Assembly: GCA_904063045.1 (NCBI GenBank)
Contig: CAJFCJ010000009.1
Span: forward strand, 1,674,968-1,738,967
Source of the DNA: Dimorphilus gyrociliatus
Taxonomy: Eukaryota; Animalia; Annelida
Length of the DNA: 64,000 nt
Reading direction: 5' to 3'
The notes under the pieces were generated by a model, which was not told the DNA's origin, searched no databases, and was given only the letters and a program-made list of their open reading frames with translations. Made by a program: the position numbers and the translations under genes. How positions within the stretch are numbered: position 1 is the stretch's first letter; each line of letters opens with the position of its first letter. Shown here piece after piece: positions 1 to 64,000 of this stretch.

Positions 1-640
1 AGAAGTATCTATAGCCTATTGGGTACACAGGCATTTAAAATTATATACTTTTCCACCAAAGTATATGCCTTTTTCAACACCAAGAAGAGATGAGTTTGTT
101 TTTTTTTCGTACAATATTTTTTAAAGAAATTATTAATTATCTCTTCCCTCCTTGTTATTCAGGTGGTCAAAATATGGCTTTAATAATGATACATATTGCA
201 AAGAAGTCAGAAAAATACCTCCATATAGTTCCGATTGGTATTATCACGACCTTTTTGATTTTAGTTTGGTCGACACAATAATGCATCATTACGATAGCAA
301 ACACTACGTTATTCATGACCATTCTAAAGCTCATGGTTTAACCGTAAGATTGGATCATGGAAGAACTTTTTGTTCTTTATCTTTAGACGAATACGATGTA
401 TTTTTAGTACCAATAACACAATGTTGTAAAATTCGTAAGAAAACTTGGAAAACTATTGAAAATTTTGAAGAAGGAGATATATCTAATAGGTTGAAGCAAT
501 CACTTAAAACTGATCCAATTGCTCCAATTCTTTTGGATGCATGGTATCCAGTTATAGAAAGAAGATTAAAGAAAATTAAAGAAGTAATAACAAAATGTGC
601 AGATGCCAATGGTTGGGATAACGTTTTAGTAACTGCATAA
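1..640 (+). CDS. FAM20-family Golgi/secretory-pathway kinase, C-terminal part (5' end lies outside the window)
   Basis: An exon to 93, a GT-AG intron at 94-162, then DTYCKEVRKIPPY...FDFSLVDTIMHHYDSKHY...RLDHGRTF...PITQCCKIRK...DPIAPILLDAWYPVIERRL. This aligns with the FAM20 C-lobe motifs (DYCEEVKQTPPY, DRHHY, HLDNGRGF, PLQQCCRIRK, APVL). Confidence 0.8.
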
Positions 641-986
641 TATTTTATTAATATTCCGATTTTAATAAATTTTTTGTTTTAATGTAATTAGATTTACTGT
701 CTATCTTTTTTAAGTCAATTGCTGCAATATTATACAGTATATGTAAATTTTGTCGGATATGTAATATTAGTGTAAACGAAAATCTTTACCAAATCTACAT
801 CCTGAATATCATGGCCCTCATACATGTAAAGTCCTATTTTTTTTTCTATGAATAGAAAATAAAATGAATTGATTGAAAATTTTGAATTGATATCTTCTGA
901 TTTGTTCTCATATCTTATTTCTTTTCTTTTTTAATAGAAAGCATAACAATAACAATAGAAATTTTTCGTATAAAACGAATATTTTC

Positions 987-3107
987 TCAAAATGCTGAAA
1001 ATGTCTCTTGTAGATGTTCCATTTTCTTTCTTGAATCGCCAAATATTGTATTATATATTCCAGGACATATATATTCCGATCTAGCTAATACTATATAAAA
1101 ATCTCCAGGCTTATTCAGATCCAAAATGTCTCTTAACATTCTCCAATCGACCTTTTCGCCTCTAAAATAAAATAAGACGAGATCAGTTTAATAAAAGTGG
1201 ACTTAACCTTTAACATAGAGATATTAATAATAATTGGATAGCACTTACTTCATATCCTTAATTAATTTAACCAGAGTAACCGATTTTAAGTCTAAAACAC
1301 CTATGAAATTTTCGATATGTCTCTTCCTAATTGATTCGACCTCAGATAAAGTACTCATCTTTACGAAAACAGATAAACATATAATAATATATTTATGCTG
1401 TATATACAAACATTAAATATATAAAATACCTCTGTTAAAAATTGAGTAACAAGAGTCTCTTCTTCGCGGCATTTAGCGAGCTCTAACCTTTTGAATAAAT
1501 GAATCAGATATACTACTGATAAAGAATTTATACCTTATTTAATTATATAATTAATCATATTATGAATATCTATACTTACTTATCAATAAAAACTGTCTCG
1601 TGCAGATTGAAGTTTTCCCACAGTGCTATTGCTTCTGCTTTAGCCACAGCTTGATGAGTTCCCTTAAACTTTTCAAATAAAAATGTAGTACTAACAGTCT
1701 TCGTTTGTAGGTCTATGATTGCTCTTGGTTCATCAGACGCATATATATTAATTAACAGCGAATTTGACTTGAAATTATTCTAGAAATTAAACAGAAAAAA
1801 AACGATTGAATATTAAATGATTAGAAGCTTATCGATTTAACTTACTTTATCAATAATTATACCCTGTAGAGATATATCTGGTGTAAAAGTATTCTTTATT
1901 AATGTTGTTGCAGTTTTTCTTCTATTTTCACTCATCATACTACTTAAAGTATGTAGAAACTATATTTTATATATATATATAAAAAAATTATTAAGTTTTG
2001 ATAGTATTCTATTATATTTATAATATAATTATTCTATTATTTACCTGATCTATTTCACTAGCATATTGACCAAATACTATTGCGTTACAATTGCATATGA
2101 GAAAGGAATATATAGCCTTCTTTAACAAGTCATCCGATAACATTGAAGTATTAAAAAAAGTTCGTTGACTCTTTAAAAAATAATTTGAATAATAGATTAA
2201 TTATGATTTAATTAATTATTATTATTAATTACATTTATTTCTTTCGGAAAAGAATATTTTGATAAATAGCTTAAGCCCAGTAGAAATTCCTTTAGCATTC
2301 CAGTTATACTTTGACAAGCCTTCTCCAAATTAACCTAAGTATATGATATATTAAAAATAGTTTGAATAATATTGTAAAAGTTAAAAAATTATGAAATACT
2401 TTATGCATTAATATTCTCAATTTATGAATTATCCTTCTTATCCAATTTGACCAAAATTCATGTATTTGCAGGAAAAATGAAAGATTTTCTGTACTCATTA
2501 ATAATACTAGACTATGAATAGCCATTTTAACTGGAGTTGATAAAGCACCAAATAAATGGGAATTTACTGATAACGATTGCTCTTGAATTGAGTAAATTCT
2601 ATAGTCATCCTCATTGACAAAGGGATCTCTAGATATTTCTGAACTGAGGGTTAATTTAGCAGTATATTTTAAAACTTTTGTAGATGTTTTATTGAGTTTA
2701 TCTGTTTTAAGGAGAACATTCGTTAATAATTGTCAAATACGAAACGGCTTTTAATTCAATACTATTTCTGTACTTATAGCTATTGTCTTACAGAGAAACA
2801 AAGTAGATCAATTAGGCCTAGCTTTAAGATTATTATTCTTTTCATAAACTATAGTACAGTAATTAATAATTTTTATAAATTTTCAATAAGGAGAAACCGT
2901 TAGTCAATTATTTTGGTATAATTATTATCATATGACTTTAAAAAGCTGCTAATTAAGATGGGAAATTTTACCGCTAGAAGTCCATATATTCCTTGCTTGA
3001 GGACCAATTATATCATTCCACTGACATAGCACCATGGATATTAAACTACATTCGTTAAATTCATCTACTTCTGTAAATGACAAGACTTTATCACAGCTTT
3101 GAGACAT
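987..3107 (-). CDS. C9orf72: C9orf72 homologue (longin/DENN-fold subunit of the C9orf72-SMCR8 complex), multi-exon
   Basis: Manual translation of the minus strand gives N-terminal MVLCQWNDIIGPQARNIW (cf. FAYWDNILGPRVRHIW) and SLVLLMSTENLSFFLQIHEFWSNWIRRIIHKLRILMHK (cf. LSIILPQTELSFYLPLHRVCVDRLTHIIRKGRIWMHK). The last exon reads LDLNKPGDFYIVLARSEYICPGIYNTIFG, with a TGA stop at 989-987. Confidence 0.85.
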
Positions 3108-3237
3108 AATTCTTCAAATTAAACAACAAATGGCTCATGAAAACACTCGAAATATTCTTTAGCGCCAGTGAAAACTGGTTAAGAAAATTTTGGCCAAAAC
3201 TTGTTTGAAAATTATATTTATAAAATAAATAAATATT

Positions 3238-4007
3238 CTAAGAATTACGCAATATCACATCTCTATCATACAGTGTATCGCATATGGAATTCAAAATACC
3301 AGAAATTGACAATAATTCAGATAATCCGTTTTCGGATGGTGAACTGTTAGTAATTTTAAGGACGTTAATTTTCCAATGATCAGTGAACGATCTAATATCG
3401 TCGACAGAAACTGCTGAACGATGGTGTAAATCCAATTTTGTACCCATAACTATCTTGGTACAGTCATTTTCAGGTTTTAAGATACGGGAAAACATTCCCG
3501 GAACGTCCTGCCAACTTGCCCTGTCGGTGAAGGAAAAGATGAATATAACTCCATCAACCTGAAAAATAACAAATTTATCTTTTAAGGCAAAATTCTTGTT
3601 AATATATTCTTGTTATTCTTTACATTATTTGTGCACGAATCCAGTAGATAATCAAATTTCTTCAATACTCCTTCGCCAGCCTCCCATAGTTGTAATTTAA
3701 AGATTATTGGCGATTTTTCTTCTAATAATTTAACTGGCCAGTATAAATGATTAACTTCGATGCCAGCAGTTTCTGTATGTTTTAAAGGAATCTCCGATCC
3801 AAGTAATTTTCGGATGGTGGACGATTTTCCTACAGATCTTCTTCCCACAAGGAACAATTTATAAGCATATTCGGAAGGACTTCCCGGAAAACATGGCCTC
3901 TCTAAATAGGAATAAACTTTCCTCTTTCCTGAATGTTTATCTGTAAGAACTTCTAAGAAGCGCCGGCCTTCATCAGTATGCAGCCAATCCGGTGAAACAT
4001 GCTTCAT
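3238..4007 (-). CDS. CPLANE2: Ciliogenesis and planar polarity effector 2 (RSG1), atypical Rab-like small GTPase, 2 exons
   Basis: N-terminal PDWLHTDEGRRFL and YSYLERP, P-loop KLFLVGRRSVGKSS, TETAGIEV, FKLQLWEAGEGVLKKFDYLL. Exon 2 reads DGVIFIFSFTDRASWQDV...VMGTKLD. One intron at about 3563-3620. Confidence 0.85.
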
Positions 4008-4347
4008 CTTGTTGTTTATAAACAAGCTAGGCTCGCACTGATTTAGTTAAGTAGGACTGCACTATTGTTTTATTTTGAATATTAACGTCTTTTAAAATTC
4101 TATAAAATAAGATTATTTAGGTTCATCAATCCTATTAATTACTTGAAATAATTAAAAATTCTATTATTTGGTTTATTAAATTTAAGAGGCAAACGAATGT
4201 ACGCTTTATTAGTTAAAAGAAAAGAAAAGAAAGCAACACGACATTTATGAAACGTATAGAATTTTTAGATAGACTTTAAACTACATTATCTTTTTTTTTT
4301 ACATAGGAAAATAATAAATATTATTACATCAACTGTTTGAAAATCTT

Positions 4348-4881
4348 TTAAGACGTGTAGTCGGAAATAGTTCTTCGCAAAGATTCTATTACGTTATCAG
4401 CAATCTTGGCTTTCAACAGTTGTTGCTCTTTTATAGGTCATCGAATGAGGGGGAAGTGAAGAGAAAGGATTTAAAATTGCATTGTTATTGTTCTTACTTC
4501 TTTTCTTTAGAAAGTATATAATACTTAGAGACAAGATAAAAATAATGCTAATAAATCCAGTTGAATATAGAAGTATATCCGATTTTCTACCTTCTATACT
4601 GATTATATATACTGTTTATATCAGATAGAAATCTTATAAATAAAAAATTTACTTTACATTTTTATATCTACTTGTTCATTCAATTGATCTTTCCTTGATA
4701 AAATTTGATCCAGATTATCTCCTTCACTTTCCAAAGAATCGATATCACGTTTAAAAACGATACCTGTATTATATTTTGAATCTAGATCGAATATTCTTGA
4801 ATAATTTACTATTGAGAAACTATAACAAATTTTCAATACTGCTAAGAATTTTAGTAAATTATAAATGTTAAGAGAATACAT
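4348..4881 (-). CDS. Orphan small type-I membrane protein, about 134 aa, 3 exons (4881-4658, 4598-4498, 4427-4348)
   Basis: Two GT-AG introns of 59 and 70 bp join in phase into one ORF. It encodes a signal-peptide-like N-terminus, a short acidic ectodomain, hydrophobic ILLYSTGFISIIFILSLSIIYFL, basic KKRK and a 25-aa tail. No family recognised. Confidence 0.6.
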
Positions 4882-5128
4882 GATCTACTTAAAAAAATAA
4901 TATTTTCCACTTTGTTTTTTTAAAAAAAAAGGGTGAAGTCATTTTATTTTCTTCATAGTTTTATTTAATACGCTTTATTGAAACTTTAAAAAAAAGGAAG
5001 TCTTTACAATACTTAATTAGGAGAACAAAACATGAACTTTTTCAAAAGAGGTTAATTTGTTTTTATAAGAACTTATAGATGACAGAAAAAGTAACCCTAT
5101 TCTATACTATATCTAAAATTCTATATCT

Positions 5129-5482
5129 TTAAGATCTAGCGTTTTTACCGCATTCAATCAAACATTCTCGTACTAGCAGCTTGGCTTGAGCAATTCCTTT
5201 CTTTAGTCTTTCCGAACTGGATTTATTTCCAGCGTAAGTGGGTCTAATATCATTTCCGATATCCTCGATAACTTCCAATAATTGAGAATATTTACTCATC
5301 CCTTGTACGTCTCTTGGTGGTTTAGGAGCAGCAAGAGAATTGAGAGATGAACCTGGAGGAGGCGTTCTCCTAACGGCTTTTGCTGGTGGAGTGTTCTTAA
5401 GTTGTCCAATTCGAGGAGTTGCGGGAGTTACAGGAGTTGTTGGAGTAGACATTTCAGAATTATTTGGTAGTTGTTCCGACAT
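5129..5482 (-). CDS. CDK2AP1: CDK2-associated protein 1/2 homologue (DOC-1, NuRD subunit), intronless
   Basis: C-terminal [55 protein letters not shown] matches the CDK2AP helical hairpin ([36 protein letters not shown]...VRECL). Confidence 0.93.
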
Positions 5483-6476
5483 ATTGCAAGTGGTAGTTAA
5501 CTTTAGATATAAGAAATAATGTATATATAAGTGATTTCCACTCTTTGCGAATGAAGACTGATGAGAACTTGAGATTGTCTACAAGTTCTCTTCGTATTTT
5601 ATTTAACGCCAAATTAAACTGATAAGGCAGCCATCGCATTAAAATGCATAAATACCCTTATCTTATCCATATTAACAAATGCTGGACATTGCAATAAAGA
5701 ATTAATAAAAGATCATATAAATACTGTAAAGCGTTTTTAATAACATACAGCTGAATGTTAAATTACCTCTTCCGTATATTTCCTTTCTTCTTTCAAGCAG
5801 AACTATTTGATTACGTCAAATTCGTGTCTGTAATCCAAATGAAACTGTCATAGAATAACATGAGAAATATAATACGAAAGCAATCTACCCAGGGCGGGAA
5901 ACTTAAATTAGAGAGTTTTCGATCATTTGTATTGTTTTATCTATTAATTGCTTTGTAAACAAACCTTACAATTAACACAGAGGGGGGAGAGAAAGGGTGA
6001 GTGTCTTAAAAATTGGATACAATTAGACCATCGATAACGCTTGACCAAGCAGGTGAGATGATAAGCAAATCGTTATCAATTTTCTAGAATTTATCTTACT
6101 ACTCGACAACTCCCATCTAAATATGGTTTAGTTATTAATCAGAGGATAAAGAACAATAAGGTAAAATTACGAAAAATTGGCTAAAATACAGAATAAGAAT
6201 GATTATAGCATATTTAGGAGATTTAAACTAGCTCAGAAGTTTATATGAAGTACTAGCTGGTAGCTGTATTATTTAGGAAGAAAATATTGATAAATTATGG
6301 AACAATTTATAGAACGTAGATGTCATAAACAGCAATTTATGTTATCGGCGGGAGATGGAGATAAACTGGTTCCATGGGGAGAAGACTGGCTCCCTGTCTA
6401 ATCACATGTATAGAGTACTGGGGAAGATTGGTGGTTGCTGGGTATAGTGATTTTTCAATCGCTACAAATCTAAAAT

Positions 6477-8240
6477 ATGTCAAAAGATGACTGGATTTAT
6501 TTATTTCTTCTATTTTTATCAATACCACTTGGTTTCCTAACAGCTAAACTACCTTCTGGTGTTATTAGAAAATTATTTTCAACATTCGTTGGTTTGCTTT
6601 TTACAGTTTGTGTTTGTGGCAATGAAACAATACATTCAGTAATTACTGTTGTAGTAAATTGTCTTATTATTAAGGTTTTCCATAAACAGGGGTTAGTGTC
6701 GTTATATAATTGTTACCATTTCTAATATAATTTCAATTATTATATACAGATTAAGTCATATAGTAAGCTTTATATGGTGCTTTGGTTATTTGGGTATATT
6801 TAGAACACTTCATTTATTAGGAGTGCAAGAAAATCCTGTATCTGGTCACTCTAATGCTATACAACTATTTATAACTTTAAGGGTAAGTTTTTATTGGATT
6901 TGTTACGTATAAATACTATAAATCGTTAACTATAAATGAAATATAATAACAAACAAAGATGATTGGATTATCATTCGAAATACACGATTCAATCACCTTG
7001 AAAAAGAAATTGAAAGAATTACCGAACGATGAAAAATTAAACTTAAAAATGAAATATACGTCGATATTTCCTGGAATTTTCAGTATGTTTTGCTACGGTT
7101 ATAGCTTTACCGGACTTTTATCTGGTAAGATTATAATATAATGTTCTTTTATTCTTTTTTTATATGATTCAGACACTATAATATTCTTATTTAATTAACA
7201 AAAAAGGTCCTTACTACAAATATCGAACATATATCGATATGATTACAACTAATACATCTATTCAACGAACGGAAATGATAATCAATAAAATGATCTCAAT
7301 GATACCCATTGCCATAATATATTTAATAGTTTCAAAATTATACAATATACATGTAAATATTCAATTTTAAAGATACTTTATATTCGTAAATTGTTAATTG
7401 TTATTTTATTCTATTTCTTATCGATTTTTGTTGTTTTTTTTTAGGATTTTGAACAACCCGGTTGGGATGATTATTCGCTGCTTTACAAAATGGCTTTTAT
7501 GTTCCCTGCATTTATAGTATTTAGAACGAGATTATATATTGCCTGGCTTTTAGGCGAAGTTATGTGTATAGCTAGTCTGTTGGGAGCTTATCCGAAAGAA
7601 GCTGAAAGTTCATCTGGATACGGACCTAGAAATTTGGAAAAGTTAGATAAAGTTTTATCCGACGATAAAGAGATTATTTATGATTTTGAAACTATAAGAA
7701 GTATTGATTTCTACTTAACCGAATTAGCTCCAACCGTTAAAGAAGGAATGAGAGGTTGGAACATGAGTGTTCAATTCTGGTTAGCGTCATGCGTCTATAA
7801 AAGAGTCCAGTTTGGTGGTTATATCTTTGGGTTTGTATTTTATAAATTAATACGTTAATTATTAATCTTTCATAATAACACAATATAGAGCATTTATCAC
7901 GATGAGTGTCAGTGCATTCTGGCACGGAATACATCCAGGATATTATTTAAGCTTTCTAACTATCCCTCCAAATCTACTCTCCGAAAATATTATGAGAAAA
8001 GCATTAAGATCTAAGAAAACCGAAAGAATTTTCGATTGGCTATGTTGGTTCTGTAAGATGAGAAGTTTTGAATATATGAATATGGGATTTTGTCTTCTTA
8101 CTTTTCAAAGTACCGTGAATTTTTGGAAAAGTACCTATTTTTGTGGCCATCTTTTCATTCTATCTTTCATTATTATTGGATCTATTATTAATAATTTAGG
8201 CTTAAGTTTGAACAAACAAAAGAAACATAATTTAGAATGA
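6477..8240 (+). CDS. MBOAT7: Lysophosphatidylinositol acyltransferase 1 (MBOAT7), about 6 exons
   Basis: N-terminus MSKDDWIYLFLLFLSIPLGF (cf. MSPEEWTYLVVLLISIPIGF), then LSGPYYKYRTYIDM, FRTRLYIAW, WNMSVQFWLA and SAFWHGIHPGYYLSFL with the catalytic His. Confidence 0.92.
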
Positions 8241-8265
8241 ATTTTTGTACTTTTATTTAAAAATA

Positions 8266-10432
8266 TTAATAACTTTGTTTGTCAGCTTTTCTCTTCTTTC
8301 TAAATCTCGTTGGAGACTGACTGGATTTTTTATTCAACTGAGTTTTTTTTTGTGTTAATGATGCAATCTGAAATTTAGAATTTACAATAAATTTTTCAAG
8401 TTTTCTTACTCTATCTTTCTTTACCTTTTGCCTCATATTTTCAACGGAGATTGGCATCTTTATATCATTGTGTTTGGTATCGTAGGATTTTGCTAAAACT
8501 TCTTCGTCTGATGATATAAATTCTAGATTTTTGTCAAGATCGGTATAAGAAATCGACGGTACAATGACAGCTGATTGTTTTTTGCCAACTGTCCTTGCTA
8601 TAATTGGTACTACAAATTGGCTTTGTTTGGAGGGATTATGTAAAAGATCTTTTTGCTCATAGTAATAAGCCATAGAGATAATCTCATTTACCCTTTGCTC
8701 TAAAATACCTAAGAATATCATAACATTCGATGGTTTTAAATCATCCGAATCTAGCATTTCGTGTAGAATTGACCTATCACATTCAGAAACATGTAGTAAA
8801 TTTTCAATATGTCGCTTTAAATCATTAAATTGCGTATTTATTGAGAAAAATTTCCTCTTAACCTCTTCAGCCTCTTCATTTATCTCTGATAACTCTTTTT
8901 TTAGATCTTCAAAATTACTCTTCCTTTCAAAATTAACAATTGTATCTTCATTATTCAATAAACCTTTTCGTAATTTATATTTTGTTGCTTGTTGCCTTAG
9001 CATCTCAATTTCGGAGTGTAATTCTTCAACTAGCTTAAAGAGGGCAAAATTTTTCTCTTCGTAACCTCTATAATTTTCTATAACAACTTCAATTTCATCT
9101 TCATTTGTGACTGCTCTTATTTGTTCAAAAGCATCTTCGTAACTTTGAATAAGTTCTCTTTCGTTTTTCATCGGTTCTGATTCGGCTGTTTGAATTTTTC
9201 TCTTGGCTTCTTCAATTGATTTCAAGCTTTCGCGATCATTATTCTTAGTCAACATAAAGTTTTTCATTTTTTCATCGTGAAGTATTATTCTTTGTAAATC
9301 TTTCAATTCCGTTTCGTGATTATATCTATCTTTTTCAAATCGCTCTTTTAAAGCGGCAATCTTAACTCTATATTCATCTCTCTGCTCAAAAGCTATCTTT
9401 GATTCTTCCATATCTTCGATCATCTTTGACCGACAATCTTCAAGTTCATTAAATAGTTTCGTATAAATAGTTTCATAGTTTTTTCTCTTTTTCTGTAGAT
9501 TATCTATAGCTTCTCTATACTCTCGATTGCGAGTTAAAGTCTTATTAAATCGTACTTGAATCTTAAATAATCAATATTTTTCAATGCAATTTATATATAT
9601 CGAAACAGTTAAATTACAATTATTAATTACTGAATGTAATCTATCCTTAAGAGTTTTCGCCTCTAATTCTAGCTTTTGCATTTGTTCAATATCAAACCTA
9701 CTACTATTGCCAAATCCTGTTTTACGTCGATTTTGAATGCTCTTTTCTAAAACTTGATACTAAACATTTCAAAATGAAGATTTTCATTTTTCAAGTACAA
9801 GTATCTAATTACCTCGTAATCCATTTCATCAATTTTCTCCCTTTCCCATAAAATCGAAGTTACAAGTTCTCTTATAATATCGTAAAGGTTCATTATTTTG
9901 TTAGATAGCCTATAGTTTTTATTTAGAACAATATAGGAATGTTATACTTTTCTCTTTAAATGGACTACTAACCCAGATTGATGATTTGTATTGTCTTTGT
10001 TTTGTATGAGTACTGATTGAATATTTAAATTCACTTCTTCTTTTTCTAATTGTTCTAATGCTGCTCTGTCGATAAGTCAAGTTTTTGATTAATGAAATCT
10101 TAAGTATACTTTAAAAAATCAACCTACATTCTTCTCTTTTGTTTGGCATTGTATACTTTACTAACTTGTTGATTACATTGAATCATTCGCCTATAACCTT
10201 GCTGTAGTCTGTATAATTCGTCATCCAGAGCTTGACCCTCAATCAGCTCATCAACATCTGATATCTCTTGTTTATTACTCTTAGACATTAGTCTATCTAT
10301 TTGTTTTTCTTTTTCAGACTTTGACTTTTTACCAAGGGATTCTAACTGTTCCAATTTATCCAAGGCGCGTTCAAGTTCCTTAGTTGAGGTAACATCTTTA
10401 GGTCCGGCAGTATTTAAACTAGATCTTATCAT
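8266..10432 (-). CDS. ODAD1: Outer dynein arm docking complex coiled-coil protein (ODAD1/CCDC114-CCDC63 family)
   Basis: Long coiled coil with family-like segments FNKTLTRNREYREAIDNL, SKIAFEQRDEYRVKIAALKERFEKD, ELKDLQRIILHDEKMKNFMLTKNNDR, EEKNFALFKLVEEL and NVMIFLGILEQRVNEI. Several 55-70 bp introns. The paralogue assignment is ambiguous. Confidence 0.75.
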
Positions 10433-10590
10433 TTTGAAAGGGAATAAATAAAATAATATTACAAGTCTTTTTTTAAAATACTTCAATTGACATCATTTAT
10501 TTAATAAGCTAACTGAACAGTATAAATAATTAAGAAAAATTGTAATTCTGCAGGTTTGATATGAAAAAAGAGATGAACGCTAAAATATCT

Positions 10591-12242
10591 TTAACTTGAA
10601 TCAAAATATTTTGAAAAGTCATCGATTAAGATTTCACCAATTTTTAATTGTTTTTCAAAAGTATTTGTTTCAACACTTTCGTTATCATTGAACGTTGCAT
10701 AATTAACTGAAAATGGATAGCGACAAGTTTCTATTCTCCTTGGTAAAGTTACCATTGGACTTCCGACAGTTGTCTCTAAGGTTTTAGGTTCGATAATACC
10801 ATCAATTTTTTTAGATTTCGAATAATTTGAATCATTTGGTACCACACTTGAATATTCATCATCTTCCACTGATTTTTTCTCTCTGTAAAAGAAAATTAAT
10901 TAATATTCATGATACAAGTAGCCATAAAGTCAAAAAATTAATTAATAGTAAAATTACGATAATTTATCTAGTGCTTTTGAAATATCTCTGAGTATATCCC
11001 GAATTTTAGATCTTTGTTTTGGGTCTTTTTTAAAGATGCCTTTAAGAATATTAATAGTTTCAGTTGAAACTGAAGGTTTGCTTAAAAGGAATAAAAATAG
11101 AATAGATTTTTATTTTAAGTAAAAATTTCATGCCAACTTACTTTGGAGGCTCAAATGCTACATGTTTAATTTTTCGAAATAAATCTTGAGGATTCTCATC
11201 CATAAATGGAAATTGGCCAAAGAGTAGTGTATAAAGTATTACGCCTAACGACCATATTTCACTCTTTTTCCCGCAATAAGGTTTACCGCTTAGAGATTCA
11301 GGACTCATATAGACGGGACTTCCCTTCTGGTCGTTCAATTCTTCATCTGACGATGTCAATGCTTTACTCAAGCAAAAGTGTATTAAAATAACCTTGTTTT
11401 GCTTTTTATAATATAAAATATTTCCCAACTTCAGGTCTCGGTGAATGATATTCTTCTGCAAATGATCAAGACATTGCAGAAATAAAAAGATGAACTATCT
11501 TTAAAATATATAATAGTAACAAACATTGTGAAGCTGTTGAACAATTAAGCAAAGTTCTCGAAAAAGGAAGAGAGCTTCCTGTTGCGGTAATGTTCTCTTT
11601 CCTAAGATGTAGTGCTGCATATTGATGAAAACACCGAGGCCATCTTTATGAGGCATCTCGTAATAATACGTAAAAGGATCCAAAACCAGGCTAATAATTT
11701 TGTAATTTTTTCCCTTGATAACCTTATCCTCTCGAACAATACCGTATTCGTGTGAAACACCTTGAACATCGCTTAACATTGAAAGTATTTGGTGCTCCGT
11801 ATATATGAGTTGCTTGCCTCCATTTTCATCTTTGCTTGAACAATCATCAGCAGATAAGGTTAAAGTCTGTAAAATGTCTTTATTTTAAATTTGTTACCTT
11901 TAAAGTATTATAATATATATGTATATTTGACTATTTTGTTTAAATAACAACCCAGAAACAATTGTTTCGCAATGAAAAAAAATACAGTAAAGCTATTGAT
12001 TATCAAAAACAATATATAACAGAGAATAGGCCATTTTGCAACATTTTTGAAAAATCTAACCTTAAGGGCAAAATATTTATTTGTTCCTATAGACCTCACT
12101 AAGTAATATTTTAGTGATGTCAAAGTAGATGAGTCCAATTCGGTAACTGGAAAATATAGCAATACTTTACAATAGCGGTATTAGCCTATGTATTTGTACC
12201 TATAAGAAATCTATCGTGTATTATTTTAGCCGAATTTTCCAT
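10591..12242 (-). CDS. STK40: Serine/threonine kinase 40 (pseudokinase), multi-exon
   Basis: ISLVLD, INMQHYILGKRTL, IIHRDLKLGN, HFCLSK in place of DFG, DQKGSPVYMSPESLSGKPYCGK and GQFPFMDENPQDLFRKIK. First exon MENSAKIIHDRFLI inferred from splice phase. Confidence 0.88.
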
Positions 12243-12557
12243 CTTTTTTCGGAATATCAGCGTAATTATCGAAAATATGAATAATTACTAAGTCTCAAAA
12301 CTTAGATGTCGGCTGCTAAATCAAAATAGCTTACTCTCTAATCGATTTATGTTCTAACCTGCCTTACAATGTCCATGGATGCCGTTACTGCTATTGGCCA
12401 TTTAATTCAAAAGAACTATTCACCAATTATACTTAATTTCGAATCAAAAAAATGTAACAAAAATAATTCTGATCATCTTTATTAATAAGGATAATAAAGA
12501 ACACAAAATGAATACCAATCTTTCGTAAATAAAATATAATTAATAAACAAGACTTCA

Positions 12558-14819
12558 TCAGTTACTCAGTGCTTTTCTCCAATCATCCATCGTATGATTC
12601 TCTCTCAATGTCATCGCTGCTTTCCCCATGAAATAAGCTTTGGACAGTTGAGATGGTTTTTCGTGGCGTACAAGTTTCTCATACATAAGATCAGTATCGC
12701 AAATTGAATGACATAGAACATGTTTAACAAATGTTTTGCGATCTTTAGTTCCAAAATCACAATCACAGCACCTAAAACTAAATGATTTAGAAGAGTCATG
12801 TCCCTGCAAATGATTCAGATATTCCTCATTACTTGATGATAGATGAGGGCACTTTGTACAAGTTTGCGCACTGGAATTGGAAGGTGCACAATATACAATG
12901 CTATGCTCATATAAGGGTATATCATCACAAATTTCCACGTCGTTTGTAGGAAGCTTCATGGATAGTTTGGATGCATTTTTTAGGGCCTCAAGAGAATGTG
13001 TGAAAACGAGATGTTTTGCTGACTTACTATGAAGTTTGATATGCTCAACCAGAAAGCGAAAATTGACTGCGAAATAGCTGCAATACTGACATCCAAATTT
13101 GAAATTTGACGCACCATGTAAAGTTGAGTGCTTCTCGAGATTTTCTTTCTTCTTTGTAGCATAAGGGCATTTCTCACAAATAAGCAACATTCTGAAGTCT
13201 TCATTATTATCGTGTAACTTTTTATGCTTCACTAAGTCATTGCGTGTTGTTGCCGAATAAGAGCAATTAGAACATTTCAAATAGTCTACACCAGTCGTAT
13301 TGTGTCTTTTGATATGATCGTTAAATATATCAGAATCAAGCGTTTCAAAGAGACAGTCGGTACAAATCTGCTTTTCTGTCTGTGGCATTTTTGTAATAAT
13401 TTTAGCCTTAGCTCTTAGTCTGTTGGCAAATTCTTTAGTATAAGCTTCTTTTTCTGCAAAGTCCTCCTCTTTTTCAGCAATTTCTCGCCTTCCTGTTCGA
13501 TTTTCAACATGTAATTGTTCGTGAACGTACAATGCGTATTTGACCTTAACATTGTATGAACAGTATTTACACTTTGAATAACCAGGAATTTTCTTATGAA
13601 GTTCTTTGTGCTTATTCAGCAGGAGAACTGTTCTCGCGACAAAGGGGCAATCAGGGCATTTCAGAATGGCCTTTTTAGATATAACATTTTCGGTACGCTT
13701 ACGATATAAATTTAAGCTATTTTTGGCTCTCCAACGGTTGTTCTGAAAAATGTAAGACATATTTAGTGAAGGAAAAACGCAACTAATAAAATCAAAACTT
13801 ACAGATTTACCACTTGTTGTCCATTCTTCTTCAGTTTCATTGAGATTTTCACTAGTTTCTTCATATTCAGATCCATTTTCGTCATCAGAAAAGCGCTTTG
13901 CACTCAAAACATTCTTAGAGGTCTCATTTGAAGAACAGTGTGACTTAGGTTCAGTTTTTAAGGATTTTAGTTCAGGAATTGCAATTTTATGAACGGATTT
14001 GCTATGTTCATCAAGGGATGCAAAATTTGAAGAGGTAAAAGAACATTCAGTGCATTTTAAAATATCTCCTGTAGTTCTTTCATTATTGGACGTTCTCATC
14101 AGCCGAAAGCCGTTATTCTTTTCTTCCATCTTATCTTGCCTGCTTTTGTTTAACGTACTGCTTCGGGAAAAATTCATAACAATCTTTTCATTCTCCGGTT
14201 CATCTTCGAAATCGAAACTCTCCTCTGCTGCTGATCTAAATTTTTTATAAGGATTTGAAAGTTTCTCCGCGTAATTAATTTCAGACAGTTTCCTTTTCCG
14301 ATTTTTTTCGGAATGTAAAATTTCTCCGTCACTTTCATCATTGAATTCACCTCCTTTGTTTTCATTTTCTATTTTTTCAGATGTTTTATTATCTTTTGGC
14401 TGAAGGTGATCATTGTACACATGACACTTTATTTCTGATAAATCATAGCTTGAAATCTTTTCACAGATCGTACAAACAAACATTTTCTTTACACCGTTAG
14501 TAAGAGAATTGTTATTAAGAGATGAGTTTGATTTGTTACTATTTGAACGTCCACGTGTAGTTCTCATTGAAGACCTTAATTGTTTCAAGTGATGCTTTCT
14601 AACGTGCTTTTTTAAGACAGATTGATATTTTGAAGAATAATTACAACTACTACATTGGAATAGGGAAGATCTATCTGTTTTTAAAATTGTTTTAGCTTGT
14701 TGATTGTCTCGTGCTTTTTGTTTATCATAGCTCCATTGTTCACTCTCTGTATTTTCTGAACTGTCACCGGATAAATCAGCACTTTCGTTTGTCGATTCCG
14801 GTTGAGAACATTCGCTCAT
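12558..14819 (-). CDS. C2H2 zinc-finger protein, 753 aa, 11 fingers, single coding exon
   Basis: Eleven CxxC-x(12-13)-Hxxx(x)H motifs counted in the ORF translation (e.g. CPDCPFVARTVLLLNKHKELH, CEKCPYATKKKENLEKHSTLH). The last eight occur as four pairs. Confidence 0.88.
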   Translation of the reverse strand: MSECSQPESTNESADLSGDSSENTESEQWSYDKQKARDNQQAKTILKTDRSSLFQCSSCNYSSKYQSVLKKHVRKHHLKQLRSSMRTTRGRSNSNKSNSSLNNNSLTNGVKKMFVCTICEKISSYDLSEIKCHVYNDHLQPKDNKTSEKIENENKGGEFNDESDGEILHSEKNRKRKLSEINYAEKLSNPYKKFRSAAEESFDFEDEPENEKIVMNFSRSSTLNKSRQDKMEEKNNGFRLMRTSNNERTTGDILKCTECSFTSSNFASLDEHSKSVHKIAIPELKSLKTEPKSHCSSNETSKNVLSAKRFSDDENGSEYEETSENLNETEEEWTTSGKSVSFDFISCVFPSLNMSYIFQNNRWRAKNSLNLYRKRTENVISKKAILKCPDCPFVARTVLLLNKHKELHKKIPGYSKCKYCSYNVKVKYALYVHEQLHVENRTGRREIAEKEEDFAEKEAYTKEFANRLRAKAKIITKMPQTEKQICTDCLFETLDSDIFNDHIKRHNTTGVDYLKCSNCSYSATTRNDLVKHKKLHDNNEDFRMLLICEKCPYATKKKENLEKHSTLHGASNFKFGCQYCSYFAVNFRFLVEHIKLHSKSAKHLVFTHSLEALKNASKLSMKLPTNDVEICDDIPLYEHSIVYCAPSNSSAQTCTKCPHLSSSNEEYLNHLQGHDSSKSFSFRCCDCDFGTKDRKTFVKHVLCHSICDTDLMYEKLVRHEKPSQLSKAYFMGKAAMTLRENHTMDDWRKALSN

Positions 14820-16250
14820 TCTTCCATTGAATACTTGATTTGCAACCTATCAATACAAAAATTTTTATAACATACATTTCAAAAGATTTATATAATTTTA
14901 ACAAATGTAACATTTATGTGTCAGATCTTGAAAGTGAAAGCATATATTTTACCTTTCAAGACAAATTTCAGATTTGCGATTGTTTAATCAGTTTTTACGC
15001 CATTGGCATAAAAGAGATTCTCAAATTCTCTCCATTTTCCAGCTTTTACTTTTCAAAAGTTTTCTGAAAGTAATATACTTGAAACATTGAGACAAAATGG
15101 CTGTTCAAAATAGGTAAACATTCATGAAAACAAGAAATTTAGCTTTATATAAGACTGATAAAATATTCTTCTATTGCTTACTACTGACTATCTCGAATAT
15201 ATGTATAACAAACTTACTTCATTTAACTTGCTAGTCAAGTTGATTGCAAGTTTATATGGAATTTTAATCGAAAAAGAGTACCGCGTTTTTCGATAAAAAA
15301 CCAAAATGGCTGAAAAATGATCGAAATCTGGTTTCAAATGGTACCAGTCTAGAGATTAAGATATATCTATGGGAATCGAATTATCCATGCAAGTTTCCAA
15401 TCCTATTAACTATTATAAATGGATATATTTTTTTTATTATTTCCACTTTTTCCTGCACCTTTGAACAATTGAAAACAATACTTTGCATGTTTCAAAAAAA
15501 AAAAAACATCACGAGTCTCTCGTCCAGCATCATCTTGAAAAAATTACACTTGCCTCTTTTTTTAAAGGCTTAAGAAAATGTAACAAGTTAAGTCTTTTCA
15601 CTTTTAAAAAATACTATAGAAAAAAATATATAAGAGAAATTACCACAAAAGAAAATTGAATAATAGGTTCAATAGCTCTACGCTTGGAACCTTTATAATT
15701 TGAATCTTTGTAACAGATATGAATTATTCAACTTTTTAAGTTTACTTTTTGAAAATAGGCATTCTTATCAAAAAACTCCTCTACTACAATCGTGGTAAAA
15801 TACTACCAAATGAGTTCTATAGAAATGATACTTCTTCTGAAATTCCATGATTTCATTTTTAATGACTGAATTCCTCTACCAACATGATATTTATGATTAT
15901 TATCGTTTTCTTTTTAACTTTTGCCTACGTATTGATATTCTTTTCATTAAAGATCAATTTTATGTAAAATAATGTGATTTACTGTATTTGGACGATACTA
16001 AAACGTTAATGTGAGAGAAAAGAAACAAAACGTACTGAAATTTTGATTAACCTGACACCTCAGAATCTAAGAGAGATATTTACTTTCGTAGAGTTTGGTG
16101 CATTATCTTATGTTTACTAACCTGATTTAATTGGTGGGTTGCCGTTTACGTGAAGATGAAGAATTCTACTGATAATTTAATCTGGTTTCCTGATCCGATT
16201 CCAAACTCTAATAGGATACCATACTACTGTATCGGCGTTCTGTTCAAAGC

Positions 16251-17926
16251 ATGGATATATCCATTTCTAATGCAAAAGAGTATGTCTCCGTCGACTACCC
16301 AGCTCTTATTGAAAATATGGACAAGGCCCTTCTTACTTTGGGTGGAGATGAAACTATTACAAAGGTAGATTGCTCGTTTTTGAAGACATTCACACTTTCA
16401 ATACGAGTTCAATATTATCAAACAACAGACATACAACAGCTCTGATAGATTAGAGCTTCGTTTCCGACCTAAAGACACCTTCTGCAAGCCAGTTTACGGT
16501 GACCGTTCATTAGACACAAGTCTCCTCCTAAAAGTGAGACGAAAAAAAGGATCAAAAGAAAGCGATGTCCAATCAGAAATAGTAGGAGTTGTAAACAATT
16601 CTTACGAATTTCGAGGTTAGAAAGCTTATTTCTTAGTTATCATTTATAAACTTCTGTATAAATTATTACTAAACCCTTATAATTTGTAGGTATGGCCGAT
16701 TATCAATACGTTCCTGTTGAAAAGAAAAGAAATGACTACAAAGTAATTCATGATGATGTAGTAATGAGTGATCTCCGAGATATCTCTTGGTTAAAAGTAA
16801 TACACGAAACGGAAATAAATCTCTTCGAATATTTAATATAAATGTTACAGGAAGAAAATAGAGCATCATTTATTCCACCTGCAGTCTTTAGTCGAACGGA
16901 CGTTCCACAAAAATATTACTATCAAAAGGATTTCAAATCCAAACTTCCAACAGATAAACCAACAAGTAAATTAATATATTTATTTGATTAAATTATATTG
17001 CGCAATATGATTATTAATTATTTTTAGGTGATGCTACAAGAAAACGTGAACCAGCCATATTCGTGAAATTTTCAATTGACAAAGTACCAGATGAGACAAG
17101 TCCTGAATTTAAAATATACGAAAAAGAAGATAAATACAAAAAATCATTAGATGAACTGAAAAAGGTTTATTTAACTATTATAAATAATAAATCTTATAAA
17201 TTTATTATTGTTATAATTAGCTCTTTAAAAAACAACCAATATGGTGCCGAAGCGGATTAATTGCAAATTGTAATTTGTCTTTTGAACTTCTAAAGCGTTT
17301 ATTGCCTGTTGTTGCGTTCCATTGGATGTCTGGTCCTTGGCGAACATTATGGAATCGTTTTGGGTACGATCCACGTCAAAATCCCGAAGCAAAACTCTAC
17401 CAAACCCTGGATTTTCGAATAAGAAAGCAATTAAATGTAGATGTCATTCCAGCCAGAAGAACTCACCGAAAACCTAAATCAGACTCTTACAAATTTAGAG
17501 TTGGATGTTTTCCCGCATTTAAGCAAACTTATTACCAAATGTGCGATGTAGAAGTTCCAGAGGTGCAACAAATCATTCACTCTAATGATGGAAAAGAAAA
17601 AAAGTGTACAGAAAGAGATGGTTGGTGCGAAGAAGATACAATAGATAAATGCCGTGACGTACTAACAAAGCATATAGAAGAACTAGAAGCTGAACAAGGG
17701 GAAACGCATTTCAAAAATATCCGTTAGTTATTTTATTTTTTAAATATTTCTTTCAATGTTCAAGTTAACTTTTATTTTAGGCCCAAAGCAAAAGAAAAAG
17801 ACCAGAAAACGAACGGGAAATACTGAAAGTTCAGAGGAAACATCTACCGATGAATCAGCAATAGAAGAAATGCAAGCCGCTATAAACGATTCTTCCGGAG
17901 ATGAAGTTGAAGAAAACCTATCTTGA
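16251..17926 (+). CDS. GTF3C5: General transcription factor IIIC subunit 5 (TFIIIC63), multi-exon
   Basis: VSVDYPALIENMDKALLTLGG, RLELRFRPKDTFCKPVYG, GMADYQY, FIPPAVFSR, QPIWCR and AFHWMSGPWRTLWNRFGYDPR...YQTLDFRIR, followed by an acidic tail. Stop at 17924-17926. Confidence 0.92.
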
Positions 17927-18485
17927 ACATACAAAACACTGTTATGTTTTTCTTTAGAGGAAAGATTAATTAGTCATTTTCTTCTCATTTTTTTCTTTGA
18001 AATGTATTATATTTCGACTCGAATTTCAGTTAAAACTTGTTTATTCCCTTTTTAAAAATTGTACAATATATCAGTTGTCGAATTAGGGATAATAGTTGCA
18101 AACTTATCATCAAATTCGTAATGATTAGATTAATTATTACTGACACTTTCAAATTAGTGTTAGATGGTTTAAAAGGAGTTCAAATAGTGTTATGTAATTA
18201 GATATTTTATACACAAAGCGCGACAGTTCGATTTTTACGTTATAATTGATCATGTGATAAAATATTTGAATTTTCCCCCCTAATAATTAACTACCTTCAT
18301 AATTCTAACGTCGAGATAGCATATTTTTTCAACAGTAGATGTATTTGCATTTTGTACGAAAATGAGATTGGACAATAACAATCAATGAGCGATATAGCAT
18401 TGTTTGAGTTGTTGTAACGATTCCTTCAACATTTTTTAATTCGTAAGCTCATGTTCACAACTGTTTATTAAAGAGTTTTTTGGAA

Positions 18486-21400
18486 ATGGAAAATGTTTTT
18501 GGAAGAGAAGAACAAGCTTCCATTGACCTACTTCTCACTTATATTTACAATAATATATCACTGGGGCAGTGGGAGTTAGCATTTGCTTGCATCAAAGAAT
18601 ATCATAGAAGACAGAAAAAATCTACAACTACTATTATAGATCTTCTAAGATCCTTATCAAAGAACTGTGAAGATGTATGTAATAGTAGTCAAGACAATTG
18701 GGAAAATGCTCAACTTTTTTCCTGGTTATGTGCAAACCAACTGCTAAATCTTGTGATTCACGAAGATCATGTAGTTTTAAAATGTGAAGCAGAGTTTAGA
18801 TTATTATTAACAGCAAATGGAGAAGTTCTAAAGATTGGAGAAGAAAAACTTAGTGAATTATACGCTTTTTTTAAGTGGACTTGTTCAAAAAGAAATTACT
18901 CTGTGCCACTACCCCTTTCCCCTGAGCTTCAACAATTGTTGAAAGAATGGCTAAATATTAATCCAAAATTTGGATCTGAAGTATTAAATATTCTAACTGT
19001 TGATCAAAAAAGAAGTGAAGAAAATAATAAAATAATTGAAAATCTATATATTGAAACAATACGGGACTGTTTAAAGCAAAGTCAAAGAGGAGCTGATGAT
19101 GACGAAACAAAACTTTATAGACTTATTCAATTGTATAAGCCTGAATTATCAAGTGAGAAATTCAATAATCTAATTCCAGAATTGGTGCTAACTAGTGACG
19201 TTGAGAGAATATACAATTATTTACTGGGAAAAGATGCTATTCTTAAACCATTCCATGATTATATAGTCAATCTTAAAATTGATGATAAATTTCAAGATGT
19301 GGATTTAACAAATGACGAAGCCTTTATATACGAAATATTAACAAAGCCATCAATAGAACCGAATGATTGGCTTTCACTATTTCATAGAATTATTCAAAGA
19401 AAATTCCATGTTATCGACATCTTATTAGTAAGATTTCTTTATATACTATATTGTTTATTTACAAACTAATTATTAATTATTTAAACTAATTAGAATACTA
19501 CCAAGAAACTATTTTCAAGTAAACGCGAAAAAGATTTAACAAGACTCTTCAAATCTCCCTTATTCATTCCATTACTACCAGTTACCTTTTGTTTTTTATG
19601 GCAAGACTGTAATTCTTTAAAAGATGGTAAAACTTTACTCGAGTCAATAGAAGATATGGTAATTAAATATTATAATAACTCTTTCTCTTTCATTATCACC
19701 TCTTCCTTTCAGGATTTGAATAATATAAGGTTTTCTCAAGTGTTTACTAAATTGAATAATCATATACGACTTTCCGAGAAAACTTATCAATTAACAATGA
19801 AATTTGACGATTCTATAGAAATTGAAAATAAAATCTTCCAACTGCTAAAAGAGTATTCAGTTCTGGGAGCCCTAAAGGAATGCTTTGAACTTGGTGCTTT
19901 AGAGGAGGACGACATTCTTTACGTCTTAAATCACGCGTATTCAATAGATGATAATGACGTTTGGGAAGCCGAAAAAAATGATGATATTGCTACTTATATT
20001 ATATATTTAATTATGAATAAGGTGCTAGAAGCTCTAGAGTTATGCAAGGACGATATAAGCGAAATAGATTATACGGAAGTTATATGGAGAAGGTTAAGAA
20101 GCGCTGTGGAATATTTCAAGCAACTGAATATTCATAAAAAAGTTTATGTACTGTTTAATATATTTAAATTATTATTCATTCGAGCGAATACAGCAGATTG
20201 TTGGTCGCCAAATTTAACAAGTACACCAAGAAGTTCAGTTGAAAATCTAGATGAACAAGATTCAATTACTTCCGATATATCTAATAAAGAAAGTGACGAG
20301 ATTTTCATTATCAACGAACTATTAATGAGAGATTTCTTAAGTATATTAAAAGAATGTTTAGCATTGGTTAATATGGAAAAATCGTATTTTGATGAAGAAT
20401 TAGAGCGTAATGTTGCTAATTTATCACATTTTATTAGCGAGGCCACTTGGCGATTTGAACTTGTAGGGAGAAAGGAGATTGTTTTATCTTCTATAGGAAC
20501 AAAACCTGTAACAAACATGGGTAAAGGTATTATTTCTAAAATGTTAGCTTCACCAGAGAGTTTAGCCGCTATGTGTATGCTAAATAAGGAAGTATATAAG
20601 ACTGAACAAGTTATTAAATTATACAACTTGGAAGATTCATATTTGGAACAAGAATTTGAATTTTCAAAGAAGTACGCCAAAACTATGAAATCGATTAATG
20701 ACGTTAGTCGCCCAACAAATTTCGCTTGCGAATCAAATCAAGAAGTTGACCCCCTATGCGAAATTAAGAAACTGGCTAGAAAAGGTCTACACGTTCTGGA
20801 GGTCACTCAACCTTTAGTAGAATTAATTGAGAATTTTCCACCATCCCTTTTCAACAATCAGACGTCATCTCCATTGGATAATGAAAATATTATACATCCC
20901 GCTATATTAAACGCTCTTGTGGCCTTAGATATTGCAATCGTTGCCGGAAATTGTAAAAAGAATAGTATTATTCTACTGCAACACGCCCAAAGAATTTTAG
21001 CATCTAGACATCAATCGGATGGAAATGATAATTGGCTTACTGAAAAGTTTCCCAGAATCTTACAACTATCGAAGCTTATTGAAAAAAGATTAGAAGCCGA
21101 TTCGGATTTAACTCAAACATCTAGAAGTTTATTATGTCAATGTTTAAGTCCAATAGACGCTGAAAATTTTGAAAAATATTCAAAATTCGAACAAGTACTG
21201 TCAGACTGCATAGAAAGAATTGAAAATGCTTTAAAATCCTATTCAAAAATGCAAACAAAACTTCTTATTGAACAGGCTAAAAAGACTAGAGATGAGGATG
21301 CCGAAATTATCTCACTTGAACCGGTTATAACGAAATCAATGGAGAATTTGGTAGATTGTCTTCAATCTTTCGATTTTATAAAGGATGGAATATTCTCAAT

Positions 21401-24400
21401 ATTTTGTAAGGAATTCGAATCATCAGGAGAATTTAGAGATTATCTAGGCAGTTTATTAACTCATGTTAAAGAATTAAAACTTTTAACAAAAGGAGATATT
21501 ACTGATCAAAAGGGAATTGAATATTTTACTGTATTGGACGAAATGCCAACTCAAATTCTTGGACGTTTAATATTTAATGAACAAATTGCTCCATTAAAAT
21601 TGGCAACAGTTGCAAATAAGTTAAATGTCAATTTGACAAGAGTACTTGTCAATAATTGCTGTCCGTTTGTTCCATCAAAGTTTGAGTTACCTAAGAAAAC
21701 TTTAGCCAGGATAATATTCGATTCTAATTATGAAAATAAGAGATTGGAAGATAGAACTAGTACAATTGTTAAAGATTGTCTTTTTCAAATTATTCAACTC
21801 ATGAAGAAGGATAATAAAGAGTATCACGATTTGAGTTCTTTGCACGAATTTTCGAAATCTAATGAAATATGGAAGATTTTAGAAAGAACTAAAATATTAA
21901 AATATTCTCAATTGATTTTTTATGATAAGGATGATGAAATTGCATTTTGGATTAATTTGCATAATTTATTAATATTTGAATCTATTTTATTCGAATTAAA
22001 GGTATCTTTTTGTCTAATTTTATGAATATTCATTTTATTGATTATCCATAATCTTTTCCCTCTATCTATCTTTAGAATTGCGATTCGATTAAAAGTTTCG
22101 AAGATACTCCTCTTAAAAGAGAAATATTCGATTATTTGTATAGTTATGCTCTACCAAAATACGGCATTCTCAGGTAATTAGTTCATAAATTTCATTTACA
22201 TATTCATAAAATTAATTTAAATATTTAAATGCAGCTTAGCCGAAATGCGAATGATTTTAAATAGCTTAAAAAAGAAGTCCCACTACGCCCTGCTGAATGG
22301 GAAACTTTCTGGTCCTGCAGCTGCAGTTTTCTCTGGGAATATGATTAGAAATCATATAAGAACTTTTATCGAAGAATATCTAGATACATCCATACAAGTA
22401 AATTCATCTAATAGAGTTATGAAAATTCCAGATGTTTTATACGAAATGATTGATGATATTGAAGAGTTTATTAAGAAACATTCATCAAAACTAAAAGTAC
22501 TATTTGATGATCCAAAAACGAAAAAGAAACAAAGTTCCTGGACTTTTGAAACGTATCAATTGAGTAGAGAAGTTGGTATTAAATTTACTTTTGACGTCTG
22601 TCAGAATAAGTCATCGGAGAGGAGATGGTCATCACTGCCAAATATTAATGAAAATTCTTGGGAAGGGTCAACTGGAGAACCGTCAACAAGTCCCAAATAC
22701 GCTTTAACACCACCAATTCTAGAATACTTGAAACAGTCGTCGAGCGTTGTTCCAACATTAGTAAGCTTATTATGTTCGGATGATCTTGACGATATTCAAT
22801 ACGATATGGATGAATCATATTTTGGTAACGTTTCTTCAGAAGAATTAGGTAGAAATGAAGACGATCTACGAAGATATAGATATAGAACTCTAATAGGAGA
22901 GTTTGATATTTTAGAACGTTTCCTTCTTGTACATTCCGCTCCTCTTATAGTTCATACTTTATCAAATGATCAAAGTAGCGATGTTATCCAGTGTATAACG
23001 AGAATGAATATGACGGAAAATGTAAGAAAATCATTCCTCTCTTCGAATTTATCAAATGATTATATTGAAGTTGTCGATTACGTTTTAAATAATGCTCTAC
23101 GAAAGGAAAAATATGCTCAAGTCGTCAGAATCATTGATGAACTATCACCTTTAACTATCCAAAGGAGATCTCATTATAAGACAGTTAAAGATGCTTGCTT
23201 AATTAAATTATTGCAGAAGAGTAACGAAACTGAATCGGCAAGAATCTTTAAACAGATTAATGACAAAGATTTAAGATCCAGAAAATTTATTAAAGAGATT
23301 GATAAATTTAACGATCCAAGGATTATTCTAAATATAATAAAATGGATAGGAGAAGATTCATCGTTCTCTAATGAATTTAGGAATACATTTCAATTGTATT
23401 CCGATATAATGGAATGTTCAAAAAACTATGAAAATTGGAAAGATATCGAAAAGGATTGTATTGATAATGATGAGGATATTCTTTGTTTATTACTTAATGC
23501 TGAGAAAATAACATCGGCCTATAATTTTGCGTCATTATTTAATTTATCAAAAGAATTACGAATGGTAAGTGTTAATTGGCTTAATTAACTATTTTCGTAT
23601 ATAAAGTATACAGTATATAAAAGATAACTTTAACTTAATCCTATAGAAAATTGATGTTAAACAAATGGAGATTATAATGCGAGAAGATCGCCTTTGGGAG
23701 TTATCCGCATCGCAGGTAAATCAATATTATATTTCTTAAGAAATCTATAGATTATCGTTTAAATCTTTATCCCTATTTCACAGCATCTTACAAGCATCTT
23801 TGAAAGAGATCAAGCGGTATGCGAAAATGTTTGTTATTATTTCATAGAAAATCTGGACAATAAGGAACATGCCGCTTTCGTAATAAACTTTTTAATTGAT
23901 TTTTTCAAAGATGATCTCTCCGAAATTGTTTTGGAAAGATTGCAAAAAACTTTAGAAGGATGTCAGGTTGTATACGGTTTAACGTACAATAGACGACTAT
24001 AAGTAACGTCTCTATTTGTCCTTTAAAGGCTCTACTATGCTTGCCTTTTAAACTTCGGCGATACTATGAACATCTTATAACTGAACCACTGTTAATTATT
24101 GAACAGTTGTTGCTAAACGTCAGAGTGCGTATAGTACTGTATATACAGTATACTTATTGTATATGATTGTATATTTAAATTATATTAATTCCATATAAAT
24201 AATGCTAGATGGATTGGATAGAAACTATACTTAAATCTACCAATTGGAGTCCTGAGCAGATAAGAATCTGTGATCAATTATTAATCGATTATGCTGGAAA
24301 ATCTTTAACAATACCAAATACGGATTCTTGCTCGGAAAGTGAATCAAGTAAGCCCTTTTTAAACAATTATCATATTAGATAAGTGTGTATCCTTATCTTT

Positions 24401-27017
24401 TTTTGCTTTTTAGTTATATCTGGAGCTTATTCGAGAAGAACTAGAGTTGAGGATTCAAGCACTCGTAATATTTTATCATTTATATTATATCTTTATGATA
24501 TTATTTCTTTCCTATCTAGGTTCTCCATCATTTACTATACCATCAGTAGCTCCTTCAATTGATCAATGGATACCTGATTCAGCAACTACTGTTTGTATGA
24601 TATGTAACGCTAGATTTACAATGGTATAAATTTTTACTTTATATTCAATTGCTAATTAATTTTATTCAAGTAAAAAATCTGTTTCCATAGTTTGTTAGAC
24701 GTCATCATTGTAGACGTTGCGGAAGAGTAATTTGTTCAACTTGCTCATCAAAAAGGATGAAACTTGGAGATGGCGAAGAATTGGTTAGAGTTTGCGACGA
24801 TTGCGCAGAATTACTGTCCAACGATCCAGTTAAAGTTGAAATATGTGATAATATTAGTGATTTTGCTCCAAATATGTACAAATTATCGATAAATGAACTT
24901 GAAAATGAGATGCTACGGAAGAAGTTTCAATACGAATTCGTAAGTATATAAAATATATATTAATATTTCACCTTGTGATATGAAATTATACGCTTTCAGG
25001 CTCCAAGTTCATCTCTATGTATAACTATATTAAAACTGGTTCAAAACAAACAACAAAGTGTCAAAACTTTAGTAGAATTGGCGAAAAATGTCTCTCAAAT
25101 GTTAAGACCATTAAAGAATGGTCAACGTAATCCTGAGATTGATTATAGTTTTGTTATAGATGTTATTAAAAGTTTACTTTTCGAGGCTAAAGTTCAACAA
25201 AATACGCTTGAAATACCTATTGGAAACGATATTGAATTGCATTTAACAAGCTTCGATTTATTAAACTCGTTAGTCCTTTCAAACTGCCCTATAATACCTA
25301 GTTTACATCAATTAGTTGGACCAAAGCAAGTCTCTAGTTTCAGGGACGATCTGGTCAAAAAGGAAAGATTTGTCTCTGCTCTAGAAGTGTCCGGAAAATT
25401 CGGACTAGATTCTAATCTTGTATGGTTATCTTGGGGTTTGGCAAATATTGTTGGAGGTTTTCTAGAGGAGGCTCGCAATAAATTAAAAAAGTGCCTTAAA
25501 AAAGTAACAAATAGAGCCGTCCAATCAAATGGCATAATTTTACAGCAGATTGTTGAAAATTTACAAAAGTACGAAAATAGATTGCAACTAAAAGAGGCTG
25601 TTCATTTAACAAATTGGAAAGATCTTCTAGTTGATGATGTTAAGCCAAAGAATACCGATTCGGAAAATTCTAGAGAATGTCTATTCTACTTAACAAATTA
25701 CGGATCACATTCCGATATTATAAAATATTTCATGAATATGCGAGATGTAAGAAAAGCTGTTTTATACATTGTTGAACACAAGTGCTCAAGCCAGATATTT
25801 GTTGAAAATGTCCTTATGAAAGCAAATTCTACAGGATTAATAAATAATATGAAGAAAGAATTAAGAAGTATTGATTCGAGTAGATGGAGTCAATACATTA
25901 CTGAATCGTGTAAATATTGTCAACAGCAGAGAATGTTCAATCTACTGTACGATTTGCAGATTTTCATTAAGGTAGTATTCACATTTATTCTATCAATACT
26001 CATTTTCTAATTTAATCTCCCACTATAAACGAAATTAGGATCATATAAGAGCAGCTATGACTTGTTCTTCATGCTTATTCACTCAAACTCCACCTGATAA
26101 GAAGTTAGATTATGGAGTTTTATACAATCGACTTCACTATCTTACAACTGCCATTAAGCACCTTAAAGACTATCGAGAACAAAATCAATCCGGAAGATCT
26201 AGTGGATCCTCATCCTTGATTCTAGATATGACTTATCAAGAAGTGAAAAAGTAAGAATAATCAATAAATTAATCAATAAAATTAATATACAATATTTTGC
26301 AGGTTTTCAACAACGATTACTTTACAGATTGAAGTAACTAAACTATTTCAAATATACCTTGAAAAAGTACAACAACTGCAGAAAGATATCCAACCTAAAA
26401 CGTGTTCAACCCTTCTAGGAAGTACAAGAATGCAGTCCGATGTTGTTTGCATAATTTTATTATGCGGTAACAATATCAATGATGGGTTTGGATTAGCTTT
26501 TAGAATTATTCAAGAATTACGTTTAGACGCTGATACTATTTATAAAAGAGTTGCCGAGCATTTATGCATTAATCACAAATATTCAGAGATAAGGCAATTT
26601 CTCTCCTGCATTAAAGATTCTGGTTTAACTTCATTTCAATCATTAGATTCTGTTATTTTGGCCTGCATTAAAAATCTCACTAAGTTGAATACTGCAAAAG
26701 ATGTTCGTATCAGTAATTGAATTATTTTCAAAATAGTTGTTGTTATTAATTTAATTGTTACATTTTTCTACTTTTAGATAAAAGAAGCTGAAAGTCTAAT
26801 GAGTGATATGAAAACTGAAAAATTAAAAATAGATGCTTACATTTATTGCGGTAAATTAAAGGCTGCATACTTACTTGCAGTCAAATTAAACCAGCTGCAA
26901 GATATTTTGGAAATTGCTAAAATAGCTGAAAAAACTGGTCAAGTATCTGTTAAAAATATATGCGAAGAATACTTAAAGAAAAAGGGAATAACTAGACCAT
27001 CATCACATGATAATTAA
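18486..27017 (+). CDS. ZFYVE26: Spastizin / zinc finger FYVE domain protein 26 (SPG15), many exons
   Basis: N-terminus MENVFGREEQAS...LGQWELAFACI (cf. MNHPFGKEEAAS...GEWELAQAC). FYVE domain WIPDSATTVCMIC...RRHHCRRCGRVICSTCS...VRVCDDC at about 24565-24805. C-terminal YGKLKAAYLLAVK-like segment (YCGKLKAAYLLAVK). Confidence 0.92.
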
Positions 27018-27165
27018 TATTTATACATATTTGTTAATTCAACTGATTTATATTAAACTTTAAGAGCTTAAAAGTTCTTTTATAAGAATAGACGTTCAGT
27101 GCTTTTTTATGTATATATATTTCCTGATTTTACAAATTATAAAAATATTAAATTATGAATAAATA

Positions 27166-28026
27166 CTATGCAAGGAAGCCAACAATCGGTGCATTTTTTG
27201 CTTCTGATAGCTTTGAAATTAATGTTTTATTTAGTTCCATTCCAACTTTTCGACAATGTTCATACATTTCAAGAACGCTACTTTCTTGTAAACTACCGGA
27301 ACATTTTTTCTGAGATGCAGTTATCATACCATCTTTTCTTACGGCGGAGACGATTTTTGCCATTGTACAGGCACTTTCTTTAGCTGTCGCATCGACGACG
27401 TGACCTTTACCCAATTTACAAATTGAAACAAATATTGGACAGTTTTCTGTTGACATGATTATATAATCAGATGGGTTATCGGTGAGCTCTACTTCCGACT
27501 GCCCCTTTTCACTCATCTTTATTAGAACTTTCGGTATTTCTGTATCATATAAAGCAGATTTTACAGCTAGAGAGACGGCGTCTAAAATATTTCCACCGTT
27601 GCGAAGAATAAGAACATCAATATAGAGATGCCAACACTGCTCTCCTGGAATTAGACCTAATATTTGCAAATCAAGACAAGATTTATTTGAGTAAGCTTTC
27701 GATAGAAATTCTGAAATCTCTATTTCCAAGTCATCTCCACCTCTGCCTTCCCATTCAGTACCCGCGTTGGCGGAACAATCCACATTGAATATTATTTTAC
27801 CCTCGTTAGGTCTTCCTGGGTCAGGTTCACCTATTTCACATTTGACACCGGCTAGAACATCGGAATTCCCTAACTTTATTCTTGAAGATCCATTTGCATT
27901 TGGAACGACACTTAATTCAAGATCTATAGTTCGATAGTCATCGGGAGCTCTACCATCTTCACGAATTCCTTCTTCTATACCATGTGTTAAAAAAATCTTT
28001 TCAGATTTTGACAAAATTACATCCAT
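27166..28026 (-). CDS. EXOSC7: Exosome complex component RRP42, intronless
   Basis: RNase PH fold: SEKIFLTHGIEEGIREDGR, ANGSSRIKLGNSDVLAGVKCEIGEP, VDCSANA..EWEGRGG, WHLYIDVLIL..GGNILDAVSLAVKSALYDT. Confidence 0.95.
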   Translation of the reverse strand: MDVILSKSEKIFLTHGIEEGIREDGRAPDDYRTIDLELSVVPNANGSSRIKLGNSDVLAGVKCEIGEPDPGRPNEGKIIFNVDCSANAGTEWEGRGGDDLEIEISEFLSKAYSNKSCLDLQILGLIPGEQCWHLYIDVLILRNGGNILDAVSLAVKSALYDTEIPKVLIKMSEKGQSEVELTDNPSDYIIMSTENCPIFVSICKLGKGHVVDATAKESACTMAKIVSAVRKDGMITASQKKCSGSLQESSVLEMYEHCRKVGMELNKTLISKLSEAKNAPIVGFLA

Positions 28027-28135
28027 TTAAAATGAATATATTTAAATGAGTAGCGCACGTTTTTCTATAGTAAAAATGGCGGCATAGTCTGGTACAGTAT
28101 TCAGTTTAGCATACGCGCAGAATAAAGTGGCGAAG
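28027..28135. promoter_or_regulatory. Very short bidirectional promoter between EXOSC7 and the tetraspanin gene
   Basis: Divergent start codons only 109 bp apart. Contains a YY1-type AAAATGGCGGC at 28073-28083 and CpG-containing GCGCACG and ACGCGC in otherwise AT-rich DNA. Confidence 0.55.
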
Positions 28136-29368
28136 ATGGACGATAGCAATGGGAACGCCAAATCTATTAACATTTTTCGGATGATTTTATGGGTTTTTAT
28201 TGTCTTAACATGGGTAAGTAACATATAATTAAAAAATTGTACCGATCTATGCGTTTTCCTCGAGTTAAAAGCTAGATCTCGAAGTTCTTTAAAGTTACCT
28301 GTAATCAATTGTACACCTGGACTGGACGAAATAGTCATCGAAATTATTTAATAAAACTACAGATTTAATTCAATTCTTTATAATTGTCATGGTATTAATT
28401 CAATAGATATTTGGATTAGGGTGCGTAGCGATTGGATTATGGATGTTAATAGATAAAAAGATATCTCAACCATTACAAATATTCAAAAGAAAGCCTGATG
28501 ATAGACACCTCCTAGCAGCACCAGCAGTTCTTTTGACGGCCGGTATCATTATCATAGGTATGGGAGTCTTGGCAATGTTTGGATATATGAGGAATAGTAG
28601 AAAATTATTGACATTGGTAATTATTCTTACTTAGGTTAAAATTTTTATCATTGTTATTCTTTCATTTCATTCTAAAAATAGTATGGTGGTTTACTGTTTA
28701 TCGTTATGCTCTTCGAATTGGTTGTTGGCTTTATGGCTGTTCATTTTGAAGATGAAATCCATTTGTATGTTAAGAAAGGTATGAAAATATCCATCCGGGA
28801 ATACTACGAATATGAAAATAATGTTGGAAAAGCGTGGAATTGGGTTCAAGTGAGATACAAATGTTGTGGAGCAGATTTTTCCAGTGATTATCAAAATAGT
28901 AAATGGTTTGTCAGAGTTAACAAGGGCAACAACATAAATCAAAATAAACAGTACGTACCCAGAACTTGCTGTAGTCTAGCTCAAAATGAAGATCCTAGAA
29001 AAGCGGATACTCAAAATCCGAATATTATCAATTTTCGGAGGTGTCAAGACGAAGCTTTTGGTCAACAACAGGGAGGAGCTAGTTTAAATAATAATGTAAG
29101 TAAATTATATATATATACACTGTATATATACTATATATATACTTTTCAACTTTTTTCAGGGATGTTTTGCACAACTGCTGAATAGAATGGAAAGGATTAT
29201 AACGGCTCTTATGACATTAGGATTAATTGTTGGTCTTTGTCAGGTAAAAAGAAACAATTATAAATATTATCCTATATAATAATTCCTACTTATTACCAAC
29301 TCTCTTAGGTTTTCGGACTGTTAAGCGTTTATGTTGTTGTTAAACAATTAAACTCGAAGAAAGCTTGA
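28136..29368 (+). CDS. Tetraspanin (six-cysteine large extracellular loop), 5 exons
   Basis: Four hydrophobic segments (MILWVFIVLTW/IFGLGCVAIGLW, AVLLTAGIIIIGMGVLAMFG, VMLFELVVGFMAV, ALMTLGLIVGLCQVFGLLSV). The loop carries CCG, PRTCC, RRC and GC. Confidence 0.92.
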
Positions 29369-29796
29369 TAAATAACTATCACCTTTTTATTGACTTTTTT
29401 AAATTTAATGTATATTGTTTTATCAGAAATAACATACTTTTATACTGATTGTTACATTCTTAATTTCCTTTTTTTTTTTCCTTCAATCGCCTTCCAATAT
29501 TTAAGGATTATATTATTGATTTTAGATTATTAATTGTATATATATATATATATATTTATGTATATATACATACGTTAGTATGTCAGCATATGTGTATACT
29601 TTATGCATAAAGTATTTAATCTCTCTTTTCCGTATTTTAATAAATAAAAAGTTTTTTTTAAGTCTGAATTGTACACATTTCTAAAAATAGCTATATTTTC
29701 ATTTATCATGGATATAAATATATAATAGTATCATATTATCTTCCCAGAGGAAATGAGACAGAATATAATGAATTAGGATAATCTTAACAAATAGTT

Positions 29797-32700
29797 TTAT
29801 CTGTAAAAATCATCATTTTCGAAATCGTCGTCGTCGTCAGCCTTGCTCTGGCCAGTGTTGATTTTTTCCATGTCTTCATCGGTATCACTATCGTTAAACA
29901 ATTCTAAGAAACAAACACGATGAAAATGGATTAATTAAAATGACTTATTTGCTTATTGGAAAATCTTACTATTCTTATTTGATGACAAAGAAGCCAATGG
30001 ATTTATTTTTTGCTTAGCTGGTTGAGATGTTGTCCTAGGCGTTCTTGGTGTTATCGGCGGAGGGCTGCGGGGGCTGACCGAGAAAGTTGAGGTAGCAGAT
30101 GATCTAGGTTCGTCTTTGTGTTTGAGTTCGATAGACTCAGATGTCGGTTTACTCCTTGAATATGACTTTGTTTGGTTTTTATATTACAAAATTTAATTTA
30201 CAACTTACTGAACAGCTCTTATTGCTTTCTCTAAACTATCTTCTGAACTATCGTCACTAATATCACCTGCCGATTGCAAAGTTCCACTTCCTGTTAGCAA
30301 TAATCTATTTCGTTGGTAGGCATCAGCTGAAAAATAAAATAACAAAATGAGAAAAACTTTTGGTTTAATTGTAATATGTAATTTTACATAAAGCATTTTC
30401 CTGAGCTCCAGAAGACTGCAGGCTGGATTGTGTAGTTTGCGTTTGCAATCCAATTGGAGGCTCGGGATCTTCTTCAATCAAATTCTCTTGAAGAGCTAAG
30501 TTTGGAACTAGTATTTAAGAAAGTAGAAGAAATCGAGTTGAAAATAGAAAAGCAAACAGAAAGCGATACTAGACAAACCAGGGGATTTTGAGGTTCGTGG
30601 CCTAGGGGAAACTAACAAAATATTATCAACCGCTTCCGCTGAATCCGGTGTAGAAACTACATTATTCGGATTTGAAGCCTTTACCAAAGCTTCCAGTAGA
30701 TTAATAGCCTGTGTAAAAAAGCATTTAAGGAACAAGCACCAATAAAAACCATTTCTTATAATAATAATAATAAAACCTGCCCAAGATAAATCTACAACTA
30801 CAACTTTGCTTTAAAAAAAACAACAGCAAATTGAATATTTACTTTGACGCCTACTTAAAAGGTTACAACATTCGGTTTCGAATCTTTTTAAACTGTTCTC
30901 GCAAGAAGCTATATAACATGAGACGACGTCATTAAATTTATGATTATCGTTAAAAGTTGATCCTCCGTATCCGGAATCACTTGTTATATCCTGCAAGTCC
31001 ATTAAATCATCTGAAGCCTTTGAAGCAGCTTCGTCTAACAAAACTTCAGTTATTTTTGACAATGTCAAAACACTTAATCGGTCCTTGGGTATTCCTGATA
31101 AAATTATATCAAAAGAGTCGGTTGCAAACGTTGTTTGACGCCCTCTTCTCTGCTCTTCGACGGTTATTAAGTTTGTTTGACAAGCAAAATCCTTCTTGAC
31201 CGATGTGTCAATTAAATCTTTCAATAGCTTTTCTGCCTACTTTTCTCTTATAGAAGGATATGTAATTATCTAAAAATCTTACCTTTCGCTCTAAATCCAG
31301 AGTTACTCCTGATCTTAGTAAATGACCAGCAAACGTCTGAGCCAGAACATTTGGCTTCATAAATTTATAAAGCGTTAAATGCATAAAATGTTCCCAAAGA
31401 TTTTGCCATAAAGCTCTTGAAGGTTCATCTATAAATTTCCTGTTAAGTGTATTAATAGTTTATTTGAAGTTAGAGCGAGAATTAAAAAGGTATCTGCAGT
31501 TACCTGACACTTTCATAAGTTTTTTCTATAGGTGGGTTTTTAACAAGCTTATCCGACCATAGATAACCTCCTTCTAAATTTTGTACAATGGCCGGTAATT
31601 GATCCAGTATTATGGAAGACAACTTTTCAGGTGTAATTCTATCATCTACCAAACCAGAGGCTCCTTTATCTGCGTTAATTAACAATTCTCTTCGTTCACT
31701 TTCATCTACATGCAATCCAGCTTTATAGAACATTTGACGAGGATGAGCTTGAGGTAAAATGTAATTTAATTCCTCGAGCATTCTGAAGAAGCCCTGCAAT
31801 GTTACTTTTTCCGGAGGGACTGATGAAAGTCTTGGCGAAATTGGATAAATATCCTCTGTCGTTCTTTCAGGTGAGAAACGGCTATCACTGGCAGAACTAC
31901 CGTCTTCATCTATAATTGAACGCCTGGGTTGAGGTGCTGGAATAGGAGGAGTAGTTTTAACATTCTTCATTTCTTTTTTAGAAACTTCAATGCGCATGGG
32001 AGGTGGATCTTTCGCTGAGCTCTCTTCATCAGCATCATCGTAATCATCCAAAGTCGTTGAATCCCTGGGGGCTACTGGAGATTTAGAATATGTTTGATTT
32101 TTCTGTTGTTCGTAATACGCAAAATCTTCTGATCTTCTCTTCTTATCTAATTCATAGGTATCATTCATTGTCTGATTCCCTTGAGGCAGTTTTTGTTCCT
32201 CTAGTCTATCTCCGACATATTGATTACGTACTAATTGCTGATGATACTGATACTGCAGAGATTCTTGTTGTTGAGGACGATACGCCTGTTGTTGTTGCGG
32301 AGGATGGTACGGCTGTTGTTGTTGCGGAGGATTAAACGGTTGTTGTGAATGATAAGGATATTGTTGTTGCTGTTGCTGTTGCTGCTGCTGCTCTTGCTGT
32401 TGGTGTTGATATTGCTGTTGACTTTGAATAAACGACTTTGTAGGCATATTGTAATGAGAATGTTCTATCAATTCTATATTTCTCTGATGGCTTTCCATTT
32501 TCATTTTCTCTTGTTGCTATTGAAAAAAGAATTTTTATCGAATGTAAAAATAAAAAAGCTTTTTTAAAATTCAAAATCCAACCTCCTTGTCTAATTCTTT
32601 ATGCTTCTTCCATTCTTCAACATTATCCTTCCATCTCGGATACAAACTTTCGATATAATCTTCATACTGCTCCTATATATACATAAGTATAAATTTAAAA

Positions 32701-33267
32701 AATAAAAATTGAAGGTACAAGAAAGAGCCGGGGGGCGAAAGATGCACACAAAGACTTACCTTCATTTGTCTTAGTTTTTCAGAACGCACATCAAATAAAT
32801 TAATCTGTTCTTTAATTTGATCAAACTTTTGTAAAAGTTGAGTATTTCTTTGTTTACTACGCTGTTCATTCTCACATACTTCTTTCCATTTAGCCTGCAA
32901 TTTTGCAGACCTCAATCGATTGCTATGGACAATTGTTTTCCTTCAAATTAAAGATAAATAAATGCAAAATGTTCATAGCTTACATTCTTCTATCAGAATT
33001 AAGATAAGAATTTAGCTGCTTTTCCATGTCCAATCGTGCTTTTTCTCTAAAAGATTATTCTCAGTTCAGAATACATGTTCAAACACATCACATTGAAAAT
33101 TTAAACATAGAAAAAATAACTAAATCAAATTCTCAATTAGATTTAAATTTATTAAAACTTATTAAAAAGAAATAGAAGTAATAATATTCTTAAATTTCAT
33201 ACTGATCATGCTTTTTATCCTGCAATGACTTTATTTTTTCACAATATTGAAGACTGAGCGAAGCCAT
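29797..33267 (-). CDS. KIZ: Centrosomal protein kizuna homologue with a Q/P/Y-rich insertion, multi-exon
   Basis: Spliced N-terminus MASLSLQYCEKIKSLQDKKHDQEKARLDMEKQLNSYLNSDRR...RSAKLQAKWKEVCENEQRSKQRNTQLLQKFDQI aligns with the KIZ N-terminal coiled coil (YYERLGQLQ..SEKKRLDLEKKL..KEICESEKKAHTRNQEYLKRFERV). Acidic end DDDDDFENDDFYR. Confidence 0.72.
32236..32420 (-). repeat. Coding CAA/CAG polyglutamine and PPQQQQ repeat tract
   Basis: The forward strand shows (TGT/TGC)n runs and two copies of GTTGTTGCGGAGGAT. The translation is QQQYQHQQQEQQQQQQQQQQYPYHSQQPFNPPQQQQPYHPPQQQQAYRPQQQ. Confidence 0.9.
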
Positions 33268-33891
33268 CCCGGTAAAATACACACCTTTACCAGTTTTTAA
33301 AAAATATAAAAATATAAACAATCCATATAAATGTTCCAAATTCATACAAGCAAAAAATCAATGAAAACTTGAATGACACTATATATATATTAAGTTAAAA
33401 ATAACTATTTTTAGCTATTAAAGACTTTGCATTTCATTTTTAAAGATAAAAATGAAAATCGAAGTTGTTAAAAATAGAACCCAACTGTTAAAATTAATAG
33501 TAATATATATAGAAACGTGTAATAACCCGAATAAACTACTAATTAAAAAATATGTTCTCTTTTTCTGTAAAAAAAAAACAAAAGCAAATTATTGTTTTTA
33601 TATATTGCATAGTAACAATGAAAAGGTGAGTATAAAAACCTTTATAGGTTAACCGTGTAAATAGAGTAATTATCCCTCGGCTGGAAAACTAACTGCTTTT
33701 TCTATTATAAAATAAATAAATAAAACTATGAAAGGCAAAGAAATGTATCTTCTTGTTCTTTAAATAACTTAAACTACAATACGGAAAAGTTAAATTTGTT
33801 ATTTTGGATGAAGAGTTTGATTAGATTTTGCTTATACCTAGAAAATTTTAAATATATATCCATTACATTTTCAAACATCTGTGTAAATATT

Positions 33892-35820
33892 ATGTTTAGG
33901 TTATTTATAAATTCCTTAGTATCATTATCAGTTGGTTTGTCAATTGATTTTGATAGGTTTGAGAAGTGTGGAGAGATTTCATTGGGAAAATATTTAACGA
34001 ATTCCTATTATAAATTTCGTTATAGATTCTTTAATATAACAGACTATTTTATACTTTCATACAATCCTACTTCCGTATTCTCTTCGGATTTTGTTGAAGT
34101 GATTAATAATAGGATAAGAGCAACAAATATAACGAACTTATACTATAAAGGATATTCTTTAGGGAATCGAGGATGGAGAGTGGAGGGCGTAATCTACGAG
34201 AGTCAATTGTTTGGTAAATTTTGGACCAATGAACATTTATACTATATTGATAAATATGACTTTGTTATTAAGGGAACTGCTATTCTATTCCATAATTTAC
34301 AACCAGTCATGCGTTCCAGATTTTCTCGACAGTTTCTAAAAGGTTTTCCTAACGGTAAGAAAGTTAATTAAGTTTCCTTACTGTCTTCCCAATCACGTAA
34401 TTCTATACATTAGACGAAAATATTTGTCTTGTTAAAATCATTTTTACAAGAAATACTATAAAGTTATATAAGAAAGTGACTGGTATAAGGAATAAAAGGG
34501 CTCTCTATGAAGGATTAAGGCACTATGCCTCCTCAGCTGTCGGATATGCTTCTCAGTTATATGAAAAAACTGACTTTATATACAAACAATTTAGATATAA
34601 ACCCCTTCGTCTTCGCATTAGTAGGATAGTCTATGCAGATGACAGTTTTTGCCAATCAGTGAGAAGGAGCTAAAAAAAATAAGATATGGAATAAAGTACT
34701 TTATCCCATTTATCCCTATCATTAGGGCGGAAAATTGTTCCTTCTCAATGATTTTTCGAACGGGCTTCGACTGAAATCCAAAGATCGATTGTTTGTAGGT
34801 TAAGGAAGGAGAATTATGAATATTCCTCAAAAGAGATTAGCCCACAGGTCACATGTTCTCAATACGATATGAGCGGTTATTGTCTTACAGTAATATTCGG
34901 TTATATTTATATGGAGAATAAAGTTTTGGGATTTGCATTCGCACCCAATGAAAAAGAATCGCTTGGTATGGACAAAGGTTTCTGTTCTTCTCGAACGAAG
35001 AGGAGAATATCTGGAGCCCCAACAGATAAATGCGTATTTAATGTTGTCTTTCTAACAATGACTGCTGGTATAAATGGAAAGGGAGAGAGGTTTACAGATA
35101 AATTAGCGAATCATTTCCAAACGGATGTTGTATTCGCCCACGAAGCGTTACATGCTCTGGGAACAAAACACGTTCTAAAGGAAACACACTTTTCGATTAT
35201 AAATCTTATTTTGTATTCTATACAATAAACGGTGTTTATTGAAAGATTTTCGTTTTCTATAGAACGAATCAGACGTTCCATACCCTTTGATGTCGGCAAC
35301 TTTAGGAAATTTTAAAATGATGTATAAGAAATATGAAATATCCGGCAAAGCGCGGCAAGATATTGCAAGAAATATCCATAGATTCTTCAGAGGCAAATAC
35401 GCTCAGTTAAACTGTTTAATAACTGAAAAACATTGGGAAACGACTATAACAACAACAGGAAATAATTGTGGTAATGGAATAAAAGAAGAAGGAGAAGAGT
35501 GTGATTCCAAATCAAAATGTTGTAGTCCGTTTTGCAGGTTTTCATCGATTGCTAATTGTGATCTTGGTCCTTGTTGTGACCAATTCACATGTCAACTTTT
35601 AGTAAAAGGTTCTGATTGTAGACATTCTAAAAATAGTAATGTTTGTTTAAAATGCTCTGGTAATTCTGAAGAATGTAAGTTCAACCAATGCAAATTTAAT
35701 CAAGTTCAGTATCAAAATTATAAAAGCATGGATACGTATAGAAGCTATGCCAACGGTTTTAAATTAAATAGTTACACTTGTCACTTTGTTACAGCTACTT
35801 TTATTGTTATAATCATTTAA
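33892..35820 (+). CDS. Divergent ADAM10/17-like metalloprotease-disintegrin, short C-terminus (3' end uncertain)
   Basis: Signal peptide, ADAM10-like prodomain, YCLTVIF..KVLGFAF (cf. YCLAYVF..GVLGLAW), zinc motif HEALHALGTKH at 35139-35171, Met-turn YPLMS after an intron at 35172-35262, and disintegrin CGNGIKEEGEECD..CC..C..GPCCD. Confidence 0.8.
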
Positions 35821-35865
35821 AAAAGAGAATTCGTAATAAACTGGTTAATCTTTAGTGATAAATAA

Positions 35866-35891
35866 TCTCTCTCTCTCTCTCTCTCTCTCTC
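35866..35891. repeat. (TC)13 microsatellite
   Basis: Perfect dinucleotide run read directly from the sequence. Confidence 0.95.
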
Positions 35892-36309
35892 ATGATAGTT
35901 TTATTAATATTCGTTGCTATTCGATTGTTAAGCTTTAATTATTACGTCCAAAATGATGTATTTTGTTACTTCTATACATTTTAATACATAAATTAATAGA
36001 ATGATTCGTTTAATTTCTGAAAGAGCTTGACAGATTTTTGATCTGTAAATTAATTATTCACTTTTTTTTATCAAGGAAATGATTAATTAGATAAGGAATA
36101 ATCTAGTTTATTAGTTATTCAACCCAGAAAAGGTTTTAATAAATCATAGAGATCGATTAATGAAGTTTAAAGACGCAAACTGTGAGATTGTAAAGGAACG
36201 TAAAATAATAGTAATTTTTCGCCTATATTCAGAAATTCTTGGAATTTATTGTATATACTAAAACCTATAATTAATCGTTTTTTTTCTACTGGAATAAAAG
36301 GTTAAGTCA

Positions 36310-36430
36310 GCGCATGCGCTCGTTTAAGCATAGTTTTCTGTATTCCAGTAACTGGACAACTACAGCTGAATATTTTGCCTTATCCGGAAGCACGTGACCT
36401 AGAGTATCTGTCATGGCGGCCGCTATGTAG
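36310..36430 (+). promoter_or_regulatory. Striatin proximal promoter / 5' leader
   Basis: NRF1-type palindrome GCGCATGCGC (36310-36319), ETS-type CCGGAAG, E-box CACGTGAC (from 36391), and YY1-type CATGGCGGC that opens a MAAAM* micro-uORF at 36413-36430. Confidence 0.55.
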
Positions 36431-36449
36431 AAGAAAAACGAAGAAAAGG

Positions 36450-38516
36450 ATGGAAGAAGGCGCTGCTTTTCATAACGCGGCCGAAATCGGCAACAACATG
36501 AACATGCAAGGTTCATCAATTGGCCGAAAAGTGGAGGAAGTAAATCAACGAGCTCAGTATTCAATGCCAGGGATTCTGCACTTTCTTGAAACTGAATGGG
36601 CAAAATTCCAGATGGAGAGAGCTGAATGGGAAGTTGAGAGAGCCGAATTACAGGCTAGAATAGCCTTTCTCCAAGGCGAAAGAAAAGGGCAAGAGAATCT
36701 TAAACAAGATCTAGTTAGACGTATCAAAATGTTGGAGTACGCTTTAAAGCAAGAACGCACCAAAATGCAAAAAATGAAAATGGCGAATTCTGTCAGTTCC
36801 CCGCCGACAACCTCTGAATTTAAAGACGACGAGGAGCGTCCGTCTTCAGAAACCACTCAGTCAACCAACAGCGCTAGCTGGCGGCAAGGGCGTCACCTTT
36901 TACGGCAATACTTACAAGAAATTGGTTATGCCGAGACAATAATTAATGTAAGATCAGCAAGAGTTAGGCAAATGTTAGATCTAGATCGGCCTGTAAACGG
37001 TTCTCGGGGGAAAATGCTAACAGAGAAAGCTCTGTACGAAGCCGAGGCGTCTGTTATAGCCACAATGGACTTTCTACAGAGTAATCATGATGATGCCGTT
37101 TTCAATCCTGATGCTAGTGACGAAGAGGAAGATATATCTGATCGTGTTAAATCCAGGAAGGATACTGATTCAGAGGCTAGTGTTATTAAACAATTTGAGG
37201 AGATGTTAGAAACAGCTGATGCAGACGATTCGACTAAAGAAGACTGGGAAGTCGATGAGCCATACCTAAAACGTTTACAAGAAGAGTTTAAAAAAGACCA
37301 AAGAGGTAAAAAGCCCTCAGCACGCCCTACCCGACAATCTCTTAATAATATGCTGAAAAGCTTGGAAGGGCATACAGAGGAGGAGGAGGAGGAGGAAAGC
37401 AACACAAATGAATCAAATAAAGCATTGACCGGTGCGGATTTAGTGTTAGGCGAACTAAAAGACTTGACCGTTAGTAATATATGCGAGGAAGAGTCTCATG
37501 TCTCGTCGGTTGTCGAACCGAATAGGAAAACGTGGCAAGCCAAATATATGCTTCGATCACATTTTGATGCGATTAGATCATTGGCTTTCTTCTCTAATGA
37601 TGACGTACTTGTAACCGGTGGGGAAGACCATACATTAAAGTTATGGAATGTTCAGAGAAACTTGAGAACATCGCCTGGCAAGAAAGCTATTGCCGCGATG
37701 GATATTGAACCAGTTTATACCTTTAGGGGACATCGAAGTCCTGTAATCAAAGTGGCGCTATCTGAAAATAGCGAATACGTATACAGCAGTAGTTTAGACG
37801 GCGAAATCCGGATTTGGAAGACACCCTTAATCTCGATCGATCCATACGAATTATATGATAGTTCAACTAACGCACATGTCATAAATAAGCACACTGATGC
37901 TGTCTGGGGTTTGGCATCAAGAGACGACTTTTTTATATCAGCATCATCCGATTCAACTGTAGGAATATGGAAAGATGATGCTTCACTACAACGAACCATC
38001 AATTTTCCAATAGAATATGGAATACCAACCTGCGTAGATATTCTAAAGGCTAATAACAATCAGGTATTGGTTAGCTGTTCAGAACCAAATCCAACAGCTG
38101 CCATTATCTACGATATAGAAACGGGAGAAAGTATTACAAGGCTCGATATTCCCGATTCAAAAGTTGGTCGTGTTAACTCTGTTGCGGCTCACCCTAGTTC
38201 GAGTTTGGTCATTACAGCTCATGACGATCGACAATTACGTTTCTTTGACACTCAATCCGGTAAAATGATACATTCGATGATTGCCCATTTGGACTGCATC
38301 ACATCGGTCGGTATCGATCCGTCCGGTTTGTACTGCGTATCCGGAAGTCATGATGCCTCCTTAAGAATATGGAGTATAGAAACAAGACAATGTATTCAAG
38401 AGATTACGGCTCACAGAAAAAAATTTGACGAAGCCATTCTGGACGTTGCTTTCCACCCAAATAAGCCGCTTATCGCTTCGGCGGGCGCCGATGCTTTGGC
38501 TAAAGTTTTTATATAA
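36450..38516 (+). CDS. STRN: Striatin (STRIPAK PP2A B''' subunit), intronless
   Basis: YSMPGILHFLETEW, coiled coil ERAELQARIAFLQGERKGQENLKQDLVRRIKMLEYALKQER, WRQGRHLLRQYLQEIGY, and WD40 repeats ending ASAGADALAKVFI. Confidence 0.96.
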   Translation: MEEGAAFHNAAEIGNNMNMQGSSIGRKVEEVNQRAQYSMPGILHFLETEWAKFQMERAEWEVERAELQARIAFLQGERKGQENLKQDLVRRIKMLEYALKQERTKMQKMKMANSVSSPPTTSEFKDDEERPSSETTQSTNSASWRQGRHLLRQYLQEIGYAETIINVRSARVRQMLDLDRPVNGSRGKMLTEKALYEAEASVIATMDFLQSNHDDAVFNPDASDEEEDISDRVKSRKDTDSEASVIKQFEEMLETADADDSTKEDWEVDEPYLKRLQEEFKKDQRGKKPSARPTRQSLNNMLKSLEGHTEEEEEEESNTNESNKALTGADLVLGELKDLTVSNICEEESHVSSVVEPNRKTWQAKYMLRSHFDAIRSLAFFSNDDVLVTGGEDHTLKLWNVQRNLRTSPGKKAIAAMDIEPVYTFRGHRSPVIKVALSENSEYVYSSSLDGEIRIWKTPLISIDPYELYDSSTNAHVINKHTDAVWGLASRDDFFISASSDSTVGIWKDDASLQRTINFPIEYGIPTCVDILKANNNQVLVSCSEPNPTAAIIYDIETGESITRLDIPDSKVGRVNSVAAHPSSSLVITAHDDRQLRFFDTQSGKMIHSMIAHLDCITSVGIDPSGLYCVSGSHDASLRIWSIETRQCIQEITAHRKKFDEAILDVAFHPNKPLIASAGADALAKVFI

Positions 38517-38550
38517 TATCGTATTCACACGATTAACGAACATCATGATT

Positions 38551-38611
38551 TATATAAATATATATATACATATATATGTATATATATATATGTATATGCA
38601 TATATAGTATA

Positions 38612-38659
<48 letters not shown>

Positions 38660-38688
38660 TATATATTCAGTAAATATATATATATAAA
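38551..38688. repeat. Interrupted (TA)n microsatellite in the striatin 3' flank
   Basis: About 140 bp of TA dinucleotide with occasional C/G interruptions. Confidence 0.9.
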
Positions 38689-39199
38689 TTTCTGTTTATT
38701 ATACTTGTTAGGTTACTCAATAATGTTATGTACTTTGAACAGCGGAAGAGTCAAGATGGGAGTAGGATAGGTTGCTTGTTTTTTTTTCCCTATTTAGAAT
38801 GATCGAATGAAAAAGAAAATTTGCAGTGAAAAAAGTGTTTAATGTTGCTTTATTTGAATCCTTGCCAACTTAAGCAAACATGTAAAAATTACATATGTAC
38901 TCAGAGAGCTTCGGTATCCTTGAAATTTATATATTGGTGCCATACTAAAATGTAAGCGCACAAAACCAAGTAAAACACTTTCCGCTTAAGGTAAAACTTC
39001 AAGTTCCTGATTTTCACTAATAAAGAATCGTTAAATCTACCAAACTTAACAATACCTATCTTTATAAAAAAGTTTTTATAACTGCCCCGTATTACCTATT
39101 ATGTTACTAATTTCATAATTATAAGTACAAATAAACTTCAAAAGCTGATGCTTTTATTTTTCATCTCAAAACGTCGAACAGAGTTCGTACAGTTAACAT

Positions 39200-39708
<509 letters not shown>

Positions 39709-39859
39709 TCAACTGTAAAACGAATGGAAGTATGAGAATTTTATTTACCCTAAAGGAACTTTATATTTTGGTTATTAAGATGATAGAAAATTTAAAGAAT
39801 TTTAAAAGCTAGGGGCATAATAAAAGAGGAAAAATTCGTTTTTTCTAAAACGTGTAGTC

Positions 39860-39890
39860 AGCCATCTTACCTTCGCAAACGAAAAGGAGG
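39860..39890 (-). promoter_or_regulatory. 5' TOP-like non-coding first exon of UBA52, with a YY1-type site at the start of intron 1
   Basis: The minus strand reads CCTCCTTTTCGTTTGCGAAG|GTAAGATGGC. A pyrimidine tract at the transcript start is typical of ribosomal-protein mRNAs. Intron 1 is 39870-39713. Confidence 0.6.
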
Positions 39891-40257
39891 CAGTCAAGTT
39901 GCGCACTGAAGTCGATAATTTAAAAAAAAAATTATAATATCAGAATTATCAAATTTTAAAATTTTAATGCTATGAACAAACAGAAATAATTTTTTTCTAT
40001 TTTAATTGACACTTGCTGCGTGCCGTAACAACTTCCGGTCAATTAGCTTCTCTCAAGTTATTATGTGTTAGAATTAGCATGAATGAATGATGATCTATGT
40101 GATAACTTAAATAGTCTGAGTTGCATCGACTAAGGTAATTTCCGTACAAATTGCGCAGTTAAGATTCTTTTAATTTTAAAGCATTAATGATAATATAAAA
40201 GCCGCGCATTATTTTGAATTGATGTAATCAATATTTTAAGAATATTCACTTATTGGA

Positions 40258-41429
40258 ATGAGTGTGGAATGCCAAAAGTGCCAAAAGACGACAGAGTATG
40301 TTTTGTATTTAATTATAATTCAGAATATTCATTGAAATTTTAAACAGATGGTTCAAAAAGATGATTCAGTGCTGGAAATGCTTTTCCTGGTATCATAATG
40401 GTAAGTACCCATTTCATTTGTGGCCATAATTACTTTTATAACTTAACTTTTAGACTGTATAAGTATTAGCCATCCGAGTTTAGTCTTTGGTGATCGTTTT
40501 TGGCGTTATCAGTGCAAGATATGTGGTGATGAAGAATTGTCAAAATTAGATATGGAATGGAAAGATATAGCTCATTTGGTTCTTTTCAACTTATGGCATA
40601 TACATGGCTATAAACATCATGACGTAGCAGATGTTATAGAATTTATGAAACAAAATTTGTCCAGATTTCAAAATCAATCGTTACAAGATCAGGATCCATC
40701 CACTTGGCATGGTAAATTTACCGAGATTTTCTCATCACATCCAGATATATTCATATGTGGAAAGGAGCAAAAGAAAAGAAGCTCCCTATGGGGTTTGAAA
40801 CAGTTCAAACCACCTACTGTAGAAGCAGCGGGACAAAAAAGACAAAATTTTTGGTATTACTATTATAAAACATTTTATATCTTATATCTAAGTTTCACAA
40901 TTGCAGTGAATTTAAGAGAAAGTGTTCTGACGAGGATAATAAAGAACTTCGTGGGACAGGTGCAGTTGTTAGTCAGAAATTTCTAGAATTGCAACAAAAA
41001 AAGAAGACGAAAACGGAGCCCAAAGCGACCAATCAATCTACAACTGATCAGGCCTATTCTCATTTACCAACGCCCCCACCGGAACCATCGATCAGCATTG
41101 ACTACTCAAAAAGGAAAAGAGGAAGAAAACCGAAAGAATATTATGAGCAAGCTAATACTAATCAACCAAAATCGAACGCAGATCAATTATCTTCACTAAC
41201 AGATATTAGAATGAAAGGTAAATGCATATCTACAACCAGCGTCTTTGAGAAAAATGTCATCGATAATACGATCAAGTTAACGCTCAAATACGATCGTTTA
41301 AAAATGTCGATGTCTAACATATTTGGACCAATTGACAGACTCAAAAACGGTCAAACTTTTACTGTCCACGCAAAACGGGTTAATGAAAATAATCAGGTAG
41401 AATATCTTATTGAATGGCACGATGACTAA
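40258..41429 (+). CDS. Pcl: Polycomb-like (PHF1/MTF2/PHF19 family) protein with PHD2, winged-helix and C-terminal chromo-like domains only, 4 exons
   Basis: Spliced MSVECQKCQKTTEWFKKMIQCWKCFSWYHNDCISISHPSLVFGDRFWRYQCKIC matches PHD2. MEWKDIAHLVLFNL...FICGKEQKKR..LWGLK matches the EH/winged helix. FGPIDRLKNGQTFTVHAKRVNENNQVEYLIEW matches the C-terminal chromo-like domain. Confidence 0.88.
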
Positions 41430-41570
41430 AAGATGTGTGATTCTTCTTATCTTTTAAAACTTGTGCCTAAAAAGCCTTTAGACAACATATTGTGTTCTTT
41501 TTACAATTTTTGTATTCAGTTATTGTTTTTCTTTTCATTTTTAAAAATAAAATATGGACGGACAAGTAAA

Positions 41571-44206
41571 TTATCTCTTACCTTGCCTAGATAGAGCTTT
41601 TCGTCTTGCTTCCATAAAAGCTATAATATCAGCGTCGGCTTGAGGATCACCAGTTAACGGAATATCAGCAGGAACGGTAGATTTCTCAACTTTATGAGGG
41701 GTTGACCAACCTGTTTTGCCAAGATTGTCATAAGAGCTGTCTACTTTCCTGCTATTCCTCTGTATTAAATCGCTATCTTCTTGCTTTCTTTGGTTGAGCG
41801 CTGCCTGCTCAGCCCACCAGATTTCGAAATCTTTTAATAATTTCATTTTTGAACTATCGAGTAAATGTTGTGTATGCTCTATTTCGGCTTTCAGATGTTT
41901 TAGTAAATTAAAACGTTCTTTATAGGAAGTTTTGGCGGAATCTAGATTACATTTAATCTCTTCTTCTAGACTGTCTTGATCATCAGTCATAGCAACGCGA
42001 ACTCTCTCACGTTCCAATTTAGACTTAAGAGCATTTATTTGTTGACGTGAGGTATTTACTTCATTTCCGAGTTCTTTTGCTTGGCTATATAAAGACTTTA
42101 GCTCAGCTTTGTGCTGCTCCAAAACATGATTTAACTTATACTCTCTTCGAAATGTATCAAAAGCCTCTTGTCGTCCAATCGACATTTCATTAACTATAAT
42201 ATTTTGTTTATTAGAATTGGAAAAACAATAAAACTATGTCATATACAAAAAAAAGAAAAACATACGAATTTTCTTTTGTCTTGTTTCATCCTGCTTTTTC
42301 ATCTTAATTGGACCGACAGCTTTTTGGCTAAAATTATCTGACTGGGTTGTGGAGGGAGGAGTTGAATCCGAATAGAAACCATTTTGTGAATCAAAAGTTG
42401 AATCTTGTTTCGGTGTTGGAGGAGGTTGAATTCCGGCTTTTTTTAATTCAGATGTAGCATTTTTAACTCTTTTTTTCTCTTTCTTTAGCATATTGACAAG
42501 AATATCTATAAGAAAATATTTTATGAAAAACCTTCTTATCCGAAACAGAAATGAACTTACTAATTTCATTATCTCTTTGTTGCAAAAGATCTTTAATTCG
42601 ACCAAATTCGTTTGAATTAAAATTATCTTCCTTTTCTCTAATAGTACTTACATCACTTGAAGCTGGGGTTATTGATCGCACAGACGCTTTTTCATTGAAC
42701 TTTCTCTATGTGAATAAGAATAATGTAGATCAATCATGTAGAGTATATTATTAAAAATACCTTAATTATTCTAAAACATTCGTGAACTTTTCTTAAATCT
42801 GCACCAACGTCTATCATACTTTCAGGATTATTATCCTGAAGAAATTCACAAACTAATTTTTCGCATTCACTTATTTCTTCGTTAGACAAATCAAGAGTTG
42901 ACTGGTCGCCGTTGGTCATTGAAATTTGGTCTTTTAATTGTTGGATTTCTCTTTTTAATTTCTGTATCATTAACTTAGGATCTAATTCTTCGTTTAATAT
43001 AGCATCATTCTTAATCATAGCTACTCTTTGAGCAAATCTGCAGGTGGATATAGATTCCTGTAGGAAAGAGGGAAATATATTTTAAAACTATATCTTAATT
43101 AGTAACAACTAACATCAATGTTCTTTTTTTCAATGGATATTGTGGCAATCATTGTAGTCATGCAGTTTCCTCCTAAACTATCCCTCAACACCGATGTCAT
43201 CATGGAATTTCTATATGGAATGTGTGTTCTACCAGCTTCAGATAAGGCAACAATTACTTGTTCCAAATAATGAAGGGATAAATTAATGTATTTGGCCTCT
43301 GTAAGTAATTGTCCATTTACACCAGTTTTGGAAACTCTTTCCGAACCAGCCAAGTCAACTAAGTGTAATTTTGCTCTTCGAACTGTGGCACTTCCTGCTT
43401 CTCTTACGGTCAAATGTATAGTAAATATACAATGTGATCTCGTTGAAGCTTGATTCATTGGCGTTTCAGCAATCATACGATTTGTATCACCGACAAAAAG
43501 TAAATTTAAAGCATCTTCTTCCGATGCTGCTGGATAAAGAGCAAGATTTTTCAAGTGGATGTTTTGTTCGGAATCTTCATGTAAACTGACTTTAGGTAAA
43601 TCTTCTAATTTTGTTGCTTCATGCTTTGGATCCAATAGATCGTAGCCGTTTTCATTGTAAATTTCCAAATAAGAAACACTGGTTGCATATACACTATCAG
43701 GATTTTTTGAGTAGTAATCAAAAATATAGGATAATGTTCTTGGTATAATTCCACGGTCTGCATATCGTTCTGCTCCTCCAGTCATTGTGTATGTTTTTCC
43801 ACTACCAGTCTAAAGTAAAATCAGTTAAAAGGAAAATAAACTTTAAGAAAAAATAAACTTTACCTGGCCGTAGGCAAATATTGTCCCGTTATATCCTTGG
43901 AGAACATTATCAATGACCGGTTGAGCCACATGCTCAAAGATATCATCCTGTCTTGTTTTTTGATCGAAAGCTGATTGAAATTGAAATTTATAGTTTTCTT
44001 TTTTATTATTAACCATCCATTCTACTGATTCTTTCGGCAAATTGAACGATATTATATCGGCATCTTCTTTTTCCTCGACATCATATATCTGTTGACATAG
44101 AGAAAACAATATACATGATTGAATTAATCAAGAAAATCATACGTACTGCAAGCTTTCCTTTTGTCGGCTTTACTCTGCAAAAAATCTTGATCGTATCTTT
44201 CACCAT
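41571..44206 (-). CDS. KIF6: Kinesin-9 family motor KIF6, multi-exon
   Basis: MVKDTIKIFCRVKP, GYNGTIFAYGQ/TGSGKTYTMTGGAERYADRGIIPRTLSYIF, HEATKLEDLPKV, DTNRMIAETPMNQASTRSHCIF, LVDLAGSERV and C-terminal PLTGDPQADADIIAF. Confidence 0.95.
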
Positions 44207-44719
44207 TTTTACGTTTGTAGCTACGATGTCAAGTAATCATATTTCACACAATTCTTCGAATATTTTCTCTAAACAAACGAATATTTTGGAATTTAGCAGA
44301 CGACAAATTTCCGCGTCTTTATGCTTATCGCGCCATCTATAGGTAACCAACAAACAACCTATTTACAGGCCTAATTGGTATTCTTCCGCAGAAAAATTCG
44401 GGAATTTTTCGGCAACTTTTTAATAAATTTATTTCATATTGATGCTTGGATACTAAAACAAGCGTTCCACTCAATAATTCGAACAAACGTTTTTCAAGTA
44501 CTTATTTCTTATCTTATCACCGGTTAGCCGTTGCACACACAGGAACTATATTACAGGCGCAAGGCCTAGCTGTGTAAAGAAAAGTTCGGACGCGCACGAC
44601 TGCCTCTTTTCAAGACGATTTTTTCTTCAAAACTACCGTCGCGTAGCAAGTCTATTCACGCCTTTGTCACTGCTTATCTCCCAACCTTCGGCATATCTCA
44701 GCAAACTTTGCCGGCAAAG

Positions 44720-47021
44720 ATGACAGAAGGTGTGAAGCTAAATGGAACCTGCCCTCCGCCTGGAAGCCCTGTTATAAATCCTGTAAGATAACTCTTATTT
44801 CTCAATATTTTTGCAAATGGAAACCTGATTGAGTGCGCTAAAATTTAAGCTATTCCTTGGAATCTAGCCGAAAACTTTATTCGAGAATGTTTTGTAATCA
44901 GGGCTTCTGATAGATTGTTTCAAGGTGAAATCGATCTGAAATTGCAATATAGTTTTTTTAGGAAAATTATTCAATGCATAATAGAGTTTTAACATCAAAA
45001 AATTATTATTTAAAAACCAATATTAGGTTTTATCAGAATGTTAAAGGAAACTTCTTTGAAAAGAACAATGGTCTGAATCTTTCTGCTATAGTTAACTACT
45101 GTTCATATTAATTCTATTCAAAACGGCTAATAAGTTAGCCGAAATTTTGTGACTAATTCATACTTTTCAATATTAAATTCTTTGAAAGATTTTATTGAAT
45201 TATGTTAAGGAATATGGTCTTATTTAATTTCATAACGTTCTTTCGAAGAGAACATTATCTCGATATTCAATGCAATATTGAACTATATGCTATGAAACTT
45301 AGTATAAAAGTTGGGATATTTTAACCCCTTAAGGGTTTCTATTTAAGTTTACTTACGAATCATTTAGAATATGAAAGAGCTGTGTTAGAACTTACTTACG
45401 TTGAGTGAAAGAAAGCCTTATTTTAAACGTTCTTTTCTAACTTTACCCTTTAATCCATTAACTATACTTTTCTGAATTTAGGCTAACAGGTTTCTTCTTT
45501 TTCTAGACAGATCAGTTTGATAACTTACCTCAATATATTCTCACAGTGGATTGTCTGTCAAAACTTTTACAGATTCCGTGAATCTCAAAATATATTGAAT
45601 TCAGTATTATTTATTTACAGACCATCCCTTACAATGGCCCTTTACTCCCTTTACAATCACAACAAATGATAATCATCCAGGGGTATATTTCACCTACTTG
45701 TACATCCTTTAATATATCTCTGTTGGTAAGTAATAACAATGTTCAAGAAAAGAGCGACGTTGCCCTGTGCATAACTATCTGCTTTACGGAGCCATCTTGT
45801 ATAAAACGTAATAGTTTTCTACAAGGAAGCTGGGGCCTAGAAGAAAAAGAGGGCCCAACCTTCCCTTTAAAGAGGGGTCATACTTTTGAATGCATAATTT
45901 TAGTTCAAGAAGATCATTTTAAAATGGCATTCAATCAGCAACACTATGCTGAGTACAGGCATAGAATTCAAAAAGAAGTAGTTACCAATTTATACATCGA
46001 TGGAGATATCAATATTCAGACGATATGCTTTCAAGGACCTGGCATACCTTCTAGACCAATTAACCCACTTGCTAATGTTCATTCTACTTCATCAGTAACG
46101 GTTATGCAACATCAATCACATCCTGTGATGAATCCACCCGTTCCATTTGTGATTCCAGTTGTTCCAGTAGCTAATGATCAAACAATTTGCCTCCGTGGAC
46201 ATGTAAAAACTGGAGGAAGCCGCTTTAGAGTTAGATTACAATTAGACGTAAGCCTGACAGGAGATGCTGCTCTTGAGACTTTAGTAAACATGACTGACGA
46301 AGTCGTTTCTCGTGCTGATGTACAGCAAGGCCAACGACAAATGGAAGAAACCACTGGCCCACCATTAACTGTGCGTCCGGGTCAACCGTTTGAACACATG
46401 ATTCTTATACAAGAAGACTGCATTAGATTAGCGTTCAACGGATCTCATTTTGCTGACTATCGTCATAGAATATCCAAGAGTAACATTACTCATTTCAGTG
46501 TCGATGGAGATATCCTTGTTCAAAGTGTTTTCTTTCAAGGACCTGGAATACCTGTTCCCAACACAATAGCTCAACGATCGCCAACTAGTGCTAATTCTCC
46601 TACTATGTCTTTTCCAGTACCATATAAGTGTCCAATTCCAGGAGGTGAATTTCATGGACGAATGATTTATATTTGTGGTGTCCCAGATGTCAGAGCGAAG
46701 CAGTTTGTTGTTAATCTTCGTTGTGGAGAATCAGGTACGAGTGATGTAGCGTTTCATTTCAATCCCAGATTTGCTGAAAACACTGTTGTACGAAATACGC
46801 ATACCAGTGGAGCATGGGGAAACATGGAACGGGATCACAATAGCTTTCCTTTTACTCCTGGTGTTCCTTTTGACATGATTGTTTTGTGCGAAAATGAGCA
46901 ATTTAAAGTTGCTGTCAATAATCAGCATTTTATAGAATACAAGCATAGGTTACCCAATTTGAAACAGATTAATTGCTTGGAAGTTGCTGGAGATGTTAAA
47001 CTAACTAGAGTGCAGTTGTGA
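44720..47021 (+). CDS. Galectin with three tandem carbohydrate-recognition domains (exon 1 44720-44782, exon 2 45621-47021)
   Basis: Three galectin-fold repeats, each ending F/Y-x-[ED]-Y-[RK]-H-R. Only the third has DVAFHFNPRF..VVRN..WGNMER. The 838-bp intron is phase 0 and in frame. Confidence 0.9.
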
Positions 47022-47636
47022 CTTAGACTGTTTCCTGAGCTATTGTTTGTTTTTAATGCTTGCCAAATAAAAATTTGTGTCTCTTTTTCTGTGGCTTTCA
47101 CTGATGACTTGATCTACAGGTTTTATTTTTTTACAAGATTTTATTGGAACCGTTTACAGCATGTAATTAATGTATTCTAAGTTACGTTATGTGACATTGT
47201 TTAAAAAAAATTGCAATTTATGCCTAAAAACGATTTGGATCTGTTTAGTTATCAAGTAAGAATTAGAAGTGGTTTACTCCTAATAAACTTATAACTAATT
47301 AGCTTAAATATTAATCAATTAGAGAATGTGTAGTCAAACAGCTGATTTAAAAAAAAGAGGAAATCCAGGCCATTTAGTATATTATTGAAGTCAAACAGCA
47401 ATGTTCTTTTAGCTTTCTCTCACACCTTTACTGACTTATCTTATCAGCCATGTCGTTATCAGACACACTGGCCGTTACGATATAAAATATGTCTTTACAT
47501 AGGTAAATGGAAATTTTGAATTTAACAAAAAAAATGTTTACATGATTGATAACACGTGTTTTTTATTAAGTGAAAAATGTCATTTAATAGTTATAGTGAT
47601 TGTATTTAACAAGGTCTGCGAGAAATAATAGTTTTA

Positions 47637-50231
47637 TCATTTAGTGCTAAATCCATTACCATTACCATAATTCATCCACTGTTGACCGTACCATTGTTGA
47701 GCTGAGTAGTTATTATACCAATCTTGATCTGTTTTCTTGCGCTTTGACGATGTGTCACCTGAGTAGTCGTCTGGTTTGCGTTTATTATTTCTTTCTTCAT
47801 CCTTTAGCAGTGAGTGAGCAAGTTTAGCTTCCTCAATTTGTTTAACATCAGACGATAAATCATCAAGAAAGTCCAATCTAGATTGAGAGAAATCCAAACG
47901 CTCTTTAACAGTAAAAGTGGAGCTATTTATGCAATCATCAAAGAACTTAAATAAGTTTTCAAAGTCTTGTGCGGTATATAATAAGTTAATTATGAACTGA
48001 GTTAATTTATAATTAGATGATTCAACTCTTCTAACATTTTCTAAAACCGCCTTAGCCTTGTCGAGATTATTCAAAATTTTATAACAAAATCTGGCATACT
48101 TTTCAGCCCAAAATATTTTAACTTTAGAATTTACTGAGGACTCTACAGCTGAATGATACAACTTATCACATTCTTCAAGTTTATTGTAACGTCTTAAAAC
48201 TCCCACTCGGTGTACTATTACAGCTATGATTCCTGGATGTCGAGCTTCAAACTGGTCCAAAATTTTAATAGCGCTCTCCATTCCTGAAATATTTTCTTCG
48301 AAATGTGACCAACTCAAAGCTAAATTAACTTTCATCGGTAAATGTACATTACACGCTCTTTCATAAATGCTTCTAGCCTCTTCAATATGAGAATGATCGG
48401 TCATATATTTTGCATATTTCAGCCAAAATTCTTCATAGAGTGCGCATGAAATGAGACACCTTTCATAAAGGAAAACTATTCTAGTATGATTTTCCTGCTT
48501 CGTTTCATAATCGAGATACTCATGCCAATTTCTTAGTTGAGATCTTTCTATTGGTTTGACATGAAAATATGGTCGCTTTATTGATTCCTCGAAATTCCAG
48601 CGTTTGTTCACTTCAATTGTTGTAGCTTCATGAATAGGTTGTCTTAAACTAAGCATTTTATCTTTTATCAGTCTATTTTCTTCTTCAGCTAGCAAAGGAA
48701 GATCATGTGGATCCATACTATTTTCCGTACATTTACCAAGAGTATCAGCGGCTGTAGCAGGAATGAGGTTTGCTGCTATCATAGCATCTTCATTAGGCGT
48801 GGCAGATTTCGCCATTTTTACAGCTTCTCTTCGTTCTTCCTGAATTTCTCTCTTGAAATTTATATAATCTTCTTCTGGTAAAATATCAACTGGTTCTGAC
48901 CCTTGAATTATTTCAACTAGGGATAAATAATGAGCTGTATACTGATGTGTAGGAATAGCTATAAGTTTATCATAAAGGGATAGCACATTTCTTAAGTTAC
49001 GCTTTTGACTTTCCCAATCAAGTGCCATTTGCCATAGTCGATCTGATTTAAATTCCAAACCACAAGTATCAATAGCTCTAAGGAATAAGTTTCTGATATC
49101 GTCATCATTTTTACTGTTCCTGTCCTTAAATCTATGCTTAATTGTCCATTCTAAATAATGTATCCATAAATCAACCGATAATGGAATCGCTTTTACGCCC
49201 TTTTCAAAGATCTGTAGAAAAACACAGATTTAATTTAATTTTTTAACTAAAAGTATTTCAACTGACGTATACAGTAAAAAGACCCTTTTCTATATCTGAA
49301 ATTTACAAATTTATCTTAGAGCCAGCTGGAATTGTAAAAAATAACTGTTAATATTTATGCATAATATTGCATTTCGCATACCAAAGAAGGACTAAGCCTC
49401 TTATCTATTTACTTTGTACGTGCTCTCGAAATACTTTATATTTTAACCATGTCTGAAAAGCGGAATTGATCTATCGGAATGGACTCAATAGTTTTACTGT
49501 TACCTTCTCAACCTCGTCCGCTCCTTCGTGATTTTTAATAAGGTCAGCGTACTTTTTCCAATATCCATAACAATAAGGGTAGTGGGTTAAAAAGCTGTCC
49601 ATGCCATTTTTAATTTCTTCAACTTTGTTCTATAAGATAAAATTAAATAAAATTACTCATTAAAATTTGGATTTGGAACTCACTTCATTTTCAATCAGTT
49701 GTAAAAGATATGTCCAGGAATTGAAATCTTTAAAATCGGATTTTACTTTAGCCCAGTAAGTTTTTATCTCCTTTGCTGTGCTAGCCAATTCTTCTTCGGC
49801 TTTTTCCGGTGGTGATGTATCCTGAGTGCCGCAGTTAGTTGCATCTGAAGTGTCTGTTGATTTACTAATCGTTTTATTTCCATCCTTAGAGGGTTTAAGT
49901 TCGGTTATTTGAGATCTATAATATTCGGCCCATTGTTTTGCTAAATTTGCTTCTTCCATACGTCCCTCATTTTCAGCAGAAATTGCTTGATTATCATAAT
50001 ATTCTGCCCATTGAAGTGTATGATCTGTCTGATTGTTCGAGTCTTGGCCATTTGTTTCAATATTTGAATCTGTTTCAAAACAATAGTCATAACGCATGAA
50101 ATACGTTTCGGATACGATAGATTGAATAAATAAAGTCACTAAACCCTATATACTATTCCTTTGCGATTTCTTATAGCAGCATTTACAAGAGAAGAATTAC
50201 CTTGTTTTACTTCCATTTCCATAGTCGCCAT
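47637..50231 (-). CDS. PRPF39: Pre-mRNA-processing factor 39 (U1 snRNP HAT-repeat protein), 4 coding exons
   Basis: [88 protein letters not shown] and [19 protein letters not shown]. Confidence 0.95.
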
Positions 50232-51171
50232 TGCTTAACTTGGCTTAAGTCAAAACCAAATGCGTGAATAGCGAATACAATTACCGGAAGTCAAAAGAGT
50301 ATGTAAAATAGTAACAACCACGTAGACTTAACAATGCGACACTTAGTGGCTATATATAGTAATGGCGGAAATTTCCTTATAAGTATTGATTTTTTTTAAA
50401 TTTCAACTAAAATTTCTTTTCTTTTACAGATAATACAACATTTACATTATTTAAAAAATATCTGCTAAACTAAGTAGAATTCTTAAAATTCTGAGGACTT
50501 TAATTAAAATTATTTATATCTTCGGCCATTTTGTTTCGCAAATTTTCTTCTTGTCGCTGTTGTCTCTTTTGGACAGAGAATATTGGTGTAGCATTCTCCC
50601 GAATTCAAATGCTAATACCATGCAAGTTTTTCAGTATCGACTCATAATAAACAAAACAGTATTGCCTAAAATATATATCTAGTAATTAACCATTTCTCTT
50701 TGCAAAATAATGTTAATTTAGTTAAAAACATACATAAGAAGAATACATCTATATGATATAATATTTCCACAATTTCCACATACAATACATCATTCAAACA
50801 AAAGTTGACACATAATAATATTTTATCGATAAGGGAAAAGTAAATTCTCGTATAACTTTGGTAATTTTTTAAAAAGACGTCTATTTAATATTAAAATTTT
50901 TAACAACTAACAGCTGAGTTTTATCATACTTTTAGAATAATGAAAGTGTGGGAAATTTATGCTCAGAGATCCCTATAATAATTGATTGTAGTTGTAAAAG
51001 TTGGAATATATTTTTTTATATGAATAGACGTAACGTGATTTGTTGGAAAAATTTAGGATAAATAAAAAAAAATCAGTTCAAATATGTTCTTCTTTGTCGT
51101 GAACTTTCATAATCATGCAGCTTAGATTAGAAAGAATTTTTTTTCGGAAATATGATATGTCCTGAGAGTCA

Positions 51172-51240
51172 TTACGTCATTTAGTTCTTATGCAAATACG
51201 AAAATGATTCGTCAATGCATACTCACGTGATTGGCGCGAA
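51172..51240 (+). promoter_or_regulatory. Dense transcription-factor motif cluster upstream of the HMG-box gene
   Basis: TTACGTCA (51172-51179), octamer ATGCAAAT (51190-51197), E-box CACGTG (51224-51229), reverse CCAAT (51230-51234) and E2F-type GGCGCGAA (51233-51240). Confidence 0.55.
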
Positions 51241-51256
51241 TGGTAATACCCCTAAA

Positions 51257-54200
51257 ATGTGCGAACAAGCGAATATGACTGATGAAAGCAAAGGTAATGA
51301 AAATTTAACTTCAAGTTGAAACATTTTTTGAAACACTTTTCAACTATAAAACTTTCATAGAAACTTTATCGAACATTTGAGAGTATATGTATGTTTTTCG
51401 ATATCTTTGTAAAATCCAGACGGATGCTAATTTTTACCGTTAGTGTCTGTTGATGGAGCGGTCACTGACCTAAATTTTTAATTATCTTGGCAATTAGTTT
51501 ATATCTTGCTATTTTATTCTTTTGAAAGTTGTTACATTATATTACTTTAAATAAAGTTATCAAAAAAGTTTGAGAAGTTAGGATTTTAAATTTTAAATTG
51601 TAAGAATGAGGGCAGACATATTGGATTTTTCCTTCCAGAATATTTCATCTTCATCTGAATTACCCCAAACCACATTTAATTGACTTATTATGAAGTCTTT
51701 AAAACTTTTAGAACAAAAACTATCAATTTATAACGAAACTTTGTTTAACTCAAACTGACCTGTTCACTCTTGGAGAATTTTGTTCTCGAAAATTTGGCCA
51801 TTTTTGTTCATGAATTCAGTGATATATTTTAACATAAACATGATTACTGGTTACTAATATCTCATTTTTCTGAATAGGTTTTGGTTGTTCTGATAGTGAC
51901 GGGTATTCAGCTCTTCAGTGAGTAAAAAAATTTTACTCAATGAAATTTTTGAGAATTCATTAACTTTTTTTTATCAGAAATTTTGGCACTGACTTGGACC
52001 AAGAAAATTCTGTTGTTAGCAAAGACTTACTCCTGTCACTAGCAATGTAAAAAAAATTAATTTTAATTAAATATTACTAAAGTGTTCCTTTTAGGGATAC
52101 AAACATAAATTCTCAGCTATTTAGTACTAGTAAACGTTCTTCATCGAGTAGCAGTAGTAATCAACTTCGTAAGTACATTGTACAATATTCAACCGATTTC
52201 GTATACACTAAAATAGTCCCTTCAATATAATTGAAGAACTATTAATTTTTTCACTTTAATCTAAAACGTTTAAATCTGGTTTTTATAAACAGAGCTATTA
52301 CAAGTTAATCGAGATATTATAGAATTAGACACAAAACCTCCTTGGTTTCTCGACTCTAATGAGGTAGTCGATAGGCTACAATCTGCAGCTTACAATTCTC
52401 AGATAGGTATATAGAAAATATAATTTTACGGCCTCATTGAACTTAATCTAAAAACTATTACTCTACATTATTAGACTTTGACTTCAATTCTACGTCGGCA
52501 GAGGAAGCAGCTCCTGACAATAGGTTAGCTAACAATTACTCAATAGTCTTAAATCGTAGTCATAAAGTGCTAAACTTCGTAATAACTTATTTTTCTTCAA
52601 TTAGTCATGATTGGTGTATAAATGGGACTCATAGGTAAGGCTTGCATTATAAAATATATAGTATTTTAAATACATACTACTCGTATTTTAGTAGCATCTT
52701 GAGCCAAAGTGATATATCACCAGTATTTCCTCTAACTCCTACTGATTCTAATAAAGAAATAACTGACGGTAAATATACAAGAATCTACATAAACTTTATA
52801 ACGTTCACATCTGTAATTCAACAGATGAAAATTCACAGAAAGTTAAGTTGTCTCCCGATTCGGAAGTTAAAGCCGAAACCACTGATGGAACTGTTCCTGT
52901 GTCATTGGATATTGGAGAAGGTAATTTTCCTTTTTTCTCAAGTTTTCAACTTAACCTTCATTTTTTGAAGTTGTCCAATCGAACGATAAAACAATCGCTG
53001 ACAAAATCAGGTACGTTTTCTTTGCAGTGTATTTACATTTACAGAACATTTTTCTCTAAAATTCGTTTAGAGAATCTTGTCAAAGCAGAGCATCCGTCGA
53101 TTCTAACAAGGAGGAAAGTACTGGTAATAATTCTCTTATATGTCATTTTTCTTTTAACATTTTGTATAAGTCATAATTGTTTCAATTTTATTCTGTTATT
53201 GTAAGTCAATCCATCAGGCAATATTCTTTGAGTTTGTTTATTCGGTAAGTTGACAGTGCTTGAATCAATATTTCCGAACATTAAATGTCAGTCTTAGTTC
53301 TGTTTAGGATATTACTAGTTCCAGCTATAGAGAAAACTTATATTTTCGTTATAATTTAACATAGGTTTTAAATAACCTTAATAAAATAGTAAAAAAAGAG
53401 CGGAAACTCAAAAACCAGAAAGTTTTTTTATTTTTTCGAAAGAAATGAAGTAAAAAAATTGACATTTTTCAGAGGAAATTAGCGAGCCAAAACTGAATTC
53501 TTCCGATATTAAAGATACCACCCAGCATAATCCGGCTAAATTTACTTTAGATCAAGTAACACCTACGGTATGTTGAACTTAACTATCTTGTTCCATCTCC
53601 ATAATACGTTTGCAGATTGGAACAAATATCTTAAAGAAGTTGGACTACATCATTCAAGAGAAAAATACTCTTTTTGATAACTTCTTTCGAATAAAGCGTA
53701 ATAATCGTTCGTTTTTTATATTAAATTTTCTGATAACTTGTCTAATAAAACTATTTATCGTTTTAATTCATTAGAGAAAAAAGTCTGTTCAATTAAAAGA
53801 GAGCACGAGGTAAAAATTTCTCATTTTTATTTTACAGTAAAATAATAATTTGTTTTTACTTTGATAGCAAATTAGCATCAATGAAACTCCGAGGAAAGTA
53901 GGTGAACGCCGAAGGAAACCTTTATATAATTATAAATTGAAAAAAACAGTTAAAAATGGTAAGATAATTTTGGGAGTTTTCAAGATTGAATGATATTATT
54001 TTTTAGCTGAGACTTGTGAAGTTAGTGAAAAGCCTATATTCAAATGGCCCGAATGCCCTACTGGAAGAAGAAAAAAGTTTGTAGCGAATTCTTCAAATAA
54101 ATGCTATTAATTAATATTTCATATAACTTTCAAAAGGGTGAACGCTAAACCAAAACGAATTAAAGAGAAAAGTAAACGCCTTTGGAAGAACGGATTCATG

Positions 54201-55584
54201 CTTTTCGCTAAAAAGTATCGAAAAGCATATTCAATGTAAGAATTTAATAAAAAGCTTGGTTATAAAAGCGTAAATAATATCTATGCAATTTAACATTTTC
54301 AATAGTGCAATGCGTTCTGGAGACGTGCCAAGAACATCAAATTTAATGAATGCTGTCTCTAGATTATGGAGTTCTTTATCGTCATCAGAAAAAGAGAAGT
54401 ATAGCCTTAATTATCTATATGAAGAGGAAGAAACTGATAAACCCTGTGAAAATTTATCTCCCTTTGAACTTCCAACTGAGAGCTCTAATGTAGTTGATAT
54501 TGGGAAGGGTAATGAAATTGATAATCCTGCATGCAAAGAGTATTCTTGCAAACGAAGAAAAATTTCAAGTACAAAAGCAATAGAAGTAAATTTTAAGAGA
54601 AGAAAAACAGAAACAGACAGCAGCAATTATGAGAAACTTATGGGACAGGAAATTATAGAACAAACAACTCATTTAGATAATCCCAACGATAGTGAAGATA
54701 TGCTGAAAATTTTTGATAAGACACCTGAAAAATTTATATCGAATCCATACGAACATTCGTCGAGAATTAGTCCTGCTGTTTCTCGACGAAAGAGAGTACG
54801 GAAGAGTCTCAATTTTGACCATTTGCTTTACGATCAAAGATCCCCTCTCTGCTTTGAAATTCCTGATGTAAATGTATACACTTTACTTCAGGATTACGAT
54901 CCCCCTGACGATTATACTGTTCCAGATGTGTATGATAATGAATATCTTGATTACAAATGGGATTATGATGAAATAGCCAACGTTAAAGAAGCAGATAATT
55001 CAGACTTTGAGTCTCCGAAAATACCTTCAAAATTAAGAACACTTAAGATCATTCAGGAGCCTGAATTGTTATCACAGCAAAAGTTACCAATTTCTATCAA
55101 TATCACTGAACTATTAGAAAGAAACGAACCAGTGATTAATGTAACAGAGCAGGCTTTTAAAAAACAAGGCTTTCCTAATCAACCTGTGAGACTTGTTCAT
55201 ACTCCGAATGTTACTTTGCATCAAGCGAAACCTTCGTCAAGTTTTGCAAAGAGTTCAAACTCTAGAATCTCTGGAGTTAAACACGTTTTTACGTTTAATA
55301 ATTTCGTTAAAACCGCCGAAGAATCGAAAAATCAATCCATTTCAACTGAATCACAATCTACAGACATTAAAGAAAATCAAGAAAACGCTAGTAAAGATAT
55401 CCACACTGTCTTTCAGTTGTTTGAGAGTAGCAAATCTGATAAATATATAGCTGCGAGACCAGCTGGAAATATTGTTTTAAGGTTAACTAATGGAAATGAC
55501 GAAAGTACTGTCTACAAGATTCCTGTTGTAACTTCGGAAGGTGCATGTAAAATTCTATCACTGTTACCTAAGAACAAGAAATAA
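51257..55584 (+). CDS. Multi-exon low-complexity nuclear protein with one central HMG box (exon chain only partly resolved)
   Basis: Splicing 54137-54235 to 54306 gives KRLWKNGFMLFAKKYRKAYSIAMRSGDVPRTSNLMNAVSRLWSSLSSSEKEKYS, an HMG-box pattern. More than ten small GT-AG-flanked exons lie at 51878-54080. One phase conflict near 53570 is unresolved and the 5' end is uncertain. Confidence 0.6.
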
Positions 55585-55888
55585 AGCTCCATGTATGTTT
55601 GATTTTGTTACCTTTAAGAAGAAAAATATCAAATCCACCTCTAATTTTTTTATGCTTATTTAGCGTCTAACGAATTTCATAATTACAATTAAAAATCTAT
55701 GTTGATCTATGGTTGTTCCATAGTTGTTCGTCTTTCAAATGTAAACTTTGTTAACGTGTTTTGATATGTCAGCTAAATTTAAATTTTTCGTTCTAATTAT
55801 ATTAATTTCTCAATTCTACGTAAGCTTTTATTAGTAATTATTTTATCAGTAATATCTAACGCAATAGTTAATTTGTTTAAATGTCATT

Positions 55889-56818
55889 TCATTCCTTAAC
55901 CGTATCAGGTTGACTTGGAACGTCAAAATTAAATACATCATCTCTCGAGTAATGACCGATAACATCAAACTCCAATTTACTTCTAATAATATCTTCCAAA
56001 TCCAAAGTAGCATAAAGAATTCCTGCTTCATTAAACAATGGTCCAGCTATGATTTTTCCTAGAGGCGAAACAATCACACTACCACCAGTTGTAACGATAT
56101 CAGGTAGTTCTTTTATACCTTCTAAGTGCAGAATATCTTCGGGATAATCTGTAGCTTTAACAAATTGATTACAGCTCAAAACAAAGCATCTGCCTTCTCT
56201 AGCAATATGCTGCATACTTGCAACCCACGTATCTCTATGATCAGCTGTTGGAGCCAAATAGATTTCAACTCCTTTATTATACATTGCCATCCTAGCCAAA
56301 GGCATGTAGTTCTCCCAGCAAATAAGCCCGCCGATTTTGCCAATACTTGTATCAAAAGTCGATAAAGTATCTCCGCTACCTTCTCCCCATACCATGCGTT
56401 CTCCAGCTGTAGGCTTCAGTTTTCTGTGTTTTCCAAGAAGTTTTCCGGCAGGAGAGAAATATAAGATAGTGCAATACAGTGTTCCATTTGAAATAGTATC
56501 TCTTTCTATAACTCCAATCACTAAGTAAATGGAGTTTCCTGCAGCTATGCTAGCCAAGCGGTCTGTTGCAGGCCCTGGAACCTGTACAGAACTCTTAACG
56601 TATTTTAACCAGACTTCGCGACCCTCCTCAGTTCGATTTCCCACAACCGTGCCAAATTTAAGACTCTTCGGATAACTAGATACAAAAGCCTCAGGAAAGA
56701 GAATCAATTTTGCCCCTTCCGATGCCGCCTCCTTTGTCAACTTCTCAACTTTTTCCAGGGTATTCTCTAAGTCGAATATTGCGGGAGAATCTTGAACTAC
56801 TGCAACTTTTACTTCCAT
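55889..56818 (-). CDS. Branch-1 (true) nitrilase, carbon-nitrogen hydrolase, 309 aa, uninterrupted ORF
   Basis: Catalytic Glu-Lys-Cys triad in FPEAF, HRKLKPT and ICWENYMPL, with the C-terminal signature FDVIGHYSRDDVF of nitrilases proper. Confidence 0.93.
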   Translation of the reverse strand: MEVKVAVVQDSPAIFDLENTLEKVEKLTKEAASEGAKLILFPEAFVSSYPKSLKFGTVVGNRTEEGREVWLKYVKSSVQVPGPATDRLASIAAGNSIYLVIGVIERDTISNGTLYCTILYFSPAGKLLGKHRKLKPTAGERMVWGEGSGDTLSTFDTSIGKIGGLICWENYMPLARMAMYNKGVEIYLAPTADHRDTWVASMQHIAREGRCFVLSCNQFVKATDYPEDILHLEGIKELPDIVTTGGSVIVSPLGKIIAGPLFNEAGILYATLDLEDIIRSKLEFDVIGHYSRDDVFNFDVPSQPDTVKE

Positions 56819-57631
56819 TATCAGCTTTATTTGGTATAAGGATTGATAATAATAACTTTAAAATGAAAGTTTGCTTTAAATAGTAGTTAACTTTGTTGGT
56901 GTTACGCATGCGCATCTTGTCATAACCTAGAAAAGTATTACTCAGCAAAAAAATTACAAAAACGTTCAAACCGAACGCTATTATTACATCAGCTGGAAAA
57001 AATGAAGGCAAACGATCTAAGTTCAAGAAAGATTACTATCTTTTGAAAAGCCTTTAGGTGGACTGGAATGTTTAAAATTTTGTATATATTTTCTGATTTT
57101 CCTCTGAAATGAAGAATCTAAGAAAAGTTTATATATGTAAATTAGATTAGAGGTCACAAAGAACTAGGTCAAAATAGTGTTCTACACTCTTTTGTTATTA
57201 CGGGCAGTTGAAACAATGTAAGAATATGAAATAACAAGGATAAAAATATGTAATTTAGAATGTTCAATAAATGAAATATCTCTATTATATGTACAATAAT
57301 ACAACGTTAAATTCTCGGATAAAGCTTAAATAGTGGACAGGTTAATTATGTTTTTTATTATAAATAATAGTAACTATTGTGATAGAACGGTATATTTCGG
57401 CCTACTTATTATAATTTAGAGTTGTTGAATAGAAAGAAAAAGAAGAAATGATAGCTTAAATTTTCCAAAGAAGTAACGAATTCTTTCTGTATTTGTCTAG
57501 TTTTTTTTATGAATCTTCTTATCTAATCTAACTAAATTTATGGGCTCTTTTCAAGTATTTGGCCAGACAAAAACAATGGAGTAGAATGTTATATTTGATG
57601 TATTTTTTAGCGACCTCTATTGGATTAGAAA

Positions 57632-58414
57632 ATGAATTACAATTTGCTCATTGTCGCTATATTTATTGTTTTTTTTCAGTCGTTCGTTATATTATCTTTA
57701 TCAAATATCGTCGTTAGACCAAACGAAGTTGGTTGCGAATATAATGGAACTTGCTTATTCCCTCATGATCCCCATGGGCCTCTAGTCTTGTGCGAATACT
57801 TGTAAGTGGACGATAATAGGTGAATTTATGTTGACAGTAATTACGATTCTTCTTAGGCCACACGAATATTTAAAATGTGATGATCCAGAATATGTTGGTG
57901 ATAATGAGACAAAAAGAAAAGAGCTGGGCTACGGATGTACAAAGGTGTTATATTAAATTAAATTAGATTACTACGACATTGTTCTGCTAATTGAAAGATA
58001 AATTTTTATTAATTTTCAGTGGGGTGGTTTAAAATATGAAGATGTGGAACACAGTCGAGTTATGTGTGCAGTTCTTCCGGGAATTGAGTGCTACGGCAAT
58101 AGGCAATTCTTAAGTCTAAAAAGATATCCATGTATAAAGTATAACGGACATTATTTTGTCTCAACACTTTTGTATTCAGTTCTTCTAGGTTTCCTTGGTA
58201 TGGACAGATTTTGTTTAGGTCATACAGGTAAGTGGAAAATGTTTCTTAATAGCAGAAAGTTTTTAATACAACTGGTCTAATTCTATCAGGTACCGCGATT
58301 GGAAAATTGTTAACGTTAGGAGGTGTTGGAATATGGTGGATAGTTGACATTATATTATTAGTGACTGGAAAACTAAACCCAGCAGATGATAGTAACTGGA
58401 TGCCTTACTACTAA
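57632..58414 (+). CDS. TM2D2: TM2 domain-containing protein 2, 4 exons
   Basis: Signal peptide, [106 protein letters not shown]. Confidence 0.93.
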
Positions 58415-58994
58415 ACCATTTTTCTCAACCATCCTCAAAAAATAGAAAGAGATGAATCTTATCAAAGAAATTTGCTCAGTTTATGCAACTGTTTGATACT
58501 TTCTCCAAAAGAAGTCACTTTAAAAGAGAAAGAAAACTGCAAAAAAAAAAAATCAAAAGATTGTACACTTGTGATTTTTTTTTTAATTTTTACTTTAGAA
58601 TTAAATGACACTTATAATGTAAAATTATTTCTTTTTTCTTACAAAAGACATTTTTATTAAAAGAGAAAAACTACTTTGGTCTTTTAAGTTTTGTTTATTA
58701 AATTATTCTCTTAGCCACTTTTTGCAGAAATTCAATAGGCAATGGAAATAATAGAACTTTAAAATATCGTTTATATCATTTAAGAAATTTATTACTAAAT
58801 TTTTTTATAACCAGCCTACATAACAAAAAGATAAAAAGATTAAAATTGTGACTTTTCAACTATATATAATACTTTTTCACTGATTTTTAGCTTTTTTTTT
58901 TTTACATATAATGCGAATTTGGCACCGCAAACTTTTCTACAGTTAAATCTTGTAGATCTTAATTGTTTCTGATCCTTGTTTTTTTGTGGAGAGA

Positions 58995-61713
58995 TCAAAG
59001 TGATCCAATATTTGAGTATTTCGTAAAAGAGAAATATTCCTTATCCTTATATAGCACTGGAGCTGCCCTAAATTCGACAGACTTTAATGGCATTCTTCCA
59101 AAGGCGTGAACAAATTGGGTAATACATTCCGATCTTTCTACCATATGAGCTAAATCAGCAGACAACATATCCGAGTTTATACAACTGGCTGTTGAACACT
59201 TGAATTTTTTCCTAGGTCCGACCTATTAATAACGATTAATTAGTAATATAGACTTGAATATTGATAAAAAAATCACTTTTAAAGGTGCTTTCCCAGTGAG
59301 ATTAGCGATAATAAAGTTCATAGCTATATCCTCGCAATTCATATTCTCGTCAATCCATAATTTGAGTTTTTGAGGCAAGTATTTAGTATATGCAAAAGAG
59401 TAGTACTAAATTTGATTTAAACGAATAAAAAATTCAATTAGACGGATGAATAATGGGCGAAAAATAAATATAAGAACCTTGTGATAGAAAGAAGCTCCAG
59501 TAAGAACCATTGATATAGAACTTGTCCATTCGGATTCATATTTCCATGAATCGGTTTTATTATTCCACAAATGTAACCGACTAGGAAATCCTACTAAACG
59601 ATCAGGAAATTCCCGCCAAACCTAATAATAAAACGATAATAAAATTAAATTGTCAACTTGTAAACAAATAGCCAATTAGATATTTACCTGATATGCGAAT
59701 TCCAGTTCATCAATTGTCAGCATTAATATATCATCGTCCAGCGATAAAATAGCTTCGGTTTCAATTTCGGCATAAGGATAGAATCTGTTATGTAGACTGT
59801 TTCTAGGTGTTTGTAAAATTCGAAGAGGAACATTTATATTCGGCCAGTTCGAAGCTAAAAATACAAGTAATAAATTAATTATCTAGAAAATATTATCCAA
59901 AATAACAGTAGCTATATTTAATCAACTTACTAGGTGGCGGTTGTTTCTTTTGATTATTCCAAATGACTAGAACTTTTGATAATGATGGTGCAGCAGATAT
60001 TTTTCGTATTAAATCAAATAATGATGTTATTCTATCATAACTTAATATAACAGCTGTAAATCCATTATGCTTGAGTGGTCTTACAGGTAGGAATAGAGGA
60101 TCTTTAATTGGCACCTGTGTATTAGATTAGTAGTTGTATTGTTAGATGATATAATAAGTATATAAAATATAATATACCTGTAATTCATTCCAATCTTCAT
60201 AAGATTTAACATCGTACGGAAAAACTCTATCATTGATTATTTGAAGTGTTGCTAAGGTTATTTCCCTCATTGACCTATTTAAAGATGAATTATATTTATA
60301 GATTACAAGAACACTTAAGGAGAAAAATCATCGTATTTACTTGAAATATTTATCCCATATAAAAAGAACTTGACTCTGCATTTCTAAGATTCTATCAGAT
60401 CCTATTCTCTCTAATATTTCAACTATTTCAATTAGTCTGGACTCTTCGACACGTATAACGACCCTATTTATTTAAAAGGTTATTCATAACTGTATCCAAG
60501 GTATCTTATATGATAATGAGAAAAATATTTCACCTTTTCCAGTCTATAACATCAACAAAAGGAAGAACATAACTATCCATTGCAATAACAGGTATACAAC
60601 CATGCTGCATGGCTTCTGATAATATTGTTTGACTGAATCTGGATACTCTTAAAACCAAACAGAAAGTGACGCTCTAGTTAAAGGAGAAAAAATACATTTC
60701 AATTAAATATCATACAAATATTTATATAAGATTATTATTTACGGAGAGAATTGCAGGATAATGATACACTCCTCTTAAGTTGCATCTTTCTGTAAAATTA
60801 AAATCCCCTTCGCATCTACTTAAAACTAAAACTCCACGAGATCTCTCAGTAACCCTTTCTAACTGTTCACGATGTGCAGGATCAATACCAATTTGTGATG
60901 ATACTAATAACCAATCCCGTTTGTTGTTTCTATTAAAAAATAGTTAAAATAGATTAAAAGACTAAATGAATTGTTTCTTTATCGTTTACTTGTGAGTATA
61001 GGTATAATGGTGTGTCAACGGGTTAAATAATGGAATAGATATATCAAAATTCATCCTGTAGGTTGAAATGTCTAAACCTGAACCAGCAAGAATAGAATTT
61101 CCTCTATTAATTTCTAATTTTGTTGCATAATTTGGTGTAGAGCCTGGCAGCATATTAAAGAGAAGATGGTTTTCACCATTATTCCATCTGTTTTAAAATG
61201 AATAAACAAACAAATAGGAGAATATAGATGGGCTATTAATTTAATAAACTATTTAACTTACAATGGTAATGCCGATAGACAACGATCGATCATATCCACT
61301 TTAAGGTTATTCTGATTTAATAGATCGATTTGAGGAACAAATACACATGCCTTCTTTGGATCTGAAGTTACAAATGGACTTTCCAATATAGCATCAATTA
61401 TTTGCATGAACTCTTTTGACCGAGGTAGCATGACTGGACTGCCGTTGGCATGGACGAACTCAATGTATGGATAGACGTATACGGATATCTTATTAACATC
61501 GTTATTACCACAATTATATACATTAAAACATGTATGAAATAGACAACTGCTGTTTGTTTGACTGGCTCGACGATGATTATCAGTTACTACATATTGTTTT
61601 GGCTGTCTCCTCGAGATCCAGTTGGAATCATTTTTCATATATATCCGTAGGAAGACGAGTGAAGATATAACAAATATGATGAAGAGTAGTATTCGGAAAA
61701 CAATGTTTCTCAT
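58995..61713 (-). CDS. EXT2: Exostosin-2 heparan sulfate co-polymerase, about 10 exons
   Basis: Type-II membrane anchor, [75 protein letters not shown], and the C-terminus [23 protein letters not shown]. Confidence 0.95.
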
Positions 61714-62213
61714 TTTAATGATTAATCAGTAAATGATTTTACCGATACTCGAACAAGAGTGACAATTTTGTTCCTGATTTCGACGTCATTCATCCAGCAG
61801 TAAAACAAATATGGGAAAGTAAAATTTTACAAGAAAGATGCTTTAGGGCTGACTACAGAGGGCGTGAGTTAAGTCAATCATACAATCTCGTTTCCTAACG
61901 CGAAATAACGTGGGAGTTTATCATTCAAATAGTTCTAACACAATAATACCACGCCATATAATATTATGTTTAATATATGAGTAGTATCTTAATAAAAGCG
62001 AATTCCTTTGATAAATTTAGAGGTTCACATTAGCTTTATATTACGTATATTACATAATTAAAACCTGCTTGACATCACCTATACGATGAATTTTTTCAAA
62101 TTTCAATCATTCCATCGAACTGAACAAAGTATTTACTTTGAGCAAAAAATCACTAGAAAAAGTTTAAAATAAAGTTATTAAACGGTTGAAAAATCAATAA
62201 ATATCAATATAAT

Positions 62214-64000
62214 ATGTCTTCTAGTCAATCTGCCGTCGAACTGAATGAAATAGATAATGAAAAGTTGCCTAAAAGAGCTAAATCTCAATCGAAAACATGT
62301 TTGTTTTTGTTTGTTTGTTTGTTTGTTGTCTTAATTTTAACTTAAGAAAGATAAATGAATATTTTTTATTCAGCTGGTGTTAATAAGAAGAGTTTATCAA
62401 AGTTAAATCAAAAGAAATCGTCGTTAGGCAAGCAACGATCGTCTTCGAGGCAGGCTGTTGTAAGAAATGGTAGAAAGTCTAAAGATAATTTGCGAAAATC
62501 GAGACAAACTAAACAGACTAGTAAAATTTCTCTTAGTTCCGTTTCGCCAAAGATCTCTGGACAGAGTAGAGGTAGATCCGTTGGATGTTGTCCTTGCCTT
62601 GATGGTGATGACTCGGATTACGAAATTAAGAAGACGAGTACCAATACGAAACCTACAAAGGCAAAGGGTCAGCGAAAGGAGTTATCTAAGAAAGATATAA
62701 GGGCTTTAGAAAAAGTTCAAGAGAAAATCATGGCAGCGAAAGAGATTCAAAGAAATGCTAAAGCGCAAAAGGCCGCTGAAGTAGTTGAAAGTACGAAAAC
62801 TATTGAGGCTATCGTGGAGAGGAGGCAGGTTGAAAACAATGAAAAGGCAGAGGACGGAACAGAGGACAACCCACCTGCTGAAACTGATATTACAAACGGT
62901 AATCAGAATGAAGGAAGCGAAGCAAATCCATCGATGACGAGTGGAGATCAATTACCGTTGACTGAGACTGAGGAGACTATCCCCGAACAGCTTAGAAAGG
63001 ATAACAAAAGGCAATTTGAAAGTATCGAAAAGAAACAGGAACTTTCGCAACAAATCGAAAAGAGAAAAACTCTGACCGAGTCTAATGAATTGGAAGAACC
63101 CTTTTCTACAAACGAAGATGTTGTCATCTATCAACAACAAACCAAAAGAAGAAATGATTTGATTCCATTCTTCTTAAGAAAACAACCAAAGAACGAAGGG
63201 AAGATGAACCGTCACATCCTAGATAATTGGTTTAGGGCTGTTGACGATAGCGAAAATATTCCAACTCACACGAATACACTGTATGATGATAAAGATTTGA
63301 GCGGATTGTTAGACGATGTTGATGAATTAACTGTATTATTTAAAGCGATAAATAGCTTATACAAAGATTTATCTTCCAAAGAGCAAAAGCTTCATTTTGA
63401 ACTATCTAACATGAAAGACGTTAGGAAACAGTTACGAGAACTAGAGCAAGTGTCATCTCTAGGTAGAATTATGAGTGACATTTCCAACTTAAAACAGAGT
63501 AGCATGACGATAAAGGATCAACCTTCTAAGATGTCCAAAACGTCGTCTAGGTGGATGAGGCCCAAGTCCGCAATAGAGATTATTCATAATTTCTCCAAGA
63601 AGTGGAAGGATACGTCTCAAAACGATGAACAACTATCAGTTAGAGAGATATCGAAAACTCCTTTAATAGCGACAGAGGCTTCGGAATCTTCCGATCAGGA
63701 TATTGAACCAACAGCCCCTGTGAAGAAGGGTAATCCTTGTTGGGTTATTGCAAGAGATAGTATGAAATCATCAGAGTTTACATCTAAGAGAAACGATATG
63801 AGAGAAGCCTTTCTTAAAACTTTAGAAGAGCATATAGAATATCCAGGACCCACTTTTGGAAAATATCGTATGCCAATTGCAAACTTTAGAATTCCAATTC
63901 CATTACCAAATTCATCTTCTGTCGGTAGTTTTCAACTTCAAGAATTATATAAACAGCATTTTGCATCTCTGGCATCCAATACGGAAACTAGATATTTTCC
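62214..64000 (+). CDS. Orphan charged/coiled-coil protein, runs off the window end
   Basis: Exon 1 MSSSQSAVELNEIDNEKLPKRAKSQSKT, an intron with (TTTG)n, then a frame open from 62374 to 64000 (over 540 codons by my reading) that the ORF track misses because it has no stop in the window. No family recognised. Confidence 0.7.
62298..62328. repeat. (TTTG)n microsatellite in intron 1 of the orphan gene
   Basis: TGTTTGTTTTTGTTTGTTTGTTTGTTTGTTG read directly from the sequence. Confidence 0.8.

What the first reader, a model, noticed from the sequence alone, without database searches (positions are those of the whole stretch)
55889..56818. Bacterial-looking branch-1 nitrilase embedded among animal genes: candidate horizontal transfer
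The usual animal nitrilase-superfamily members are NIT1, NIT2, beta-ureidopropionase, vanin/biotinidase and NAD synthetase. This protein instead has the true-nitrilase signatures (FPEAF..YP, RKLKPT..ER..WGEG, ICWENYMPLARMAMY.KGVEIYLAPT.D, EGRCFVL..NQ, FDVIGHYSR). Its compact 309-aa length and QPDTVKE end resemble Bacteroidota enzymes as I remember them. It is collinear with spliced host genes on both sides, which argues against a contaminant contig. It could give nitrile or cyanide-derived detoxification or nitrogen scavenging. Caveats: NIT4-like genes are annotated in some other invertebrates, and other genes here are also intronless.
Basis: partly seen in the sequence, partly recalled or inferred. 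Interest (0 to 1): 0.75.

Follow-up and report, generated by a model that had tools for sequence, protein, structure and literature searches.

The report
Bacterial nitrilase gene in a worm
The tiny marine worm Dimorphilus gyrociliatus carries, inside its own chromosome, an intact nitrile-degrading enzyme gene that came from a Bacteroidota-type bacterium. The gene has since been duplicated and kept under selection, which makes this a clean but not unprecedented case of bacterium-to-animal gene transfer.

Summary
Window 55889-56818 (-) is an intact 309-codon ORF for a branch-1 nitrilase: PF00795 E 5e-58, best solved relative Arabidopsis NIT4 at E 1e-99, and the catalytic E43/K133/E140/C167 are all present.

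The genome is the annelid Dimorphilus gyrociliatus, and the gene lies on a 2.69-Mb contig between animal genes. An independent assembly of a related worm has the orthologue (81% aa) at the same place in an 18-kb collinear block. That rules out contamination. Synonymous sites are saturated while dN is 0.12, so the gene is under purifying selection.

In a careful ML tree, the worm sequences form one clade (100/89). This clade is sister (100/98) to a metagenomic Bacteroidota contig and nested in Bacteroidota nitrilases. Nematode nit-1 and plant NIT4 lie elsewhere. AU tests reject one animal clade (p 1e-10) and one eukaryote clade (p 1e-101).

A second copy on another contig (59% id; noted earlier by the scan as s1-082771) has one GT-AG intron and a 6-residue deletion of the NIT4 "lid" loop.

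Horizontal transfer, then duplication, is well supported. The substrate (probably beta-cyanoalanine) and expression are inferred, not shown. I class it as a new member of a known kind.

The parts
55889..56818 (-). Intronless coding sequence of a 309-aa branch-1, NIT4-like nitrilase of bacterial origin. Catalytic tetrad E43, K133, E140, C167. Long NIT4-type lid loop with R62, and its acidic partner E283.
   Evidence: ORF. Pfam and PDB matches. Invariant residues. Tree placement. Purifying selection.
55827..55832 (-). AATAAA hexamer 57 nt after the stop codon, a possible polyadenylation signal. The evidence is weak.
   Evidence: The orthologue and the paralogue also have a signal hexamer within 60 nt of their stops, but 25% of random 100-nt stretches of this AT-rich window contain one.
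56815..56822 (-). Start-codon context gatAATGG (A at -3, G at +4). This is eukaryote-like, and there is no Shine-Dalgarno-like purine run upstream.
   Evidence: Read directly from the sequence. It is suggestive only.
54283..55584 (+). Neighbouring host gene, tail-to-tail with the nitrilase: a 433-aa ORF with no Pfam family, conserved in the related worm.
   Evidence: blocks at 57-62% aa identity, collinear.
57597..58444 (+). Neighbouring host gene, head-to-head with the nitrilase and about 0.8 kb from it: a TM2-domain protein in several short exons.
   Evidence: Pfam TM2. Conserved exon blocks at 70-98% aa identity.
58968..61752 (-). Multi-exon host gene further out: about eleven conserved blocks separated by short gaps, exostosin/GT64-like.
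   Evidence: Block pattern from tblastx. The weak Pfam hits (Exostosin_GT47, Glyco_transf_64) are on the orthologous contig. The one window ORF I tested gave no Pfam hit.
45666..50139 (.). Further host genes in the same collinear block: a triple-domain galectin (+) and the splicing factor PRP39 (-).

Best explanation
This is a working, host-integrated nitrilase gene that an ancestor of Dimorphilus gyrociliatus and a related dinophilid-like worm acquired from a bacterium, most likely a member of Bacteroidota.

After integration the gene duplicated. The copy in this window (contig C9) kept the bacterial layout: 309 aa and no intron. The copy on contig C62 gained one 87-nt GT-AG intron, a 10-residue insert around it, and a 6-residue deletion in the substrate 'lid' loop.

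The encoded enzyme is a thiol nitrilase of the nitrilase superfamily. C167 attacks the nitrile carbon, helped by E43, K133 and E140. The thioimidate intermediate is hydrolysed to a carboxylic acid plus ammonia, and in NIT4-type enzymes partly to the amide.

The window copy keeps the long NIT4-type lid loop, its arginine (R62, equivalent to AtNIT4 R95) and the acidic partner (E283, equivalent to D317). Its most likely substrate is therefore a small nitrile such as beta-cyano-L-alanine, giving aspartate/asparagine and ammonia. That would complete cyanide detoxification and return nitrogen to the animal.

Shown here: the gene, its catalytic residues, its bacterial ancestry, its chromosomal integration, its conservation in a second species, and purifying selection.

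Inferred: the substrate, the physiological role, and transcription.
For: Enzyme identity.

Bacterial ancestry:
- The best non-worm hit is a metagenomic contig protein at 66% identity. Its contig is gene-dense and bacterial, and encodes a Por_Secre_tail (type IX secretion) protein.
- That contig's PrmC matches Bacteroidota genomes best: 179 and 170 bits, against 151, 98 and 88 for Bacillota, Deltaproteobacteria and Thermomicrobiales genomes.
- After that hit comes a wall of bacterial proteins at 60-64% identity (Fulvivirgaceae, Roseivirga, Chloroflexota).
- Careful ML tree: worm clade 100/89, sister to that contig 100/98, nested in Bacteroidota-rich sets at 99/91 and 98/89. Two quick trees give the same topology.
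- AU tests reject worm plus nematode monophyly (delta lnL 184, p 1.4e-10) and all-eukaryote monophyly (delta lnL 271, p 1e-101).

Integration:
- The gene lies on a 2,686,630-bp contig next to animal genes.
- A related worm's 42-kb contig is collinear with window 45750-64000, with the nitrilase in the same slot.

Function retained:
- Between the two species dN is 0.123 while pS is 0.749, i.e. saturated.
- The tetrad is invariant.

Duplication:
- The paralogue is at G000:C62 and its intron boundaries were read.
- The database's own spliced model, P0302, agrees with those boundaries.
- The related worm's fragment P0125 shares the paralogue's indels, and its ORF ends at the intron site.

Substrate: the lid-loop residues were mapped onto AtNIT4 using the alignment and PMC6637149.

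Published precedent: eukaryotic class-1 nitrilases are reported as several independent transfers from bacteria (PMC10098168).
Against: - No RNA data could be consulted, so transcription is not shown. The polyadenylation hexamer and start-codon context are weak evidence.
- Base composition does not discriminate: the gene's GC3 of 0.31 fits host ORFs (0.24-0.38), but the nearest bacterial contig is also low in GC at 0.36.
- Two of the three AtNIT4 specificity positions differ (L169 is G139 here, S224 is H194). The gene is also not in the plant NIT4 clade. The beta-cyanoalanine assignment is therefore only about even odds.
- Bacterial relatives have no conserved gene neighbourhood that would point to a substrate.
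- Absence from other lophotrochozoans rests on hit lists capped at 120-150 rows, and on cluster representatives that can hide animal members inside bacterial clusters.
Confidence: 0.87

Rival explanations
1. Vertical inheritance. The gene is an old eukaryotic or animal branch-1 nitrilase, related to plant NIT4 and nematode nit-1, retained in dinophilids and lost in most other animals.
For: Branch-1 nitrilases do occur in plants, fungi, Amoebozoa and nematodes. Arabidopsis NIT4 is the best solved relative.
Against: The worm clade sits deep inside Bacteroidota sequences. It is separated from the plant, fungal and nematode group by a 99/96 branch. One animal clade is rejected at p 1.4e-10 and one eukaryote clade at p 1e-101. 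Identity to the bacterial contig is 66%, against 49-52% to nematode and plant proteins.
Confidence: 0.04
2. Contamination or misassembly. A bacterial fragment was assembled into the worm scaffold.
For: The gene is intronless and bacterial-like. The genome paper reports removing bacterial contigs, so bacteria were present in the samples.
Against: The gene is on a 2.69-Mb contig, 0.3 kb and 0.8 kb from conserved animal genes. The same gene occupies the same slot of an 18-kb collinear block in separate Logan assemblies of other sequencing runs, at 74% nucleotide identity, so this is not the same DNA. A paralogue with a spliceosomal intron exists.
Confidence: 0.01
3. Two independent transfers. The C9 and C62 copies were acquired separately from closely related bacteria, rather than arising by duplication after a single transfer.
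For: The two copies are only 59% identical overall (54% by tblastn across the intron). Each is about as similar to the bacterial contig protein P0003 as to the other copy. They lie on different contigs.
Against: All four worm sequences form one clade that excludes P0003, with support of 95, 90 and 100/89 in three trees.
Confidence: 0.07
4. A decaying relic. The transferred gene is integrated but no longer functional.
For: No expression data are available. There are no introns in this copy.
Against: The 309-codon frame is intact in two species whose synonymous sites are saturated, while dN is only 0.123. All four catalytic residues and 90-odd invariant columns are kept. The ESM Atlas model of this protein has pTM 0.93.
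Confidence: 0.02

Closest known systems
Nitrilases of Bacteroidota: metagenomic contig protein P0003, and Fulvivirgaceae, Roseivirga, Cyclobacteriaceae and Saprospiraceae proteins annotated 'carbon-nitrogen hydrolase family protein'
   Same: Identity is 60-66% over the full length. The proteins are the same size (about 309-315 aa), have no indels relative to P0003, and end the same way (QP[ED]-x tail). The worm gene nests phylogenetically among them.
   Different: The worm gene sits in an animal chromosome, has a eukaryote-like start context, and is duplicated, with one copy carrying an intron. As far as I could find, none of these bacterial enzymes has been characterised biochemically.
Plant NIT4, the beta-cyano-L-alanine nitrilase/hydratase (Arabidopsis NIT4, PDB 6i00)
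   Same: It is the best solved relative (E 1e-99). It shares the CEEK tetrad, the lid-loop length with its arginine (R95 = R62), and the acidic latch (D317 = E283).
   Different: Identity to a plant NIT4B-like protein (Typha) is about 51-52%. The worm protein lacks the 30-residue plant N-terminal extension and the longer C-terminal tail. Specificity positions L169 and S224 are G and H here. It belongs to a different clade.
Nematode nit-1 (C. elegans ZK1058.6 and orthologues across Chromadorea)
   Same: It is the other branch-1 nitrilase found in animals. In C. elegans it is induced together with cysl-2 and sqrd-1 by H2S (PMC3183046), which points to a sulfide/cyanide-linked role.
   Different: Identity is 49%. 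It forms a separate clade, sister to Burkholderia/Cupriavidus enzymes (100/93). Joint monophyly with the worm genes is rejected, so the two have independent origins.
Bacterial beta-cyanoalanine synthase transferred into mites and Lepidoptera (PMC4011162)
   Same: It is also a bacterial gene of the cyanide-detoxification route fixed in an animal genome.
   Different: It is a different enzyme (a PLP-dependent synthase, the step before the nitrilase) in a different animal phylum. I did not read that paper in detail here.

Membership tests
Nitrilase superfamily (Pfam PF00795, CN_hydrolase) | Full-length match to the family profile above the curated cut-off | tested here: met
   196.9 bits against a cut-off of 23.2, covering residues 4-278 of the protein and positions 1-252 of the 256-position profile.
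Nitrilase superfamily (Pfam PF00795, CN_hydrolase) | Catalytic Cys-Glu-Glu-Lys tetrad | tested here: met
   E43, K133, E140 and C167 are invariant in alignment A1. They align with AtNIT4 E76, K163, E170 and C197.
Branch-1 (class-1) true nitrilases | Closer to nitrilases and cyanide (di)hydratases than to NIT1/NIT2, beta-ureidopropionase, amidases and the other branches | tested here: met
   PDB hits: NIT4 at 1e-99, CynD and other nitrilases at 1e-48 to 1e-40, Nit2 at 2e-16, beta-ureidopropionase at 1e-10.
NIT4-type beta-cyanoalanine nitrilase | Long lid loop between helices alpha-2 and alpha-3, with an Arg (AtNIT4 R95) latched to an acidic residue (D317) | tested here: met
   The alignment with 6i00 has no gap across the loop. 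R62 aligns with R95 and E283 with D317. CynD is 5 residues shorter in this loop. The C62 paralogue lacks 6 loop residues, including the Arg.
NIT4-type beta-cyanoalanine nitrilase | Pocket residues L169 and S224 of AtNIT4 | tested here: not met
   These positions are G139 and H194 in the window protein. Bacterial relatives have A, and a variable residue (H, S, N or A), respectively.
NIT4-type beta-cyanoalanine nitrilase | Placement in the plant NIT4 clade | tested here: not met
   The plant sequence lies on the other side of a 99/96 branch.
NIT4-type beta-cyanoalanine nitrilase | Activity on beta-cyano-L-alanine giving Asp and Asn | not testable with these tools
   This needs an enzyme assay.
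Nit6803 / Nit1C nitrilase (TIGR04048) | Score above the equivalog cut-off | tested here: not met
   199.8 bits against a cut-off of 502.6.
Bacterium-to-animal horizontally transferred gene | Nested within a donor-domain clade with support, with alternative topologies rejected | tested here: met
Bacterium-to-animal horizontally transferred gene | Physical linkage to bona fide host genes, reproduced in an independent assembly or species | tested here: met
Bacterium-to-animal horizontally transferred gene | Absence from other animals outside the recipient lineage | tested here: inconclusive
   No other animal appears in the top 120 hits of two word searches. Among the 150 best cluster representatives of the exhaustive search, I looked up 30 in three batches of ten: 15 carried an organism name, of which the only animal was one nematode protein (the rest plants, fungi, an amoebozoan and a bacterium), and the other 15 were unnamed metagenome records. 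The lists are capped, and clustering could hide animal members.
Bacterium-to-animal horizontally transferred gene | Signs of domestication: purifying selection, host-like signals, introns | tested here: met
   dN is 0.123 with saturated dS. The paralogue has a GT-AG intron. The window copy itself has no intron.
Bacterium-to-animal horizontally transferred gene | Transcription in the host | not testable with these tools
   No RNA-seq data were accessible.

The most novel reading that the evidence does not exclude
The worm has built a two-step cyanide (or sulfide-linked) detoxification and nitrogen-salvage route. One part is a multi-exon cysteine-synthase-A-like gene in its own genome (C5:3588484-3589716), which would make beta-cyanoalanine. 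The other is the bacterial nitrilase, which would consume it. After duplication the second nitrilase copy lost the lid-loop arginine. In Arabidopsis NIT4, loss of that arginine opens the pocket to larger nitriles, so the C62 copy would be a neofunctionalised enzyme for other dietary or microbial nitriles. This would be an animal parallel to the plant NIT4 to NIT1 radiation, starting from a bacterial gene.
Probability: 0.25. Interest if true: 0.65.

Novelty: new member of a known kind. Interest (0 to 1): 0.5.

Why it matters
Well-documented bacterium-to-animal gene transfers are still few, and many have been disputed. This case has the full set of checks short of expression:
- placement in a donor clade, with topology tests;
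- chromosomal linkage confirmed in a second species;
- purifying selection;
- duplication, and intron gain in one copy.

It lies in a very compact annelid genome whose publication does not mention the gene (the genome paper contains no occurrence of 'nitrilase'). It also adds a second, independent animal lineage, besides nematodes, with a true nitrilase. It supplies a natural experiment on lid-loop evolution and substrate range. And it suggests how a meiobenthic animal living in microbial films may handle cyanide or nitriles.

Tried and rejected
- **Base composition as evidence of foreign origin.** Uninformative: the gene's GC3 fits the host, but the nearest bacterial contig is also AT-rich.
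- **Flanking repeats or mobile-element scars around the gene.** Only short chance matches turned up.
- **Conserved gene neighbourhood in Bacteroidota relatives as a clue to substrate.** None found; the neighbours are unrelated (SBF transporter, M14 peptidase, APH, arginase, flavin reductase and others).
- **Naming the second worm species.** The run accessions occur in no paper and in no scan note.
- **A paper search for invertebrate 'NIT4' annotations.** It was badly framed and returned unrelated papers. Three further searches found no report of nitrilase transfer into annelids or other invertebrates.
- **Partial-length cluster representatives suspected of being eukaryotic exon calls.** All are metagenomic records without names.
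- **Nit6803 and archaeal nitrilase equivalogs.** Scores are far below the cut-offs.

Full report
**1. The observation**

Window 55889-56818 (minus strand) is an ATG-initiated open frame of 309 codons. The window is AT-rich (about 32% GC), and 6.6% of all codon positions are stops. The chance of such an open frame is about 8e-10.

The protein matches Pfam CN_hydrolase end to end (E 4.9e-58). Among solved structures it is closest by a wide margin to Arabidopsis NIT4 (6i00, E 1.1e-99, residues 3-304). Next come cyanide dihydratases and other true nitrilases (E 1e-48 to 1e-40). Nit2, beta-ureidopropionase and the other usual animal members of the superfamily score E 1e-16 or worse.

It does not reach the Nit6803 equivalog cut-off (199.8 against 502.6 bits). 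The catalytic Glu-Lys-Glu-Cys tetrad (E43, K133, E140, C167) is invariant in an alignment with bacterial and plant relatives.

**2. Whose genome, and is the gene really in it?**

Scan notes name the genome as the miniature annelid Dimorphilus gyrociliatus. I confirmed this independently: the paralogue's database entry is named DgyrCDS14659 [Dimorphilus gyrociliatus].

The window is G000:C9:1674968-1738967, and the gene's contig is 2,686,630 bp long. The neighbours are animal genes:
- a TM2-domain gene lies head-to-head about 0.8 kb away;
- a conserved 433-aa ORF lies tail-to-tail 0.3 kb away;
- further out are a multi-exon exostosin-like gene, PRP39, a triple galectin, striatin and a C2H2 zinc-finger protein.

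The best database hit (P0002, 81% identity) comes from Logan assemblies of three other sequencing runs. Its 42-kb contig is collinear with window 45750-64000, gene by gene and exon block by exon block, and the nitrilase sits in the same slot. The two nitrilase genes are 74% identical in DNA, so these are two species, not two copies of one assembly.

This excludes contamination and misassembly. It also dates the integration to before the two worms diverged. I could not name the second species.

**3. Is it maintained?**

Between the two species, synonymous sites are saturated (pS 0.749) while dN is 0.123. This is strong purifying selection over a long time.

GC3 (0.31) lies in the range of host ORFs in the window (0.24-0.38). 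The nearest bacterial contig is also AT-rich, so composition says nothing about origin.

An AATAAA hexamer lies 57 nt after the stop, and the start context is A at -3 and G at +4. A quarter of random 100-nt stretches in this window contain a signal hexamer, so this is weak evidence. No RNA data were available, and transcription is not shown.

**4. Where did it come from?**

*Word-based search*. After the worm orthologue, the best hit is P0003 (66%), followed by thousands of bacterial proteins at 60-64%. The named ones are Fulvivirgaceae, Roseivirga, Chloroflexota and Candidatus Endobugula.

P0003 lies on a gene-dense bacterial contig that encodes a Por_Secre_tail (type IX secretion) protein. 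That contig's PrmC matches two Bacteroidota genomes best: 179 and 170 bits, against 151, 98 and 88 for Bacillota, Deltaproteobacteria and Thermomicrobiales genomes.

*Exhaustive search of cluster representatives*, with name look-ups. The nearest eukaryotic relatives are:
- plant NIT4B (52%);
- Pelomyxa (52%);
- fungi (47-53%);
- nematodes (49%).

A search started from the nematode protein found only nematodes and bacteria. GTDB genomes reach at most 62% identity.

*Trees.* The careful maximum-likelihood tree has 87 rows and uses LG+C20+F+G4. Support is given as ultrafast bootstrap / SH-aLRT. It shows:
- the four worm sequences form one clade (100/89);
- that clade is sister to P0003 (100/98);
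- the pair is nested in sets of 30 and 33 sequences (99/91 and 98/89), whose named members are nearly all Bacteroidota (many rows are unnamed metagenomic sequences);
- nematode nit-1 is sister to Burkholderia/Cupriavidus (100/93), on the far side of a 99/96 branch, together with the plant and fungal sequences.

Two quick trees with different sampling agree.

*AU tests.* They reject a single clade of worm plus nematode sequences (delta lnL 184, p 1.4e-10). They also reject a single clade of all eukaryotes (delta lnL 271, p about 1e-101).

*Alien-index-style comparison.* Best non-animal E is 1.1e-140 and best other-animal E is 1.9e-83. These come from two databases of different size, so the comparison is rough. 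It gives about 130, far above the customary threshold of 45 (the threshold is from my own knowledge).

*Literature.* A published analysis concluded that eukaryotic class-1 nitrilases are independently nested in bacterial groups, and that metazoans appear only in the class 10/13 outgroup (PMC10098168). The present gene is a further such case, in an animal.

**5. The second copy**

The genome holds a paralogue on contig C62. It is 59% identical to the window protein over the spliced length, or 54% by tblastn across the intron.

Its frame is interrupted by 87 nt with GTAAGC at the 5' end and a T-run followed by AG at the 3' end (L008 2204-2290). The database's own spliced model (P0302, 310 aa) uses exactly this junction. 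Its neighbour carries a CRAL_TRIO_N domain.

The full-length row in the trees is the database protein P0302.

Compared with bacterial relatives and with the window copy, the paralogue has a 6-residue deletion in the loop after the YPRGL motif. It also has a 10-residue insert that spans the intron site. The related worm's fragment P0125 (75% identical) shares both indels, and its ORF stops where the intron begins. Duplication, indels and very probably the intron therefore predate the species split.

The window copy has no indel relative to P0003 and the shorter branch. It is the more conservative descendant of the transferred gene.

**6. What it does**

The mechanism follows from established knowledge of the superfamily. 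The cysteine attacks the nitrile, and the thioimidate is hydrolysed to acid plus ammonia, or released as amide in NIT4-type enzymes.

For the substrate I used the Arabidopsis NIT4 cryo-EM study (PMC6637149). In that enzyme a lid loop from the neighbouring subunit limits pocket length. The loop is held by R95-D317, and positions 95, 169 and 224 account for most of the variation in specificity.

In the alignment the window protein has:
- the same loop length as NIT4 (cyanide dihydratase is 5 residues shorter);
- R62 at the position of R95;
- E283 at the position of D317;
- G139 in place of L169;
- H194 in place of S224.

Bacterial Nit4 enzymes are linked to 3-cyanoalanine use in Pseudomonas (PMC8567248). 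I therefore rate beta-cyano-L-alanine, or a similarly small nitrile, as the most likely substrate, at roughly even odds.

The paralogue has lost the loop segment that carries the arginine. In AtNIT4 the R95T change opens the pocket, so a shifted substrate range is a reasonable inference.

Two observations give context:
- The genome contains cystathionine beta-synthase (C15) and a separate multi-exon cysteine-synthase-A-like gene. The latter lies at C5:3588484-3589716, and three of its exons score 116, 96 and 55 bits to NF007989. An enzyme of this class could make beta-cyanoalanine from cysteine and cyanide. This is a lead only.
- In C. elegans the independently derived nit-1 is induced together with cysl-2 and sqrd-1 by H2S (PMC3183046).

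**7. Novelty and verdict**

The genome paper does not mention nitrilase, and cites horizontal transfer only in a reference. Searches for nitrilase with annelid, invertebrate or horizontal-transfer terms found no report of this case. The scan itself had flagged the intron-bearing paralogue on another piece (s1-082771), with no follow-up yet.

The kind of event is known: a bacterial metabolic gene fixed in an animal, and class-1 nitrilases moving into eukaryotes. The instance is new, and it is unusually well supported.

Remaining gaps are expression, enzymology, the identity of the second worm, the exact donor, and a full census of other lophotrochozoans. The capped hit lists used here cannot provide that census.

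Noticed in passing
L008 1492-2511 (G000:C62:29725-30744, + strand): A second nitrilase gene in the same genome, 59% identical to the window copy. It has one 87-nt GT-AG intron (L008 2204-2290), a 6-residue deletion that removes the NIT4 lid-loop arginine, and a 10-residue acidic insert around the intron. It is annotated as DgyrCDS14659, and its neighbour has a CRAL_TRIO_N domain.
   Followed up: yes
L095 1501-2733 (G000:C5:3588484-3589716, + strand): A multi-exon cysteine-synthase-A-like gene: three exons score 116, 96 and 55 bits to NF007989. It is distinct from the cystathionine beta-synthase on C15 (L094). It could be the beta-cyanoalanine-forming partner of the nitrilase. Its own origin, animal or foreign, was not examined.
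   Followed up: partly
Tree (proteins P0132, P0412-P0505 against P0431, P0433): Nematode nit-1-type nitrilases form one clade across Chromadorea. The clade is sister to Burkholderia/Cupriavidus enzymes (100/93) and nested among Planctomycetes and Alphaproteobacteria. This looks like a separate, older bacterial acquisition in nematodes.
   Followed up: partly
Protein P0037 in the trees: The nitrilase of Candidatus Endobugula, a gammaproteobacterial bryozoan symbiont, sits inside the Roseivirga (Bacteroidota) clade. A Lysobacterales MAG also falls among Bacteroidota. These are probably bacterium-to-bacterium transfers in marine settings.
   Followed up: no
window 54283-55584 (+): A 433-aa intronless ORF with no Pfam family, rich in acidic and serine stretches. 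It is conserved (57-62% in blocks) and syntenic in the related worm. Its function is unknown.
   Followed up: no
window 45666-47021 (+) against L001 19664-20929: The triple-domain galectin is 88-98% identical in protein between the two worms. PRP39 next door is only about 64% identical and the nitrilase 81%. The galectin is under unusually strong constraint, or gene conversion has acted on it.
   Followed up: no
Protein P0127 (Pelomyxa schiedti) in the trees: The amoebozoan nitrilase falls unresolved among Chloroflexota and other bacterial sequences, not with plants or fungi. This may be another independent eukaryotic acquisition.
   Followed up: no
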